Positions 1-64,000 of a stretch of DNA of 64,000 bases are shown here, one piece after another (the stretch's first letter is position 1; every line of letters begins with the position of its first letter). The position numbers were made by a program, and so were the translations under genes. This DNA comes from a virus. The DNA lies in IMG/VR virus record IMGVR_UViG_3300046616_000431, positions 1 through 64,000 of that record. One strand, given 5' to 3'. The notes beneath the pieces are model-generated. The model saw only the letters and a program-made list of their open reading frames with translations. It was not told the DNA's origin and did not search any database.

Positions 1-15
1 ACCGGCGACAACCGG

Positions 16-210
16 ATGGACATCCACTCCTCCGCCGTGTGGGGCGAGGTGCTCAACTACGAGAGCACCGAGAAGAAGGACTACGACGACGCCAAGATCC
101 TCAAGGAGAAGGGCGAGAACCAGAAGAGCACCGGTGCCGCTCTCCTCGCTGTCGGCGTGGTCGTCTTCGTCCTGCGCTTCACCGGCCGCCCGTCCGCCAA
201 GGAGGTCTGA
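16..210 (+). CDS. small membrane protein (start may lie upstream of window)
   Basis: GC3-rich frame; C-terminal hydrophobic stretch AALLAVGVVVFVL. Confidence 0.55.
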   Translation: MDIHSSAVWGEVLNYESTEKKDYDDAKILKEKGENQKSTGAALLAVGVVVFVLRFTGRPSAKEV

Positions 211-213
211 GCC

Positions 214-513
214 ATGGCCGACAACATGGTCACCGTGCGGCTGCCGCGCGGCCTCGCCGAGGAGATCGCCGCCATCATCGACGCGCACATGGACGAATAC
301 CCCGTCGATCACGAGTGGGAGGTGATCGAGGCCGTCCGCCAGCTCGACCCGGCCAAGGGCGCAGAGATGTACAGGTCGCATCGCTACCGGATCAACGGCG
401 GCACGGTGTACGACGTCAAGGCTCAGCAGGAGGTCGAGACCGAGTTCGCCAACTCCGACGCCGCCCGCGCCTGGGTCAAGCGGCATGGCAAGGCGAGCGA
501 CACCAACGACTGA
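214..513 (+). CDS. hypothetical protein
   Basis: GGAGG upstream, GC3-rich frame, followed by hairpin. Confidence 0.7.
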   Translation: MADNMVTVRLPRGLAEEIAAIIDAHMDEYPVDHEWEVIEAVRQLDPAKGAEMYRSHRYRINGGTVYDVKAQQEVETEFANSDAARAWVKRHGKASDTND

Positions 514-550
514 GCCGCCATGACGTCGTGACGTCACGCCACCGGATCGC

Positions 551-597
551 ACGACCCCACCCCAGCGCACTACATAGGGCGCTAGGGTGGGGTCGTT
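551..597. terminator. stem-loop / putative intrinsic terminator
   Basis: ACGACCCCACCCCAGCGC ... GCGCTAGGGTGGGGTCGT inverted repeat. Confidence 0.55.
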
Positions 598-627
598 GTT
601 CCACCCCCGCAGAAGGAGACTGTCCAG

Positions 628-1179
628 ATGAAGAAGGCATCCATCAGGCACCGGCGCCTCTACGCCGTCACGGGAGCGGACCGCGTCACCGTTCCCTCGC
701 TGGTGCTGGACAACGCTCTGTGGGACCGCCTGCCCGAGGCGGACGGATTCGTCTACCGGCCCGCCCCTGAAGGCTCACGCCGGTCGACCATCCTCGACCG
801 CGACACCGGCGCCCGCCGGGGCATCCTCGCCGTACTGCCCCGGTCAGGCGCCAAGCTCACCCAGGCCATGGTCAAGAACCTGGAGCGCCTGGCCCGCAAG
901 GCCGAGGACCTGGATGTCCCCGGCACCGGCGAGGACGCTGTCTCGGCGCTGAGGAAGCTCATCGAGGAGCCGCTGATCCTCGACGTCGTCCGCGACGCCA
1001 AGGTCGTCATGCCCTGGGACGCGTACGTCACCGGCGAACGCCTCCACAGCTGCCCAGCCAAAGGCTGCGGCACGCTCGTCGCCATGAACGCAGCCAGCAG
1101 GCTCCGTGCCCACCCCGACCGCACCGGCGCGTCCTGCCCCCGGTCCAACACCCCGCTTACCGAAGAGGAGCGAAACTGA
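628..1179 (+). CDS. hypothetical protein, C-terminal Cys/His cluster
   Basis: AAGGAG RBS; CPAKGC...H...CP; translationally coupled to next gene. Confidence 0.7.
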   Translation: MKKASIRHRRLYAVTGADRVTVPSLVLDNALWDRLPEADGFVYRPAPEGSRRSTILDRDTGARRGILAVLPRSGAKLTQAMVKNLERLARKAEDLDVPGTGEDAVSALRKLIEEPLILDVVRDAKVVMPWDAYVTGERLHSCPAKGCGTLVAMNAASRLRAHPDRTGASCPRSNTPLTEEERN

Positions 1180-1661
1180 TGGGTCGCACCCACCTGAGCG
1201 AGGAGTACGCCAAGCTCCTCGACGGCCGCGCCAGGATCGGAGCCGACAGGCTCGTCGATGATCTGATCGCGCGGCTGGCCGAGTACCTCTGGCTCCACTA
1301 CCCCGGCGCCCATCGCGTGCTCATCACCATCGACGACGTCACCGGCCGTGCCGAGCCGATGCAGATCCTCGGCGAGGACGACCGGCCCCTCTGGTCGGTC
1401 GACGGCCCCGGCTGGGAGCCGGGCGGGGACAATGGCCCGCTCCAGTCCCTCGCCCCTGGTGACGCCGCCGACCGCCACGGCGCGCGCATCCACCACGATC
1501 TCGCCCTCCTCGGCATGCTGTTGCCCGAGGGAACCCAGTGGTCCGAGCCCTGGCCCGGACAGGGGATACGCTCGACGGCGCCGGGCGCCGACTGGGAGAT
1601 CATTCTTCCCACCAGTACCAACCGGTTGCAGTTTCTCGAAGAAGAAAAAATGGGAAAGTAA
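1179..1661 (+). CDS. hypothetical protein
   Basis: TGATG overlap with previous gene; GC3 bias. Confidence 0.7.
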   Translation: MGRTHLSEEYAKLLDGRARIGADRLVDDLIARLAEYLWLHYPGAHRVLITIDDVTGRAEPMQILGEDDRPLWSVDGPGWEPGGDNGPLQSLAPGDAADRHGARIHHDLALLGMLLPEGTQWSEPWPGQGIRSTAPGADWEIILPTSTNRLQFLEEEKMGK

Positions 1662-1665
1662 TTCC

Positions 1666-1697
1666 ACCTACCCCAGCTTTGGGGTAGGTTCTTTTTT
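1666..1697 (+). terminator. intrinsic terminator
   Basis: ACCTACCCCA-GCTT-TGGGGTAGGT followed by TCTTTTTT. Confidence 0.75.
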
Positions 1698-1770
1698 TAG
1701 ACGGAACAGGCCGCGCCAACGGCCTCTCCGCCCGCCAATTTCCCTCGACCCGCCACGAAGGAAGAAGACC

Positions 1771-2259
1771 ATGAACTCTGCTGCTGTCTCCCGCGCTGCC
1801 CTGACCGCCGCGCTCGGCGCCGTCACAGCCTCCCTGATGCTGGGCACCGCCACCCCTGCCGAAGCCGCCACCCTTAAACAGGCGGCCCTGAAGGTCGCCG
1901 CCGCCCAGAAGGGCGACCCGTACCAGTACGGCGCGACGGGCCCGGACCGCTTCGACTGCTCCGGCCTCACGTACTACTCGTACAAGAAGGCGGGCAAGAA
2001 GATCTCCCGCACCGCGCAGGCTCAGTACAACAACTCCCGGCACATTTCCGGGCACAGCGTGGCCAAGGGCGACCTGGTCTTCATCGGCCAGTCGACCAGG
2101 TCGATATACCACGTGGGTATCTACGCGGGCTTCTGGTCCGGCAAGTCGTGGATCTGGAATGCCAACACCGGCGCGTACCGGGGGCGCAAGGTCGTGCTGG
2201 CGCCGCTGCGCGAGTACACCACCCGTGGGTCGAAGGCGTACTTCGGCGAGGTCAAGTAA
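1771..2259 (+). CDS. secreted NlpC/P60 family peptidoglycan endopeptidase
   Basis: signal peptide ending AEA; PYQYGATGPDRFDCSGL, GDLVF and HVGIY motifs; true start is ATG 1771 inside track ORF 1348..2259. Confidence 0.9.
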   Translation: MNSAAVSRAALTAALGAVTASLMLGTATPAEAATLKQAALKVAAAQKGDPYQYGATGPDRFDCSGLTYYSYKKAGKKISRTAQAQYNNSRHISGHSVAKGDLVFIGQSTRSIYHVGIYAGFWSGKSWIWNANTGAYRGRKVVLAPLREYTTRGSKAYFGEVK

Positions 2260-2696
2260 TGTCCGTGTACTCCACGTACCGCCGGGCGCTTGCGACCGCC
2301 GACGCCTATCTGAGGCTCAACATCACCACGGGGCTCGCCGACGTCATCGTCGGCTCCCAGGTCGACTTCCTGCTCGTCGACACCTACCGCGACGACAAGG
2401 TGCAGCCTGGCAAGGGTGGCCGCTACCAGGTCGACACGGCTGACGGCCAGTGTGTGCGGTTCTCGCCGATCGCCCGGGTCCGGGTGCCGTACGCAAACTG
2501 GTACCAGCACGCCACGAGCCCCGACGGCCGCGTCTCCCACCCCCGGGCGCCGATGACCGGCAAGCAGGTGCACAAGAAGACCACCCGCCTCGACGGGATC
2601 CACGTCCTGGCATCCGGCGACATCGTGCACCTCCGCCGGGGGCGCTGCGTGGAGTCGTGGAGCCCCCTCCCTGACACTCCTGAGGAGAACCGGTAG
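2259..2696 (+). CDS. hypothetical protein
   Basis: TAATG coupling with NlpC/P60 gene. Confidence 0.65.
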   Translation: MSVYSTYRRALATADAYLRLNITTGLADVIVGSQVDFLLVDTYRDDKVQPGKGGRYQVDTADGQCVRFSPIARVRVPYANWYQHATSPDGRVSHPRAPMTGKQVHKKTTRLDGIHVLASGDIVHLRRGRCVESWSPLPDTPEENR

Positions 2697-2706
2697 GTTC
2701 AAGATC

Positions 2707-2745
2707 GACAAAAGCCCCATGACTGTCTGTCATGGGGCTTTTGTC
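2707..2745. terminator. bidirectional terminator
   Basis: perfect 17-bp inverted repeat GACAAAAGCCCCATGAC / GTCATGGGGCTTTTGTC. Confidence 0.8.
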
Positions 2746-2913
2746 ATATGCGCAGTTGGCAGGGTAGCCCATCACAGATGGGGCACCGAGTGTCACTTTT
2801 TTGCATATGCCTAGCGGCGTTCGAAACCGGGTGTAGAGTGATCGAACGCAGACCCCGCCAAGTCTGCTCATCAGCCCGCCACTTGCCGTCTCCACCCGCC
2901 AGGAGATCTCTTC

Positions 2914-3174
2914 ATGTCTTCAGCCGCACCCCCGCGTCTCGCCTCCGAGCACGTCACGAGTGAGCTGATCGACGACTCCTACACCCTCCCCCTCGACCTC
3001 GCGGCTCAGCTGCTGGGGTGTTCCGAGGAGGACGCGCGACGGCTGGTCGACTACTCGCAGCTCAACGCGAAGTCCGGCATCGAAGGCCCGCTCACGGTCA
3101 AAAGGAACCAGGGCGTCACCTTGCTGTCCGTTCTCGCCTACCGCCGCCAGACGGCGACCGCCCACTCCGCCTGA
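2914..3174 (+). CDS. small putative DNA-binding (excisionase/HTH-like) protein
   Basis: AGGAG RBS; LDLAAQLLGCSEEDARRLV resembles a winged-HTH helix pair. Confidence 0.5.
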   Translation: MSSAAPPRLASEHVTSELIDDSYTLPLDLAAQLLGCSEEDARRLVDYSQLNAKSGIEGPLTVKRNQGVTLLSVLAYRRQTATAHSA

Positions 3175-3194
3175 GACGAAAGGGGGCAACCGCC

Positions 3195-3701
3195 ATGCCC
3201 CGGCCCGACATGCTCGCCGTTCGCTCCGCACTGGACCTGACCGACAGGCAGTCTCACCGCCTGGTCGCGTTTGCAGCCCTGGATGACATCACCGGCTACA
3301 AGCGCCCCCGCTCTCTGTGGAACCACCCGACTCTGGCCCGGCAGCTCGGGCTGGGCCCGCACTTCGTGGCCCTCCTGCAGAACTACCTTCTGTACCGCGC
3401 CGCCCGGGACATCAGCCACGCGCAGAGTCTGCGCCCGCACGGCGACAACGTGGCCCTGCTGGTCCGCGTCGAGGACGAAAGGCCGCTGGACCGGATCCGC
3501 ATGGTGGCCAGCAGGCAGCGCGAGGCCCAGCTGGCCGCGCTGCTCGCCCTCGGAATGGTCCGCAAGGTCCGCGTCGAGGGCTTGGTCGTCGTCGACATCG
3601 AAAGATCTCTGGGCCGCGCCTGCGGGCTCGCCTGGGAAGACCTCACCGCCATCTACCAGCGTCAGCGCACCGCCCAGAAGAAGGAGCTGATCGGAGCATG
3701 A
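3195..3701 (+). CDS. hypothetical protein
   Basis: AGGGGG RBS then ATG 3195; GC3 bias. Confidence 0.65.
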   Translation: MPRPDMLAVRSALDLTDRQSHRLVAFAALDDITGYKRPRSLWNHPTLARQLGLGPHFVALLQNYLLYRAARDISHAQSLRPHGDNVALLVRVEDERPLDRIRMVASRQREAQLAALLALGMVRKVRVEGLVVVDIERSLGRACGLAWEDLTAIYQRQRTAQKKELIGA

Positions 3702-4309
3702 GCATCAAGGACACCCCCATCGGGGTCACCCTCACGTACAAGCCGCACGGCGCGTTCCTGCCGGTGGACCGCGAGTTCCCCTGGGCGACGCCGGACGACC
3801 TGGTGTTCGTCCTGGCCGCCTTCCAGGCCCGCCAGGGGCGGGGCCGGGTCACCAGAGCCGAGATCGTCGAGGCGCTCCACGAGGCCCGCATGAGCCAGAT
3901 GGAGTGGCACGAGGACCACATGCGTACGGCGCTGCTCACGGGGCTGGGCTGGTGGGCGAAGCTGGTGCCGTCGAGGCTGATAGACCGGGTCATCGAGCTG
4001 GCGATGAACCACTACTACGAGTCCACCTCGCAGTGGGCCGTGGAGATGGCCGACCTGTACGAGCAGGTGAACAGCCTGAACTCGCGGATGAGCGACGTCG
4101 GCCGGGCGCAGACGCAGCAGGCGCGGATCCGCCGGGCCGCGCCGTCGTATGGGCCGATGATCCACTGCGGTGGCGGATGCGACAAGGCGATCCTGCTGGA
4201 GCACCTCGCGAGTCCGCCGCCGGGCTGGACCGTCAGCGAGGAGAAGGTGCCGTTCTGTCCCGAGCACTCCGGCGCTGACGTCGTGACGTCGCAGGTGGTT
4301 TCTTCCTGA
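3698..4309 (+). CDS. hypothetical protein, C-terminal zinc-ribbon-like motif
   Basis: ATGA overlap; CGGGC...GW...FCPEH. Confidence 0.7.
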   Translation: MSIKDTPIGVTLTYKPHGAFLPVDREFPWATPDDLVFVLAAFQARQGRGRVTRAEIVEALHEARMSQMEWHEDHMRTALLTGLGWWAKLVPSRLIDRVIELAMNHYYESTSQWAVEMADLYEQVNSLNSRMSDVGRAQTQQARIRRAAPSYGPMIHCGGGCDKAILLEHLASPPPGWTVSEEKVPFCPEHSGADVVTSQVVSS

Positions 4310-4479
4310 TGGGGCGTTTTCTTCTCGGTCTGTTCCTTGCCGGTGCCACCTTCTGGGCGGTCTGGAGAGGAACCGGCGATCCGGCGCTGGCCATATTCGT
4401 GATGTGCATGGTCGCCCTGAGCGTCTGGTTCGGCGCCTTCCGGTGCCGGTGCGAGTCCTGCACCGAGGCGCGCGGGTAA
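4309..4479 (+). CDS. 56-aa two-TM membrane protein with CxCxxC tail (not in ORF track)
   Basis: TGATG coupling; MGRFLLGLFLAGATFWAVWRGTGDPALAIFVMCMVALSVWFGAFRCRCESCTEARG. Confidence 0.6.
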   Translation: MGRFLLGLFLAGATFWAVWRGTGDPALAIFVMCMVALSVWFGAFRCRCESCTEARG

Positions 4480-4543
4480 CGCTCGGGGCGCTGTCTGTGA
4501 GCCGTCCAGCAGCACCAGGGGGTGGGGAAGGGAGCCCACCACC

Positions 4544-5092
4544 ATGCTGCTGGCCGATCACCAGATCATTGACCGCATTCACGGCGGAGATCTGAAAATC
4601 TCGCCGTTCGACCCCACCCGAGTACAGCCCGCCTCCGTGGACATGCTGCTCGACCAGTACGTACGCACGCTGGCCGGGCCGAAGTGGGGCGAGATCGACG
4701 TCGCCAACGTCCCAGCCCGGCACACCACGCTCAGCGAGATCGGCGACGACGGCTGGCTGCTGGACCCGGGCGACTTCATCCTCGGTTGCACCGTGGAACG
4801 TGTGACCCTGCCGCCCGATTTGGCAGCGAGGGTCGAAGGCAAGAGTTCCCTGGGCCGGTTGGGCCTGACCGTGCACGTGACGGCAGGCTTCATCGACCCG
4901 GGGTTCAGCGGGCAGATCACGCTGGAGATCGCCAACCTGTCCGGCAAGCCGATCCGGCTCCGGCGGCTGATGCCGATCGCCCAGCTGTGCCTGATCCCGA
5001 TGGCGGCCGTCCCCGAGCGGCCGTACGGGCGGGCGGGCAACCACTACCAGGACCAGTACGGTCCCACGGAGTCGCGCTACGAATTGCGCTGA
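4544..5092 (+). CDS. dcd: dCTP deaminase
   Basis: QPASVD, ARVEGKSSLGRLGL, TAGFIDPGFSGQITLE and YQDQ motifs. Confidence 0.95.
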   Translation: MLLADHQIIDRIHGGDLKISPFDPTRVQPASVDMLLDQYVRTLAGPKWGEIDVANVPARHTTLSEIGDDGWLLDPGDFILGCTVERVTLPPDLAARVEGKSSLGRLGLTVHVTAGFIDPGFSGQITLEIANLSGKPIRLRRLMPIAQLCLIPMAAVPERPYGRAGNHYQDQYGPTESRYELR

Positions 5093-5167
5093 TCCTGGAA
5101 CTTTGGCGGTGGTTGTCGGAGCCCCCCGGCAGAATGACACCACCGCCAAGGCGCAGGGAGAACAGCG

Positions 5168-6940
5168 ATGGCAAAGCGTAAGCAGGGCCTGCTTCCGTGG
5201 CCCGAGAACATCTGGCACACCGAGGGGTGCGCCACCACCGCCGGGCTCGTGTACGACATCCAGACGTACCTGATGCAGATGCACCAGGTGGGACGCATCC
5301 AGCAGTACCGCGAGTTCGACCCCCGGGACAACGACCCCGGCAGCCGCGCGTGGTGGGGGTTCGACGCCGGATGGTGCACCGACGACGGCGCCCGTGTCCG
5401 GGCCCGCCTGAACCTGATGCCGGACCAGATCGAGGCGGAGCATCTGGGGGCGACCCGGGAGACGGTCTCCGCCAACCGCACGATCCCGCTGCGGATGGGC
5501 TGGACCGTGACGGCCGAGGCCGACCGGCCCTGGCAGCCGGAGTGGGCCTCGCCCGCCCTGGCGTTCCTTCCTGCGCGCGGCGACCTGAACTGGGACCGGG
5601 ACTGGCTCACCGGCCAGCTGTCGATGCACGCCATCACGGCCTTCAGCGAGATCGCCCCTGAGCGGACCCGCAAGCTGCTTGAGCAGCTGTCGATGTCCAC
5701 CTGGTACACCACGGTCATCACCCACGACCGGCGCCCCATCACGTCCGAGCCGCTGCCGGGCCTGTTCGGCATGCTGCCGGACAGCATGGTCGGCCGGGTC
5801 CTGGAGATCCGCGCCTACGGCGACCAGGACCAGGTGTTCAACGAGCTGCTCACCGAGCACCGGGTCTCGCTGCCCTGGGGCGGCTCGGTGATCCTGCCGT
5901 CCATCCCGCGCAAGGACCACTGGAACTCGGCCGACTACGCGCTCAGGGTGCCCGGTGGGGACTTCTCCCGGCTGCTGCAGAAGACCGCCCTGCACGTCAT
6001 GCGGTACGCGGCCTTCCCCTCTCACTACCATGACCGGGTCCGTGACGCGGCGGAGAGTATGCGGGCCTCCTGGGAGCTGCCGGAGGTCGAGCTGGCGGCC
6101 GGTCACCTCCAGCTGAAGCTGGACGATGCGCTGCGGGACGTTGGCGAGCTGCGGCTGGAGCTGGAGTCTGCCAGCCTCCGGATCGAGGATCTGGAAGAGA
6201 AGCGCCGGGCGGCCGAGGAGATCGCCAGGGAGGCCGAGGGCACGGTCCTGGAGACGATGAAGGCGTACCGGGAGCACCCGCTGGAGGTGCGGGCGGCGGA
6301 GGCGCTGGCGCAGGCTGAGGCGGCGTTCTCGGAGCAGGAGGCGGCCGAGGCGCTGGCGGAGGACCTGACGGCCGAGGTGTCGTGGCTGCGGCGCCAGCTG
6401 GCCCAGGTGCCCGGCCGCTCGTACGGGGAGAAGGCGCCGGAGCGGCCGAAGGGACCCAGGGACTGGCACGAGCTTCCGGAGCTGATCTCTTCCCTGATGC
6501 CGCACATCGCGCTGGGGATCTCGTGGGAGCCGGTGGAGAAGCTGTACGGGCACAAGCACGAGATGAACTGGCTGCGCCGGACCTGGGACGTCCTGGAGGC
6601 GCTGGAGGCGTACGCGGAGGCGAAGAAGGAGCACGGGTCGGGTGTCCTGCCGCACTTCACCTCCTACCTGAACTGGCCCAAGGCCACGGTCCTGGTTCCC
6701 TTGAGTTTCTACAGCGCCAAGGAGACGTCGGTGCTTCGCCGGGACCCGAAGTGGAAGGCGATGCGGATGGTCAGGGTGCCGGGTCTGGGCGAGGTCTTCA
6801 TGGGCGAGCACTTCCGTATCGGCGGCAACCGGCCTCCCGCGCCGCGCATGCACGTCTACGACGACACCTCCGGCCCGACCGGGAAGATCCACGTCGGTTA
6901 CATCGGCCCGCACCTGCCGAACGGCAACGACGCCTCCTAG
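5168..6940 (+). CDS. coiled-coil protein with putative C-terminal RelE-like nuclease domain
   Basis: long E/A-rich coiled coil; C-terminus HFRIG...PRMHVYDD...IHVGYIGPHL. Confidence 0.6.
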   Translation: MAKRKQGLLPWPENIWHTEGCATTAGLVYDIQTYLMQMHQVGRIQQYREFDPRDNDPGSRAWWGFDAGWCTDDGARVRARLNLMPDQIEAEHLGATRETVSANRTIPLRMGWTVTAEADRPWQPEWASPALAFLPARGDLNWDRDWLTGQLSMHAITAFSEIAPERTRKLLEQLSMSTWYTTVITHDRRPITSEPLPGLFGMLPDSMVGRVLEIRAYGDQDQVFNELLTEHRVSLPWGGSVILPSIPRKDHWNSADYALRVPGGDFSRLLQKTALHVMRYAAFPSHYHDRVRDAAESMRASWELPEVELAAGHLQLKLDDALRDVGELRLELESASLRIEDLEEKRRAAEEIAREAEGTVLETMKAYREHPLEVRAAEALAQAEAAFSEQEAAEALAEDLTAEVSWLRRQLAQVPGRSYGEKAPERPKGPRDWHELPELISSLMPHIALGISWEPVEKLYGHKHEMNWLRRTWDVLEALEAYAEAKKEHGSGVLPHFTSYLNWPKATVLVPLSFYSAKETSVLRRDPKWKAMRMVRVPGLGEVFMGEHFRIGGNRPPAPRMHVYDDTSGPTGKIHVGYIGPHLPNGNDAS

Positions 6941-7014
6941 CACCTCTTCTCCTCCTGCTTGCTGTCTCACCCCTCTCTACGCCCTTCCAAGGGGCGAAGG
7001 GAGGGGTGATTTGC

Positions 7015-9147
7015 ATGCACGCTGCCGGACTGCCCGATCGGGACCTGTGGGACGAGGACGAGCCCGTCCGCGAGCCGATGCGCCCGCAGGCGGCTGATGC
7101 ACGCCGTAACCCCTCCCGCGACGACAAGCGGATACGCCGCCGGATGCGCCGGTCGGGCGCGCAGGAGGAGAACGAGATGCCCATCCCTGACCGCTCGCAA
7201 CTGGTGCAGCGGATCGCGAGCGCCACAAGCCTCGCCGACCAGATGGTCCTGGTCGGCCAGCTCGACGAGCTGGACCGCCAGAGCCAGCGGCAGGCCGCGC
7301 TGGAGCGCGAGGTCGACCTGTCCCAGACCTCGATCGACGCGGCCATGACGCCGATCGTGTCCCGCACCGCGCGCGGCACGATGGCCAGCGACTGGCTGAC
7401 CGAGATCGCCGACGAGCCGCTGGACCAGTCCAAGCTGGTCGCCCAGGCGGCCGTCTGGTACGGCCAGGTGCCGGACTTCGTGAAGTCCGACGAGGTCGAG
7501 TTCAGCGAGCAGGCGCGCGGCATGGCCCGCAAGATCGCCTCAGGTATGGGCGGCCACGCCCAGGCCGCCGAGCAGATCTTCGTCAGCTACGCCGCGTTCC
7601 TGCGCGCGCAGGCGGCCTCCGGCCTGGACCAGATCCAGCAGACCACGGCGCCCGACGGCGTGAGCCAGAAGGCGACGCCGCTGCCTCCGGACGTGTTCGA
7701 CAACTTCGCCCCGCCGGTGGCCGACATCAACACTGGTGTCACCGGCACGGAGGACTCCAACCAGGCCCCGGCGATCCAGATGGCCGTCGGCGGGGGCGGC
7801 AACTCCTCCCCTGAGGTCCCCGGCGGGCACTCCGAGACCGGCGAGATGACCGGCCCGGCCCCCGAGCCGTCCCTCGGCGGCGGCGGCGGCGGCTCCGCGC
7901 CGGAGCGGGCCGGTGGTCACTCCGAGGCGCCCGCCGCGTCCGAGCCGGTCCAGGAGCCCGCGCCTGCGGTCGACCCGGGCCAGGGTCCGGCGGCCGGTTC
8001 CGGCGGCGCGCAGCCGTACGGCGCCGGTGGCGACCAGGAGCCGCGCAAGCAGGCCGCGTCCGGGCTGCCGATGATCCAGCAGACCGTCGACCCGCACGAC
8101 GCGCCGTCCACGCAGCCGCTGAACACCACCGTGGCGTTCCCGTGGACGCTCGACGAGGGCGGCGAGGCCGACGGCATGACCGGCGAGGCCCAGTACGACC
8201 AGGGCGGCCAGGTCTCCTCCGGCCACCAGTCGCACGCCAGCCGCAAGACGGCCGACCAGTGGACGCAGCCCTCGCAGCTGATCCAGCCGAACGTCGCCAA
8301 CTCGCCCGCGTCCACGCCGCCGCGCACCGTCGCGGACGCGGGCTCCGGCGCGGCCGACGCGGGCTTCGGCACCCAGCCGTCCTTCGGCGACGCGCACGCG
8401 GCCCCGGCCTACACCGAGTCGTACACCTCGGCCGCCCCGGCCGCGCACGCGCAGGACGTGCCCGTGACGATCGGCGGCGACAACGGCACGGGACAGATGC
8501 ACCCGGCATATGCCTCCCGCAAGGTCGCCACCAAGCAGGAGATGCAGCACCCCGACTTCCAGAAGGGCTACAAGTACGCGGCGAAGTGGGCCCCGGGCAC
8601 CCCGCTGGTCACGCCGGGCTCGGCCGAGCTGGAGGCCGGTATCTACGCCGGGTTCACCGACCGGCCGCTGCACCGCGCCGCCTGGCTCTCGGTGCACGCC
8701 GAGCTGTCCAAGGTCGAGCCGAGGCTGGCCCGCCGGATCACGGCGCACCGCCAGTTCACGCACAAGATCGCGGCCGAGCAGGGCCTGCCGACCGACGGCA
8801 CCTACCTCTCGGTGCAGGCGGCCACCGGCATCGACCCCGACACCACGGGCCCGGCGACCTCGCCGTCCCCGACCGGCGACACCCCGATCAACGGCCCCGG
8901 CCGCCCGGCTCCGCTCGACGGACAGACGGGAGCCGCCGACCCGGCCGGTGCCGCGCCCTACAACGGCGCCCCGCCGTACGGCAGCCCGGTCGTCCCGCAG
9001 CAGGCGACCGTGCCGCAGGGCCAGCCGGTGCACATCCCCGACACCGGCATGGCCTCGGCCGCCCCGGCCGGTGGAGGACTGTCACCGACGGCCGCCGCGT
9101 TCCGGCGCCGCGTCCAGGCGGGCCTCCTCGAAGAGAAGAAGGGCTGA
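7015..9147 (+). CDS. large low-complexity internal head / scaffold-like protein (alternative start 7177)
   Basis: follows late motif; in-frame ATGs at 7015 and 7177 both have GGAGG; P/G/A-rich; internal repeat QAASGL..IQQT; shares VAFPWT with scaffold. Confidence 0.7.
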   Translation: MHAAGLPDRDLWDEDEPVREPMRPQAADARRNPSRDDKRIRRRMRRSGAQEENEMPIPDRSQLVQRIASATSLADQMVLVGQLDELDRQSQRQAALEREVDLSQTSIDAAMTPIVSRTARGTMASDWLTEIADEPLDQSKLVAQAAVWYGQVPDFVKSDEVEFSEQARGMARKIASGMGGHAQAAEQIFVSYAAFLRAQAASGLDQIQQTTAPDGVSQKATPLPPDVFDNFAPPVADINTGVTGTEDSNQAPAIQMAVGGGGNSSPEVPGGHSETGEMTGPAPEPSLGGGGGGSAPERAGGHSEAPAASEPVQEPAPAVDPGQGPAAGSGGAQPYGAGGDQEPRKQAASGLPMIQQTVDPHDAPSTQPLNTTVAFPWTLDEGGEADGMTGEAQYDQGGQVSSGHQSHASRKTADQWTQPSQLIQPNVANSPASTPPRTVADAGSGAADAGFGTQPSFGDAHAAPAYTESYTSAAPAAHAQDVPVTIGGDNGTGQMHPAYASRKVATKQEMQHPDFQKGYKYAAKWAPGTPLVTPGSAELEAGIYAGFTDRPLHRAAWLSVHAELSKVEPRLARRITAHRQFTHKIAAEQGLPTDGTYLSVQAATGIDPDTTGPATSPSPTGDTPINGPGRPAPLDGQTGAADPAGAAPYNGAPPYGSPVVPQQATVPQGQPVHIPDTGMASAAPAGGGLSPTAAAFRRRVQAGLLEEKKG

Positions 9148-9153
9148 CCCCTG

Positions 9154-10440
9154 ATGGACTTCACCGCAGATCTGATGTGGGACGGGGCCACGCGTGACCA
9201 TGACGCGGAGAGCCTCGAACTCGCACGCACGGCGGCCCTGCTCGACGCCGACGCCATGGTCGGCCCGCTGGTCTTCCAGGCGTCCGACGCAGGCGACCTC
9301 GGCCACCGCCTCGCCCTGGCCGAGCCGCACCTGCAGGCCATCGCGGAGCGGCGCGGCTACCCGGCCGAGGAACTGACGGCGGACCTGACACGCCGCTGGC
9401 AGCTGCTGGCCTCCGCCCGCACCGCCCAGGCGCAGCAGGCTGCCGCCAGCCGGAAGGTCACGGCCGCGCAGGAGGCCGCCATGGACCAGGCCGTCGCCAG
9501 CCTGGCCGCGATGGCCGCCCGTGAGAACCCGCTGGTGCCGATGTCGGAGTGCCTGCGGCTGGCCACCGAGGCCGTGCAGAAGCACGCGGACGCCTTCCCC
9601 CTCGCCTACGAGTCCTGGGGAGGTACGGGCGACGGCCCTTTCATGGATAGGGCCAAGCACTGGAAGCCCCCGAGCATGAAGGGCGGCGGCGGCTCGGCGG
9701 CAGTCGACCCGGGCGCCAACGGCGGCGACAGCACGTTCGACGAGGTCAACCGGCGCCTGGACCAGGCAGAGAACCGGGTCAACTCGATGTCCGGCGGGGC
9801 GAGCCCGTCCGGCCCGTCCGGCCCGGCGTCGCCGACCGCGTCCCTGGACGCGATGGCGGCCGGGTTCATGAACCGCGTACGGGACTGGTGGAGGGGCGAC
9901 AGCGCGGCGCAGCACCAGGCACCGGCTCCGTCGGCCACCCCGGCTCCCGCAGCTTCCTCCGAGGGGCACGTCGCCCCCTATGACCCGACAGGCTGGCACG
10001 GCAACGCGCCCGCCCGGCACGCCGAGGACGCGGCCGACGCAGCCACGGAGCGGGCTCATGACCAGGCGGGTCGGCGCGAGTTCGACGACATCATGCGGGG
10101 GCTGAACGACAGTCAGACCGAGATGAACCACAAGTGGGACACCCCGGCGGCCGATCGCTTCGAGAGCCCCTCCGAGCGCGCCGACTCGCTGGAGCACGGC
10201 AACAACCACCGCTTCAACGACATGGAGCGCCGCCTGAACGAGGCTGGCGCACCGTCCGGCGGCCACAGCCACCACCCGGCCCCGGCCAGCTTCAGCCACG
10301 CCGACTCCGGCGGCGCCAGCAGCGGCCAGCAGCACCTGCCGACCGACCCGGCCCCGTCCTTCTCCCACCCGTCCACCCCCGACACCACCCGCCAGCGCCA
10401 GGACTGGGCGTACGGCGGTCACTTCCAGTACGGGACGTGA
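9154..10440 (+). CDS. putative internal virion protein
   Basis: same operon; ASRKVTAA motif; low-complexity His/Ser/Pro C-terminal half. Confidence 0.65.
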   Translation: MDFTADLMWDGATRDHDAESLELARTAALLDADAMVGPLVFQASDAGDLGHRLALAEPHLQAIAERRGYPAEELTADLTRRWQLLASARTAQAQQAAASRKVTAAQEAAMDQAVASLAAMAARENPLVPMSECLRLATEAVQKHADAFPLAYESWGGTGDGPFMDRAKHWKPPSMKGGGGSAAVDPGANGGDSTFDEVNRRLDQAENRVNSMSGGASPSGPSGPASPTASLDAMAAGFMNRVRDWWRGDSAAQHQAPAPSATPAPAASSEGHVAPYDPTGWHGNAPARHAEDAADAATERAHDQAGRREFDDIMRGLNDSQTEMNHKWDTPAADRFESPSERADSLEHGNNHRFNDMERRLNEAGAPSGGHSHHPAPASFSHADSGGASSGQQHLPTDPAPSFSHPSTPDTTRQRQDWAYGGHFQYGT

Positions 10441-10441
10441 C

Positions 10442-10657
10442 ATGGACTCGAACGTCGCCTGGGGTGCCATCCTCGGCACCGCGTTCCTCTACGAGATGTA
10501 CGGCGTGCTGGTCCGCCCCGACCAGGGGCTGACCCTCTCCGAGCGGACCCGGGCGTGGTTCCACACCCGCAGCAAGCCGGGCAAGGCCGTCTTCGTCCTC
10601 GCCTGGCTCGGGCTGACGGCCTGGTTCATCCCGCACATCATCTTCGGAGGTCAGTAG
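10442..10657 (+). CDS. small two-TM membrane protein (holin-like)
   Basis: two hydrophobic segments flanking TLSERTRAW. Confidence 0.6.
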   Translation: MDSNVAWGAILGTAFLYEMYGVLVRPDQGLTLSERTRAWFHTRSKPGKAVFVLAWLGLTAWFIPHIIFGGQ

Positions 10658-11014
10658 GTGTTCATCTACCAGGCCGCCGTGGAGAAGGTGGTGGACGGCG
10701 ACACCCTGGACCTCCAGCTCGACCTGGGGTTCGGGGTGTTCACCCGGCAGCGGGTGCGCCTGCTCGGCATCAACGCCGCCGAGCACGGCACCGAACTCGG
10801 CGACAAGGCCACGGCGTTCGCGAGGGACTGGGTCAAGCAGCACGGGCCTGCGTTCACCGTCCGGACGCAGAAGGACAAGAAGGAAAAATTTGGCCGCTAT
10901 TTGGCCACGATCCTGTCCGACACCGCCGACCTGGGCCAGGCCCTGATCGACGCCGGACTGGCTCTCCCGTACGACGGAACCGGGCCCCGGCCCGTCCCGG
11001 AACCGGTACCGTAG
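10658..11014 (+). CDS. thermonuclease (SNase-like)
   Basis: VVDGDTL, RVRLLGINAAE, KFGRYLA and LIDAGLA motifs. Confidence 0.9.
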   Translation: MFIYQAAVEKVVDGDTLDLQLDLGFGVFTRQRVRLLGINAAEHGTELGDKATAFARDWVKQHGPAFTVRTQKDKKEKFGRYLATILSDTADLGQALIDAGLALPYDGTGPRPVPEPVP

Positions 11015-11154
11015 CCGAAGGCCCCATGGCCACCGCCTGTCGCGATTCGACATCCACACGCGCGGGCACACTCGCCCCTCCTGACCATCCAGCAGGAGGG
11101 GCGTTGTGCTGTCCGGGCCCGTATCTCCGCCTGTAGGGGGTGGAGGTGAGGACC

Positions 11155-11661
11155 ATGTCGATGCTGCCCCAGGTCCTGGCGCACCAATCAGGCGATGGAA
11201 TCACCATCGCGCACTGCCCTTTCTGCGGCTCCGGGCAGGTCCTCGGCCGGTCCGACGGGAACACCGAGTGCTCGTTCTGCAACCAGTCCTTCATGGTCCG
11301 GGTGCAGCCGATGTTCTCCGCGTTCCCGCAGACGATCGACGGCATGCCCGTCGACATCCCCGGCATGCCTCCGGTCGCGCCTCCTGGGATGCCGCCTGGC
11401 GGCGACCCGATGGCCGCCGGAGGCCCTCCTGGAGCGGACGGCGAGGACGGCGGCGGAGCGCCCCCGTTCGGCGGCGACAGCGACTCAAGCGACTCTGGCT
11501 CCGAAGACGGCCCGCCCGACTCCGGCGGCTCGGACGACGACTCCGGCGGCGGCCCGCCGTTCGAGAAGAAGGAGTCCGCGTTCCGCACGACGGCCGGTCA
11601 CCAGCTGGCCCGCACCGCCTACGTCGACTACCTGGCCAACCAGCTGAAGGGGGCCCGATGA
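11155..11661 (+). CDS. zinc-ribbon protein with acidic low-complexity tail
   Basis: CPFC...CSFC; ATG 11155 after late motif and GGAGG. Confidence 0.75.
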   Translation: MSMLPQVLAHQSGDGITIAHCPFCGSGQVLGRSDGNTECSFCNQSFMVRVQPMFSAFPQTIDGMPVDIPGMPPVAPPGMPPGGDPMAAGGPPGADGEDGGGAPPFGGDSDSSDSGSEDGPPDSGGSDDDSGGGPPFEKKESAFRTTAGHQLARTAYVDYLANQLKGAR

Positions 11662-11834
11662 GCGTCTCCGTGAAGGCCCTCGTGCAGCTCGGTCTCGACG
11701 GCGAGACGTACGAGCCGGGCGACTGGATCACGCTGCCGGACGAGCAGCAGCCCCGCGCGCAGGAGCTGCTGGCGTACGGCCTCGTCGAGGAGGCGCCTGC
11801 CGCGCCGGTCAAGGGCCGCCGCCGCAGGACGTAA
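11658..11834 (+). CDS. small head-associated hypothetical protein
   Basis: ATGA overlap; GETYEPGDWITL...AQELLAYGLVE pattern common in phage head regions. Confidence 0.6.
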   Translation: MSVSVKALVQLGLDGETYEPGDWITLPDEQQPRAQELLAYGLVEEAPAAPVKGRRRRT

Positions 11835-11846
11835 CACCCCTCGTTG

Positions 11847-11879
11847 CTGTTCCTCCCTGTTCTCCCGCCCCAAGGGGTG
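11847..11879 (+). promoter_or_regulatory. late-promoter-like bipartite motif (representative; 20 copies listed in findings)
   Basis: CTGT-N21-AAGGGGTG upstream of portal. Confidence 0.75.
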
Positions 11880-11903
11880 AGCCACCACAGGGAGGAACAC
11901 CCC

Positions 11904-14063
11904 ATGCCCGAGGACATGTCCGAGGCCGCGCTGTCGCGCATGTCTCGCCTGTTCCGCCGCGCCTCGCGCGGAGAGACAGAGTCGCCTGAGGCGCGCGAGA
12001 TGCGTGCGAACCGGCGCCTTCGCAAGAGTGCCTCCGAAGTCGGCAGGTCGGGCCCCTCGGTCAACTTCGCGACGCAGCGCCCGCGTGACCCCCTGTTCTA
12101 CTGGCGGCAGAACAACATGCCGTTTCAATTTGACGATCCGCAGCAGATGGCGAAGATGCGGGCGTACTGCCGCCTCGTATATGCCTCGCACCCGATCGTC
12201 GGCTCCTGCGTCGACATCTACTCCAAGTACCCGCTGCTCGGAATGAAGATGTCGTGCAAGGACGAGCGGCTCACCGACTTCTACACGCAGCATTTCCTCG
12301 AAGAAGAGGGCCTGAATTACAACAAGTTCATGGTCGACATCGGCCGTGAGTACTGGACGGTCGGCGAGGCCTGGCCGCTGGGCACCTTCAACGAGCCGCT
12401 CGGTGTCTGGGACGACGAGGAGCTGCTGAACCCGGACGACGTCGAGGTCCAGCCCTCCCCGTTCCTGCGTGACCCGCGCTTCCTGATCCGGCTCCCCACC
12501 GAGATGCGGGAGCTGATCCGCACCCGTCAGCCTGCCTGGGAATTCCAGAAGCTGATGGAGGCGTACCCGGAGCTGACGTATTACGCCGACGACAACGCGC
12601 TCATGCCAGTTTCGAATATCTTGCTGCGCCAGCTGAAATTCGAAGCCGACACCTTCAACAAGCGCGGCGTCCCCCTGCTTTACCGGGCGATGAGAAGCCT
12701 GATGCAGGAGGAGATGCTGAATGCGGCCGTCGACTCGGTGGCCGACCGGCTGTACACCCCGCTGATCCTGGCCAAGCTCGGCGCCTCCGCCTCGGACCTT
12801 GGCACCAGCGTGCCGTGGATCCCGACGCAGGACGACCTCGCCGACTTCGAGGAGGCCGTCGACCTCGCGCTCGCGGGCGACTTCCGCATCATCATGACCC
12901 ACTTCGGCGTCGACATGGAGCCGGTGCTGGGCAAGGAGGACGTCCCCGACCTCTCCCCGGACTTCGAGCGCATCGAGGGCCGGATCCTGCAGACGTTCGG
13001 CCTGTCCAAGACGATGCTGGCCGGTGCGTCCTCCGGTGAGACGTACGCGGCCGACGCCCTCAACCGCGACCTCGTCACGCAGATGCTGACGAACTACCAG
13101 CAGCTGCTGAACCGGCACTACCGCCAGCGCGCCCTCGTCGTGGCCGAAGCGCAGGAGCACTTCGACTACGAGGAGCGTGGCGGCAAGCGCTACGTGAAGA
13201 TGGAAGAGATCCTCGAAATCGACGAGGAGACCGGCGAGGAGCGCATCGTCGAGCAGCCGAAGCTGCTCATCCCCGAGCTGCAGTTCCGCACCATGTCCCT
13301 GCAGGACGAGGCCGCGCAGACGGAGTTCTTCGAGGCGCTGCGCGAGGCCGGTGTCCCGATCTCGATGCGCACCCGGCTGCACAACGTGCAGATCGACTTC
13401 GACGACGAGATCGAAAAATCCCGCGACGAGGCCGTCGAGATGGCGGTCGCCGAGCAGGAGACCCGCAAGGCCATCTACGTCGCGCTCAAGGACAAGGGCC
13501 TGCCGATCCCGCAGGACCTGCGCTCGGACTTCGAGCCGCGCGCGCTGCCTCCGGCCCAGGACCCCAACGCGATGCCGACGGCGGCGCTGCGGATCCCCCT
13601 GCTGGGCATGGACCCGGTCGGCGCCCAGCCCACCCTCGCGCCCACGATGCAGGACCTGCAGGGCACTCCGGCCGACGGCGGCGTCGCACAGCCCGGCGGC
13701 GTGCCCGAGCCCGTGGACGCCGACCAGGGCGGCGGGGATGCCCGGCCGGACGAGTCCGACGAGATGCGCGGCGACATGCCCAAGCAGTCCTCGAAATCGA
13801 CGTACACGCCGATCGAGGACGTCACCGGGCTGTTCCAGAACGCCGAGCGCATGCGCCACCTGGCCAACCAGCACAAGCCGAAGGTCACGGTCGCCGCCAA
13901 GCCGGACCCGAAGCCCGAGGGCGAGGACGGCGAGGAGCCCGAGGTTCCCGAGGCCGTCCAGCGCAAGCAGCCCATCGGGCTGTACGGCGGCCCCCGTCAC
14001 GTCGGCATGCGCCGCCACGTGAACGAGAAGGACATCAACAATCTGTGGGGGATCACCCGATGA
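11904..14063 (+). CDS. portal protein
   Basis: size, position, HPIVGSCVDIYSKYP and RGVPLLYRAMRSL portal-like segments; GGAGG RBS; long disordered C-terminus. Confidence 0.8.
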   Translation: MPEDMSEAALSRMSRLFRRASRGETESPEAREMRANRRLRKSASEVGRSGPSVNFATQRPRDPLFYWRQNNMPFQFDDPQQMAKMRAYCRLVYASHPIVGSCVDIYSKYPLLGMKMSCKDERLTDFYTQHFLEEEGLNYNKFMVDIGREYWTVGEAWPLGTFNEPLGVWDDEELLNPDDVEVQPSPFLRDPRFLIRLPTEMRELIRTRQPAWEFQKLMEAYPELTYYADDNALMPVSNILLRQLKFEADTFNKRGVPLLYRAMRSLMQEEMLNAAVDSVADRLYTPLILAKLGASASDLGTSVPWIPTQDDLADFEEAVDLALAGDFRIIMTHFGVDMEPVLGKEDVPDLSPDFERIEGRILQTFGLSKTMLAGASSGETYAADALNRDLVTQMLTNYQQLLNRHYRQRALVVAEAQEHFDYEERGGKRYVKMEEILEIDEETGEERIVEQPKLLIPELQFRTMSLQDEAAQTEFFEALREAGVPISMRTRLHNVQIDFDDEIEKSRDEAVEMAVAEQETRKAIYVALKDKGLPIPQDLRSDFEPRALPPAQDPNAMPTAALRIPLLGMDPVGAQPTLAPTMQDLQGTPADGGVAQPGGVPEPVDADQGGGDARPDESDEMRGDMPKQSSKSTYTPIEDVTGLFQNAERMRHLANQHKPKVTVAAKPDPKPEGEDGEEPEVPEAVQRKQPIGLYGGPRHVGMRRHVNEKDINNLWGITR

Positions 14064-17000
14064 CGTACACCCTGATTCCGGTCACCCGGACCTACCTCAA
14101 CGGGGCTACGCCGCGCACCGGCACGGTCCGGCTGCAGCTCGTCGGCCCCCTCTACAACGAGGGCGAGATAGCTGACCGCCAGCCGCAGATCGCCACCCTC
14201 GACGCGGCGGGCTCGATCTCGCTGACCGTGCGGGCCACGAACGACCCGGCGACCCTTCCGGTGGGCGGCGGCGCGTACGAGGTCACCGAGTCCCTGTCCG
14301 GCCTGGCCACCTCCGTCTACTACATCGAGGTGCCCTACGACGGCGGCCCCGTCGACCTGGCGACCGCCCCGCACCTGGCGGCCGGGGACATCAACGCCCC
14401 GGCCGTGCTGTTCCAGCCGGTCAACGAGCGCGGCCTGCCCGGCGGCTACCCGGTCCTGGACGGCTCCGGCCGTGTCCCGCGCACCCAGCTGCCTGCCGAC
14501 CTCGGCAGCGGGGGCGGCGGCAGCGGTGTCGTGCTCAGCGGCGACGCTACGGACATCCAGTCACTGGGCACCCGGGCGGCCGGTACGACCGGCAAGGCGG
14601 CCGACGCTGGCCACGTCCACCAGATGCCCACCCTCAGCCAGGTAGGGCCGCCGACCGCCAACGTCGACCTGAACGGCAAGCGTGCCGTCAACGCCGCCCC
14701 CGGCGTCGCCGCGACCGACCTGGCCACCGTGGCGCAGCTCGGGCAGTCCCTGCTGGGCTGGCTGAACGTCAAGGACACCGCGTACGGAGCCAAGGGCGAC
14801 GGGACGACCGATGACACGGCCGCGATCCAGGCGGCCTTCAACGCGGCTCCTGCCGGTGGCGTGGTCTACCTGCCGGAGGGTGTCTACCGGACCTCCGCCC
14901 CGCTGGTAGTGCCGCCTGCCATCACCGTGCGCGGCTCGCACGCCAACATGATGACGGCGCTCAACCTCGCGGACCCGCCGTGCTACATCCAGCCGCTGCC
15001 CGGCTTCACCGGCGCGTCGCTGCTCCTGCTGAAGGACCAGGCGGGCGGCGGGTACGCCAGCCTCCCGGCCGAGCACCGCATCGAGAACCTGATGCTGGAC
15101 GGCTCGACGCTGGACGGCACCAAGCCGGTCGACGGCATCTTCGCCGCTGGCAACATCCAGAACGTCCGGCTGGACAAGGTCACCATCCGGCGCATGTCGA
15201 ACAACGGCATCGTCACCGGCAGCATCGCCAACGTCTTCCCGTACTCGTGGCGGCTGACGAACGTGATGATCGACAACTGCCGGGGCAACGGCGTCCTCTT
15301 CACGCGCATGACCGACCTGACGATGATCGACTGCCAGGCCATCGGCAACTGGGCCCAGGGCATGGTCCTGTCGAACATCGCCAACAGCCAGCTGATCGGC
15401 TGCCGGTGGGAGTGGAACGGCAGTCACGGCCTCCACATCACCGGCAGCTGGGGCAACGGCACCGGCTCCGGCGGCATGCAGCTGGACGCCTCCTCGACCG
15501 ACCGCAACGGCGGCCACGGCGTCCTGATCGACGCCACCGGCAACGCGCCGGTCAGCATCACCAACCTGACGACCCGCCGCGACGGCCGCAACGGCGGCAG
15601 CGGCGGAGGCGGCTTCTCCGGCCTGGCCGTAGTCGGCGCGACCATGCCGGTCGTCGGCAACACCATCACCTGCTACCCGGGCGTGGACGACGACGGCACC
15701 GGCACGAACTCGCCCCAGTACGGCGCCCTCCTGTCCGGCTCGACGAGCATCCAGCTCGACGGGCTGTACCTGCACGCCGCGCAGGAAGGCCTCCACGACG
15801 ACGGCACCAACACGGCCGTCACCCTCGGCTCCAGCGTCACCGTGGCGTCCGGCCCGACGACCGCGCCCGCACGCAACGTGCGCCCGATCGGGGCTGGCTG
15901 GCTGAACGTCAAGGCGTTCGGCGCCAAGGGCGACGGCATCACGGACGACACCGCCGCGCTGCAGGCGGCCATCACGGCCGGTGGTGCGGCCCACACCACC
16001 GTGTACGTGCCGCCGGGAACCTACATGGTCAGCGACCCCATCGTCATCCCGGCCGGTGAGGGCCTGACGGTCGCGGGCGCCGGGTGGGGCTCCTCGATCA
16101 AGCTCCTGGCCGCGAGCGACTGCTTCGTCTTCAAGATGACCGCAGTCGACACCCGCGTCACCTTCCGGGACCTGGAGATCGACGGCAACTGCCTGGAGCA
16201 GGGCACCACCGGCACCTCCGGCGGCATCGACGGCTCCGGCTCCGTGGCGAGCCTGTACTTCAACATCCACTTCATCGCGTGCCGCGACGACGCCCTGTAC
16301 CTGGCAGGCATGACCGGCGGCGCGTTCGGCCACAACAACCGGGTCATCGGCTGCCTCTTCGACCAGTCGATGACCTCCACGGGCCCCGGTCGCGGCATCC
16401 ACATGGACAGCAACGACGAGAACCAGGTCATCGGCTGCGACTTCGAGTACCTCGGCGGATCGGGCGGCACCGGCGCCACCGCCGCTTCGATGATCTTCGA
16501 CCAGTGCGGGACGCAGTTCATCTCGGACTGCAACTTCGTCAACGGCGGCAACAACGCCATCGGCGTCCGCGTCCAGGACGCCAAGTCGACGAAGATCACC
16601 GGCTGCAACTTCGACGGCCTCGCCGGTACCGCGATCTTCCTCGCCGCGCAGCGGTGCGTCGTCACCAGCAACACGATCTTCTCGGTGGGTCACGCCGGTA
16701 CAGCGGGCCAGGCGTCCGGCATCCACCTGGAGTACGCCACCGCCGACAACGTCATCGCGCACAACGTGATCACCTCCGACCCGACGAACGGCGTCTCTCG
16801 CGGCGCCATCCGGGAGGCGTCTGACGGCAACTCCGGTGGCAACAACATCAGCAACAACACGATCGTCACGTCCGGCACCTGGGCCTACGCCCCGCTCGAT
16901 CTGAGCGGCAAGGGCTCGCAAGTACTGGGCAACATCGGCGGCGGGATCACCGGCGACCAGGCGATCTACGTCAACGTCAAAAGCCCCGCATTCAGGGCCA

Positions 17001-18304
17001 AGGGCGACGGGACCACCGACGACACCGCAGCGATACAGGCCGCGCTGACCGCCTGTCCTGCGGGAGGGACCGTCTACCTGCCGGTGGGGGTCTACCGCAC
17101 CAGCGCGCCGCTCACGATCCCGCCCTACGTGACGCTGAGGGGCACTCACGGGGGTGGGGAGGCGCAAAGCCTGTCATCGCCGAGGCCGTCTGCGATCAAG
17201 CCGCTCGCGTCCTTCTCCGGCGGTGCGGTCGTCCAGGTGCTGGATCAGCAGCTCGGCGGGTATGCCACGCTGGCGTCGGAGATCGCGCTCTACAACCTCA
17301 CCATCGACGGCTCGGCTCTGACTGCCGGATCGGGTATCGCAGGTATCCGGATGACGGGCCAGATCCAGCACGTCACGATGCGGGACGTGCAGGTGCGGCA
17401 GGTGCCGGGCATCGGCATCGACACCACCTACAACCTCAGTGCGCCTCCCGGTCCGCAGGCGCCTTTCTGCCTGCACTACAGCCGGGTCTCCGTCCTGTGG
17501 TCGGGCAGCCACGGCATCACCCTGAACAACTCCACGGACTCCACGTTCGAGGACGTCTACGTGCTGGGCGTCACCGGCTTCGGCTGGTACATCTCCGGGG
17601 CCAGCGGCTCTCAGTGGATCGCATGCCGAGCCGAGTGGTCCGGTCTGGACGGATTCAACCTCGCCGGTAACTCCGGCGTGGAGACCTTCATCGGCTGTTC
17701 CACCGACCGCAACGGCCAGAACGGCTTCTCCATCCCCTCCTCCGGCAGCACCGGCACAGTGGTCCTGTCCAGCTGCCGGATGACTCGCGACGGCAAGTCC
17801 TCCACCAGCGCCGGGTACTCCGGCCTCAACGTCAACGGCGCCACGCGGAAGGTCATCGTGGACGCCGTCGTCATCACCACCGGGCGGGACGACGACGGCA
17901 CCTCGGGCAACCTGAGCCCCCAGTACGGCGTCTCGGCGACCAACGCCGCGTACGTCGTTGTGGCGTCCGGCGACATCAACGGCGCCACATCGGCGTGGAG
18001 GGACGGCGGCGGCAACACCATGCTCCTGCGCGGGCCCACGGTGACCGGGAACAATCTGGCATCGGGCCCCATGGTGAAAGAGGGCACCAACGCGCGTATG
18101 GGAGTCGCCACCCTTGTGGCAGGCACCGTGACCGTCGCCAACACGAGCGTGGGAGCCAACAGCCGTATCTTCCTCACCCGGGCCACGGCGGGCGGCACCT
18201 TGGGCCAGCTGTCGTACACGGTCACGGCAGGCGTCAGCTTCACGATCAACTCAGCAGCCGCCGAAACGTCCACGGTGAACTGGATGATCGTCGAAGCCGC
18301 CTGA
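14060..18304 (+). CDS. tailspike/fibre with three tandem right-handed beta-helix (pectate-lyase-3-like) modules
   Basis: three copies of (W/Y)xNVK..(G/R)AKGDGxTDDTAA(I/L)QAA...VYxPxGxY; C-terminal NARMGVATLVAGTVTV module. Confidence 0.85.
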   Translation: MTYTLIPVTRTYLNGATPRTGTVRLQLVGPLYNEGEIADRQPQIATLDAAGSISLTVRATNDPATLPVGGGAYEVTESLSGLATSVYYIEVPYDGGPVDLATAPHLAAGDINAPAVLFQPVNERGLPGGYPVLDGSGRVPRTQLPADLGSGGGGSGVVLSGDATDIQSLGTRAAGTTGKAADAGHVHQMPTLSQVGPPTANVDLNGKRAVNAAPGVAATDLATVAQLGQSLLGWLNVKDTAYGAKGDGTTDDTAAIQAAFNAAPAGGVVYLPEGVYRTSAPLVVPPAITVRGSHANMMTALNLADPPCYIQPLPGFTGASLLLLKDQAGGGYASLPAEHRIENLMLDGSTLDGTKPVDGIFAAGNIQNVRLDKVTIRRMSNNGIVTGSIANVFPYSWRLTNVMIDNCRGNGVLFTRMTDLTMIDCQAIGNWAQGMVLSNIANSQLIGCRWEWNGSHGLHITGSWGNGTGSGGMQLDASSTDRNGGHGVLIDATGNAPVSITNLTTRRDGRNGGSGGGGFSGLAVVGATMPVVGNTITCYPGVDDDGTGTNSPQYGALLSGSTSIQLDGLYLHAAQEGLHDDGTNTAVTLGSSVTVASGPTTAPARNVRPIGAGWLNVKAFGAKGDGITDDTAALQAAITAGGAAHTTVYVPPGTYMVSDPIVIPAGEGLTVAGAGWGSSIKLLAASDCFVFKMTAVDTRVTFRDLEIDGNCLEQGTTGTSGGIDGSGSVASLYFNIHFIACRDDALYLAGMTGGAFGHNNRVIGCLFDQSMTSTGPGRGIHMDSNDENQVIGCDFEYLGGSGGTGATAASMIFDQCGTQFISDCNFVNGGNNAIGVRVQDAKSTKITGCNFDGLAGTAIFLAAQRCVVTSNTIFSVGHAGTAGQASGIHLEYATADNVIAHNVITSDPTNGVSRGAIREASDGNSGGNNISNNTIVTSGTWAYAPLDLSGKGSQVLGNIGGGITGDQAIYVNVKSPAFRAKGDGTTDDTAAIQAALTACPAGGTVYLPVGVYRTSAPLTIPPYVTLRGTHGGGEAQSLSSPRPSAIKPLASFSGGAVVQVLDQQLGGYATLASEIALYNLTIDGSALTAGSGIAGIRMTGQIQHVTMRDVQVRQVPGIGIDTTYNLSAPPGPQAPFCLHYSRVSVLWSGSHGITLNNSTDSTFEDVYVLGVTGFGWYISGASGSQWIACRAEWSGLDGFNLAGNSGVETFIGCSTDRNGQNGFSIPSSGSTGTVVLSSCRMTRDGKSSTSAGYSGLNVNGATRKVIVDAVVITTGRDDDGTSGNLSPQYGVSATNAAYVVVASGDINGATSAWRDGGGNTMLLRGPTVTGNNLASGPMVKEGTNARMGVATLVAGTVTVANTSVGANSRIFLTRATAGGTLGQLSYTVTAGVSFTINSAAAETSTVNWMIVEAA

Positions 18305-18388
18305 GCAGTCTTCGGCGCCCGCTGCTGTCCAGCGGCCCCCGGCCCTCCCAAGGGGTGAGATCTCACCACCCCTTGGGAGGGCCCCCTC

Positions 18389-19261
18389 ATGTCAGGCATA
18401 GTCCCCGACTGGCGCCGCCTCGTCGACCACGTCCAGTCGATCGCCGAGAAGATCTACGAGAACTGGAACAGCCGCGACGGCTGGGACAACGACACGATCT
18501 TCGGCAAGCAGTACGGCTGGAACCTGGTCGCCTGGTGCATGGAGTTCGACTGGTGCATGTTCAAGGACGTGGCCCTCGACTCCATCATCCCCAAGACCGC
18601 GTCCGTGGCCGCCATGACCGACTACGCCAAGAAGCACGGCGCGTGGAGCGAGTACCCCTCCGTCGGCGCCCTGATCAACTTCTCCAGCTCCGGGCACACC
18701 GAGATCTGCGTCGGATTCGACAAGGACAACGTGTACAGCAAGGGGGGCAACAGCCTCCAGGCCGGAGCCGAGGACCACGGCCAGGGCAACGGCGTCTGGT
18801 CGCACGTGACCCCGCGCCGCGCGGCCAAGGTCGTCGGCTACTTCGCCCCGAAGTTCCCCGACGGCGTCTGCCCGCCCACCGCTGACCCGAACGACCCGCG
18901 CGGAGGCAAGGCCGTCGAGTCCTGGCGCTGGACGCCCCCGGCCGCCCCCTCCAAGCCGTCCACCCCGTCGGCTCCGTCGACCCCGGCCAAGCCGACGCTC
19001 CCGGCCTTCCCCGGCCGCGACGAGTTCGTGCTCGGCGCGAGGAACAAGTACGCCCTGCAACTGCAGAAGTGGCTCGCCAAGGGCAACTGGGGCCCGGCGT
19101 ACACCGTCGGCCCGTCCGACACCATGACTCAGAAGGACCTCGACAAGGTCAAGGCCCTGCAGCAGCACTACCTGTCGGCGCTCGGCCCGGCCGACGGCCT
19201 GTGCGGCCCGAAGACCTGGCAGTACGCCTTCGAGGTCGCGAGCGGCCTCCGCAAGAAGTAA
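18389..19261 (+). CDS. endolysin (CHAP-like catalytic domain, P/S/T linker, peptidoglycan-binding domain)
   Basis: AWCMEF, GHTEI and GGNS motifs; C-terminal ADGLCGPKTW. Confidence 0.85.
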   Translation: MSGIVPDWRRLVDHVQSIAEKIYENWNSRDGWDNDTIFGKQYGWNLVAWCMEFDWCMFKDVALDSIIPKTASVAAMTDYAKKHGAWSEYPSVGALINFSSSGHTEICVGFDKDNVYSKGGNSLQAGAEDHGQGNGVWSHVTPRRAAKVVGYFAPKFPDGVCPPTADPNDPRGGKAVESWRWTPPAAPSKPSTPSAPSTPAKPTLPAFPGRDEFVLGARNKYALQLQKWLAKGNWGPAYTVGPSDTMTQKDLDKVKALQQHYLSALGPADGLCGPKTWQYAFEVASGLRKK

Positions 19262-19382
19262 CACTCAGTAGCGCCGAAACCCCCGGATCACGATCTTCTG
19301 TGAAGACCGGGGGTTTTGCGCTGTCTGGCTCCAACCCCAGGGCTGCCAAGGGGTGAAGGCCAAGACCACCGAGGAGTTGCGC

Positions 19383-19712
19383 ATGACCCAGTCGGACCCC
19401 ACCAGCCTGGGCGATCTGTGGACGATGATCCAGCGCGACTCACAAATCACCAGGGACGCCGTCAAGCGGGAGCTGGACGACGTCAAGAAGCGCCTCGACA
19501 CCTTCGTCACCAAGGACCACTTCGAGGCCGAGAAGCGCTTGCTGGAGGCCCGCATCCAGCACGCGGAGGACGCGCTGAAGAAGCTGGAGGACGACGCCCG
19601 CGACAGCGCGCTGGGCCGGGCGCAGACACGCCGCGAGTTCGTCTACAAGGGCCTGATCCCAGTCCTCGCGCTGCTGATCGCGGCGCTGTCCATCTACTTC
19701 AGCGCCAAGTAG
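19383..19712 (+). CDS. coiled-coil protein with C-terminal TM (lysis accessory / holin-like)
   Basis: adjacent to endolysin; GAGGAG RBS; LIPVLALLIAALSIYF. Confidence 0.6.
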   Translation: MTQSDPTSLGDLWTMIQRDSQITRDAVKRELDDVKKRLDTFVTKDHFEAEKRLLEARIQHAEDALKKLEDDARDSALGRAQTRREFVYKGLIPVLALLIAALSIYFSAK

Positions 19713-19773
19713 AGCCTGTCTGTCCGGGGGCTTGAGGGCCCAAGGGGCGAAGAGAGCACCCTGGGAGGGCAGC

Positions 19774-22590
19774 GTGGGCATCCAGCCTGACATTCCGCAG
19801 CGCCTGACGCACCAGACGCTGGGCATGCAGCGCCTGGCCGTACACGCAGAGGACTACTGGGAGTACAAGCCCGAGCAGCGCGTCCAGACCACCGACGGCC
19901 TGCCCGGCACTGTCAAGGCCGTCCTCGACGGCCCGTACCCGGGCTCCGAGGAGTACCAGGTCGAGCTGGACAAGGGGATGGGCGGCGGCGCGTACACCGC
20001 GAGCCAGCTGCGTCCTGCAGCCGCCACCACGGCGGCCATGGAACAGACAGCGGCAGCCGACTACCCCGAGCTGTCCCAGATCCTCGTCGAGCGGCCGGAC
20101 CCGGCCGGGATGATGGTCTACGCGGCCAAGGCAGCCCCCTTCGGCGACGACGACGGCAAGGACGACGACTCCTCTGACGACGACTCCGATGACGGAGACG
20201 ACGACAGCGACGACTCGGACGACGACGGGGACGACGACGACTCGGACGACGATTCCGAGGACAAGGACGACAACACCCCGCCGTGGGTGAAGAAGGACGC
20301 CTCGGCCCTGTTCGCCTCGCTGATCACCACGGCGGCGGCCGATATAGACTTCCGGTTCCAGGTCACCGCTGCCTGGAAGGACGTCGTCGCCAAGGCCAAG
20401 CGGATCCGCTCCGAGGGCGGCGTCCGCGTCACCATGGCTTCCGACGGCCTGGTCTTCGCCGATGTCAAGGGCGACAACGAGGTCTACGAGGCGGGCCTGC
20501 AGCGGCTGCCGAACAAGCAGGCCATTCACTCCTGGTCCTGCGGCTGCAAGTGGGGCGCCTACCACTGGGGCGCCGACGACGACTTCAGCAAGTTCGCCGG
20601 GCGCATGTGCTCCCACGCACTGGCCCTGCAGTACGAGGCCCAGTCCCGGGGCATGTTCGGCCGCAACGTCGGGGTCGACGAGACCCGGCCGCACTGGGTG
20701 CCCCGCAAGGTCGTCGTGAAGTACGACATCGACGCCGACAAGAACCGCCTCGCGCCGTCCACGGCCGCCTACGACCAGAACGGCGAGTACTTCGACAGCG
20801 GATACGACGATCACGAGGAAGCCGACCGTTCCAAGCAGTGGGACGACGTCCACGAGGGCCTTGAAGGCATCCACCGAGGCATCGGTATCCACCTGCGGCC
20901 CGAGGACCACGCCGTCGTCCACGACGAGGACCGGCCGCTGCACGAGCGCGCCCAGCACCTCCTGGAGTCCATCCCCCGTAGCCATGAGGGCCAGCGCCAC
21001 GGCCCCGACGGCAACGTGGGCTGGCACTGGTCGGGCAGCGACGGCGTCGGTGAGGACTTCGCCAACACGACCTCTCACCCCTCCCACCCCGGGCCGCTTA
21101 CCGGCGTCGTCTTCCACGGTCACAAGCCCGACCGGGGCGACATCAACGAGTACCCGGACCAGAGGGAGGGGGATGTCTACGGCTACCACGACCACGGCGA
21201 GCAGGAGGTTCCCCTGCACCACGGCAGCCACGTGGGGCTGAAGGGTGTCTCCTGGAAGGACATGGGCCGGGAGGAGGACCACCCCGCTCTCGGCCACGCT
21301 CACCCCAACGGCACGCCGTCCATGTTCTTTCCCTACCTGGGGGACTTCACCCACCACACGTTCGGCGAACACGAGCCCCAGCACGTCACCGCTCTGCGCC
21401 GGGGCTACGCTCCTCTCTCCGTCGTCGCGCGCGCGGCCGTGAAGGCCGGTGAGAACCGAGCCGAGGTCAAGCTAGCCATGTACGCAGCAGGCATTCAGGC
21501 GACGGCCAGCGACGATGATGACGCGGAATGCGAAACCTGCACCGAGCCGTTCTACGACGGCCAGAGCCACGAGTGCCAGCACTGCGGCGGCGAGCACCAC
21601 ACCAACTGCTGCGACTACGACACCGGGCACACCGACTGGGACCAGGTCCACCCGCACCTGAACGGCGTGCACCGTGGATTCGCTGTCAACCTCCCCTCGA
21701 ACGTGCATTCCCAGGTCCACGACCCGCAGAAGCCTGTCCACGAGCGCGCCCATGCGTTGCTCGACTCGGTCGCCGACGGCAACGACGGCTTCGGTATGCA
21801 CTGGAGCAGCAACCCCAGCCAGGCCGAGCATTACGCCCACGTCTCACACCCGGACCGTGGCGCTGACGGCGGCCACCAGAGCACCCACGTGATGCTGCAC
21901 GCCAAAACACCGGCCCGCGATGACATCGAGACCGACCCCGACACGCTGATGGACCACCACGTCATCGGCTATGACAAGCACGACGACCATGAGGTCCCGA
22001 TCCAGCGCGGCGCCGATGTTCACATCAGCGGCATCTCGTGGAAGGAGCCTCACAAGCACGAGTGGACGCGGCACGACTTCGACAAGCCGGTCACGCACTT
22101 GGCCAACGCCGACGCCCCGTTCGGGGCGCCGTCGGGTACCTCGTACGAGCTGCCGAAGGCGCCGGGCGCGACGTCGCCGAAGATGCCGTGGGAGAACCCG
22201 GCGTCGGCGGGCAACCTCGCGGGCGCCGACCCGGTGGGCTGGAACCGCAGGCTGCCGCTGGAGTCCTACGCCTCGCTGGACGACCAGCACTCGCTGTTCG
22301 AGCCGGGCGGCACCGAGGCCACGCTGAACGAGGAGCCGGAGGGCGCGCTGCCCGAGACGGACGGCATGCAGATCCCGTCCAACGACGAGGCGCTGTCGCC
22401 GTCCATCACGGGCAGCCTGCGGCGCCAGGCGCTCAAGGACTTCACCCTCGCCGAGCGCCAGGCGCTCATCGACGAGGGAGAGGGGGTCCGGGCCGCCAAC
22501 CTGGACCTCCTGAAGATCGAGGGGACCCACTACGCCGACCTGGAGCAGATCCTGGCGGCACAGGAGGACGACACCACATGGCTGGAATGA
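19774..22590 (+). CDS. multidomain head-associated protein: acidic tract, SWIM zinc finger, two ART-like domains
   Basis: WSCGC...MCSHALAL (SWIM CxC..CxH); duplicated HRG...GxHWS...(E/D)xEV modules; GTG 19774 after GGGAGG. Confidence 0.7.
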   Translation: MGIQPDIPQRLTHQTLGMQRLAVHAEDYWEYKPEQRVQTTDGLPGTVKAVLDGPYPGSEEYQVELDKGMGGGAYTASQLRPAAATTAAMEQTAAADYPELSQILVERPDPAGMMVYAAKAAPFGDDDGKDDDSSDDDSDDGDDDSDDSDDDGDDDDSDDDSEDKDDNTPPWVKKDASALFASLITTAAADIDFRFQVTAAWKDVVAKAKRIRSEGGVRVTMASDGLVFADVKGDNEVYEAGLQRLPNKQAIHSWSCGCKWGAYHWGADDDFSKFAGRMCSHALALQYEAQSRGMFGRNVGVDETRPHWVPRKVVVKYDIDADKNRLAPSTAAYDQNGEYFDSGYDDHEEADRSKQWDDVHEGLEGIHRGIGIHLRPEDHAVVHDEDRPLHERAQHLLESIPRSHEGQRHGPDGNVGWHWSGSDGVGEDFANTTSHPSHPGPLTGVVFHGHKPDRGDINEYPDQREGDVYGYHDHGEQEVPLHHGSHVGLKGVSWKDMGREEDHPALGHAHPNGTPSMFFPYLGDFTHHTFGEHEPQHVTALRRGYAPLSVVARAAVKAGENRAEVKLAMYAAGIQATASDDDDAECETCTEPFYDGQSHECQHCGGEHHTNCCDYDTGHTDWDQVHPHLNGVHRGFAVNLPSNVHSQVHDPQKPVHERAHALLDSVADGNDGFGMHWSSNPSQAEHYAHVSHPDRGADGGHQSTHVMLHAKTPARDDIETDPDTLMDHHVIGYDKHDDHEVPIQRGADVHISGISWKEPHKHEWTRHDFDKPVTHLANADAPFGAPSGTSYELPKAPGATSPKMPWENPASAGNLAGADPVGWNRRLPLESYASLDDQHSLFEPGGTEATLNEEPEGALPETDGMQIPSNDEALSPSITGSLRRQALKDFTLAERQALIDEGEGVRAANLDLLKIEGTHYADLEQILAAQEDDTTWLE

Positions 22591-23000
22591 CCAAGGACGA
22601 CACGGAGCCGCAGCGTATCGACGAGCCTGCCGACTCTTCCGACCCCTTCGGCGGCGACAGCCAGCGCTTCACCTGGACCCGCCCCGTCACGGTCGGCCAG
22701 CTGCAGGCCGAGCTGGACGAGACGGTCGGCCCGCAGGTGCGCGTCGCGATGGTGTTCCCCCGCGACAGTGACGGCGCGGAGGTCCAGGCCGACACCGAGA
22801 ACCCGATCACGGTCTACGTGACGCCGTCCTCGGCCGATCTGGCGGCCGTGCGTCAGGTGATGGCCGCCCACCGGCCGGACCCCTACTACGGGATGTCCGA
22901 AGAGGATCGCGAGGGCGCGCAGCTCCGCGAGAAGATCATCTCCGGTGCCGACCTGACGATGGACGAGATGCAGCAGGCGCTCCGCCTGCTCATCAGCTGA
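22587..23000 (+). CDS. hypothetical protein
   Basis: ATGA overlap; GC3 bias. Confidence 0.7.
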   Translation: MTKDDTEPQRIDEPADSSDPFGGDSQRFTWTRPVTVGQLQAELDETVGPQVRVAMVFPRDSDGAEVQADTENPITVYVTPSSADLAAVRQVMAAHRPDPYYGMSEEDREGAQLREKIISGADLTMDEMQQALRLLIS

Positions 23001-23011
23001 CCGGACAACAG

Positions 23012-23047
23012 CAAAGGCCCTCTCCGCCGGTGCGGGGAGGGCCTTTG
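23012..23047. terminator. bidirectional terminator between convergent genes
   Basis: CAAAGGCCCTC ... GAGGGCCTTTG inverted repeat. Confidence 0.75.
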
Positions 23048-23057
23048 TGCTTCGGCG

Positions 23058-24350
23058 TCAGACGGTTTCGAGGCGCCGGTGGAACTTGGCCATGAGGACG
23101 GGGTTGGCCATGGCGTTGCCGATCGGCAGGAACAGGGCGGTGGTGGCCAGCGGATCGTCGGCGGGCGACAGGATCGGGCATCCCGGGTTCTCGGAGTGCG
23201 GCTCGGCGCCGGTCTTCTTGAGGTGTATGGCGGCGCGCAGCAGGTAGGCGGGGACGACATGATCGGGCAGGCCCAGCTCACGGACGGTCTCCTGGCTTTC
23301 GTCGCGCAGGCTGGCCGGGAGGTACGCCTGGAGCCGGATGGAGGCGTCGCAGATCTCGGTGACCCGGCGGTGCAGCCGCTGGTCCAGGCCGCGCCAGTTC
23401 CAGAAGTCAATGAGCGCGCGGCGTGTCTTGCAGGCCCTCTTCATCACGACCGGTGCTCGCGGGCTCAGCTTCCGGATTACCCATCGTTCCTTGTCGCTGC
23501 GGTAGACCACAGAGGGCACGGCGTAGGTGAGGGCGCTCCACATCGGCCGCAGGTCATTGATGGCTGCGTGCATCTCCATCCGGGCGGCCATCCGTTCCCA
23601 CATCGGCGCGCTGCTTCCGACGATCATGAGGAGGCCCCAGCTGCTGAGGGCGAAGGAGGAGAAGACCGAGACGAAGCCGTCGCCGCCGAGGAACGGCTTG
23701 TCGAAGAGGCGGACTACCAGGTAGCCGATCCGCAGGTTGGCGTACGTGGCGCCGATCGAGCAGCCGATGGCCATGCCGTGCATGCCGAGCTTGAAGGCGC
23801 CCTTGGCCTTCGGGTCGCGGCTGGCGGCAGCGAGCATCATGGAGGCACAGATCGTGCCGAAGGCCATGTAGACGTAGTAGAAGAGCAGGTGCAGGGAGCC
23901 CCAGAAGTGCCCGGCCTGCTGGAAGATGTAGTCCCCGCCCCCGTCCCCGTCCACGTTCCGGGAGGCCTGGGGAAACAGGATCACGCTGACAGCGACCGCT
24001 GCCCAGGTCGCGGCGCGCCGGGGACGGTTGCTGATGACCCTGCGGTACCGGGGCTCACGCTTGCCGTCCATGCGGCCGGGAACCACGGCCATGACCCACT
24101 GCAGCAGCAGCGCGACGCCCGCGAACCTGGAGATGTGCTGGGCCAGCATGATCGCATCGTCCCTGCCCGTGGCCTGCGCAACGAAGTCTGCGACGGAGCA
24201 GATCCGGGTCGCCATGGCGATGTCCATGACCACCAGGAAGGCCCAGAGGGCGCGGCTTTTGTGGTTGCGCAGTGCGGAGGGCAGGCGCCTGATGCATTCG
24301 AGGGTCAGGGCGATGACGGTGAGGGTGAAGAGATCAGGTGTGGCGGTCAC
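23058..24350 (-). CDS. multi-pass (~7 TM) membrane protein with cytoplasmic C-terminal domain, MAB_1171c-like
   Basis: about 7 hydrophobic helices; LRPMWSAL...P and RLHRRVTEICDA motifs; GTGA overlap with upstream peptidase. Confidence 0.75.
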   Translation of the reverse strand: MTATPDLFTLTVIALTLECIRRLPSALRNHKSRALWAFLVVMDIAMATRICSVADFVAQATGRDDAIMLAQHISRFAGVALLLQWVMAVVPGRMDGKREPRYRRVISNRPRRAATWAAVAVSVILFPQASRNVDGDGGGDYIFQQAGHFWGSLHLLFYYVYMAFGTICASMMLAAASRDPKAKGAFKLGMHGMAIGCSIGATYANLRIGYLVVRLFDKPFLGGDGFVSVFSSFALSSWGLLMIVGSSAPMWERMAARMEMHAAINDLRPMWSALTYAVPSVVYRSDKERWVIRKLSPRAPVVMKRACKTRRALIDFWNWRGLDQRLHRRVTEICDASIRLQAYLPASLRDESQETVRELGLPDHVVPAYLLRAAIHLKKTGAEPHSENPGCPILSPADDPLATTALFLPIGNAMANPVLMAKFHRRLETV

Positions 24351-24880
24351 CAAAACTCGTTTCGTGTATCGAGGCACTCTCTGATGTTGTCGACCAGGCT
24401 GGACCCCGGCGGGAGGGTTCGTGCCAGCCAGTCATCCGCGAAGTAGCTGAACTCTTCCGCTCGCTGCTCGCGGGGGTCGCTGAAGTCGGTCCTGCACATG
24501 CTGGAGGCCCACAGCGCCGCACTGGTGTGGCGGCAGAGGCCCTGGAGGAGCCTCATGAGGTCCTTGAGGTCGATCGGGTCGGGCTCGTCGCCGTTGACCA
24601 TGTGACCGAGTTCGTGGCTGACTATTCGGCGTTCCAGGACGCCGGTCGCTGCGGGGTGGATCCAGACGAGGTCGATGTTCCCGCTGCTGACCCACATGCC
24701 GCTCGGGCCGCTGGGAGACGCGGCCTGGGGATCACGGGTCACCACGAGGCGGTGTCCTCGCACCTGGCGGACGTACTCGCGAAGCAGAAGCTCGGGTGTC
24801 CGGGGCCCGTCAGGGAGAACGAGGTCCTGGAGGGCCTTGTTCCACTCGCTTCTGACGCCCCTGCCCCGCCTCAACTTCAC
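24347..24880 (-). CDS. IrrE/ImmA-like zinc metallopeptidase
   Basis: GPSGMW, IVSHELGH (HExxH) and REQRAEEF motifs. Confidence 0.8.
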   Translation of the reverse strand: MKLRRGRGVRSEWNKALQDLVLPDGPRTPELLLREYVRQVRGHRLVVTRDPQAASPSGPSGMWVSSGNIDLVWIHPAATGVLERRIVSHELGHMVNGDEPDPIDLKDLMRLLQGLCRHTSAALWASSMCRTDFSDPREQRAEEFSYFADDWLARTLPPGSSLVDNIRECLDTRNEFW

Positions 24881-24952
24881 CGCGCCCCCTCATGTCTCAA
24901 TCTCGCCTGTCACATACAGCAGTCAGCGTAGGCCAAAGTACTGACAGTGCAG

Positions 24953-25501
24953 TCAGGAGGGCGGCTCTTCGTCCCTGGCAATCTTGATCGCGGCCAACTG
25001 CATGTGGATCATGCCTGTGGCCGTACGGGCGTCCAGTTCGCTCGCGCCGCGCATGAGGGCCATGAGGAGCTGTCCCGCGTTCGCCGCCCCTCCCGCCTCC
25101 ATCTTCTTCTTGAGCTGGCGCACGGCGACCAGCATGTCGACCTCGTCCTCGATGGCGACGGTCTCGGGGGTGCGCTGGTCGCCCTCGAAGAAGTAGGCCG
25201 GGGAGACCTCGAAGAAGATCGCCAGGTACTGCAGGACGTCCTTGGTCGGGTTGCGCCGCTTGCCGCTGAGCAGGTCACCCATGTACTGGCGGTTCAGCAG
25301 ATCTCTTTCGTTCCGCCCCGCAGGAGGTAGTTTCTGTCGCGTGACAGAAAAGTGGTCGTCGGCGTACAACCTTGAGACCTCCTCGGCGATCTCACTGATG
25401 TCGTACTTCTCGCCATCAGGTCGACGCTTGAGGTATCGCAGGCGATGCAGCTTGTTGGCGAGCGGTCCGAGAGCGGGATCGCTCGTGGGCGCCTCTCCCA
25501 T
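24953..25501 (-). CDS. XRE/EspR-like HTH transcriptional regulator
   Basis: LANKLHRL...EIAEE...RQYMGDLLSGKRRNPT...LAIFFEVSPAYF; GGAGGGGAGG RBS before ATG 25501. Confidence 0.85.
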   Translation of the reverse strand: MGEAPTSDPALGPLANKLHRLRYLKRRPDGEKYDISEIAEEVSRLYADDHFSVTRQKLPPAGRNERDLLNRQYMGDLLSGKRRNPTKDVLQYLAIFFEVSPAYFFEGDQRTPETVAIEDEVDMLVAVRQLKKKMEAGGAANAGQLLMALMRGASELDARTATGMIHMQLAAIKIARDEEPPS

Positions 25502-25569
25502 GAGTCGCCCCTCCCCTCCATCTTGAAAAATGTCTCCGGCAGTCGCGGCAGAGTCTACCCACGATGTCG

Positions 25570-25624
25570 AGAAAGTTGACACGGGCTCGTGTTGTTGAAC
25601 TTTCTTGCGTCTGAAGTTGACACG
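25570..25624. promoter_or_regulatory. putative operator repeats upstream of HTH cassette
   Basis: AAGTTGACACG at 25573 and 25614; AGAAAGTT/AACTTTCT inverted pair; TAGACT on - strand at 25552-25557. Confidence 0.45.
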
Positions 25625-25794
25625 ACCGGAGGTACGGGACGTACGATTCCGCTCACGGAAGGCAACATTTGAGCGGGGGGTGAAGCAGAGTGGCGGCTGA
25701 GACCAGTGGGACCGCCCCGCTCGCGCTCCTGTCGGGCACCGGCCCCGCAGCGGCAAGGGGTGAGGAGATCTCTCACTCTGCCCAAGGAGTTCAG

Positions 25795-26094
25795 GTGCCT
25801 ACTCCCGCTCTCGTCCGCACGGTCGTCCCGATGGCCGTCGGCTTCGTGCTGGCGTTCCTCGCCTCGTACAACGTCCACGCCAGCGCCGAGTTCACACAGA
25901 ACCTCACCGGCCTGCTGACCGTGGTCCTCGGCGCCGCGTACTACGCGCTCGCCCACCTGCTTCAGTCTCGCTGGCCCCTCGCGGGGCTCCTTCTCGGCTC
26001 CACCGCCAGGCCGACCTACGAAGGACGCCACCGCCGCAAGGCCAGCATCAGTCCGGCGACCGCCACGTCGGACACTCCGGAGAACCAGCTGTAG
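25795..26094 (+). CDS. holin-like membrane protein
   Basis: AAGGAG RBS then GTG; RTVVPMAVG...YYALAH.L...WP..G.LLG pattern of actinophage holin-like proteins. Confidence 0.65.
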   Translation: MPTPALVRTVVPMAVGFVLAFLASYNVHASAEFTQNLTGLLTVVLGAAYYALAHLLQSRWPLAGLLLGSTARPTYEGRHRRKASISPATATSDTPENQL

Positions 26095-26127
26095 CCCGCC
26101 AACTGCCGCTGATGTAGACCGGAGGCA

Positions 26128-26177
26128 GGACCCCGGCCGACCACACTTCCCTACCCAGGAAGGTCGGCCGGGGTCCT
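26128..26177 (+). terminator. intrinsic terminator
   Basis: AGGACCCCGGCCGACC ... GGTCGGCCGGGGTCCT. Confidence 0.7.
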
Positions 26178-26479
26178 CTCATTTTGCGGCGATGGATGAG
26201 CTGTCCACATCAAGAACGGCGCTGACGACAAAAGGTAGCGGGTTCCTCACTGCGCGTCTATTTGTCGCTAAGTGGATAGGCGACTTCCGGAAACAGCTTG
26301 TCCTTACGGTAGCACCGACCTTGAAAAACCTTTGGCCACGGGTCCAGGCCTGCACCTCGCCTTCACAAACGATGCTCGCCCGTTAGTACGCATATTCACT
26401 CCATCCTGTTCAACGCCTCCTGGGACTCCACAAGGGACGAGGGCGCACCACGCGCCGCCGCCCGCACAGGAGGACCCCG

Positions 26480-29179
26480 GTGCTGAAGTTCGCCACGGCC
26501 CAGATCATCGCCGCCAGCCTCGGCGACCAGCAGCGCGTCACGAAGGCCGCCCACCGCGCCGTCTTCAGCTACGAGGCGCGGCCGGGATACCTGTACGTGC
26601 GCTCCCGGGCCATCTCCTCGCGCTGCAACGACAACTGGGACGAGTTCCCCGCCGAGGAGATCGCGAAGGCGTACGGCTCCTTCGTCGGCAAGCCGGTCTT
26701 CGTGAACCACAAGAACGACAACCACCGGCGGGCGCGCGGCGTCATCATCGACGCCGCCCTCCACGAGGACAAGAACCCCGACGGCACCCCGGACACCTGG
26801 GCCGAGGTCCTCATGGAGATCGACGCCAAGCAGTTCCCGAAGCTGGCCAAGGCGATCCTCGCCGGTCACATCGACCGGACCTCCATGGGCTGCGACGTCG
26901 AGCGCTCCGTGTGCTCCGCCTGCGGCAACGTGGCGACCACCCCGGCCGAATACTGCGCACACATCCCGGGCCTGAAGGGCAAGCGGCTCTTCCGGCACAC
27001 CGCCTCCGGCCAGCGCGTCGGCGAGCTGGTCCGCGAGACCTGCTACGGCCTGTCATTCTTCGAGAACTCGGTCCTCGTCGAGCCCCCGGCCGATCCGACG
27101 GCCCACTTCCTCGGCGTGGACTCCTCCGGCCTCGGCAAGGCCGCCGCGATCGACTTCTCCGACTACGACCACGACGGCCTGGAAGAGGACGACGACGAGG
27201 AGAACAAGCCGCACACCCCGACGCCCACGGCTCCTTCGCAGCACCCTCGTCCGGCCCAGCCGCACGTCCCGAACAACGGGACCGCGCACGACAACCAGCG
27301 ACGTCGTGACGTCGTAACGAACACGCACCCCTTCACACCGCTGAAGCCCAGCCTCAACACCCTGCAGACGACGGCCTCCCTCGAAGTCGAGGCGGCCGGA
27401 CCCCAGTACCAGAACCCGGGCGACCACCCCTGGTTCAAGGAGACCGGACTCAGCCACGAGCACGTCCTGAACCACTGGGACCAGGCCACCGACGAGGAGA
27501 AGAAGCAGGGCGCCCGCTGGTACCCGGACGCCCACCACGTCGCCAAGGCCATCGCGAAGCTGAACCCCGACATCACGGACGACAAGGAGGCCGCCCACAA
27601 GGGCGCCGGTGTCCTGTCGGCCTACAGCCCGCAGCAGAACTGGTGGGCCAACCAGCACAACGCCGCACGCTCGTTCGTCGGCAAGAAGGCCGTCGGCAAG
27701 GGCGAGGGCCTGATGGTCATGTCCTCCCACGCCAACGCCGCGCAGAAGATCCTGGACGGCGAGGACCACCAGAAGGTCCTCAAGGGCCCCAAGACCCAGG
27801 ACTTCGCCCACCTGATCGAGCACGGCGGCAACGACGAACACGGCCAGCCGTCCAAGCGCGTCGTCATCGACCGGCACGCCCTGTCCGTCGCCGCCGGACG
27901 CCGCCTGAACGCCGACGACTCCAAGGGCTTCCCCTCCAGCAACCGGCACTACTACGAGCACGCCGCCGACCAGTACCGCACGGCCGCCGCCGTCATATCC
28001 GACCGCGAGAAGCGCCACGTCCCGCCGCACGAGGTCCAGGCCGTCACCTGGCTCACCCGCCAGCGCCTGAACGCGGCCGAGGACGAAGGCTCCCCGGGCG
28101 GCAAGGGCCGCCAGACCGTGCAGCGCAACCAGCGCCAGCAGTGGAAGGACCTCGCGGGCGAGCACACCCCCCAGCTCAAGGACGACGGCAACTCGCACGT
28201 CTCCAAGCTCGTCAGCGCCGACGCCATCCTGGAGGACGGCACGATCCGCACCGTGGCGTACGGAGAGGTCAAGGCCCCGGCCGACGTCGACACCCTCCGC
28301 GAGGAAAACTGCCCCGTCTGCGGCGACAGCGACACCTACGACGGCCAGGCCTGCCAGATCTGCGGGTTCATCAGCCCGCCGACACAGTTCCGCGACCCCG
28401 ACCTCGACATGGCCAAGCGCCTCGACCTGCGCAAGCAGATCGTCGACCCCTCCCTCGTCGACAACAACGGCGAGCTGCAGCGCGTCGACCAGGACGGCAA
28501 CGCCATGCCGCAGGACCCGAACGCCGACCCCAACGCGGACCCCAACGACCCCGACGCGCAGGCCGACCCCAACGACCCGAACGCGCAGATGGTCGACCCG
28601 GACCAGCTCGACGAGAACGGCCTGCCGCCGTCCCCGTACGGAGACCAGGCCCTCGACGGCACCCAGCAGGGCCCCAGCCAGTCCGACCGCAACGGCGACG
28701 GCATGATCCAGCCCAACGAGATCGACATGGACGGCAACGCCAACGTCCAGCAGCAGGTCGACCCGGAGATGGGCGGCCAGGCCGGACCCCGCGAACTGCC
28801 CGGCTGGGGCAAGGACCGCACCGGCGACGCCTTCACCCCCGGCCCCGACATGCCCTACCGCCCCGACGAGCCGGGCAACCCCAACGACGTCCTCGGCCAG
28901 GACGACGACGACCGCAACCCGATGGGCATGCCGACCCCGGCCCCCATGATGGGCCGCCCCGGCGACGGCATCCCGGACCTGATGTGCGGCAACTGCGGCT
29001 TCGCAGCCGACGCCACCCCGCCCCAGACCCAGAACATGGGCGACCCCATGGCGGCCACCGACGGCGTACTCGACGGCGACGTCTGCCCCAGCTGCCAGCG
29101 CGGCCAGCTCCTGACCCCCGGCGAGATCAACTCGAACTATTCCAAGGCACCTGCTGTCGAGCACCCCGCATACAGCTGA
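26480..29179 (+). CDS. capsid maturation (prohead) protease with inserted HhH-like domain and C-terminal zinc-ribbon/low-complexity region
   Basis: KPVFVNH, TSMGC and FFENSVLVEPPADPTA match HK97/assemblin-type protease His/Ser/Glu motifs; upstream of scaffold and capsid. Confidence 0.8.
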   Translation: MLKFATAQIIAASLGDQQRVTKAAHRAVFSYEARPGYLYVRSRAISSRCNDNWDEFPAEEIAKAYGSFVGKPVFVNHKNDNHRRARGVIIDAALHEDKNPDGTPDTWAEVLMEIDAKQFPKLAKAILAGHIDRTSMGCDVERSVCSACGNVATTPAEYCAHIPGLKGKRLFRHTASGQRVGELVRETCYGLSFFENSVLVEPPADPTAHFLGVDSSGLGKAAAIDFSDYDHDGLEEDDDEENKPHTPTPTAPSQHPRPAQPHVPNNGTAHDNQRRRDVVTNTHPFTPLKPSLNTLQTTASLEVEAAGPQYQNPGDHPWFKETGLSHEHVLNHWDQATDEEKKQGARWYPDAHHVAKAIAKLNPDITDDKEAAHKGAGVLSAYSPQQNWWANQHNAARSFVGKKAVGKGEGLMVMSSHANAAQKILDGEDHQKVLKGPKTQDFAHLIEHGGNDEHGQPSKRVVIDRHALSVAAGRRLNADDSKGFPSSNRHYYEHAADQYRTAAAVISDREKRHVPPHEVQAVTWLTRQRLNAAEDEGSPGGKGRQTVQRNQRQQWKDLAGEHTPQLKDDGNSHVSKLVSADAILEDGTIRTVAYGEVKAPADVDTLREENCPVCGDSDTYDGQACQICGFISPPTQFRDPDLDMAKRLDLRKQIVDPSLVDNNGELQRVDQDGNAMPQDPNADPNADPNDPDAQADPNDPNAQMVDPDQLDENGLPPSPYGDQALDGTQQGPSQSDRNGDGMIQPNEIDMDGNANVQQQVDPEMGGQAGPRELPGWGKDRTGDAFTPGPDMPYRPDEPGNPNDVLGQDDDDRNPMGMPTPAPMMGRPGDGIPDLMCGNCGFAADATPPQTQNMGDPMAATDGVLDGDVCPSCQRGQLLTPGEINSNYSKAPAVEHPAYS

Positions 29180-29239
29180 CAAGGGGTGAAGAACCGCCCA
29201 CGGCGCCCGCCGTGAGCCCGCCTCAGAAGGAGTCCCAGT

Positions 29240-30088
29240 ATGAGCCGACCGCTCATGGCAGCCCTCACGGCGCAGCAGACCGTCATCGACGACCAGCGCC
29301 GCCAGATCGCCATCCAGGGCCAGCAGATCGCGCTCATCGCGCGCCTCGCCGGTGTCACCGACCAGGTCAGCGCCATCGGCAAGACCGCCGACATCGCCAA
29401 CCCCGCGCAGCCGATCCCGGACCCGGGCGAGCAGGCCCCCTCCGAAACCACGGAGCAGGCCGCCACCCCGGAGACCAACGACGACGTCCGCTCCCCGGGC
29501 CAGACCGGCAACTCCACCCAGGGCGTCCCGGCCGCGTCCACCGACACCGCCCTCACCCCCGGCGGCACCCTCCCGGCCGAGCCCTACGGCAACCTCCAGG
29601 ACGTCACCGCCCCGGTCTCCGGCACCAACACCGGCGAGGTCGGCGGCGACCAGACCCGCATCGAGACCGACGTCCGCGCCGGAAACCCGATGGTGCCCGA
29701 CGTCGCGTTCCCCTGGACCATCAGCGACAACCAGTCCAACAACAACCCGCCCTCCTCGGGCGAGATGGCCGGAGGCGGCTCCCCCAGCCGCACCCACGCC
29801 TGCCTCCGACTCGCCCGCCTGCGAGTCCAGGCCGGTGTCGCCAAGGGCGACGACATCACCCTCGCCGCCGCCCTGGAAGCCGACACCCGGCTGACCGACG
29901 ACCTCATCAACCACGAGATCGGCCTCCTGAGCCGCCTCGCGAGCACCGCCACCAAGGCGCCGTCTGAGGGCGCCGCCCCGCGCACCGTGCGCTCCGCCGC
30001 CCGCGTCGCACCGTCCCTGGCATCCCAGTCGACGGCCACCAGCCCGGCGGCCCGAGAGGACCTCGTCGACAGCGACCTCTTCCTCTGA
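29240..30088 (+). CDS. scaffolding protein
   Basis: between protease and decoration/MCP; N-terminal coiled coil, disordered middle, acidic DSDLFL C-terminus. Confidence 0.7.
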   Translation: MSRPLMAALTAQQTVIDDQRRQIAIQGQQIALIARLAGVTDQVSAIGKTADIANPAQPIPDPGEQAPSETTEQAATPETNDDVRSPGQTGNSTQGVPAASTDTALTPGGTLPAEPYGNLQDVTAPVSGTNTGEVGGDQTRIETDVRAGNPMVPDVAFPWTISDNQSNNNPPSSGEMAGGGSPSRTHACLRLARLRVQAGVAKGDDITLAAALEADTRLTDDLINHEIGLLSRLASTATKAPSEGAAPRTVRSAARVAPSLASQSTATSPAAREDLVDSDLFL

Positions 30089-30101
30089 TCAACCCCCCAC
30101 C

Positions 30102-30135
30102 GCGAAGGGCCCGGCCTCACCGCCGGGCCCTTCGC
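30102..30135 (+). terminator. stem-loop terminator
   Basis: GCGAAGGGCCCGGC-CTCACC-GCCGGGCCCTTCGC. Confidence 0.7.
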
Positions 30136-30169
30136 CATACCCGCCACAGAAATTCCTTGCCAACTCTCC

Positions 30170-30203
30170 CTGTCTCATGCCGTTTGGCCGCCAGTAGGGG
30201 GTG
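30170..30203 (+). promoter_or_regulatory. late-promoter-like bipartite motif upstream of decoration/MCP operon
   Basis: CTGT-N22-AGGGGGTG. Confidence 0.75.
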
Positions 30204-30259
30204 AAAGCGGCCTGCCGGTCCCCCTCGGCGGCCAGCCGAGAAACCTGGGAGGGCGGCAC

Positions 30260-30772
30260 ATGATCCGCGTTCGGGCAGCCAACGCCCACATCAAGAGGAC
30301 CTTCCGACCGACGTACGCCTGGACCCAGGCAACGCCGAAGTCGGTCTTCCTCGACCCGGCCTGGGACCGCAGCTTCCTCATCTACCCGGGCATGGTCCTC
30401 ATGCGCACGGCCGGTGAGCTGGTGACCCTGATCGGAGGCTCCGGCGTCCCCTACGGCTTCGCGGCCGACTACGTCGGAGGCGACGGCTTCGACCCGCTCC
30501 TCGACGTCGGCGTCAACGCCACCGCCGTCTGGGTCTTGGGCACCGACGGCGAGGCCGAGATCCTCGCCCCCGCCTTCGACAACACCCAGACCTGGACCGA
30601 CCCCGGCGACGGCACCGAGAAGCTCGTCTACGCGATCACCGCCGGAACCGGCCGAGGCAAGCTCGCCCTCGCCACCAACGGCGCCGTGGCCACCGCCATC
30701 TCCGCCCAGCCGGTCGCCCGCCTGCTCAAGGTCAACAGCACCAGCAAGATCACCATCGGCGGCCTGCGCTAA
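30260..30772 (+). CDS. capsid decoration / head stabilising protein
   Basis: 170-aa beta-rich protein immediately upstream of MCP. Confidence 0.65.
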   Translation: MIRVRAANAHIKRTFRPTYAWTQATPKSVFLDPAWDRSFLIYPGMVLMRTAGELVTLIGGSGVPYGFAADYVGGDGFDPLLDVGVNATAVWVLGTDGEAEILAPAFDNTQTWTDPGDGTEKLVYAITAGTGRGKLALATNGAVATAISAQPVARLLKVNSTSKITIGGLR

Positions 30773-30813
30773 GCGCCCTGAGAGCCGAGCGAGAGGAACA
30801 GAGGAAACTCACC

Positions 30814-31803
30814 ATGACCGCAGCGCTCCACGCTGGGCACAAGGGCGGCGTCACCGCCAAGAAGTCCGACGACTACGTCAACGACATCCTCGCCCGCCGC
30901 GAGAGCCAGGGCCACGCCCCGCTCTCCACCCAGGCGAAGATGCAGCGCCTCCAGTCCGTCGTCTCCGACCAGACCAACGGCATCAAGCGCCTGGGCGTCG
31001 GCATGATCGGCCCCATCCAGTTGAAGCTCCGCTACCAGGGCATCACCCGGAACGTGCTGGTCGAGGACCCCTGCACCCCCGGCACACCGGTCGAGTACGA
31101 CGTGTGGGACGACCTCGGTCAGGCCTACATGATGTCCGGCACCGAGGGCGAAGTCCGCATCACCCCCTTCGAAGGCAAGCGCATCCAGGTGCGGTTCTTC
31201 CGCATAGCCTCGCGCCCCGCCATCCGCAAGGAAGACCTCCTCTACCTGCGCATCAACGCGGTCGAGCAGGCCCAGGACGAGACCAAGCAGGCCATCCTCA
31301 AGCAGGAGGACTCGCGCCTGATCACGATCCTCCAGGCCGCGATCTCGGACTACACCAACCGCTCCGACCACACGGTCACCCCCAACCACGTGGTCAACGA
31401 GGCGTCGGGCTACCTGACCCCGGGCTCGCTCTACAGCGCGGTCTCCCTGACCGACATGCACGAGCTGCAGTCCAGCCGCATCCTGATCAACCCGATGGAC
31501 TACCGCGACATGTACCGGTGGGACATCAACCAGACGGGCTGGGCCTTCAAGGACCGCGTCGTCGCGGGCGAGACGATCACCTCGTTCGGCGAGTTCCAGC
31601 TCCAGCGCTCCATCGTCGTCCCTCAGGGCGAGACCTACCTGACCCCGGACCCGCAGTTCCTCGGCGTCTTCCCGGTCCTGTACTCGCTCGATGTCGAGGA
31701 AAACCACCGCGTGGAAAGTTTCTGGAAGGGTTGGGTCTTCGATGAGATGATCAGCATGCTGATTTTGAATCCGCGCGGCCTCGCGAAAATCGTGAAGTCG
31801 TAG
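30814..31803 (+). CDS. major capsid protein (HK97 fold)
   Basis: 329 aa; position; very strong codon bias; ends EMISMLILNPRGLAKI, typical of HK97-fold C-terminal strands. Confidence 0.85.
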   Translation: MTAALHAGHKGGVTAKKSDDYVNDILARRESQGHAPLSTQAKMQRLQSVVSDQTNGIKRLGVGMIGPIQLKLRYQGITRNVLVEDPCTPGTPVEYDVWDDLGQAYMMSGTEGEVRITPFEGKRIQVRFFRIASRPAIRKEDLLYLRINAVEQAQDETKQAILKQEDSRLITILQAAISDYTNRSDHTVTPNHVVNEASGYLTPGSLYSAVSLTDMHELQSSRILINPMDYRDMYRWDINQTGWAFKDRVVAGETITSFGEFQLQRSIVVPQGETYLTPDPQFLGVFPVLYSLDVEENHRVESFWKGWVFDEMISMLILNPRGLAKIVKS

Positions 31804-31831
31804 CCGATCCATCTCGTCAAACGTACCACAC

Positions 31832-31878
31832 CGAAGGGCCGTAACTCAAGCCGCAACAGGCTGGGTTGCGGCCCTTCG
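31832..31878 (+). terminator. terminator after MCP
   Basis: CGAAGGGCCG ... CGGCCCTTCG stem. Confidence 0.65.
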
Positions 31879-31938
31879 TGCTGCTCGACAGCAACCCAGG
31901 CCTCTCGCAGCGACCCAACCAAGTGGTTCTCAACTAAA

Positions 31939-31967
31939 TTGCTAAAAAACGAGGGCTCCTCTAGACT
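31939..31967 (+). promoter_or_regulatory. sigma70/HrdB-type promoter for endonuclease gene
   Basis: TTGCTA-N17-TAGACT. Confidence 0.55.
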
Positions 31968-32013
31968 TGCAGGTGTACCGGCCAAGGTGACACCGCCTCC
32001 AGAGGAGCCCTCT

Positions 32014-33672
32014 GTGTCGAATGCTAATGCCAACCTCTACCGAGACCGCGCTGACGAGGTCGAGCGCCTCTTCGTGAACGAGCAGATGTCGGCCCCGAAA
32101 ATCGCTGAGCAGACTGGCGTCCCGGACTACCAGGTCCGCCTGCTGCTTAAAGAGCGCGGCCATGACCTCGCCAAGAGGCGCTCCCAGAAGGAGCTGCGCC
32201 TGCCGGAAGTCACGCCGCTCCTGGAGCAGCGGATGCCTCTCAAGGAGATCGCCAAGCAGACGTCGATCCCGTACGCCACCTTGCGCCGGTGGCTCCAGGA
32301 GGAAGGCATCGACACTGGCGCCAACGACCCGGACGCGACCCGGCGCGAACAGCTCATCGACGAGGTCGTGGCCCGCTACCAGAACACCCAGCCCGCCAAC
32401 ACCATCGCTGCCGACCTGGGGCTCTCGCACGGGACTGTCCTGCGGTGGCTGCACGAGCGCGGAATCGAGATCCGGCGAGCGCCACTCAAGCGCACCGCCC
32501 ACAAGAAGATCAAGCACCTCGACGAGGTGCTGAGGCTGCACCGCGAAGAGGGCAAGACGACCAGCGAGATCACCACCCTCGTGCCGGTCGCTCGGGGCAC
32601 CGTGGAAGCCTGGCTCCGAGACGCTGGAGAGAAGCCCCGCTATAGCACCCCCGCTCAGAAGAAGGCCGAGAGGGAGGAAGACCCCCGGCGTCAGATGGTG
32701 CTGTCCCTCTACCAGAGCGGCTCCACCTGGAAGCAGATCGTCGCCGAGGCTCACGTCGCGGAGACGACGGCGCGCGGCTGGGTTGCGGAGGCCGGAATCC
32801 AGGGGCAGGGTGGCAAGGCTGCGCGGGACACCAGAAAGCGCGCCGAGGCCCTGCGCCTGGCGCGCGAGGAGGACCTGCCCATCATGGAGATCTGCGCGGC
32901 CGTCGAGGCGAGTTACTACAAGGTTCGAGAGTGGCTGGACGAGGAGGGCGTACGCGTCCGCCAGCCCGGCGAGCGAACCCCCGACGGCATCCGCCGCAGC
33001 GCGCAGGGCGCCAAGGGCGGCCCGCGTGGTCGCCGCGCTACCAACCGGCCTGCTGCGCCTATCTCTCGTCGGCCGCGCAACCCCGTGCTCCCGCGCGAGT
33101 GCGCCGCGCCGGACTGCACCGAGACCTTCACGTCGCCCACCCGGAAGTACCACAACGACGAGTGCCGGGCGAAGTGGGCCAAGCGCCGCGAGGCCGACCC
33201 GAACAATCACGTCACCTACACCTGCCAGAACTGCAGTAATGAGTTCACCAGGCCGAGGTCCTCGGGCTCCTTCCGGTACTGCTCCAACGACTGCGCCCAG
33301 CGCCACACCAAGACGAAGCAGCACGTGGTGGTGGAGGACGCGGTGGTGCTGGACTCGTCGTACGAGACTCTTCTGTGGTCGCTGTGCCGTATCTACAAGG
33401 TTCCCGTGGAGCGCTACGACCGAGCTGGCGGAGTGGAGTGGCGTGAGGGCGGCTGGTACGCGCCGGACCTTCTGGTGGAGTGGCAGGGGCGCAGCGTGAC
33501 CGTCGAGACGAAGGGCCTTACCGACCCCGAGGACGAGGAGCGCTGGGCCGCGTTCCGCTCCCAGTCCGACGTCCCCCTGGTCGTCCTGACCCAGGCGGAG
33601 TTGGTGCCGCCTCCGGCCAGCCGCGAGGAGCTGCTGGATTTGCTGGGTCTGGGCAAGATCGTCAAGTCGTAG
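32014..33672 (+). mobile_element. free-standing putative homing endonuclease: 6 HTH repeats, 2 Zn fingers, PD-(D/E)xK nuclease
   Basis: six repeats of xxIA....xxTxRxWLxExG; CAAPDC..YHNDEC and CQNC..YCSNDC; SSYE...YAPDLLV...VETKG; GAGGAG then GTG 32014. Confidence 0.75.
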
Positions 33673-33696
33673 GCCAGGCAGTACGCTTCAGCATGA

Positions 33697-33730
33697 CGGC
33701 CCCCTCTCGGTACGAACGAGAGGGGGCCGT
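33697..33730 (+). terminator. terminator
   Basis: ACGGCCCCCTCTCG ... CGAGAGGGGGCCGT. Confidence 0.7.
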
Positions 33731-34007
33731 TGCGTGCCCACGTGCCCCTAGGAGTGGGCGCCATTTCCCCGGCTACGGGTCTCTGGCCGCGCGGGCGGAC
33801 GGCCAGACCTCGTGAGCCCCTCACTCCTAAGGGAGTGAGGGGTCACTCGATGGCGCGCCTTTGGCTGGTCATCTCGGCGGGTGACATGTTCTCACCCTGA
33901 CACATTCTCAGCACGATGTGTAGTCGATCAGGTCAATTCCGTGTTCCCCCGAATGAATTCGGCCACGCCTGCTGTCCCTGTGTGGGTCGCTCACCATAGG
34001 GGGTGAG

Positions 34008-34088
34008 GGTTTGTGGTGGGCCCTCTTGCGGCTCCGTTCTCCGGCCGCCACTCGACCCCCGGACTCCCTTCCGGGGGTTGAGTGCTGT
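34008..34088 (+). ncRNA. candidate ~80-nt small RNA
   Basis: late-type motif at 33972-34005, no convincing CDS, then hairpin CACTCGACCCCCGGA/TCCGGGGGTTGAGTG (34049-34084). Confidence 0.3.
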
Positions 34089-34160
34089 CTGGGTGCCTGT
34101 GGCCCCAGCAAAGGGTTGACGAGTGCGTTACCGCTCCGTTCCCGATCTCTGGAGGCAGTC

Positions 34161-34547
34161 ATGCAGGTGCAGCGGATTCAGGTCAGCAACCCCTCTGCGG
34201 AGGTGGTCGTCCTCACTCCGGACGCGGACAAGCCGAAGACGTACCTGCGCTTCGAGGGCAAGGGCGATCTCGAAGGTGGCGACGTCCAGTTCGTGTCCCG
34301 GGACACGGTGCTGCAGACGCCGTTCATCAAGGCGGTCAAGCGCGGTGTGCTGCAGGTCGATTCCGACCTGGGCGAGGACACGGAGCTGTCGACTCTGCTG
34401 CGCGTGACGCCTGGTGCGAGGGTCGCGTCGGGGCCGGAGAAGCTCACGGCCACGCGGGTCGTCTACGTCTACGACGAGGACGAAGAGGTCTACAACCGCG
34501 TGGAGAAGAAGATCCCCGTCATCATCGAACCTCTCACGAAGGTGTGA
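34161..34547 (+). CDS. hypothetical head-region protein
   Basis: GGAGG RBS, ATG 34161. Confidence 0.75.
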   Translation: MQVQRIQVSNPSAEVVVLTPDADKPKTYLRFEGKGDLEGGDVQFVSRDTVLQTPFIKAVKRGVLQVDSDLGEDTELSTLLRVTPGARVASGPEKLTATRVVYVYDEDEEVYNRVEKKIPVIIEPLTKV

Positions 34548-34555
34548 CCGGCCCC

Positions 34556-34903
34556 ATGAGCATGAGTGAAAGCGAGCGGCGTCTGCTGCTCTCGGGCACC
34601 CTCGACACCTCTGGTGTCCACGCGGGTGAGCACGCGTTCCTGCCGGAGGTCGCTTCGGCCTGGGAGGCCGATGTCGAGCCGGTCGTCCAGGACGAGTACG
34701 GACCCGAGCCTGAGATCCCCGGCTGGCCCGGGACGCCGGACGGCAGCGAGCACAGAGAGACACCGCAGGCCCCGACTCCCGAGCCGGGTCAGGTGGTTCT
34801 GGGGAAGCCGGAGCCCGCCCCTGCTGCGCCGGTGGCTGTCCAGCCGAAGCCTGCGGCGCGTAAGCGCATCCCGGCCAAGAAGACCACCGCGCCCAAGGAG
34901 TAG
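34556..34903 (+). CDS. hypothetical P/E-rich protein with basic tail
   Basis: operon position; GC3 bias. Confidence 0.6.
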   Translation: MSMSESERRLLLSGTLDTSGVHAGEHAFLPEVASAWEADVEPVVQDEYGPEPEIPGWPGTPDGSEHRETPQAPTPEPGQVVLGKPEPAPAAPVAVQPKPAARKRIPAKKTTAPKE

Positions 34904-34941
34904 GCGTCCGCGCCTGCTGAGATTTAAGAAGGAGGGCTGCC

Positions 34942-35952
34942 ATGGCCGCGAGCGACCAGAGCAGCACGTACGAGACTGATGGTGCTATCGGCACCAAGGG
35001 TGCTCCGGTCCCGGCTCCGGTCCCGGTATCGCAGCCCGACACGACCAACGTGGCCCTGGTGTCTTCCGTTGGCTGGGCTCCTGTCAATACGGGGCTGACG
35101 GAGTCCGCTGAGACTGTCGTGGCGACGGTGGTCACTGTGGAGCCGCCGTACAAGGCTCCGCCTGGCCCGGTGCCTGCTGTCACCAAGGACACGACGTGGA
35201 CGGACAGCCCTGTCGGCAACGGCACGGCTGCTACGGGGCTGAACGCGCTGCTGTCGATGACGGGCACGGTGGAGACGGGCTCGTTCGGTGCTGTGGCGGC
35301 TGGTTCTTCGGCTCTGCCGGTGGCGCCGGTCGCGCCGACGGCGGCGGCCGGTGACCGCTACGTCCTGGTGTCCTTCACGGCGGTGGCCGACCCGCACGCC
35401 ACGGCCAAGGTGACGCAGTACGTCATCGAGTCCGACACGGGCGGCCACGTCTACGCGCCCCGGGGCGCGACCAGTGTGCGGTTCGAGAACCTCAAGGGCG
35501 GTCAGGCGTACAAGTTCCGTGTGGCGGCCTCGAACAAGAACGGTGACGGTCCCTACGGTCCGTTCTCGGCGGCGGCTGTGGCGCCGGGTAACGAGGACGA
35601 GGTTCGTCCGGTGGGGCTGTCGGCGAAGAACATCGTGAACCCGATCTACAAGCAGGACGGGACGATCAAGCAGGGTTCGTACGGTGCGCCGACGCCTCCG
35701 GGCAAGCCGACGGTGGCGGCTGGTGCGACGACCACGGCCAACGTGACCTGGACTGCGCCGACGTCGGGTCAGCCGTCGGGTGGGTACGACGTCAAGGCGT
35801 CGACCGGGCAGACCGTGCATGCGGCTCCTGCGGCCACGACGATCAACGTGCCGGGCCTGACGCTGACCAACGTGATCACCTTTACGGTCACGGCGATCGG
35901 TCAGCTGCAGAACGCGGTGTCTCCTGCGTCGAACAACTTCACCGTCGTCTGA
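34942..35952 (+). CDS. fibronectin type III domain virion protein
   Basis: two Fn3 motifs: LKGGQAYKFRVAASNKNGDGPY and VTWTAP...GYDV...FTVTA. Confidence 0.85.
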   Translation: MAASDQSSTYETDGAIGTKGAPVPAPVPVSQPDTTNVALVSSVGWAPVNTGLTESAETVVATVVTVEPPYKAPPGPVPAVTKDTTWTDSPVGNGTAATGLNALLSMTGTVETGSFGAVAAGSSALPVAPVAPTAAAGDRYVLVSFTAVADPHATAKVTQYVIESDTGGHVYAPRGATSVRFENLKGGQAYKFRVAASNKNGDGPYGPFSAAAVAPGNEDEVRPVGLSAKNIVNPIYKQDGTIKQGSYGAPTPPGKPTVAAGATTTANVTWTAPTSGQPSGGYDVKASTGQTVHAAPAATTINVPGLTLTNVITFTVTAIGQLQNAVSPASNNFTVV

Positions 35953-36126
35953 TCTTGGCAGGAGGCCGGGCCCGGAGGGCTGCCCGGCCTGGAGCGCCAG
36001 CGTGAATCCGGATACAAGAGCGCTGCTCGCGATAGCGGCCCCGTCCCACGACTCCGGGACGGGGCTGCTTGCTGTTCAGGCGGCCTTCGCTGGCTGAAGG
36101 GGCGAAGGCGACCGCAAGGAGAGGGC

Positions 36127-36789
36127 ATGTCCGGTACGACACCCAGGCTCGGCCTGAAGACATTCGACCAGTCCGACCCGTTCCTGCGTCAGGACTTCAA
36201 CGACCAGTCGGCCAAGCTCGACGCCTATCCGGGTTCGTTCATCTGCACGTCGGCGTCTCGTCCGGCCTGGGGGCCGAACCAGGCGGGCATGCGGATCTAT
36301 GAGACCGATACCCGGCGGGAGCTGGTGTGGACGGGTACTGCCTGGCGTGAGCCTTTGTCGGCGCCTCCGGTGTGGCAGGGGACTGTGGCGCCGGACGTGG
36401 CCATGGGCCATGACACGCACGTCTACTACAACCTGGCGACGTTCAACGTGAACCGGCCGGGCACTCTCCTGGTCAACTTGACCGTGGAGATCCAGGTCCA
36501 GTCGACGTACACCATGAACGCGCACTTCCGGCCGCAGGTCGACGGCAATGACGCGGGGGTCGGCGGAGGTACGCCTTCGTTCATCCGTGTCGAGCAGGTC
36601 CAGGCCTCGGGTGGCGGCTGGTCCCGTCACTACATGATTCCGGTCCTCGGGATCCGCAGTGTCGGTGTCGGCAGCCACAAGTTCGGCATCCACATGTTCA
36701 CCACGCCGACGTCGGTGACGAAGGCTGGCTCGATGCGTCTGTCTCAGGCGCGGGGCACCGCGCTGCTGGTCAACTCGACGGACACGTGA
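36127..36789 (+). CDS. virion (fibre/collar-like) protein
   Basis: TTPRLGL...DFN..KLD and GMRIYETDT..WTGTAW motifs typical of actinophage fibre modules. Confidence 0.65.
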   Translation: MSGTTPRLGLKTFDQSDPFLRQDFNDQSAKLDAYPGSFICTSASRPAWGPNQAGMRIYETDTRRELVWTGTAWREPLSAPPVWQGTVAPDVAMGHDTHVYYNLATFNVNRPGTLLVNLTVEIQVQSTYTMNAHFRPQVDGNDAGVGGGTPSFIRVEQVQASGGGWSRHYMIPVLGIRSVGVGSHKFGIHMFTTPTSVTKAGSMRLSQARGTALLVNSTDT

Positions 36790-37658
36790 TGGACGAGTAC
36801 ACCGACCGCGCGTACGTATCCCGGTACGGCGCCGCCGAGTTCGGGCTCCGGGTCATGCGCGCCGGTGTGCTCGGCGACGCCGACGGTCCTGTCACGGTCA
36901 CGCTGCTGTCCGACACTCCGGCGGCCACGGTGGTCTTCTCGCGGGCTGCGGACCATCCGGGCGTCGGCGAGTACACGGTGCGGCTGACGTCTCTGGAGAC
37001 GGCTGCTGTGGGCCCGTACGTCCTGGTGTGGCAGTACGTGGTCAACTCGTTGCCGGAGGAGTGGCGGGTCTGGCTGGAGGTGGGCAAGGCCGCCCCGGAG
37101 TACGACCGTCTGACGGACGACATGAAGGGGATCATCGAGACGACGTGGAACCGGTTCTCCGACCTGTTCGACTTCGCCACCGAGGGTCCTCACCTGCAGA
37201 CGTACGTGCAGTCGAACTTCGGCCGGAACCGCCTTGCGCAGTTGATGCGTATCGCTGTCGGGCGTCTGAACACGGTGGCGCAGCCGTTCCAGTCGTACTC
37301 CATCGACGGTGACGGCGGCGCCTCGTTCCCGGTCGACCGGTGGGGCTCGTTGCTGGAGTCGGCGCTGTATGTCGAGTGCCTGCGGCATCTGATGCGTTCC
37401 TACGTCGAGCAGCCTGAGGTGCAGTCCGGCTCGGGTGTCTCGCGGCTGGACCGGCGGGACTACATGGACCGCTGGGGCACCGTGCTGCAGGACGAGGAGC
37501 AGGTCCTCAAGCAGCAGCTGGAGCACTTCAAGATCGCGAACATGGGGCTCGGGCGTGCCCGGGTCCTGGTCTCGGGTGGCGCGTGGGGGCGGTGGGGGCC
37601 GAACCGTCTGCCGCTGTCGTACGCGGCCCGTGCCAACTGGGTTACACGGAATTACTGA
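36789..37658 (+). CDS. head-to-tail adaptor / neck protein
   Basis: position after capsid genes; N-terminal Ig-like part plus helical adaptor-like part. Confidence 0.6.
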   Translation: MDEYTDRAYVSRYGAAEFGLRVMRAGVLGDADGPVTVTLLSDTPAATVVFSRAADHPGVGEYTVRLTSLETAAVGPYVLVWQYVVNSLPEEWRVWLEVGKAAPEYDRLTDDMKGIIETTWNRFSDLFDFATEGPHLQTYVQSNFGRNRLAQLMRIAVGRLNTVAQPFQSYSIDGDGGASFPVDRWGSLLESALYVECLRHLMRSYVEQPEVQSGSGVSRLDRRDYMDRWGTVLQDEEQVLKQQLEHFKIANMGLGRARVLVSGGAWGRWGPNRLPLSYAARANWVTRNY

Positions 37659-37674
37659 CCGGCAAGGAGGGGCC

Positions 37675-37854
37675 ATGTCCGGTGGCGCCCAAGAAGGTCC
37701 TGCTCCGTCCGTCGAGTTCGGCCTGGACCACATCGAGGTCAACCAGGTCATCTGCACGCACCGCGTCTGCGGCCACGGCCAGGTCGTGGCCTCTCTCTAC
37801 GAAGCCGAGAAGTTCCGGATCCTGCACATCTGCCCTGGTCGGGCGCTGATCTGA
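37675..37854 (+). CDS. small Cys/His protein
   Basis: AAGGAGG RBS; CTHRVC...HIC. Confidence 0.55.
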   Translation: MSGGAQEGPAPSVEFGLDHIEVNQVICTHRVCGHGQVVASLYEAEKFRILHICPGRALI

Positions 37855-37867
37855 AAGGAGGCCGCTG

Positions 37868-38044
37868 ATGGCCTACACCGTCACTCTCAAGGCAGGGCTG
37901 GCCAACGTCGTCCTGCCGAACGGCAACCTCTACCAGGGTGGCGACGTCGTCATCCTGACCGACGAGCAGTACGGGCGGATGACCGCGACGGCCCGTACTG
38001 CTGTCGTCCAGACCGCGACCATCGTGCCCGTTCCGGCATCCTGA
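37868..38044 (+). CDS. 58-aa hypothetical virion protein (not in ORF track)
   Basis: AAGGAGG RBS; MAYTVTLKAGLANVVLPNGNLYQGGDVVILTDEQYGRM... Confidence 0.7.
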   Translation: MAYTVTLKAGLANVVLPNGNLYQGGDVVILTDEQYGRMTATARTAVVQTATIVPVPAS

Positions 38045-38060
38045 CGTAGCGAGGCAAGCT

Positions 38061-41000
38061 GTGGCGCGCAGGATCTTCCCCCAGGACCGTATGGCCTACC
38101 GCGTGGCCGGGCCGGGGTCCTACCTGTACTCGGCCGCGACCACGACGGTGGTCGTGTACGCCGACGAGGCATGCACGGTGCTGGCCGACATCCAGGACCT
38201 GGAGGGCGCGCCTCTGGCGGGCTCGGCTCTGGTGGTGGATGCCACGTCGCAGCTGCCCCGTTTCCTCGGCCCGGCCGACGGTACGGCCACGCTGTGGGTC
38301 AGGGGGTCTGGCGGCATCTCTGTGTCCCTCGGCGCCGAGGTCGAGGCCCGGGTGGAGGACGCCGAGGCGGCCCTGGCTGCCCACCTGACGGCCCCGGACG
38401 CCCACGGTGACCGGGCCTGGGCCACGGACCAGTTCGACGCCGTGGGGGCCGCGTCAGCGGCTCAGGTGGCGGCTGCGGCCGACGCGACGGGCAAGGTGTC
38501 CTCCCACGCGGCGGCTGCCGACCCGCATGGCGACCGGGCCTGGGCTGCGGGGCAGTTCGACGCCATGGGCGCCGCCACGGCGGCCCAGAGCGCTGCGGCG
38601 GCCGACGCGGCCTCGAAGGTAGCGGCCCACGTCTCTACCCCTGACGCCCACGGGGATCGAGCCTGGGCCAGCGGACAGTTCGACCCGGCCGGTGCCGCCT
38701 CGGCCGCCCAGAGTGCCGCTGCCACGGATGCGACCAGCAAGGTGGCCGCGCACGCCTCGGCCGCCGACCCGCACGGAGACCGGGCGGACGCCGCAGCGAA
38801 GTACGTGCCGACGGGCGACAGCCGCCTGACGAACGCGCGCACGCCGACGTCGCACGCGGCCAGCCACGCCTTCGGCGGCAGCGACCCCGTCACGGTGGCC
38901 CAGTCTCAGGTGACCGGCCTGACGGCCGCCTTGGCGACTGCCTTGACGCAGACCACGGCGGACGCCCGGTACCCGGTGAAGAGCAGCCTGGTCCTGAATG
39001 TGAAGGACTTCGGGGCTCAGGGCGACGGCACGACCGACGACTCGACGGCGATCCAGAACGCCATCAACGCCATCCCGGCCTCGGGCGGGGCCCTGTACTT
39101 CCCCCGTGGCGCCTACGTGGTCAACACCACGCTCGTCCCCAAGTCCTTCACCCGGCTCTTCGGTGACTCCTGGGGCCGGGCGAAGCTCATCTCGACGACG
39201 ACCGACCTGTTCAAGATGGACGTGGCCCAGGTCGACCGCTTCGAGATGGACCACCTGGCGCTGGATGTGACCGGCGGCCATGCCTTCGTGGGCGCGCAGA
39301 TGGTGCGGTGCCACTTCCACCACCTGGACATCAACGTCCGCTCGGCCGACAAGTCCGTGTGGAGCGCGCCGAACGTGGCGCTGATGGTCGAGTGCTACTA
39401 CTCGGAGATCCAGTACCGGGTGTACGGGGCCACGCGCACCGTCCCGGCCTGGAACCTCGTCTCCTCCGGGGTCGACCTGGTGACCGAGTGCGTGTGGGAG
39501 CGGGTGACCTGCTGGAACAACGACAGCGACGCGACCCAGTACCAGTTCCTCCTTTCCTGCACGAACGCCAACGCGGCGAACCGGAACAACACCTGGCGAA
39601 ACGTCGTGTTCGAGCAGGCCTGTGGCGGTGCGATCAAGGCGGACTCGGCGACCGGCATCCTGATCGACGGCTGCTACTCCTGGGACACCCCTGCGCTCTC
39701 GATCCAGAACGCGCTGTTCGCGATCACCAAGAACGCGGGGAACGCCCTCGTGCCCCGCAACACGGTCATCCGCTCCAGCGGGCGCGTGGGCGACGGACTG
39801 GCCGCGAACGTCTACGACATCTCGCTGTCCTCGACCGCCTTGCAGACCACTCTCGACAACGTCCAGGGGTCCACCACGTCGCCGATCCGCATGAACTTGG
39901 GCGGCGCGGTCGGAGTGTGGCTGAACAATGTGCAGGCCAGCGCCACCATCGACGGTGTCACGGCGGCCAACTACGCCTACCTCCAGCGCGGCGCGTTCAC
40001 CGCCCAGCCGATCTCCTCGGCCGACGCCTTTACCGCCCTCATGCTGGACACCACCGGTGCCCGGGGTGCGCTGCGCGGCCAGGGACAGAACGCCTCCCAG
40101 CGCCTGCTCACCGGCCTGGTCGCCGGGGATGCCAACGCCCGGGTGATTGATTTCCTGGACGGCAAGCGGACGTACGGGGACGGCACCAACGCTCCGGATG
40201 CCACGTGGCGCCGGTCCGGCGCCGGGGTGCTGAGCACGGACCAGATGCTCTCGGCGCTCCAGGGCATGCAGGTCGGTGCTGTCACCCCCGACCTGGGCGG
40301 CGGTGTCGGCGTCTTCGGCCTGAAGAACGCCACGACGGCGCCGACGACCAGCCCGACCAATGGAGCCATCCTCTACGCCGAGAACGGCGTGCTGAAGGTC
40401 AAGCAGGCCGACGGCACTGTCATCACCATCTCGCCTGTGCCCCGACTGGACCAGGTCGGCGCCCCCACCGCCGCTGTGGCTTTGAACAGCCAGAAGATCA
40501 CCGGTCTGGCCAACGGCTCCGCCGCCTCCGACGCAGCCGCTTTCGGGCAGATCCCGGTCTCAGGTACCACCGCAGCCACCTACGCCGCAGGCAACGACAG
40601 CCGCATCACCGGGGCGCTCCAGGCTGCCAGCAACCTGTCCGATGTGGCGAACAAGGTAACCGCGCTCACCAACCTCGGGCTCCCAGGCAAGAACTGCACC
40701 TCGAACGAGACCAACTCCACCGTCACCCAGCAGGCGTCCACCCAGCTGGTCGTGCCGGTGGTGGCCAGCGGGATCTACGTGGTCATGGGCAAGCTCGCGA
40801 TCCAGACCCCGTCGGGCGTCAGCTTCGTCCACGGCTGGACCGCGCCTGCCGGTTCCACCATGGTCTGGGGCGACTCCTCCACGCTCCTCAACACCATTGG
40901 CAGCACCGACAGTTGGAGCGGTACCGGGGCGATGAAGTGGGCCAACATCTTCGGGACGCTCACGGTCGGCGGCTCCAGCGGAAACCTGACGGTGACGTTC

Positions 41001-41072
41001 GCCTCGGGCACCGCCGCGAACGTGGCCACGCTCGGGGTCGGCAGCCACATCGCCCTCATGAGAATCGGCTAG
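38061..41072 (+). CDS. fibre/tailspike with 41-aa repeat stalk and beta-helix domain
   Basis: LNVKDFGAQGDGTTDDSTAIQNA...LYFPRGAY; HGDRAWA repeats. Confidence 0.85.
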   Translation: MARRIFPQDRMAYRVAGPGSYLYSAATTTVVVYADEACTVLADIQDLEGAPLAGSALVVDATSQLPRFLGPADGTATLWVRGSGGISVSLGAEVEARVEDAEAALAAHLTAPDAHGDRAWATDQFDAVGAASAAQVAAAADATGKVSSHAAAADPHGDRAWAAGQFDAMGAATAAQSAAAADAASKVAAHVSTPDAHGDRAWASGQFDPAGAASAAQSAAATDATSKVAAHASAADPHGDRADAAAKYVPTGDSRLTNARTPTSHAASHAFGGSDPVTVAQSQVTGLTAALATALTQTTADARYPVKSSLVLNVKDFGAQGDGTTDDSTAIQNAINAIPASGGALYFPRGAYVVNTTLVPKSFTRLFGDSWGRAKLISTTTDLFKMDVAQVDRFEMDHLALDVTGGHAFVGAQMVRCHFHHLDINVRSADKSVWSAPNVALMVECYYSEIQYRVYGATRTVPAWNLVSSGVDLVTECVWERVTCWNNDSDATQYQFLLSCTNANAANRNNTWRNVVFEQACGGAIKADSATGILIDGCYSWDTPALSIQNALFAITKNAGNALVPRNTVIRSSGRVGDGLAANVYDISLSSTALQTTLDNVQGSTTSPIRMNLGGAVGVWLNNVQASATIDGVTAANYAYLQRGAFTAQPISSADAFTALMLDTTGARGALRGQGQNASQRLLTGLVAGDANARVIDFLDGKRTYGDGTNAPDATWRRSGAGVLSTDQMLSALQGMQVGAVTPDLGGGVGVFGLKNATTAPTTSPTNGAILYAENGVLKVKQADGTVITISPVPRLDQVGAPTAAVALNSQKITGLANGSAASDAAAFGQIPVSGTTAATYAAGNDSRITGALQAASNLSDVANKVTALTNLGLPGKNCTSNETNSTVTQQASTQLVVPVVASGIYVVMGKLAIQTPSGVSFVHGWTAPAGSTMVWGDSSTLLNTIGSTDSWSGTGAMKWANIFGTLTVGGSSGNLTVTFASGTAANVATLGVGSHIALMRIG
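38382..38786 (+). repeat. 123-bp (41-aa) tandem repeat, about 3.3 copies
   Basis: units start at 38382, 38505, 38628 and 38751 (HxxxxDxHGDRAWAxxQFDxxGAAxAAQxAAAxDAxxKV). Confidence 0.9.
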
Positions 41073-41080
41073 GAGTCCTC

Positions 41081-41791
41081 GTGCCCATCCCTCTCCCGCT
41101 GCCGTCGCCGACTCCTGCCCCGCAGGCCGACGGCCAGCGCGGTACGTACGTCCGCTCCCGGCAGGACTGGGCCGTCGAGCAGGAGCGCCAGCGCCACAAC
41201 CAGGCGCTGTACATGATGGGCGAGAACGTCCTGTTCTGCCTGCTGTGGACGGCCCGCGACCACGACCAGGGCCTCGTCGGCCTGTGCCCCGTGTGCGCGA
41301 CCGACCGCATCGCGCAAGCCTACGGGCAGGCGACGCGGAACAAGTGCCCGTCGTGCTTCGGCACGCGCTTCGAGGGCGGCTACCGGGCGCTGATCGTCAG
41401 GCCCGCGATCTTCACGGACGCGGACGATGGCCAGAGCTTCACGGCCCGTGGTGTCGTCTCGCCGCAGGAGGTGCACCTGGAGACCACCAGCGACTTCCGG
41501 GTCCACGGCGGCGACTACGCCATGCGCGCGACCGGGGAGCGGCTGCAGCTGCGCTCGCCGCAGCGCACCACGCTGCGCACGGGCTTCGGGACGCCGCACC
41601 AGAGCGAGGACGGGACGGCGTACAACCTGTCGCGGGCGGCCGTCGAGGACTCCACGTCGGTGGCGTACCTGATCCCTCCGGCCACCGCACCCCTGGTGAC
41701 CATTCTGTCCCGGTCTGGGGCGACTCCGGTCAGTTTCAGTGACATCGAAGTTATTAGGGCTCCGTTGATCCCGCTGTACGAGCGAGACTGA
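41081..41791 (+). CDS. neck / head-closure protein with zinc finger
   Basis: AGGAG then GTG; CPVC...CPSCFGTRFEGGY. Confidence 0.65.
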   Translation: MPIPLPLPSPTPAPQADGQRGTYVRSRQDWAVEQERQRHNQALYMMGENVLFCLLWTARDHDQGLVGLCPVCATDRIAQAYGQATRNKCPSCFGTRFEGGYRALIVRPAIFTDADDGQSFTARGVVSPQEVHLETTSDFRVHGGDYAMRATGERLQLRSPQRTTLRTGFGTPHQSEDGTAYNLSRAAVEDSTSVAYLIPPATAPLVTILSRSGATPVSFSDIEVIRAPLIPLYERD

Positions 41792-41829
41792 CAGGCGTAC
41801 CCGCCAAGAACCCACCACAAGAGGTCCTG

Positions 41830-42549
41830 TTGACCGAGATCACCTTCCGCTCCGACGTCACCGTCGAGCTGGTCAAGCACACCGCGTCCGACCCCGATGT
41901 CCTCTTCGCCGCCCGCGTCTCCACCGCCGGGGAGCAGTCCCTGGAAGAGATCGGCAAGGACCCGGAGCGCTCCAAGGGCCTGATCAACTACCTGATGCGG
42001 GACCGCCACGGCAGCCCGTTCGAGCACAACTCCATGACGTTCTTCGTCAGCGCACCGATCTTCGTCTTCCGCGAGTTCATGCGCCACAGGGTCGGGTTCA
42101 GCTACAACGAGGAGTCCGGCCGGTACCGCGAGCTGCAGCCGGTCTTCTACGTCCCCGGATGGGATCGCAAGCTCGTCCAGGTCGGCAAGCCGGGCGCGTA
42201 CACCTTCGAGCAGGGCTCGCCCCAGCAGTACCTGTACATGAAGAACTCGATGGAGACTGCGTACAAGCAGGCGTACGCCACCTACCAGGAGATGCTAGCC
42301 GCAGGCATCGCCCGCGAGGTCGCCCGCGCCGCCTTGCCAGTGGGCCTGTTCTCGTCGATGTACGTCACCTGCAACGCGCGCTCCCTGATGCACTTCCTGG
42401 GCCTGCGCACGACCCACCCTGACGCCAAGGTTCCCTCGTTCCCCCAGCGGGAGATCGAGATGGTCGCCGAGCAGATGGAGGCCGCCTGGGCCGAGCTGAT
42501 GCCGCTCACGCACGCCGCCTTCAACAAGAACGGCCGCGTCGCGCCGTAG
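41830..42549 (+). CDS. thyX: FAD-dependent thymidylate synthase
   Basis: HGSPFEH, REFMRHR..SYNEESGRY, AREVAR, NARSLMHFLGLR and QREI motifs. Confidence 0.97.
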   Translation: MTEITFRSDVTVELVKHTASDPDVLFAARVSTAGEQSLEEIGKDPERSKGLINYLMRDRHGSPFEHNSMTFFVSAPIFVFREFMRHRVGFSYNEESGRYRELQPVFYVPGWDRKLVQVGKPGAYTFEQGSPQQYLYMKNSMETAYKQAYATYQEMLAAGIAREVARAALPVGLFSSMYVTCNARSLMHFLGLRTTHPDAKVPSFPQREIEMVAEQMEAAWAELMPLTHAAFNKNGRVAP

Positions 42550-42625
42550 TATCGCAGCGGACGAGTAGCGCCCGGGGTGGGGACCTTCGGGCGCTTTCTC
42601 GTGTCCGCCTCCAAACACAGCAGGA

Positions 42626-42653
42626 TTGACTTCAGGTACGAATCAGATAAGAT
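42626..42653 (+). promoter_or_regulatory. sigma70-type promoter, probably giving a leaderless mRNA
   Basis: TTGACT-N16-TAAGAT, ATG 8 nt downstream, no RBS. Confidence 0.45.
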
Positions 42654-42661
42654 CTGGGTTC

Positions 42662-43003
42662 ATGACGGATATCAAGCGTGTTCGTATGTCCGATGGCAAC
42701 GTGGTCGACGTGGGCGCCGCCAAGGAGCGCATCCGTGAGGGTGCGCCCGAGGGGGACCACGACGCGGTGGCTGACGTGGCTGAGCTGCGTGGCCGCCGAG
42801 GCGCTGAGCAGCTGCACGCCAAGCTCATCCCTGACGCCAGCGACGCCCTTGCGGCGACCATCGAGCGCAGGGGCATCTCCAGGACGGACGCGACCAACCG
42901 GCTCATCCAGATCGGCGCCTTCATCGACGAGAAGCTGAAGGAGGGCTACGACGTCCTCCTCCGCAAGGACGGGCAGCAGGACAAGGAGGTCCACATCGTC
43001 TGA
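42662..43003 (+). CDS. ribbon-helix-helix-like regulator
   Basis: QLHAKL...ASDALAATIERRGISRTDATNRLI pattern. Confidence 0.55.
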   Translation: MTDIKRVRMSDGNVVDVGAAKERIREGAPEGDHDAVADVAELRGRRGAEQLHAKLIPDASDALAATIERRGISRTDATNRLIQIGAFIDEKLKEGYDVLLRKDGQQDKEVHIV

Positions 43004-43060
43004 GCCCCTGCACTGTCCGCGCCTCCTCCGCCACCCCAAGGGGTGAGCAGAGGAGGCGCC

Positions 43061-43738
43061 GTGCTTGTATCCATGGCCGCGTGGTGGACGAAGGACCCGG
43101 ACGAGCACCACGGGTACGAGCAGATGTGGGACCCGGAGTATCGGCTGCGCGACCCGAACGAGGCGATGGCCGACCGGCGCGGCCGGTATGTGAAGCAGAT
43201 CGCCGACGCCCACGGCGTCGACCACCCCACGGCCACGCAGGCGCTCAAGCACGTCTTCCACCACGTGAACGAGGGGGACCGCGAGGTCGACCCCACCAAG
43301 TACGGCTTCGCCTCGTCGGCGGCCGACCGTAAGGGGCACTACTCGATCCCCACGACCCGCAAGATCATGGACCCCGAGACGTGGAAGCACAGCCCGGTCC
43401 AGGATGTGTCCCTGCATGAGCCGGTCCACGCGACCCAGAACTACGTCAAGCCCAGCCACGTCGCGCACAACCTCTTCCACCCAGGAGAAAAGGCTCCCGA
43501 GTCCGAACCTGACGCCATTGGCGATCCGGACTACCACCCCTCGTGGGGCCAGTTCGAGGACGAGGAGGGCTCTGGGGAGACCTCGCAGGCGGAGCGTGAC
43601 CTGGAGAACCACGCGCGGTTCGTACGGCGCACCAACGGCCGCCTGGAGGTCGCCGACGGCCACCACCGGGTCGCGGCCGACATGCTGCTGGGGAAGTCGC
43701 ACACCCGAGGCCGCGTCGTTCACGAGCGGGACCTGTAG
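43061..43738 (+). CDS. His-rich protein with ParB/sulfiredoxin-like domain
   Basis: VHATQ...LEVADGHHRVAA; follows late motif. Confidence 0.7.
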   Translation: MLVSMAAWWTKDPDEHHGYEQMWDPEYRLRDPNEAMADRRGRYVKQIADAHGVDHPTATQALKHVFHHVNEGDREVDPTKYGFASSAADRKGHYSIPTTRKIMDPETWKHSPVQDVSLHEPVHATQNYVKPSHVAHNLFHPGEKAPESEPDAIGDPDYHPSWGQFEDEEGSGETSQAERDLENHARFVRRTNGRLEVADGHHRVAADMLLGKSHTRGRVVHERDL

Positions 43739-44466
43739 TGCCGCAGGTAGAGGTCGCCGAGGTCCACCTGGTCGAGCACCCCGACCGCATGATCATGATC
43801 GAGAAGGACCTGCACCCGAACCGGGCGCGGTCGGCGGCCCGGGACGCTGTGCGGCTGGCCCGGCGGGCGATGCCGAAGATGAGCGGCGCGGCGGCGCGCG
43901 GGATGCAGCCGATCTACGGCAAGGGGTACTTCGGGATCTCCTGGGCGACCGAGGTCGTCTGGTACCAGGACCACGGCACGAAGCCCTTCACTATGAAAAA
44001 TCTTGCCGGGAAGACGATCCCGATGTGGATCGACGACCCCACGGGCCAGGAGCGCCGGGACAACCCGAAGGCGAAGACCAGGGTGACGGAGTCCGGCAAG
44101 GTCCAGGTGCTGATCTTCCGGCGGGCCGCGCTGATCGGGCAGCGGAAGAAGGTCTACCGGCGCGACCCGAAGACCGGCCTGAAGGTCCTCGTCTCGGACA
44201 AGCCGATGCACTACCCGGGCGCGCCGGGCCGGATCGCGTGGCGTGAGGCCGCTGCGCCCTGGACGAGGCCGGGCAAGCGGGGCGGTGCGATCCACCCCGG
44301 CAACATCGGCGTCTGGTGGCGGCACCCGGGGATCAAGCCCAGGTCGTTCCTGAACACCTCGATGACGGCCGCAGCGCAGCGGGCCGGGTTGCTGCCGGAG
44401 CGGGTCTACGTGGCCGACAAGGGGTGGCGGAACTACGTCCGCTTGCATGGTGAGGAGTTCCGCTGA
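43738..44466 (+). CDS. neck / tail-completion protein
   Basis: basic; YQDHGTKP...HPGIKPRSFL resembles HK97-gp10-like proteins. Confidence 0.65.
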   Translation: MPQVEVAEVHLVEHPDRMIMIEKDLHPNRARSAARDAVRLARRAMPKMSGAAARGMQPIYGKGYFGISWATEVVWYQDHGTKPFTMKNLAGKTIPMWIDDPTGQERRDNPKAKTRVTESGKVQVLIFRRAALIGQRKKVYRRDPKTGLKVLVSDKPMHYPGAPGRIAWREAAAPWTRPGKRGGAIHPGNIGVWWRHPGIKPRSFLNTSMTAAAQRAGLLPERVYVADKGWRNYVRLHGEEFR

Positions 44467-45101
44467 TGTACGTCACCCGGGCCAAGACGCTGCCGATCGA
44501 GGCGCTGCACGCGACATTCGACGACCAGTACCCCGTGGCGGAGTTCCGTGGGCTGCACGCCTCGCTGGAGTACCCGGTGGAGGCCGTCAACCTCCCCGAG
44601 ATCTGGGTGAGGTACACCGACTCCGCGCCGCTGCGTCAGTCCGGCATCGCGCACGTCGAGGACACCCACCCGGTCACCGGCGGCAAGATCCAGCCGTATA
44701 CCCGCTGGCGGTTCGAGGGCTCGTGGGAGTTCGTCGTGATCGCTCTGTCGTCCGTCGAGCGCGACCGCGTTTACGACGAGCTGATCGCCACCATCGCCTG
44801 GTCCGGCTACGACACGCTGCGCGGCCGGTTCCGCCGGTACCTGGAGGGCAACGACCTGCTCGACCTGACGGTCCGGACGGACGAGATCGAGTCGACCGGC
44901 GAGAGCGCCGAGCCGGGCACGCCGTGGGGTACGGACGAGGTCCTCTACGAGCGGACGCTGAACGTCGACCTGATCGGTGACTTCGTCCCGGACCCGGAGA
45001 CCGGTGTCATCGTGCCGCTGTCCCGGATCCAGACCACGCCGACGGTGGACCTCACGCTGGATAACGAGGCGCGGGGCGAGGGCGCCGACGGCTGGCACTA
45101 G
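44466..45101 (+). CDS. tail terminator-like protein
   Basis: acidic, directly upstream of sheath. Confidence 0.6.
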   Translation: MYVTRAKTLPIEALHATFDDQYPVAEFRGLHASLEYPVEAVNLPEIWVRYTDSAPLRQSGIAHVEDTHPVTGGKIQPYTRWRFEGSWEFVVIALSSVERDRVYDELIATIAWSGYDTLRGRFRRYLEGNDLLDLTVRTDEIESTGESAEPGTPWGTDEVLYERTLNVDLIGDFVPDPETGVIVPLSRIQTTPTVDLTLDNEARGEGADGWH

Positions 45102-45208
45102 GCCCAGACGCGCAGAAGCCCCCCGGGCCGCCAAGCACCGAAGGGCTTCTGGTTAGCGAGGGCCGCCAAGCACCTCGCCAAGTTCGAGTTCAACCTACCA
45201 GCGCGCTG

Positions 45209-45241
45209 CTGTCCACCGGTGCCATTCCGCCCCAAGGGGTG
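45209..45241 (+). promoter_or_regulatory. late-promoter-like bipartite motif upstream of sheath
   Basis: CTGT-N21-AAGGGGTG. Confidence 0.75.
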
Positions 45242-45268
45242 ACAGCTGACCGACGACTGGTGGGTGGC

Positions 45269-46801
45269 ATGCCCGATATCTCTTCTGCGACGTATACGCC
45301 GCCCGGCGTCTACGTCAGCGACGAATCGACTCCGGCGGTCACCCCTCGCTCGGTGTCGACCTCTACGGTGACCATCATCGGCCCGGCTCTCGGGTACGAG
45401 ACATTTTCCGAGGTAGCGACGGTCTACTCGGCGTCGTCCACGGCGCTGAGCCAGCAGGGCATCTACGCCACTGCGGTCACGGGACCTCCGGCCATCGCCG
45501 CGCCGGTCGTGAAGAACATGGCCGGGGTCGCCATGGTCTACGGCGAGGACTACACGTTCGAGGTCGTGGCCGGGTCCGGTGGCGCCTCGACGGCCGTCAC
45601 GAAGATCAAGCGTCTGTCCGGGACCGTGGGCGACCTGACGGCGCCGTCCCCGAACGGCCTGGTCGACGGCGCGCAGGTGCGCATCACCTACGCCTTCACC
45701 TCGGCCTCGTACTACGAGCCGACGCTGCACGAGGACTACGACCAGATCGTGTCCATGTACGGTCCGGCCCTGGTGTCGACGGCCCCGTCCAGCCCGACGG
45801 CCTCCCAGGTCGCCTCGGCGCTGACCCTGGCGTCGAAGATCGCGCTGGAGAACGGCGCAGCCAACGTGCTGTGTGTGCCGACGAACCCGGCCGCCGGTGA
45901 CTACCGGGCGCAGCTGGCGGCGGCGTACGGGAAGCTGGAGGTCGACTACCGGGCGCAGATCCTGGTCCCGCTGTTCGTGGACGGCGCGTACGACACCAGC
46001 ACGGGCGCGAACATGGCGAACCTGCTGGCTGACGTGAAGAACCACTGTGAGACGGCGGCGGCCGACGGTTACGGCCGGATCGCCTTCACTGGCGCTCCGT
46101 CGAACTACGACAACTCCGTCGGCCATGACGCGCTGGCGATCCAGCAGGCGAGCAGGCGGCTGGTGCTGGCGTACCCGAACCGGATCCTGACCTTCAACTC
46201 GGCGGTGAATGCCTCGACCGAGGTCGACGGCTTCTACCTGGCCGCCGCCATGGCCGGTCGGATCGCGCGGAACCCGGTGGCTCGCGGCCTCACCCGGCAG
46301 TCGCTGACCTCGTTCACCGGCCTGCCCGCCACGGTGGCCCAGGCGATGACGAGGACGTTCCGCAACAACCTCTCGAAATCGGGCCTCAGCGTCGCCGAGA
46401 TCAACCAGGCGAACCAGCTGGTCGTCCGGCACGGCCTGTCCACGCAGATGACGTCGGTCCTGACCCAGGAGATCTCGCTGACCCGGGTCGGCGACACGCT
46501 CCTGCAGATGGTGCAGACCGGCATGGAGAACTCGGGCCTGATCGGCGAGCCGATCAACTCCGAGATGACCACGAACGTCAAGTCTGCGCTGCTGGGCCTG
46601 CTGGAGCAGGCGGTCAGCGACAGTGTCATCGTCTCGTACGCCAACGTCCTGGTGCGCCAGCAGTCGGCGGATCCCTCGGTGATCGAGGCGACCTTCAGCT
46701 ACAAGCCTGCGATCCCGATGAACTTTATCGTGGTCAAGTTCGCGGTGGACCTCACCACGGGCGACACCACGGCCCAGGAGCAGGACACGGCCACCCAGTA
46801 A
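45269..46801 (+). CDS. contractile tail sheath protein
   Basis: N-terminal YTPPGVYV; C-terminal YKPAIPMNFIVVKF; 510 aa. Confidence 0.92.
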   Translation: MPDISSATYTPPGVYVSDESTPAVTPRSVSTSTVTIIGPALGYETFSEVATVYSASSTALSQQGIYATAVTGPPAIAAPVVKNMAGVAMVYGEDYTFEVVAGSGGASTAVTKIKRLSGTVGDLTAPSPNGLVDGAQVRITYAFTSASYYEPTLHEDYDQIVSMYGPALVSTAPSSPTASQVASALTLASKIALENGAANVLCVPTNPAAGDYRAQLAAAYGKLEVDYRAQILVPLFVDGAYDTSTGANMANLLADVKNHCETAAADGYGRIAFTGAPSNYDNSVGHDALAIQQASRRLVLAYPNRILTFNSAVNASTEVDGFYLAAAMAGRIARNPVARGLTRQSLTSFTGLPATVAQAMTRTFRNNLSKSGLSVAEINQANQLVVRHGLSTQMTSVLTQEISLTRVGDTLLQMVQTGMENSGLIGEPINSEMTTNVKSALLGLLEQAVSDSVIVSYANVLVRQQSADPSVIEATFSYKPAIPMNFIVVKFAVDLTTGDTTAQEQDTATQ

Positions 46802-46936
46802 ACCTGGCGTGGCGGGCGCTGACGGGCCGCCTGCCGCGCTTTCGAGAGGACCCCGGGGTGAGGGCCCCGGGGTCCTCTGCTGTCCGCTGCCGTGCTGCCT
46901 GCCGTAGGGGGTGAGACCTACGGATGGGGTGGTGGC

Positions 46937-47440
46937 ATGCCTGCGGGTAAGGCACGCGTTACCGGCTCCGGCTACTCGACCTTCGTGTACGCCGGTAAGC
47001 CGATCGCATATCTGATCAGCGTGGAGGACTCGGGCCAGCGGGCCTGGTCCGACAAGGGGCAGGCGTACAGCTTCATCCACCCCATGGGGAGCCGGACGCC
47101 GACCGAGATCGCGACGTCCCGAGTCCTTGCGGGCGGGACGCTTCAGCTGACGATCCAGGAGCTGTGGGACCACGCTCACTGGGAGCAGATGGCGGGTCTG
47201 GCCGGGACGAACAACATCGTCGAGATCTTCGACCGGCTCAGCCGGACGGCGAACTACGTGACGGCGCAGACGATCATCAAGCCGCCCGGCACCGAGTCCA
47301 ACCCCTCGAAGTGGCGCGGCAAGATCTACCACAACGTGACGATCGTCGACATCGCGGACGGCGACACGCTCACGGTCGGCGGCCTGGACGTCGCCAAGCC
47401 TGTGGTCGCGGCCTACACGCACTCCTCAAGGCTGCGGTGA
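46937..47440 (+). CDS. tail tube protein
   Basis: 167 aa immediately after sheath; beta-rich. Confidence 0.8.
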   Translation: MPAGKARVTGSGYSTFVYAGKPIAYLISVEDSGQRAWSDKGQAYSFIHPMGSRTPTEIATSRVLAGGTLQLTIQELWDHAHWEQMAGLAGTNNIVEIFDRLSRTANYVTAQTIIKPPGTESNPSKWRGKIYHNVTIVDIADGDTLTVGGLDVAKPVVAAYTHSSRLR

Positions 47441-47444
47441 TCTG

Positions 47445-47975
47445 ATGTCCGACACCTACGGCACCTACGACCCCGCCGACCGGCCGGGGCGCAAGGCCGC
47501 CACGCCGGAGGAATCGACGCTCAAGGCGGAGGACGGCACCGACCTGCCGTCCTTCGACCAGCGGTACACCGAGGCCTTCAAGGGGCTGCTGTACGTCGGT
47601 TCCCTGACCGACCGGTTCAGCTGGCTCGGCCACGAGTTCGTGATCCGGACGCTGGGGGTCGACGAGCAGCTGGCCATCGCCCAGGTCATGAAGCCGTACG
47701 TGGGCACCGGCGGCGGCGAGCAGCTGGCGTACGCCACGGCGCTCGTCTCGCTGGCCGTGGTCTCGGTGGACGGCGAGGAGCTGCCCACGCCGATCGCGGA
47801 GGACGCCAGGCTCGCCGAGTGGGCGCAGATGCGCTTCGCGTACGTCAAGGCGAACTGGTACCAGTACACGATCAACGAGGTGTTCCAGCGGTACCTGAAG
47901 CTGGAGGACACCGCCCAGCAGGTGGTGGAAGCGATGGGAAAAGCCTTCGCCCCGACGGCCTCGACCCCTGGCTAG
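47445..47975 (+). CDS. tail assembly chaperone (gpG-like)
   Basis: between tube and tape measure; slippery GGGAAAA near 3' end. Confidence 0.8.
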   Translation: MSDTYGTYDPADRPGRKAATPEESTLKAEDGTDLPSFDQRYTEAFKGLLYVGSLTDRFSWLGHEFVIRTLGVDEQLAIAQVMKPYVGTGGGEQLAYATALVSLAVVSVDGEELPTPIAEDARLAEWAQMRFAYVKANWYQYTINEVFQRYLKLEDTAQQVVEAMGKAFAPTASTPG

Positions 47976-48385
47976 AGAGGCAGCTGAGGCTGGCCGACCG
48001 CCGGGGCGTGTTCCAGCGGGTGCACTTGTCCGAGGTGCAGAGCTTCGGGCTGGAGCTGCTGATCCTGCTGGACGGCTGGGCCGAGAGCGACGCGAAGACC
48101 GAGCAGCGCAACGACCAGCTGCGGATGGCTCTCGTGGCCGCCGGGGAGTCCCCTGCGGACCTCTTCGAGCCGGAGAGCTACGACGACTTCGACCCCGCCG
48201 AGGACGAGGGCCGCGACCTGGACTACTCGGCCGTGGACTGGGCCGAGGAGGCCTCGGTCGACGACTGGGCCCTGCTGCAGCAGGCGCTGGACTCCACCCG
48301 GGTTTCGGTCGAGGGCAGCAGCGAGGGCGAGAAGCCGGACGGGCCTGAGCTGCCGGACGTGGACTTCGATCGGGAGTGGCAGTAA
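47936..48385 (+). CDS. -1 frameshift extension of tail assembly chaperone (gpGT-like)
   Basis: G GGA AAA at 47936-47942; the -1 frame continues GKSLRPDGLDPWLE to TAA 48385. Confidence 0.8.
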   Translation, partial: GKSLRPDGLDPWLERQLRLADRRGVFQRVHLSEVQSFGLELLILLDGWAESDAKTEQRNDQLRMALVAAGESPADLFEPESYDDFDPAEDEGRDLDYSAVDWAEEASVDDWALLQQALDSTRVSVEGSSEGEKPDGPELPDVDFDREWQ

Positions 48386-50580
48386 TGACGACGCCCCCAC
48401 CGGGTAACCCCCAGGGTCTGACCGGTGCCCTGACGCGCCTGACGATGCAGCTGCAGGCGATGCTGCACCAGAACCAGACGCTCAACAACCTGCCGTCGAG
48501 CGCCCGGCAGTACCTGCAGCAGGCCCGCCAGCAGATCGCCAGCCCGGCCGCGCTGCTGGGCGGCCAGGTGCCGCCTCCGGCCGCGCCGACGGCGCAGTGG
48601 ATAAACTCGGCGGCGGCGTCGTTCCTGAGCCAGGTGGTGCTCAACCAGCCGAACCGGGGCACCGGCCAGACCACCACTCCTACGACCCCGGGGCCGACGC
48701 CGCCGACCACGCCGCCGATTCCCCAGATGCCGTTCGGGCCGAGCCCGCTCATGTGGGGGTACCCGGGCGGCCACGGCGGCGGTAGCGGCGGCTACAACGG
48801 CCCCTACCCGGGCCTGTACCCGGGCCCCCTCGTCGCCCCGCAGCACGCCGGTGTGGGTGGCGGCAACGGTGGCGCCTCGACGGGCATCGGCTCCTGGGCC
48901 CGCCAGAGCGCGCCCATGGTCGGCGCGCGCATCGGAGGCCCCTGGGGCGCCGTGGCGGGCGCGGCCGTCGCTGCGTCCACGCAGATCCCGGCCGAGATCC
49001 GCAGCCAGCGCGACAAGAACGCCTACTACCAGTCGATCGAGGGCGGCTCCAACTTCGACGGCTTCGGCGAGCGCATGTCGGAGGAGGCATACCGCTGGTC
49101 GACGTTCGGCGTGCTTTCCTCCGATGAGGCCCGCAAGGCCTTCAAGGGCGTCACGAAGCTGGGCTACAACTCCAAGGTCGAGGGCGGCATCGGCCGCCAG
49201 GACGCGCTCGACTTCGTCTACCACGGCAAGACCCGGCGCGGCGCCTCGGTGGACGAGTCCCTGCAGACCCTGCAGGTGAACAGCAAGAACGCGCTCGGCA
49301 GCCTCAACGACCTCAACGACGCCCTCAACGCGGTGAGCGACAGTGCGGGCAAGGCGGGCATCAACTCGCAGATGGCCCGAGCCGAGTTCACGCAGCTCAT
49401 GGACCAGGCCATCAAGCAGGGCTACGGCTCGTCCGCCTCGGGTGTGGCCGCGCTGGAGCAGAACATCAAGTCCAGCTACGGCCGGTCCTTCCAGGACGTG
49501 GACGTCTCGGGGCGCCTGGGCATCAACCGCGCGTACCTGGCCGCGTCGATGACGGGGACGACCGTCTCTAACTACCTGACGGCCGGGCCGACGGCCAAGG
49601 GGCAGGCCGACTCGGTCGTCGACCAGAACGTGGCCAAGCTCGGCCTGAAGCCGGGCGTCGAGGCGTGGATCAAGCAGCAGATCGCCAAGTCCGGCGGCAA
49701 CGTCAACGAGGGCGTCGAGCAGCAGATCGCCGAGGAGATGCTGCGGAAGTTCTACCCGAACGACCCCATGGCGCTGGCGGCCGTGGTGGGCAGCCTGTCG
49801 GGCATGCCCAGCCTGGCCTCGGACGCGGTCAAGGCGGCTGCCTGGATCGTCAAGCAGTACAACGGCAAGGGCGCTGCCGCCGAGGTGAAGGACCTCACCA
49901 GCGCGGACAAGGCGAAGCTCAAGAAGACCAGCCAGGAAAACAAGGTCTCCACCGGCGTCGGCGAGCTGCAGCGCACCTCCATGGACGACCGGGGGCCGAA
50001 CGCGGGCAAGAGCAAGCTCGGCGACCTCGACCGCGAGCACTCCGGCGGCTTCCTCGGCTTCGGCGGCCACAACTCCGACGCCTACAACGCCTACCAGAGC
50101 TGGCACAAGAAGAACGGCGGCCAGGAGGACCCGGTCGTCTACGCCCTGCTGAACAAGATCCACGGGGACGACAAGACGAAGGTCGCGGTCACCACGAAGG
50201 ACGGCAAGAAGGTCGTCTCTCTGGCCGACGCGATCAAGCGGCACCGCAACGAGCTGGCGTCCGGCAACGCCGTCATCCTCGGCCCGGACGGCGGCAAGGG
50301 CCAGTCGGTCAGGGACCTCCTCGGCAAGGACAAGATCGACCCCCTGCGGGACTACTCCAAGGAGGCCAAGGCCAAGGAGAACTCCGGCGAGTCGTTCGAG
50401 GCCTGGGAGAAGAAGCACACCAAGAAGACGAAGGACGGCGGGAAGCTGGAGATCGGCCTGACGGCCGACGCCCGGCGCCTGCTGACCGTCATGGACTCCA
50501 CCGGCGTCTCCGGCGCCTCGGCGACCGCGTCCCCGCCGCTGAGCCCGTTCCCCTCCAACCCCAGCTACGGCGGGGAGTAG
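48385..50580 (+). CDS. tape measure protein
   Basis: TAATG coupling after chaperone; A/G/K-rich helical; 731 aa. Confidence 0.75.
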   Translation: MTTPPPGNPQGLTGALTRLTMQLQAMLHQNQTLNNLPSSARQYLQQARQQIASPAALLGGQVPPPAAPTAQWINSAAASFLSQVVLNQPNRGTGQTTTPTTPGPTPPTTPPIPQMPFGPSPLMWGYPGGHGGGSGGYNGPYPGLYPGPLVAPQHAGVGGGNGGASTGIGSWARQSAPMVGARIGGPWGAVAGAAVAASTQIPAEIRSQRDKNAYYQSIEGGSNFDGFGERMSEEAYRWSTFGVLSSDEARKAFKGVTKLGYNSKVEGGIGRQDALDFVYHGKTRRGASVDESLQTLQVNSKNALGSLNDLNDALNAVSDSAGKAGINSQMARAEFTQLMDQAIKQGYGSSASGVAALEQNIKSSYGRSFQDVDVSGRLGINRAYLAASMTGTTVSNYLTAGPTAKGQADSVVDQNVAKLGLKPGVEAWIKQQIAKSGGNVNEGVEQQIAEEMLRKFYPNDPMALAAVVGSLSGMPSLASDAVKAAAWIVKQYNGKGAAAEVKDLTSADKAKLKKTSQENKVSTGVGELQRTSMDDRGPNAGKSKLGDLDREHSGGFLGFGGHNSDAYNAYQSWHKKNGGQEDPVVYALLNKIHGDDKTKVAVTTKDGKKVVSLADAIKRHRNELASGNAVILGPDGGKGQSVRDLLGKDKIDPLRDYSKEAKAKENSGESFEAWEKKHTKKTKDGGKLEIGLTADARRLLTVMDSTGVSGASATASPPLSPFPSNPSYGGE

Positions 50581-50583
50581 GCC

Positions 50584-51240
50584 ATGGCTCTCGCGTCCCT
50601 GGGCTTCTCCGGCGGCCCGCAGCTCACCTTCCGGATCAACCCCAGCAGCATCAACTGGGGCTTCGACATCCACAGCAGCGTCACCCACACCGTCGGCGGC
50701 CGGGTCGTCCAGATCACCGGCGCGACGCTGCGGGACATGACCGTCACCGGCTACCTCGGCGAAAACCGCAAGGCGGGCGCGTCCCCGGACAGCCTGCCGG
50801 ACCATGCGGGCGTCTCCTGGCGCCTGCACGAGGCGTTCATGGCCCGCTGCCGCCAGATCATGAACCACCAGTCCCGCGACGCCAGCAAGACCGGGAAGAT
50901 GCACGAGCCCGCGATCTTCAACTACCCGCCGAAGGACTGGCGGTGGCAGGTCTACCTCAAGAGCGTCGAAGACCTCGACGGCAACGCCAGCATCGAGCAC
51001 CGCACGGGCAAGTACAGCCACGGCTACAAGCTGACGCTGTTCATCGTCCAGTCCGGCTCGGCCAGCCTGGTCTCCGCCGGTGCGTCCAAGAACGAGATCG
51101 ACGCCGCGCAGGCCAAGGCGATCTCCTCGTACATCGAGCGCATCAGCGAGGGCATCGGCTGGCGCCAGAGCCAGTACAACGGCGGCCTGTCCGACTCAGC
51201 CGCCCAGGAGAGCGACAAGGGCCAGAAGGAGGACAAGTAG
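50584..51240 (+). CDS. baseplate / tube-initiator-like protein
   Basis: LTFRINPSSI motif; follows tape measure. Confidence 0.65.
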   Translation: MALASLGFSGGPQLTFRINPSSINWGFDIHSSVTHTVGGRVVQITGATLRDMTVTGYLGENRKAGASPDSLPDHAGVSWRLHEAFMARCRQIMNHQSRDASKTGKMHEPAIFNYPPKDWRWQVYLKSVEDLDGNASIEHRTGKYSHGYKLTLFIVQSGSASLVSAGASKNEIDAAQAKAISSYIERISEGIGWRQSQYNGGLSDSAAQESDKGQKEDK

Positions 51241-51434
51241 TGGCTGCAGGCGAACGCGAGTGCATCATCAAGGTGCTGCGCCACATCGCGCCGAGCGAGC
51301 CCACCGGCCGTATCTGGGGACGCAAGCAGTCGGCCGACGGCGGGCAGGGACGAGAGGGCAACCTGTGGGCCGCCGACCCGGAGGACCTTGCCGACCTCAT
51401 CGTCGCCGAGCTGACCCGAGAGCGAGGGTGGTAA
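51240..51434 (+). CDS. small hypothetical protein
   Basis: TAGTG coupling; 3' end of track ORF 49665..51434. Confidence 0.5.
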   Translation: MAAGERECIIKVLRHIAPSEPTGRIWGRKQSADGGQGREGNLWAADPEDLADLIVAELTRERGW

Positions 51435-51664
51435 TGGCTGACCAGTGGGGGTCCGACGTTCCCGTCTCGATGCCGCAGCCGCTGCCGAAGGACGTCGTCG
51501 GCGTCGTGCACATGGGCGGGTTCGTCATGACCGAGAGCGGCCTCTTCCCTGACCTGTCGGCCGCCGACCACGAGTGGCTGTCCCGGCCTACCTTCGCGCC
51601 GTACAACCCGATGAACGACCTGGTCGAGTCCGTCCCTGACCCCGCCGACGACGAGGATTTCTAG
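51434..51664 (+). CDS. small acidic protein
   Basis: TAATG coupling; MADQWGSD... Confidence 0.6.
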   Translation: MADQWGSDVPVSMPQPLPKDVVGVVHMGGFVMTESGLFPDLSAADHEWLSRPTFAPYNPMNDLVESVPDPADDEDF

Positions 51665-51885
51665 CGCTTGCGCCGTAGCACCACGATGAGCTTCAGCGCC
51701 AGGAACGGCCAGGAGAACAAGAGGTGCAACACGATGAGAGGGAGCTGATCTTCCAGGTCCCAGGCCAGGAACGACCCATCGTTCTTGACGGCCTTGATGG
51801 CAATCGAGGAAACCTGCGCCCAGCCGATCATCCAGGCCACACCGGTGATCACGAGCAGTGGCGTGACGATCGACTCTGGATTCAT
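51661..51885 (-). CDS. small two-TM membrane protein (moron)
   Basis: GGAG RBS; two hydrophobic helices, basic C-terminus; lower GC. Confidence 0.6.
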   Translation of the reverse strand: MNPESIVTPLLVITGVAWMIGWAQVSSIAIKAVKNDGSFLAWDLEDQLPLIVLHLLFSWPFLALKLIVVLRRKR

Positions 51886-51917
51886 TCTCCGGAGTCTACC
51901 GACTCAAGGAGGGGTTC

Positions 51918-52580
51918 GTGGCCGACAGCCGCAAGGGGCTGAACTGCACCCTGTCCTACCCGGACGGCAAGACCAACCGGCAGTTCAGGGTGCGTGTCGA
52001 CTCTATCGGCCACGGCGTGACGATGGTGGCCGACGAGTCGAGCGCCCGTAACTCGCGCGCCTACTACCCGCACCGGGTGGCGCCGTCGCGCTTCTACCTG
52101 CGGGTGCTCCTGAAGGGGTACGCGGAGCGCCGGGCGTTCTCCAACTGGATGCAGGGCTACGCCGACCACGTGATGAACCCGGGCCTGGCCGTCGGCAAGA
52201 AGTTCCCCGACATGCGCGTCATGGTGCCGTCGAGGAACTTCGACCGCGAGGGCGTGCCGCTGACGGGGTTCGAGTGGGGTGACGCCATCGGCGCGATCCT
52301 GTGGACGCCGACGATCGTCTTCGAGACGACGGGTGAGCCCCAGGACACCGACTCCTGGACGACGAGCAGGTTCGTCAGCGCTGCGGACCCGGACCTGAAG
52401 TACTTCTGGCCCGCCGGTACGCAGCTCGGCGGCAACGCCGTGCCGTCGGGCAACTACAACAACGTCATCGACGGCTCCGACGGCGGCTCCGACGAGGGTC
52501 AGACCCTGGAGGACATCCCCGTGCATGCCCAGCCGAACGAGGGCACCAAGCCGAACGACCGGTACGACTACGGGAGCTAA
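51918..52580 (+). CDS. baseplate-region protein
   Basis: AAGGAGG RBS; position. Confidence 0.7.
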   Translation: MADSRKGLNCTLSYPDGKTNRQFRVRVDSIGHGVTMVADESSARNSRAYYPHRVAPSRFYLRVLLKGYAERRAFSNWMQGYADHVMNPGLAVGKKFPDMRVMVPSRNFDREGVPLTGFEWGDAIGAILWTPTIVFETTGEPQDTDSWTTSRFVSAADPDLKYFWPAGTQLGGNAVPSGNYNNVIDGSDGGSDEGQTLEDIPVHAQPNEGTKPNDRYDYGS

Positions 52581-52824
52581 CGCGCTGGCGTCCGCCTCCG
52601 CCAAGAGACTACGGACACCAGCGCGTGCAAGGAATGCCCGGACACCGTAGCAGTTCTCCTGTTCTCTGATCTGCCATTCGCCTCAACGACGCGGGGCCAG
52701 GCTCCCGGTCTGCCCCGGGTCACCTGGCCCCACTTGCAGCTGCCCACGGCGGCTGCCTTGTCCTGCCAAGGTACCTGATCCGACCTCGTGTCCGCACGCA
52801 TCTGCCGCGCCCCAAGGGGCGGAG

Positions 52825-55317
52825 GTGGTCCAGATTCCGAACTTCGTGATGGCTCCTGGGGTCAAGGTCTACATCGCGACCGAGAAGCACGGGATCATCG
52901 ACGTCTCGGACGACCTGGTCGAGGGCTCGATGACGCGGCGTTCCGACGGCGTCAGCTCGTTCAGCTTCTCGCTGCAGAACGTGCGCCGGAAGTACGACGG
53001 GGTCCTGTCGCCGAACGACCGCGTCGCCGTCCAGATGAAGCGCCTGAAGTGGGTGCAGGTCTACACCGGCTACCTGAACAAGGTGCCGCTGGTGACGGCC
53101 TGGCCGCGCGTGGTTCACCTGACGTCGTCCTGCTCGCTGAAGCGCCTGCAGTACTGGTACTGGGACTCCCACGCCGAGGCCTCCCAGATGATGGTGAGGC
53201 AGGCGCTGACGGACGCGGGCAAGGAGTCCGGCGTCAGCGACGGCGGCATGACCAACGTGATCTTGACGATCCTGAAGAAGGTCGTCGGCTGGCCCGAGTC
53301 GAGGGTCCACATCGCGAAGATCCCCGGCAACTGGTTCGGCGTCGTCGAGACCCTGGCCAAGCAGATCAACGCCGAACTCGACAACGCGGACAAGATCGCC
53401 CGGACCCTCCTTGAGTCGCTGGGCACCGCTTCGGTCGGCGTGGGCGGCGGCGACGCCAGCTCGCTGACCGGCGAGTACGGCGGCTTCAACTCCTCCGAGC
53501 AGAAGAAGAACGGCGCGACGATCTACTCGGTCGGCAAGCAGAAGGGCGGCAGCACCCGGGACTGCATCATCGCGATCATGACGGCGATGCAGGAGTCGGG
53601 CCTGGTCAACCTCGACCACGGCGACCGGGACTCGATCGGCCTGTTCCAGCAGCGCCCGAGCCAGGGCTGGGGAACCAAGGCCGAGATCATGAACCCGGAG
53701 TACTCGGCGGGGAAGTTCTTCGAGGCCCTGTTCAAGGTCAAGAACCGCGACAGCATGGAGCTGTGGGAGGCCTGCCAGGCTGTGCAGCGCTCCGGCCTTC
53801 CGAGGGCCTACGCGGCGCACGAGAAGGCCGCCACGGCGATGGTGCGCGACCTGGAGAAGGGCAAGAGCGGCGACAAGAACACGGACGACCTGAAGTCCAA
53901 GCCGCAGGGCACCTCCAGCGGCCTCGCGCTGGCGCAGACGGCCGTGAACTACTGCAGCAAGTACCCGAACATCCCGTACACCCAGAAGTACGGCGGCACG
54001 CAGATGGACGTCCTGACGGCGAACCCGCCGCCGGGCCTGGACTGCTCCAGCTTCGTGCAGGCGATGTACCTGCGGACCATGGGCAGCCTCTACAGCCTGC
54101 CGCGCGTGGCCGCCGACCAGTACGCCTTCTGCAAGGACGTCTCCGTGGAGACAGCCCTCAAGACGCCCGGGGCGCTGGTCTTCAAGGGCGGCTCGGCCAG
54201 CGGCATCTACCACGTCGAGATGTCCCTGGGGGACGGCAAGAGCACGGTCGGCGCGCACCGCGCCGGGGCCAAGCCGCACGATGTCGGCGTCAACCCGCCG
54301 TCGGCCGCTAGCTACTGGGACTTCGGCGGCTTCCTGCCCCGCATCGCCTACACGACCGGCGCGGGCGGGGTCATCTTCGAGGGCACGGACGGGGTCGAGG
54401 GGGCCGCCAGCTCCACCGAGCCTGTCGTCGAGCTGGTCACCGGCGCGGACGCGCCCGGCTACAACCCGGACGACCCCTTTGACAAGATGTTCGGCGACAA
54501 CGCCTGGCTGCCGATCTCGACGGCCGAGAACGACCCGAACTACGCCATGGCGCAGATGCTGGCGGGGCCGCGCGCGCTGCTCAACGACCAGCCGTTGCTG
54601 CCCTACCTGAAGAACCTGTTCAACTCGACGATGAGGTCGTTCTCCTCGGCGCCGAACGGGGACCTGATCGCCTGGTACCCGGACTACTACGGCATGTGGG
54701 GCGCCGCCGCGAAAATGGTCATCGAGCCCATCGAGGTCCAGGACTTCGAGGTGAGCTGGTCGGACGACTACATGGTCACGCACCAGTTCGTGGTGACCAG
54801 CCCGCAGGGGTCGACGAACACCTTCGACCCGGCGACCGGCACCATCCAGTCGATCACCCAGGACTACCTGGCCCAGTCGGCGATCTTCACGACAGGCGTG
54901 GTCTCGGTGGACTTCCCGGGCGTCTGGAAGGCCCTCTTCGGCATGGATATGACCGAGAAGCAGGCCAAGGCGTACGCCGACAACATCAAGAAGCGCTTCG
55001 GCGCCCGGCCGGACTACCAGCAGCTGCCGGGCCTGGTCGGGCCGAAGGCGCAGCTGTTCGCCGCGATCTTCCTCTTCATGAGGCAGTTCGCGTACCAGTA
55101 CCAGGCGTCGGTGCCGCTGACATTCATGCCGGAGCTGTACCCCGGCATGCTCATCCAGATCCCGGCCTTCAACTTCCAGGCGTACGTCACCACCGTGACG
55201 CACACCTTCAAGTTCGGGCCTGACGGCTACTTCAACACGGCGGTCAACATCGCGGCTCCGGCCCGCCTCACCGGCGACAAGAAGCTGCTCGGACTCCCCA
55301 TGGCTGGTGGCCAGTGA
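52825..55317 (+). CDS. baseplate hub with lysozyme-like and NlpC/P60 peptidoglycan hydrolase domains
   Basis: AMQESGL..DRDSIGLFQQRPSQGWG; GLDCSSFV...HVEM; flanked by hub-like halves; start codon uncertain. Confidence 0.85.
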   Translation: MVQIPNFVMAPGVKVYIATEKHGIIDVSDDLVEGSMTRRSDGVSSFSFSLQNVRRKYDGVLSPNDRVAVQMKRLKWVQVYTGYLNKVPLVTAWPRVVHLTSSCSLKRLQYWYWDSHAEASQMMVRQALTDAGKESGVSDGGMTNVILTILKKVVGWPESRVHIAKIPGNWFGVVETLAKQINAELDNADKIARTLLESLGTASVGVGGGDASSLTGEYGGFNSSEQKKNGATIYSVGKQKGGSTRDCIIAIMTAMQESGLVNLDHGDRDSIGLFQQRPSQGWGTKAEIMNPEYSAGKFFEALFKVKNRDSMELWEACQAVQRSGLPRAYAAHEKAATAMVRDLEKGKSGDKNTDDLKSKPQGTSSGLALAQTAVNYCSKYPNIPYTQKYGGTQMDVLTANPPPGLDCSSFVQAMYLRTMGSLYSLPRVAADQYAFCKDVSVETALKTPGALVFKGGSASGIYHVEMSLGDGKSTVGAHRAGAKPHDVGVNPPSAASYWDFGGFLPRIAYTTGAGGVIFEGTDGVEGAASSTEPVVELVTGADAPGYNPDDPFDKMFGDNAWLPISTAENDPNYAMAQMLAGPRALLNDQPLLPYLKNLFNSTMRSFSSAPNGDLIAWYPDYYGMWGAAAKMVIEPIEVQDFEVSWSDDYMVTHQFVVTSPQGSTNTFDPATGTIQSITQDYLAQSAIFTTGVVSVDFPGVWKALFGMDMTEKQAKAYADNIKKRFGARPDYQQLPGLVGPKAQLFAAIFLFMRQFAYQYQASVPLTFMPELYPGMLIQIPAFNFQAYVTTVTHTFKFGPDGYFNTAVNIAAPARLTGDKKLLGLPMAGGQ

Positions 55318-55904
55318 TCGGCAGCGCAGCAACGCACGGGCTCGCCTGGTCCCTGAAGCAGGTCGTCCTGCGCGAGGTGGACCGGGCCAAGGGGCTGGCC
55401 CTCGGGGTCGACACCGAGGGGCAGTACGTCGAGGTGCGCCTGAGCATCCGCCGTTCGGGCATCGTCCCGAAGGTAGGCCAGACCTGGCTGATCGACCGCG
55501 ACTTCGGGGTGTGGTCCCTGGCTGCGCTGGTCGACCTCGCCCCGCCCGACGTGACCGGCGGGGAGTGGCTGCCGCTGACGCTGAAGAACGGCTGGACCGG
55601 CCCCACCACGACGGCTGACGCGCCCGCGCAGGCCCGCCTGAGCAACGGGTGGATCGAGGTCAGCGGCGTCATCAACGGCGGCACGGTACCGGCCGTGGGG
55701 GTCGACCTGGTGGTCGCGACGCTCCCCAGCGCCCTCCCGGCCCACTACAAGGGCAACGCTGTTCTGGCCAGCAACCTGCCCAGCGGGACGGTCGGCTACG
55801 TCCGCGCGGGCCTCCTGCAGAACGGGGACATCACAATCAAGGTCTCGCAGGCCTACACCCCGGCCTGGATCGACCTCAGCACCCTGAAAGCCCGGGTGAC
55901 ATGA
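55314..55904 (+). CDS. baseplate spike-like protein
   Basis: N-terminal OB-fold-like PKVGQTWLI; follows hub. Confidence 0.55.
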   Translation: MIGSAATHGLAWSLKQVVLREVDRAKGLALGVDTEGQYVEVRLSIRRSGIVPKVGQTWLIDRDFGVWSLAALVDLAPPDVTGGEWLPLTLKNGWTGPTTTADAPAQARLSNGWIEVSGVINGGTVPAVGVDLVVATLPSALPAHYKGNAVLASNLPSGTVGYVRAGLLQNGDITIKVSQAYTPAWIDLSTLKARVT

Positions 55905-56004
55905 AAAAAGTGAGACCCATGGGTCTCACTTTTCCCGCCCTCAAAAACTGTGACATGCATGTCACAGAACTGGGGCTCCGAAAACTGTGACATGCATGTC
56001 ACAG
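55896..56004. repeat. palindrome cluster, putative parS centromere and/or terminator
   Basis: 28-bp perfect palindrome at 55906-55933; AAAA+CTGTGACATGCATGTCACAG at 55948-55967 and 55985-56004; half-site GTGACATG at 55896. Confidence 0.8.
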
Positions 56005-56012
56005 ATCCGAGG

Positions 56013-56897
56013 TCAGCTCTTGAGCAAGCCTTCAGCCTCGGCCAGCCTCTGCTTCATCTCATCGACATACTCCTGAGCGGACTGCCGGTCGACCGTGACC
56101 AGCTCCTTGAGGAGCCCCAGGTCGATCTTTCCGGCGGCCCGAGCCTCCTTCAGGCGGACATCGACAGGGCGCGACTGGCGGGCGCCGATCGCCTTCGGCT
56201 CCTGCGCAGCGGCGGCACTGGCGTCCATTAGGCGGCGGAGATTCTTTACCGCCGAGACGGTCACCGGCCCTTCGGCTGCCAGCTCGTCGTACTTGGCCCG
56301 GAGGAGGTCGGGGTCATCCTTACCCAGGGCGTAGAGCTGCTCGACCACCAGCTGCGCCAGCGGAGTGGTCACTCGACTCCCCAGCGTCGAGTAGACAACG
56401 TAGTGCCGGATCGCGCGGTAGTAGACGTGCCGCTCGATGCCGATCGCCTTGGCGAACTTCTCAACGGACTTGTGGCCGCCCGCCGTGTAGCTGCCCTTCT
56501 TCTGAACCTCGGCGAACCAGCGGCCGGTGAGGATCCAGTAGTTGGTCTCGATCTGGGCGAACCCGTTCCCGGCCGCTTCGCCGACCTTGCGGATCTGGCG
56601 TTCCGCGTGAGCAAGGTGCTGCAAGTCGGAAGAGTCATCCGGCGCCTGGACGTACTCGAAGGGGTTCGAGGGCTCCGGGGAGTGGATGATCCCTTCGAGA
56701 GGCGCCGGGGCGACCTGGTGCGGCACCTCGACCTCGGCCGGGGCGCTCGCTGCAGCCTGGGCGGCCTCCGTCAGTGCGGGGTCGTCCTCCCCTCGCCGGG
56801 CGACCGGCTTGACGGCGGCCAGCGCAGCTGCACCCTTCGCCGCCCGCCTCTCGGCCGCCGTCTTCGGTCCCTGCTTGGTTCCTTCTCCGAGCCTCAC
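56013..56897 (-). CDS. ParA partner / putative centromere-binding protein
   Basis: GTG overlaps ParA stop (GTGA); disordered N-terminus, helical SVEKFAKAIGIERHVYYR. Confidence 0.7.
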   Translation of the reverse strand: MRLGEGTKQGPKTAAERRAAKGAAALAAVKPVARRGEDDPALTEAAQAAASAPAEVEVPHQVAPAPLEGIIHSPEPSNPFEYVQAPDDSSDLQHLAHAERQIRKVGEAAGNGFAQIETNYWILTGRWFAEVQKKGSYTAGGHKSVEKFAKAIGIERHVYYRAIRHYVVYSTLGSRVTTPLAQLVVEQLYALGKDDPDLLRAKYDELAAEGPVTVSAVKNLRRLMDASAAAAQEPKAIGARQSRPVDVRLKEARAAGKIDLGLLKELVTVDRQSAQEYVDEMKQRLAEAEGLLKS

Positions 56898-57685
56898 GCG
56901 GCCTGCTCCTCTTCCTTGATGGCCTCGCGCAGTACGTGACGCACGAGGTGGCTGAACTCGTCGAGATCGGAGAGCGTGGGGGTCTCCTCCCAGGCTCGGG
57001 TGTAGTGCGTGCGGCCACTGACGTCGAAGTAGGGGTGCACGAACGGGACCGGGATGAAGTCCGGGTCGCGCTCGCTCAGGTCGGTCGCCAGGATGGCCCG
57101 CTGCTCTTCGGGGAGCGAGGTCGCGAACTTGCAGGCGACAAAGAAGTAGTGGACGCCGAGCCCGTTCTCGTTCAGCCGGGCCGCCCTGGCTGCGGTCTGC
57201 AGGGTGGCCTGGATGCGGACGGTCTCCCAGCCGGACGGGGCGCTCGGCATCAGGAGGAGATCCCCCTGAATGCAGAGATCGGTAAAGGCTTCCTTGTCGC
57301 CTCCGCCGAGGTCCACGAGGACGACGTCGTAGTCGGCCTTCAGCTCCTTGATGCGCTTCTCCAGCGTCGGCCCCTTCTGGTCGTTCACGTTGTGCTCGAC
57401 GAGGGCAAAGGGGACCTTCTCCCCGAGCGCATCGCGGATGGCGACCCAGGTGGCCAGGGTCTGGCTGTTGAAGTCGGTGTCGACGATGACGACTCGCATT
57501 CCGAGGGTCCGGGCGAACCACAGGGCGAGGTAGAGGGTCGAGGTCGACTTGCCGGTGCCGCCCTTGAGGACACCGATGCCGACGGCGAGACCTCCTCGGG
57601 ATCGGATCCAGTCCTTGATCTGGGCGACGGGCGCCATGAGCCTCTTCAGCTCTCGGTCGTCCCTGGGTTTGTGCTTGGGGTTCAT
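56894..57685 (-). CDS. parA: ParA family partition ATPase
   Basis: deviant Walker A KGGTGKST, VVIVDTD, YDVVLVDLGG; AGGAG RBS. Confidence 0.9.
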   Translation of the reverse strand: MNPKHKPRDDRELKRLMAPVAQIKDWIRSRGGLAVGIGVLKGGTGKSTSTLYLALWFARTLGMRVVIVDTDFNSQTLATWVAIRDALGEKVPFALVEHNVNDQKGPTLEKRIKELKADYDVVLVDLGGGDKEAFTDLCIQGDLLLMPSAPSGWETVRIQATLQTAARAARLNENGLGVHYFFVACKFATSLPEEQRAILATDLSERDPDFIPVPFVHPYFDVSGRTHYTRAWEETPTLSDLDEFSHLVRHVLREAIKEEEQAA

Positions 57686-57802
57686 GTGCTCTCCTGATTG
57701 GCGGGCTGTGGGGGCCATCCTGCCGCAAGATCCCGCCTCTCAGGCGCACCCGGTCATGTCTCGGCCCGTCACCGCGCCTCTCAAGGGGCGAGGAGGTGGC
57801 GA

Positions 57803-58231
57803 GTGAAGACTCTGGCGCTCGTAGGCGGCGACCTGGCCCCGGGTGACGGCGGGTACCGGTTCCTGACTGGTGCTCCGCGCATCCGGCAGGACCTGGCGCT
57901 CGCGCTGGCGGAGCCGTTCGGCAACGACACCTACCACCCCGAGTACGGGTCGGTGCTCAGCTCCTACATCGGCGAGCCGCTGACGGACGAGCTGCAGCTG
58001 CTCGTGCGCTCCGAGGTGGTCCGCGTGCTGCAGCAGTACGTCGCCGCTCAGCAGGCGAACATCGCGGCCGACTCTCTGTCGGGCTCGCGGTCTCGCTACA
58101 GCTTCCAGGACGTTGTGAAGTCGGTGACGTCGATCACGACGGACATCAAGTACGACGTGCTCAAGGTCGCGGTCTCGCTGACCACCGAGTCCGGAGCGAC
58201 GGTCAAGATTCTGCGGACGGTGGACGTGTAA
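57803..58231 (+). CDS. baseplate wedge / sheath initiator (T4 gp25-like)
   Basis: GNDTYHPEYGS motif; precedes baseplate J. Confidence 0.8.
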   Translation: MKTLALVGGDLAPGDGGYRFLTGAPRIRQDLALALAEPFGNDTYHPEYGSVLSSYIGEPLTDELQLLVRSEVVRVLQQYVAAQQANIAADSLSGSRSRYSFQDVVKSVTSITTDIKYDVLKVAVSLTTESGATVKILRTVDV

Positions 58232-60081
58232 TGGGAGTCTCTCGCGAGGACATCGTCACGCAGATGCGTGACGCGCTGCTGATCTCCGACCCGGAGGTGG
58301 ACACTTCCGTCGGCACGCCGCTGCGGAAGATCCTGGACGCGGTGGCCGGGTCTCTGGCGGACGCGTACGTCGAGAACCACTTGCTGTCGTACGCCTACGA
58401 CATCGACTCGAAGATCGACGCCGACCTGGACTCGTTCACGTCGCTGTTCGGTATCTCGCGGATCCCAGCCCGGCGCGCGATCGGCTCCGTGACGTTCTCC
58501 CGGACCGGGGACCTCACGCCGACCGTCTTCATCCCGGTCGGCACCGAGGTCGCGGCGTCCAGCGACCCGGCCCTGATCGTCCAGCTGGTCACCGGCGCGA
58601 CCCTGATGCCCGGCTCGACGTCGGTCACGGTGCCGGTCCAGGCGGTCGCGGCCGGGCCGGAGGGGAACCTGGGCGCGGGCGTGGCCACGGTCATCACGTC
58701 GCCGATCCAGGGGGTCAATTCGGTGGTCAACACCGGCGCATTGACCGGTGGCACCTCCCGGGAGACGGACACCGAGCTGCGGGCGCGGTGGAAGGCCACG
58801 GTCTTCCGGTCGATGGCCGGGACCGAGCAGATGTACCTGGGCGTGGCCCTGGACGACACCGACTGCTACGCGGCGCAGGTGGTCGGCTCGTCGAAGACGC
58901 GGTCGGAGATCCTGCAGGTGCCGGTCACCGGCAACACGGTCGCACAGATCAACGACGCGAAGTACGTCTACTCCTCGCCGGTGCAGGTGGCGAAGGCGGA
59001 CGGCACGCTGCTGGTCAAGGACTACGACTACACCTGGGTGCCCAGCAATCCGCCGCAGCTCGCCGGGCTGTCGTCGTCGTTCCCGGCCGCTGGTGAGCTA
59101 CTGACGGTCAACTACCAGTACCTGCCGACGGTGAGCCGGAACGACCCGGCGACGAACATCACGAACCGGGTGGACATCTTCACCGGCGGTACCCGGGCGC
59201 AGGCGGCGCAGGCCAGCCTGATCTTCAAGAACGACAAGAAGTGGCAGACGGTCTCCACCGTCGACCTGTACACGGGAGTCTGGCTGCGCGCGGACCAGAC
59301 GCGGCCGGAGGCGGGCAACGTGTTCATCCCGCTGCCGTTCGGGCCGATCCTGAGCGTGCCCACGAACCTCACGGTCGGGGCGACCACGTACGGCCTGGCG
59401 ACGGCGGCGAACCCGATGGGGACGGTCACGGGCGGCGTCACGTACGCGTATCAGATCGTCCACGAGGACTCGGTGGACGGCTGGACACCGACGAGCCGTT
59501 TCGGCCTGGAGTGGCACCGCAACTACCTGCCCGCCAACGGCTCCTCGTTCGTGGTCGGCGGGACCGGGAACTACACCTACAACGAGGTGCCTGCGAGCGT
59601 GCAGGACGCGGTCAATCGCTGGCGGCTGGTGGGCATTGACGCCAAGGTGCACCAGGCCAAGCAGCGCTGGCTGCGGTTTGCCCTGGGCGTGATGTACACG
59701 GCCTCCTCGACCGGGTCGGTTGCCTCGGTCCAGGACGCGATCCGTACGGCACTGAGCGACTACCTGAACCGGATGGGGTTCAACAGCAACGTCCAGATCT
59801 CCGACGTGCTCTCGGTCATCCACCAGGTTCCCGGGGTGGACAACTGCCGCCTGCTGCACGGCGGGGACGTGACCGGCTACAGCTCGGCCAACCCGAACGC
59901 CTCCATCGTCGGCATGCAGCAGATCGCGCCGGGCAGCGCGTCGAACTCGGCCGCGCTGGCGTCGTACGTCGAGCCTGCCACCGGCCGGGCCAAGGACAAC
60001 TACTTCAAGGACGACGAGCTGCCGGTCCTGGGCGCCGTCGTCTTCAAGACGCTCGCGCGCAACAGCTTCGGGGTGCTCTGA
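58231..60081 (+). CDS. baseplate J-like wedge protein
   Basis: AIGSVTF...IPVGT, AGPEGNL and TGGTSRETDTELRAR motifs. Confidence 0.9.
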   Translation: MGVSREDIVTQMRDALLISDPEVDTSVGTPLRKILDAVAGSLADAYVENHLLSYAYDIDSKIDADLDSFTSLFGISRIPARRAIGSVTFSRTGDLTPTVFIPVGTEVAASSDPALIVQLVTGATLMPGSTSVTVPVQAVAAGPEGNLGAGVATVITSPIQGVNSVVNTGALTGGTSRETDTELRARWKATVFRSMAGTEQMYLGVALDDTDCYAAQVVGSSKTRSEILQVPVTGNTVAQINDAKYVYSSPVQVAKADGTLLVKDYDYTWVPSNPPQLAGLSSSFPAAGELLTVNYQYLPTVSRNDPATNITNRVDIFTGGTRAQAAQASLIFKNDKKWQTVSTVDLYTGVWLRADQTRPEAGNVFIPLPFGPILSVPTNLTVGATTYGLATAANPMGTVTGGVTYAYQIVHEDSVDGWTPTSRFGLEWHRNYLPANGSSFVVGGTGNYTYNEVPASVQDAVNRWRLVGIDAKVHQAKQRWLRFALGVMYTASSTGSVASVQDAIRTALSDYLNRMGFNSNVQISDVLSVIHQVPGVDNCRLLHGGDVTGYSSANPNASIVGMQQIAPGSASNSAALASYVEPATGRAKDNYFKDDELPVLGAVVFKTLARNSFGVL

Positions 60082-61415
60082 TGACGACTCCCATCCACCA
60101 GGGCAGCGGTCTGTACGGCTCGGCCGTCGTCTCCGGCGGCCTGATGCCGCTGCAGGCCGACATCACGGTGCCGCAGTCGACGGCGCTGGCCAGCGGTACC
60201 GGCATGCTGGTCGCCGACACTGCCATCACCGAGCAGCTGCGGCACTTCCCTGAGGACGTCTACGACCTCCGGCCGACGTCGCACCTGGTGCGGCTGATGC
60301 AGGTCCTGCTCGGGGAATCCGGCGTCGGCCAGCTGCGCAAGCGTCTCCTCCTGGCCCAGCTGCAGACGCTGTCCTCGTCGGGGGCGAGATTCTTCGATCT
60401 CGACCGCTTCTACGGTGCCCTGTTCGGGGCAACTCGGGCCGACTCCGAGCAGCTGACGATCAACCCCATGGAAACGTCGACCGCGACGGCCGCCGAGTGG
60501 GAGTCAATCGAGGCTGCCGATGCGTCATTCCGGGACCGGATGACCGCACTTGCCCAGTCAATTGCCATGGGCGGCACCGTGCCGGGCCTGACGGCGGCGG
60601 CCGAGGCCATCACCGGCGTCGAGTGCGACGTCTTCGAGTCCTGGGCACTCCTGGACGCCACGGACGATCCCCAGGCGGCCGGGCACGACTGGACGTGGAT
60701 GGAGGGCGCTGCCAGCTGGGCCGACTACGAGGGCCAGATCTGGGGCGCGCTGGAGGGGACGCCGTTCTACGGCCGCTCCGGCGTGCTGACGCGCAGCGAG
60801 CTGCTGGTCCGGGTGAACCGGGACTACCCCTCGACGCCAGAGGGCCGGTCCCAGCGCACGAGCGACGAGTGGGCGCTGGTGCGGGTGCTGGAGCGGATCA
60901 AGCCCGCGCACATCCTTCTCACGGTCGACACGCAGGGGACCTCGGCGCTGCTGCCCCGGGGTATCGCGGCGATCAGGTCCGACAGTGAGCACTGGGAGAT
61001 CGCCACCCGGGTCACGCCGGGCCAGGTCCCCCTGGGGGCAACCCCCTACCCGCTGTCGCCGCAGCAGGAGGCAGACGGCATTGACTCCGGGTCATCCCGG
61101 GTATTGCCCCGGCCTCCGCTGGTCACGAAGATCGGCGACGAGTGGGCGTACGGGTCACAGATCCCGACGTGCCGGACGTACTCGGTCACGCCGACGGACG
61201 ACGTCGACTTCACCGAGCCTGGACCGGTCCCTGACTCCGGACTTGACTCAATTGACCAGTCAGTTGTCTGGCGTGACGGGACAAGCACGGTCTACCGGGC
61301 GACGCTCGGGTCAATGGACCCGCTGCTGAGCCAGGCGGCCCGCGCGGGCGCCGACGGCGTCCTGGTGGCGAACCCGTACAGCGGCGACCGTCGGATGGTC
61401 CTGACGACCGACTGA
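60081..61415 (+). CDS. baseplate wedge protein (P2 gpI-like)
   Basis: GGTVPGL..AAE and LERIKPAH motifs; follows J. Confidence 0.75.
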   Translation: MTTPIHQGSGLYGSAVVSGGLMPLQADITVPQSTALASGTGMLVADTAITEQLRHFPEDVYDLRPTSHLVRLMQVLLGESGVGQLRKRLLLAQLQTLSSSGARFFDLDRFYGALFGATRADSEQLTINPMETSTATAAEWESIEAADASFRDRMTALAQSIAMGGTVPGLTAAAEAITGVECDVFESWALLDATDDPQAAGHDWTWMEGAASWADYEGQIWGALEGTPFYGRSGVLTRSELLVRVNRDYPSTPEGRSQRTSDEWALVRVLERIKPAHILLTVDTQGTSALLPRGIAAIRSDSEHWEIATRVTPGQVPLGATPYPLSPQQEADGIDSGSSRVLPRPPLVTKIGDEWAYGSQIPTCRTYSVTPTDDVDFTEPGPVPDSGLDSIDQSVVWRDGTSTVYRATLGSMDPLLSQAARAGADGVLVANPYSGDRRMVLTTD

Positions 61416-61487
61416 GCCGGGGGCTTCCTGTTCGCCGGGCTCTTCGTGCATCCAAGGGGCGCAAGGAGACAACCGCGAGGGAGCCCC

Positions 61488-64000
61488 ATGGCCGACCTGT
61501 ACGCCAACTACGCCGCGCTGGCCGCCGCCCGCCAGATGGGCGTGGATTACCGGCTGCTGGTCCGTACTCCGCCGGGTTCCAGGCTCGCCCATATCGCGAT
61601 CCACGGCGGTGGCATCGAGCCGGGCACCACGGAGATCGCGGACTATCTCTCCGGGTCCGCCAGCCGGTTCTATTCGTTCGACGGCATGCTGGTCTCGGGC
61701 AACTCTGACCTGCACATCACCTCGACGAACTACGACGAGCCGCAGGCCCTGGAGCTGGTCGGCGCCAGCGACTACGTCATCTCCTGGCACGGCGCGGCCG
61801 GGACCGATCCGGTCACCTACATCAGCGGCCTCGACACCGACACCGGGACGCGCATCAAGGAAGCCCTGGAGCAGGCCGGGTTCACCATCGGCGCGACACC
61901 GACGGAGCTCGACGGCAGCAGCCCGACGAACATCGCCAACCGGGGCGCCCGCACGATGGGCGTCCAGATGGAACTGACGCTCGCGCTGCGCCAGTCTTTC
62001 TTCGAGGACTTCACCCGCGCGGGGCGGGACAGCGGCCCGCGTACGGCGGACTTCTACACGTACATGACGGCGATCCGGACGGCGCTCAACGGTCTGGATG
62101 TCCCGGGCAAGGCCCTCGGGTCCGTCTGGCGTGACCGGGTTGCCCAGCCGGTCAGGGGGACGGGCTCGGCGTCGGGTGACTTCGGGATCCCGGCCCTTGC
62201 TCCGCTGACCGTGGACGGCATGCCCCTGGCCGCGCTCAAGGACGCCCTGCGGCTGCAGACGAACACCCGCCAGGTCAGCAGCAACGGCAGCGAGCGGTTC
62301 TGGTCGAGCCCGCCCCGGCCGAACGGCAACCCGCTGCGGGAGGTCTTCGAGTTCTCGCTGGCCACGAACCGGCCGGTCAACCGGGTGGCATTCTCGCTCG
62401 CCCGCTTCCCCCAGCGGGCCTGGGTGCAGTGGCGTGACACGGACGGGGTGTGGCACCCGCTGACACACGCCCGGACCCAGGCGCCGGTCCAGATCAGCAT
62501 CATGGACTCATTGCCCGCGATCATCCCGGCGGGCGTACCGGACAACGTCAAGCTGCACCCGCAGCACTTCGGCTCCGGGCACTGGATGCCTCAGATGGTC
62601 GACGTCGTCCCGGTCAATGCCTCCCGGTTCCGGATCATCATGGCCCGGCTGCCCTCGTCATCGCGGCCGGTCAGCACGGATGGACAGCCGGTGCCGTACT
62701 CCCTGGGGGTCAAGGACGCGCAGGTCTCCTACCGGGCCGCGTCCACGGACGACCTGCCGTGGCTGCCTCAGGCGGACGCCGAGTACACGGCCGCAATTGC
62801 CGGGTCAACCGACCTGCTGGGGTCACAGATCGAGTACTCCGTGCGCCGGAACCGGGCGGCCAACCTGCTGCCCCCGGCCAGCGGCATCTGGCGCTGCGCC
62901 CCTCAGCCGGTGCCGAACGCCGTGGTCAGCCTGCACCTTGACCTGCGGGACTCCTTCAACAAGCCCCAGGTCATTGACCGGCTGTATGTCGACCCGGTGA
63001 CCTCGGGCCCGTCGGTGAACCTCTACTACACGGACCAGACGGCGATCCCGGACCGGTTCGCCCCGGCGACCACTCCGTTGACCCTGCCGCTGGTGCGGCC
63101 GTCGGCCGACTTGCCCGTGGCCGACAGCGAGGGCCTGCTGTTTGACCGGTCACGGTCCTACCTGGACGTGGACAACCGGGCCTGCCAGCTCGACCCGTCC
63201 GAGCCGTTCCTCCTGGCCATGACGGTCAACCCCCAGTTCACCTCCTCTGACCTGGGTCAATGGACGGTCATGGACACCGGTCAACTGACCGTCGGCTTCA
63301 CGGATGGATCGTTCGTTGTCCGTCTCGGTGACCGCCAGATCGAGATGGACCCGGTCACGTTCGGGGTCAACGCCTCTTTCCCCGTGGCAATTGCCTACGA
63401 CGGGTTCACGTTGACCGTCCGCACGCCGTGGGGGCGGAGGGAGCGACAGGACGTCCACCTCCCCTCGGATCCGCCGAGCACGCTCCGGCTCGGCGGACCT
63501 CTGTCGGGCGAGGGCGGTGCGATCCGGATCCGGAGCCTGTTCCTTGCCCGGGGCCGGGCGGCCGACATCGAGACGATCGAGGCGTACTGGCTCGCCCCGT
63601 CCGCGTACGTGCTGCCGCCGGGCCTGGACGCCGACCCGTCCCTGCATACGAGCGCCAACGCGATCCTGCGGATGGACACCAGCCTGATCACGCCGGGGGC
63701 GGAGTCGGTGTGCCCGTGGGGGCTCATCGGGGGCCCGGCGGTCTGCCACGACTCCCAGGTCTGGACGCCGGTGCCGGGCGACTTCACCCTGCGCAAGGGG
63801 CTGCTGAAGTTCCGGCCCATCAAGGCCGCCCACGTGAAGATGGAGTTCACCAACCTGGCGCCGCTGGTGCTCACGCCGTCCCAGGCGACACCGATCGTCA
63901 AGACGAACCTGTTCCCGGCCGACTCGGGCCAGGGCAGCAGCACCGTGGCGAGCGCAAGCAGTGCGTCCGGGGCGGTCCCGACCGGGGCCCGGGTGGCTAC
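61488..64000 (+). CDS. poly-gamma-glutamate hydrolase domain fused to large baseplate/tail protein (partial, runs off window)
   Basis: manual translation: MADLYANYAAL...IAIHGGGIEPGTTEIA...LHITSTNYDEP...ISWHG...NIANR...GVQMELT..LRQSFF; absent from ORF track, consistent with no stop inside the window. Confidence 0.85.
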   Translation, partial: MADLYANYAALAAARQMGVDYRLLVRTPPGSRLAHIAIHGGGIEPGTTEIADYLSGSASRFYSFDGMLVSGNSDLHITSTNYDEPQALELVGASDYVISWHGAAGTDPVTYISGLDTDTGTRIKEALEQAGFTIGATPTELDGSSPTNIANRGARTMGVQMELTLALRQSFFEDFTRAGRDSGPRTADFYTYMTAIRTALNGLDVPGKALGSVWRDRVAQPVRGTGSASGDFGIPALAPLTVDGMPLAALKDALRLQTNTRQVSSNGSERFWSSPPRPNGNPLREVFEFSLATNRPVNRVAFSLARFPQRAWVQWRDTDGVWHPLTHARTQAPVQISIMDSLPAIIPAGVPDNVKLHPQHFGSGHWMPQMVDVVPVNASRFRIIMARLPSSSRPVSTDGQPVPYSLGVKDAQVSYRAASTDDLPWLPQADAEYTAAIAGSTDLLGSQIEYSVRRNRAANLLPPASGIWRCAPQPVPNAVVSLHLDLRDSFNKPQVIDRLYVDPVTSGPSVNLYYTDQTAIPDRFAPATTPLTLPLVRPSADLPVADSEGLLFDRSRSYLDVDNRACQLDPSEPFLLAMTVNPQFTSSDLGQWTVMDTGQLTVGFTDGSFVVRLGDRQIEMDPVTFGVNASFPVAIAYDGFTLTVRTPWGRRERQDVHLPSDPPSTLRLGGPLSGEGGAIRIRSLFLARGRAADIETIEAYWLAPSAYVLPPGLDADPSLHTSANAILRMDTSLITPGAESVCPWGLIGGPAVCHDSQVWTPVPGDFTLRKGLLKFRPIKAAHVKMEFTNLAPLVLTPSQATPIVKTNLFPADSGQGSSTVASASSASGAVPTGARVA

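Follow-up and report, generated by a model that had tools for sequence, protein, structure and literature searches.

Why should the major capsid protein (MCP) gene of a phage and the nuclease gene beside it end in nearly the same codons? In the window, the whole 64,000-nucleotide stretch of DNA that was analyzed (IMG/VR record IMGVR_UViG_3300046616_000431, positions 1 to 64,000), the MCP ends in GLAKIVKS* (31777-31803), and the downstream nuclease open reading frame (ORF; 31939-33672) ends in GLGKIVKS* (33646-33672). The match, pointed out in the initial annotation, is real: a degenerate pattern of the 27-nucleotide tail finds exactly these two sites in 64 kb, with 0 expected (100 shuffles). 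Very probably, the locus holds a free-standing homing-endonuclease cassette about 8 codons before the end of the MCP gene of a Bxz1-like myovirus of Streptomyces. An insert, a replaced tail, a relic of the old tail and recurrence of the same layout in several lineages are all evident from sequence comparison. The features are listed in Table 1.

Table 1. Features of the capsid-nuclease locus, in window positions
Feature	Position	Strand	Basis
MCP gene, 329 aa, complete with own stop	30814..31803	+	Full-length homology to annotated MCPs
Synonymously rewritten MCP 3' end, probably supplied with the element	31681..31803	+	Strongest from ~31750
Insert missing from element-free relatives, 1,842 bp	31804..33645	+	blastn synteny
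Strong hairpin 3' of new MCP stop, terminator-like, no U-run	31832..31878	+	Fold of 31800-31900: -44.8 kcal/mol, z -4.97
Promoter-like TTGCTA-N17-TAGACT	31939..31967	+	Read from sequence; TTGCTA 31939-31944, TAGACT 31962-31967
Hairpin with 12-bp stem, pairing nuclease Shine-Dalgarno GAGGAG (32002-32007)	31951..32012	+	-41.7 kcal/mol, z -5.8
Nuclease gene, 552 aa from GTG 32014	32014..33672	+	Six helix-turn-helix (HTH) modules, two zinc fingers, PD-(D/E)xK domain
Array of six HTH modules, predicted DNA-reading part	32044..32943	+	Separate HTH-family matches at six positions
Two Cys-rich zinc-finger/ribbon modules	33094..33336	+	C59, C62, C78, C82 invariant; C35, C39 nearly invariant (alignment A1)
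Predicted PD-(D/E)xK nuclease core	33337..33645	+	Conserved residues, AF2 model, structural matches
Catalytic candidates	Glu 33364-33366, Asp 33466-33468, Glu 33505-33507, Lys 33511-33513	+	E..PD..ExK motif
Relic of native MCP tail (GLGKIVKS*), forming the final 8 codons and stop of nuclease ORF	33646..33672	+	Sequence match and contiguity
Native MCP terminator hairpin, now 3' of nuclease gene	33695..33731	+	15-bp stem, -42 kcal/mol, z -4.6

Over its full length, the window MCP shares 58-59% identity with the annotated MCPs of Gordonia phage Skog, Mycobacterium phages of the Myrna/Bxz1 type and Stormageddon, and it is 88-92% identical to those of uncultured relatives. The shift in codon usage reported for its last ~40 codons holds up, with A/T-ending codons at 9 of the last 40 positions versus 9 of the first 289 (Fisher p = 5e-5). 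This shift is confined to the capsid tail, because the nuclease ORF itself has a GC3 of 0.87. The last 20 codons carry 12 synonymous differences from the element-free consensus, compared with 0-1 in element-free loci. Rewriting stands out very clearly over the last ~18-20 codons, and codons -40 to -20 are only moderately above background. Nucleotide identity to relatives is 68-82% in the tail and 87-91% in the gene body. No donor of the tail was recognized: no sampled relative is closer to the window in the tail than in the gene body, and none carries the exact tail.

Element-free relatives support the earlier proposal that the element inserted into the MCP 3' end and brought a recoded terminus with it. 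In eight of them (L009, L010, L015, L016, L018, L019, L021 and L023), the gene has the GC-rich end ...CGCGGTCTGGCCAAGATCGTCAAG... and is followed directly by a terminator homologous to window position 33673 onward, including a hairpin (GGCCCCCTC...) 3' of the MCP stop that is homologous to the one at 33695-33731. By blastn synteny, relatives pass from the MCP stop straight to the homologue of window 33646/33800 onward; in L021, positions 4961-5917, comprising the last 27 MCP nucleotides and the downstream region, align to window 33646-34618. The claim that the old capsid tail now serves as the C-terminus and stop of the nuclease likewise stands, as 22 of the first 23 nucleotides of the relic are identical to element-free MCP ends, and the relic is contiguous with the native downstream region.

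The element is thus present or absent at a single site, as seen between the window and L009, L021 and others. The nuclease gene is missing in most close relatives of the window. Element-bearing and empty alleles differ at the presumed target by synonymous rewriting confined to the MCP tail, and comparison indicates that a replacement 3' end was supplied while the native end was stranded downstream. Two loci (L024 and L025) retain a rewritten MCP tail and 17 of the 18 last nucleotides of a nuclease ORF, without the nuclease, which is expected of footprint alleles after loss of the element. A megablast search of the window locus against GenBank phages returned no close DNA match.

The clearest proof by comparison is a pair of cultured phages of a common laboratory host, Gordonia terrae, in which the same architecture is seen at base-pair resolution. 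RedWattleHog carries the element and Stormageddon does not, and their upstream sequences differ at only 9 of 2,830 positions. Eight of the nine differences lie in the last 31 nucleotides of the MCP gene (MCP nucleotides 972-996), so that the left copy of the tail in RedWattleHog has 7 synonymous changes within 11 codons that are absent from Stormageddon. The RedWattleHog nuclease ORF ends in 21 nucleotides that, together with the next ~690, are 100% identical to the Stormageddon MCP end and downstream region. Its nuclease has zinc fingers but no HTH modules.

Homologous nucleases mostly end in ...LLGLA*, and those that read farther finish with the tail of the MCP at their own locus. This is found in at least five further lineages, and the matching C-termini are GLGKIVKS in the window, IILRKS in L002, LASITKS in L083/84/100-102, GIAAVVKS in L099 and IATITKTP in L109; P0010 and P0021 end in GLAKIVKS, and P0020 in IATITKNP. 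A GKIVKS ending is therefore not a property of the nuclease independent of the capsid gene, because the ends follow the resident MCP tail. Among 68 distinct MCP 3' ends, the last 20 codons include 4.5 A/T-ending codons at loci with the nuclease versus 2.1 at loci without it (Mann-Whitney p = 3e-6, a value that overstates independence because the loci are phylogenetically related). Gene bodies are equal, with 1.1 such codons per 20 at loci of either kind. Rewritten-looking tails also occur at several nuclease-free loci (L048, L076 and L043), and downstream of these and others no nuclease of another type was recognized. In the window, the MCP and nuclease frames coincide with a single TAG between them, and a read-through fusion of the two proteins was considered and rejected, as other elements are in other frames (gaps of 23 and 53 nucleotides) and a strong hairpin intervenes.

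The nuclease protein conforms to the initial description of six HTH modules, two zinc fingers and a PD-(D/E)xK domain. The HTH modules correspond to separate Pfam/PHROG matches at residues 37-83, 94-121, 140-173, 196-229, 251-301 and 301-335, and two Cys-rich modules are present in alignment A1. By sequence, the HTH array is similar to the DNA-binding regions of phage proteins annotated as homing endonucleases: residues 39-226 resemble such enzymes of Vibrio phages, and phrog_8446 matches at E 2e-23. An 85% identical nuclease (P0002) comes from a Streptomyces cellulosae assembly, and no second copy is present in the 112-kb record.

Pfam has no family that fits the nuclease core, and searching the sequences of PDB chains yielded nothing of note, so that the fold was reached through a predicted structure. 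The AF2 model of the domain has a pLDDT of 90.6. Foldseek returned nothing at E <= 0.001, though its leading matches (Bax1, Hjc, R2 endonuclease and VRR-NUC) are PD-(D/E)xK enzymes, and structural alignment matched TnsA, Vsr, the homing endonuclease I-Bth0305I and VRR-NUC at Z 7.3-7.5, where Z 7-8 is middling for the aligner. Residues E106, D140, E153 and K155 of the E..PD..ExK motif are invariant in 38 sequences, and nearly all leading fold matches belong to the PD-(D/E)xK superfamily. By this modeling, the C-terminal domain is a PD-(D/E)xK fold with an intact catalytic motif, and the protein is a predicted nuclease. The model shares its catalytic fold with I-Bth0305I (Z 7.4) and I-Ssp6803I (Z 5.4), which are both encoded within group I introns. 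In contrast, sequence identity to these enzymes is 8-9%, and the window nuclease is free-standing with no intron RNA family found. GenBank records of homologues carry several names, among them HNH endonuclease, Holliday junction resolvase and even major capsid protein. The HNH label, also used in RefSeq and PHROG, does not fit, as the C-terminal part has no HNH Pfam match at E up to 10, and the PHROG families labelled "HNH" align to the HTH and zinc-finger regions alone, whereas the catalytic domain is predicted to fold as PD-(D/E)xK. The phage endonuclease I/Holliday junction resolvase family (PF05367) was also rejected, with no match to the window protein and 13.9 bits for RedWattleHog gp16 against a cut-off of 29.1.

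The likely start of the nuclease gene is GTG 32014, which is also the call in public data (P0001). TTG 31939, inside the proposed promoter, is an unlikely start. The terminator and promoter originally assigned to the element are present as a hairpin and a pair of hexamers, but the hexamers are a weak match to the sigma-70 consensus (8 of 12 positions), and a promoter/terminator scan of the window called neither the promoter-like site nor the two post-stop hairpins; the hairpins lack a T-run, which explains why a simple terminator scan passes over them. The -10-like hexamer TAGACT sits in the hairpin that hides the Shine-Dalgarno sequence, adjoining its 5' arm, and a TANNNT hexamer is found at the equivalent position in five other elements. 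The Shine-Dalgarno sequence is fully paired in all 6 sequence-diverse elements (z -5.9 to -8.4), compared with one among 28 gene starts of the window used as controls.

From left to right, the cassette comprises a rewritten MCP 3' end with its stop, then a terminator-like hairpin, next a promoter-like site and last a nuclease ORF that lacks a stop of its own. This ORF continues in frame through the native MCP tail stranded behind it, whose stop codon and terminator it uses. These features are suggestive of a homing cycle. The enzyme may cut MCP alleles that lack the element, close to the conserved codons for ...ILNPRG(L/I)..., and repair from a co-infecting, element-bearing genome would then copy the cassette in. 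Because of the rewritten tail, the target site would not be restored at the left junction, and the direct-repeat homology that could delete the element would probably be lower as well. We infer the immunity of the rewritten tail, the cutting of the element-free allele by this enzyme and the position of the cut alike. On read-through capsid transcripts, the hairpin would bury the nuclease ribosome-binding site, whereas transcripts from the -10-like hexamer would lack the 5' arm of the hairpin and could be translated, by analogy with T4 I-TevI, SegB and Aeh1 MobE.

A housekeeping phage enzyme, perhaps a Holliday-junction resolvase or a packaging-related nuclease, might instead occupy a conserved place, with the tail similarity coming from ordinary mosaic recombination. 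Homologues do lie directly 3' of the MCP gene in more than 100 Bixzunavirus genomes, labelled "Holliday junction resolvase" or "HNH endonuclease"; the RedWattleHog protein is weakly like T7 endonuclease I (Pfam PF05367, E 0.042, below the cut-off), and the window nuclease matches the Hjc and RecU resolvases, among other enzymes, in fold. However, such an enzyme has no need to be present in only one of two nearly identical phages and missing in most close relatives of the window, to vary from 0 to 6 HTH modules, to be accompanied by rewriting of exactly the flanking MCP codons, or to have an ORF end that tracks the resident MCP tail, and we consider this role very unlikely. Still less probable, to the point of being negligible, is a transposon-like insertion. 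An inserted gene flanked by two copies of a short sequence recalls a target-site duplication, but here the "duplication" preserves the protein sequence and not the DNA sequence: the right copy in RedWattleHog equals the empty site, and the left copy bears the synonymous changes absent from the near-identical genome. Moreover, the element lacks a transposase, and terminal inverted repeats were not noticed.

Group I or II introns and inteins were rejected: the MCP is whole, has its own stop codon and can be aligned over its entire length with homologues that are not interrupted, and no intron RNA families are found at the locus (Rfam, E up to 1). Alternatively, the element might be spent or domesticated, having lost homing and being kept because it holds the only functional 3' end and terminator of the capsid gene, or for competition between phages. 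Loss of the cassette along with its MCP tail would kill the phage, and the footprint alleles show that a rewritten tail can outlast the nuclease. Also, the gene seems nearly fixed in Bixzunaviruses, and a relic tail 3' of their nuclease was not found. We judge this unlikely for the window, where the nuclease ORF is intact and retains its zinc ligands and the four catalytic residues; that close relatives differ in having or lacking the element also indicates recent mobility.

A recently mobile homing cassette, the preferred reading, has known counterparts outside phages, so the initial description of the arrangement as unusual was overstated for the mechanism. Mobile ORFs (mORFs) of fungal mitochondria form "gene hybrids" in Allomyces macrogynus atp6 and in Glomus atp6, atp9, cox2 and nad3 (Beaudet et al. 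2013, PMC3630166), and in Glomus atp6 and nad3 the inserted C-terminal and the mORF are in phase with the native gene (table, PMC3630166). As in mORFs, an endonuclease ORF lies in the 3' part of an essential gene, with a foreign, mostly synonymous C-terminus and the native C-terminus stranded downstream (PMC3630166). Unlike mORFs, the window element is in a phage capsid gene, combines PD-(D/E)xK with HTH and zinc-finger arrays in place of LAGLIDADG or GIY-YIG, and leaves its host gene a stop codon of its own, followed by a terminator-like hairpin; no more than 7-9 codons make up the relic. WHO elements home into the yeast FBA1 aldolase gene, with allele-specific cleavage and replacement of the 3' end at each integration (Coughlan et al. 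2020, PMC7282813). In both systems, a conserved essential gene is occupied and its 3' end is replaced. WHO elements are intein-like LAGLIDADG-zinc-finger fusions in nuclear genomes, whereas the window nuclease belongs to another family and another host, and its homing is suggested by sequence. No LAGLIDADG, GIY-YIG or intein-derived Pfam domain is found in the window protein. Because of this and its predicted PD-(D/E)xK fold, the window element is, on the model, similar in its workings to mORFs and WHO elements but unrelated to them.

Among phages, the nearest comparison is with the free-standing Seg and Mob endonucleases of T-even phages, which spread by intronless homing (Edgell, Gibb and Belfort 2010, PMC2988022). 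As in those phages, a free-standing nuclease gene lies beside essential phage genes; the T-even ones spread by double-strand-break repair in mixed infections (PMC2988022). The hairpin hiding the ribosome-binding site, and a promoter placed so that the gene's own transcripts escape it, are also known from I-TevI, SegB and Aeh1 MobE (PMC2988022). However, the T4 free-standing enzymes are GIY-YIG or HNH proteins whose cut sites lie hundreds to thousands of bp away from the genes that encode them (PMC2988022), whereas the window gene is inside the coding end of its target, replaces that end and captures the old one as its own C-terminus.

The HTH and zinc-finger arrays might form a modular, extensible DNA reader in which array length sets target length. 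This would explain why the rewritten tract seems longer with a longer array, at ~40 codons in the window (six HTH modules and two zinc fingers) versus ~11 in RedWattleHog (zinc fingers only). If this were true, which we think rather unlikely, the nuclease family would be a naturally re-targetable scaffold that phages use as a weapon against the capsid genes of co-infecting relatives.

A literature search of incomplete coverage found no paper describing such an arrangement in phages. By these genome comparisons, homing elements that replace the 3' end of a gene, as described for fungal mitochondria and yeast, appear to act in tailed phages as well, where the gene affected is the most essential of the structural genes. 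There is no Pfam model for the nuclease family, whose members are wrongly annotated in GenBank. Because the architecture is present in cultured phages of a common host, and Bxz1-type mycobacteriophages have nuclease homologues beside rewritten MCP tails, though with no relic, the model is directly testable. Such homing cassettes would explain local codon-usage anomalies and mosaic boundaries at the ends of capsid genes, and they call for caution in phylogenies, as MCP 3' ends can differ in history from the rest of the gene.

The major capsid protein (MCP) gene of this phage, whose sequence comes from a 112-kb IMG/VR virus record, is preceded by a phage cement protein gene. The known MCPs to which its product is related end to end are those of Gordonia phages Skog and Stormageddon, Rhodococcus phage Finch, and Bxz1/Myrna-type mycobacteriophages. 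The host is most likely Streptomyces, because close relatives of the nuclease encoded next to the MCP gene are carried by ~150-kb contigs of Streptomyces assemblies. The MCP ends in GLAKIVKS* and the nuclease ORF in GLGKIVKS*; when the tail is written as a degenerate 27-nt pattern, it matches at these two places alone in the window, with 0 matches expected by chance. A/T-ending codons account for 9 of the last 40 MCP codons versus 9 of the first 289 (p = 5e-5). GC3 is 0.87 in the nuclease ORF, so the codon shift does not extend to the inserted DNA in general. Both genes share a reading frame (30814-33672) with a single TAG (31801-31803) between them, after which the frame stays open for 622 codons. 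This coincidence is probably due to chance, because other elements are in other frames.

Scanning viral contigs yielded 80 related MCP loci. In the closest element-free loci (L009, L010, L015, L016, L018, L019, L021 and L023), the MCP gene ends in ...CGC GGT CTG GCC AAG ATC GTC AAG AGC TGA, directly followed by a GGCCCCCTC-type hairpin. The nuclease tail in the window is identical to this native end at 22 of the first 23 nucleotides, and blastn aligns window positions 33646-34618 with positions 4961-5917 of L021, comprising the last 27 MCP nucleotides and the downstream genes. The window therefore carries an insert between two versions of the MCP tail.

Features of the capsid-nuclease locus in the window
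Feature	Position	Strand	Details
MCP gene, complete, 329 aa	30814-31803	+	58-59% identity end to end to known MCPs
Insert, 1,842 bp	31804-33645		Rewritten tail on left, relic of native tail on right; from comparison with element-free relatives
Hairpin with 12-bp stem, pairing the Shine-Dalgarno sequence	31951-32012	+	-41.7 kcal/mol, z -5.8
Likely nuclease start, GTG	32014	+	552 aa as in public data (P0001); preceded by GAGGAG

Within the last 20 MCP codons, the window has 12 synonymous differences from the element-free consensus, compared with 7-12 in other element-bearing loci and 0-1 in element-free loci. A weaker excess is found in codons -40 to -20 (11 in the window versus 2-7 in element-free loci). 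Among 68 distinct MCP 3' ends, the last 20 codons include a mean of 4.5 A/T-ending codons with the nuclease versus 2.1 without it (p = 3e-6, which for these mutually related loci is descriptive support and not an independent-sample test), and the gene bodies of the two groups are equal in such codons. The native intergenic DNA right after the MCP stop (L023 1562-1590; window 33673-33695) loosely resembles the MCP tail itself (TCTGGCAGGTAGGATCGACGAAGG in L023, compared with TCTGGCCAAGATCGTCAAGAG) and, speculatively, could be what is left, after decay, of a tail stranded in an earlier round of replacement.

Over its C-terminal third, the window protein shares ~30% identity with the product of the gene directly 3' of MCP in Gordonia phage RedWattleHog, and similarly with that in more than 100 Bixzunavirus mycobacteriophages. 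This gene is absent from Stormageddon, the sister of RedWattleHog. The 2,830 nt that end at the MCP stop contain 9 differences between these phages, 8 of which are at MCP nucleotides 972-996. The Stormageddon gene ends in GCA CGC GGT CTC ATC ATC CTG CGC AAG TCC TAG and that of RedWattleHog in GCC AGG GGC CTG ATC ATC CTT CGG AAA TCC TAG, which encode the same protein. In RedWattleHog, the nuclease ORF terminates in ...CCG ATC ATC CTG CGC AAG TCC TAG, and its last 21 nt plus ~690 nt beyond are 100% identical to the Stormageddon MCP end and downstream DNA. This pair of near-identical genomes thus shows exactly the layout proposed in the initial annotation, a recoded MCP end with the native tail terminating the nuclease ORF. 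A second insertion of the same style occurs in RedWattleHog (locus L002, positions 4582-5122, compared with Stormageddon locus L004), where gp18, annotated as an HNH endonuclease, immediately follows the gene for ribonucleotide reductase beta. After ~690 nt of identity, the end of the latter gene, from about locus position 4582, departs from the Stormageddon sequence, mostly at every third base, and looks like another rewritten 3' end beside a different nuclease family.

In other lineages, the nuclease ORF also ends with the tail of its own resident MCP: LASITKS in L083/84/100-102, GIAAVVKS in L099, and IATITKTP in L109. Database homologues end in GLAKIVKS (P0010 and P0021) or IATITKNP (P0020). 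Because the ORF end covaries with the host capsid gene, an intrinsic C-terminal motif of the nuclease is ruled out; GKIVKS is not intrinsic to the homologues. Most close homologues end in ...LLGLA*. In locus L017, this end runs into a homologue of the native intergenic DNA just 3' of the L023 MCP stop, consistent with the relic having been lost between short TCTGGC repeats. Bixzunavirus MCP tails beside the nuclease are rich in rare codons (CCA AGA GGC ATA ... CTT AGG AAA in NuevoMundo), and nuclease-free Myrna has a plain GC-rich tail.

Some loci have rewritten tails and no nuclease. In L024/L025 (4988-5030), the rewritten MCP tail is followed by a 25-nt spacer, a remnant of the nuclease ORF 3' end (17 of the last 18 nt identical to the L017-type ORF), and the shared terminator. 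Nuclease-free L013 (4988-5030) likewise has a rewritten tail and a remnant before this terminator. The remnants are 16-18 nt long and begin 25 nt after the MCP stop. These loci are probably footprints of element loss in which the rewritten allele was kept. Rare-codon tails (ATT TTG AAY SCA AGG GGA ATH) also occur in the last 20 MCP codons of L048, L076, and L043, downstream of which neither a homologue of the window nuclease nor, by Pfam, any other nuclease was recognized. These may be resistant alleles remaining after loss, or targets of an unrecognized element.

The other candidate nuclease start, TTG 31939, lies inside the proposed promoter. Each of the six HTH modules described initially has a separate family match, and the modules resemble DNA-binding parts of annotated phage homing endonucleases. 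Across 38 aligned homologues, there are invariant Cys ligands and invariant E106, D140, E153, and K155, which make up the classical E..PD..ExK set. For the last 207 residues, the AlphaFold model has high confidence (pLDDT 90.6). The best Foldseek matches are Bax1, Hjc, R2 restriction-like endonuclease, VRR-NUC, and RecU (E about 2e-3 and weaker), and an exhaustive structural aligner found TnsA, Vsr, homing endonuclease I-Bth0305I, and VRR-NUC at Z 7.3-7.5 and I-Ssp6803I at Z 5.4. These scores are middling, but nearly all the matches belong to one superfamily and the motif is intact, which supports the predicted assignment to PD-(D/E)xK nucleases. Membership in the HNH or T7-endonuclease-I families is unsupported. 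GenBank names of homologues appear to be wrong: the NuevoMundo record (L001; MG812493) labels the nuclease gene (locus 2707-3648) 'major capsid protein' and the real MCP gene (locus 1484-2485) 'hypothetical protein', and in other records the nuclease is named as an HNH endonuclease or Holliday junction resolvase. The modeled PD-(D/E)xK fold agrees with none of these names.

The 5' arm of the hairpin that pairs the Shine-Dalgarno sequence abuts the -10-like TAGACT. In L026, L089, L092, L042, and L083, whose arm sequences are unrelated, a very stable hairpin (z -6.1 to -8.4) again pairs the whole Shine-Dalgarno sequence, and a TANNNT hexamer occupies either the loop or the end of the 5' arm. Of 28 control gene starts in the window, only 1 shows this. 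The same arrangement has been described for T4 I-TevI, I-TevII, I-TevIII, and SegB and Aeh1 MobE, for which transcripts that read through are not translated, whereas those from a promoter within the structure are (PMC2988022). The hairpin may regulate the nuclease.

The best reading of the locus, with solid support at the sequence level, is a putative homing cassette. Its nuclease would cut MCP alleles that lack the element, close to the conserved ILNPRG codons, the cassette would be copied into the cut allele by recombinational repair, and the rewritten tail would ensure that the left junction does not restore the target. A literature search of incomplete coverage found no paper on replacement of a gene's tail together with capture of the native one in phages. 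A concentration of homing endonuclease genes around capsid genes is known in phages (PMC10448857), and fungal mitochondrial mORFs follow the same logic as the MCP cassette (PMC3630166). With each integration, yeast WHO elements also replace the 3' end of the target gene, and their cleavage is allele specific (PMC7282813).
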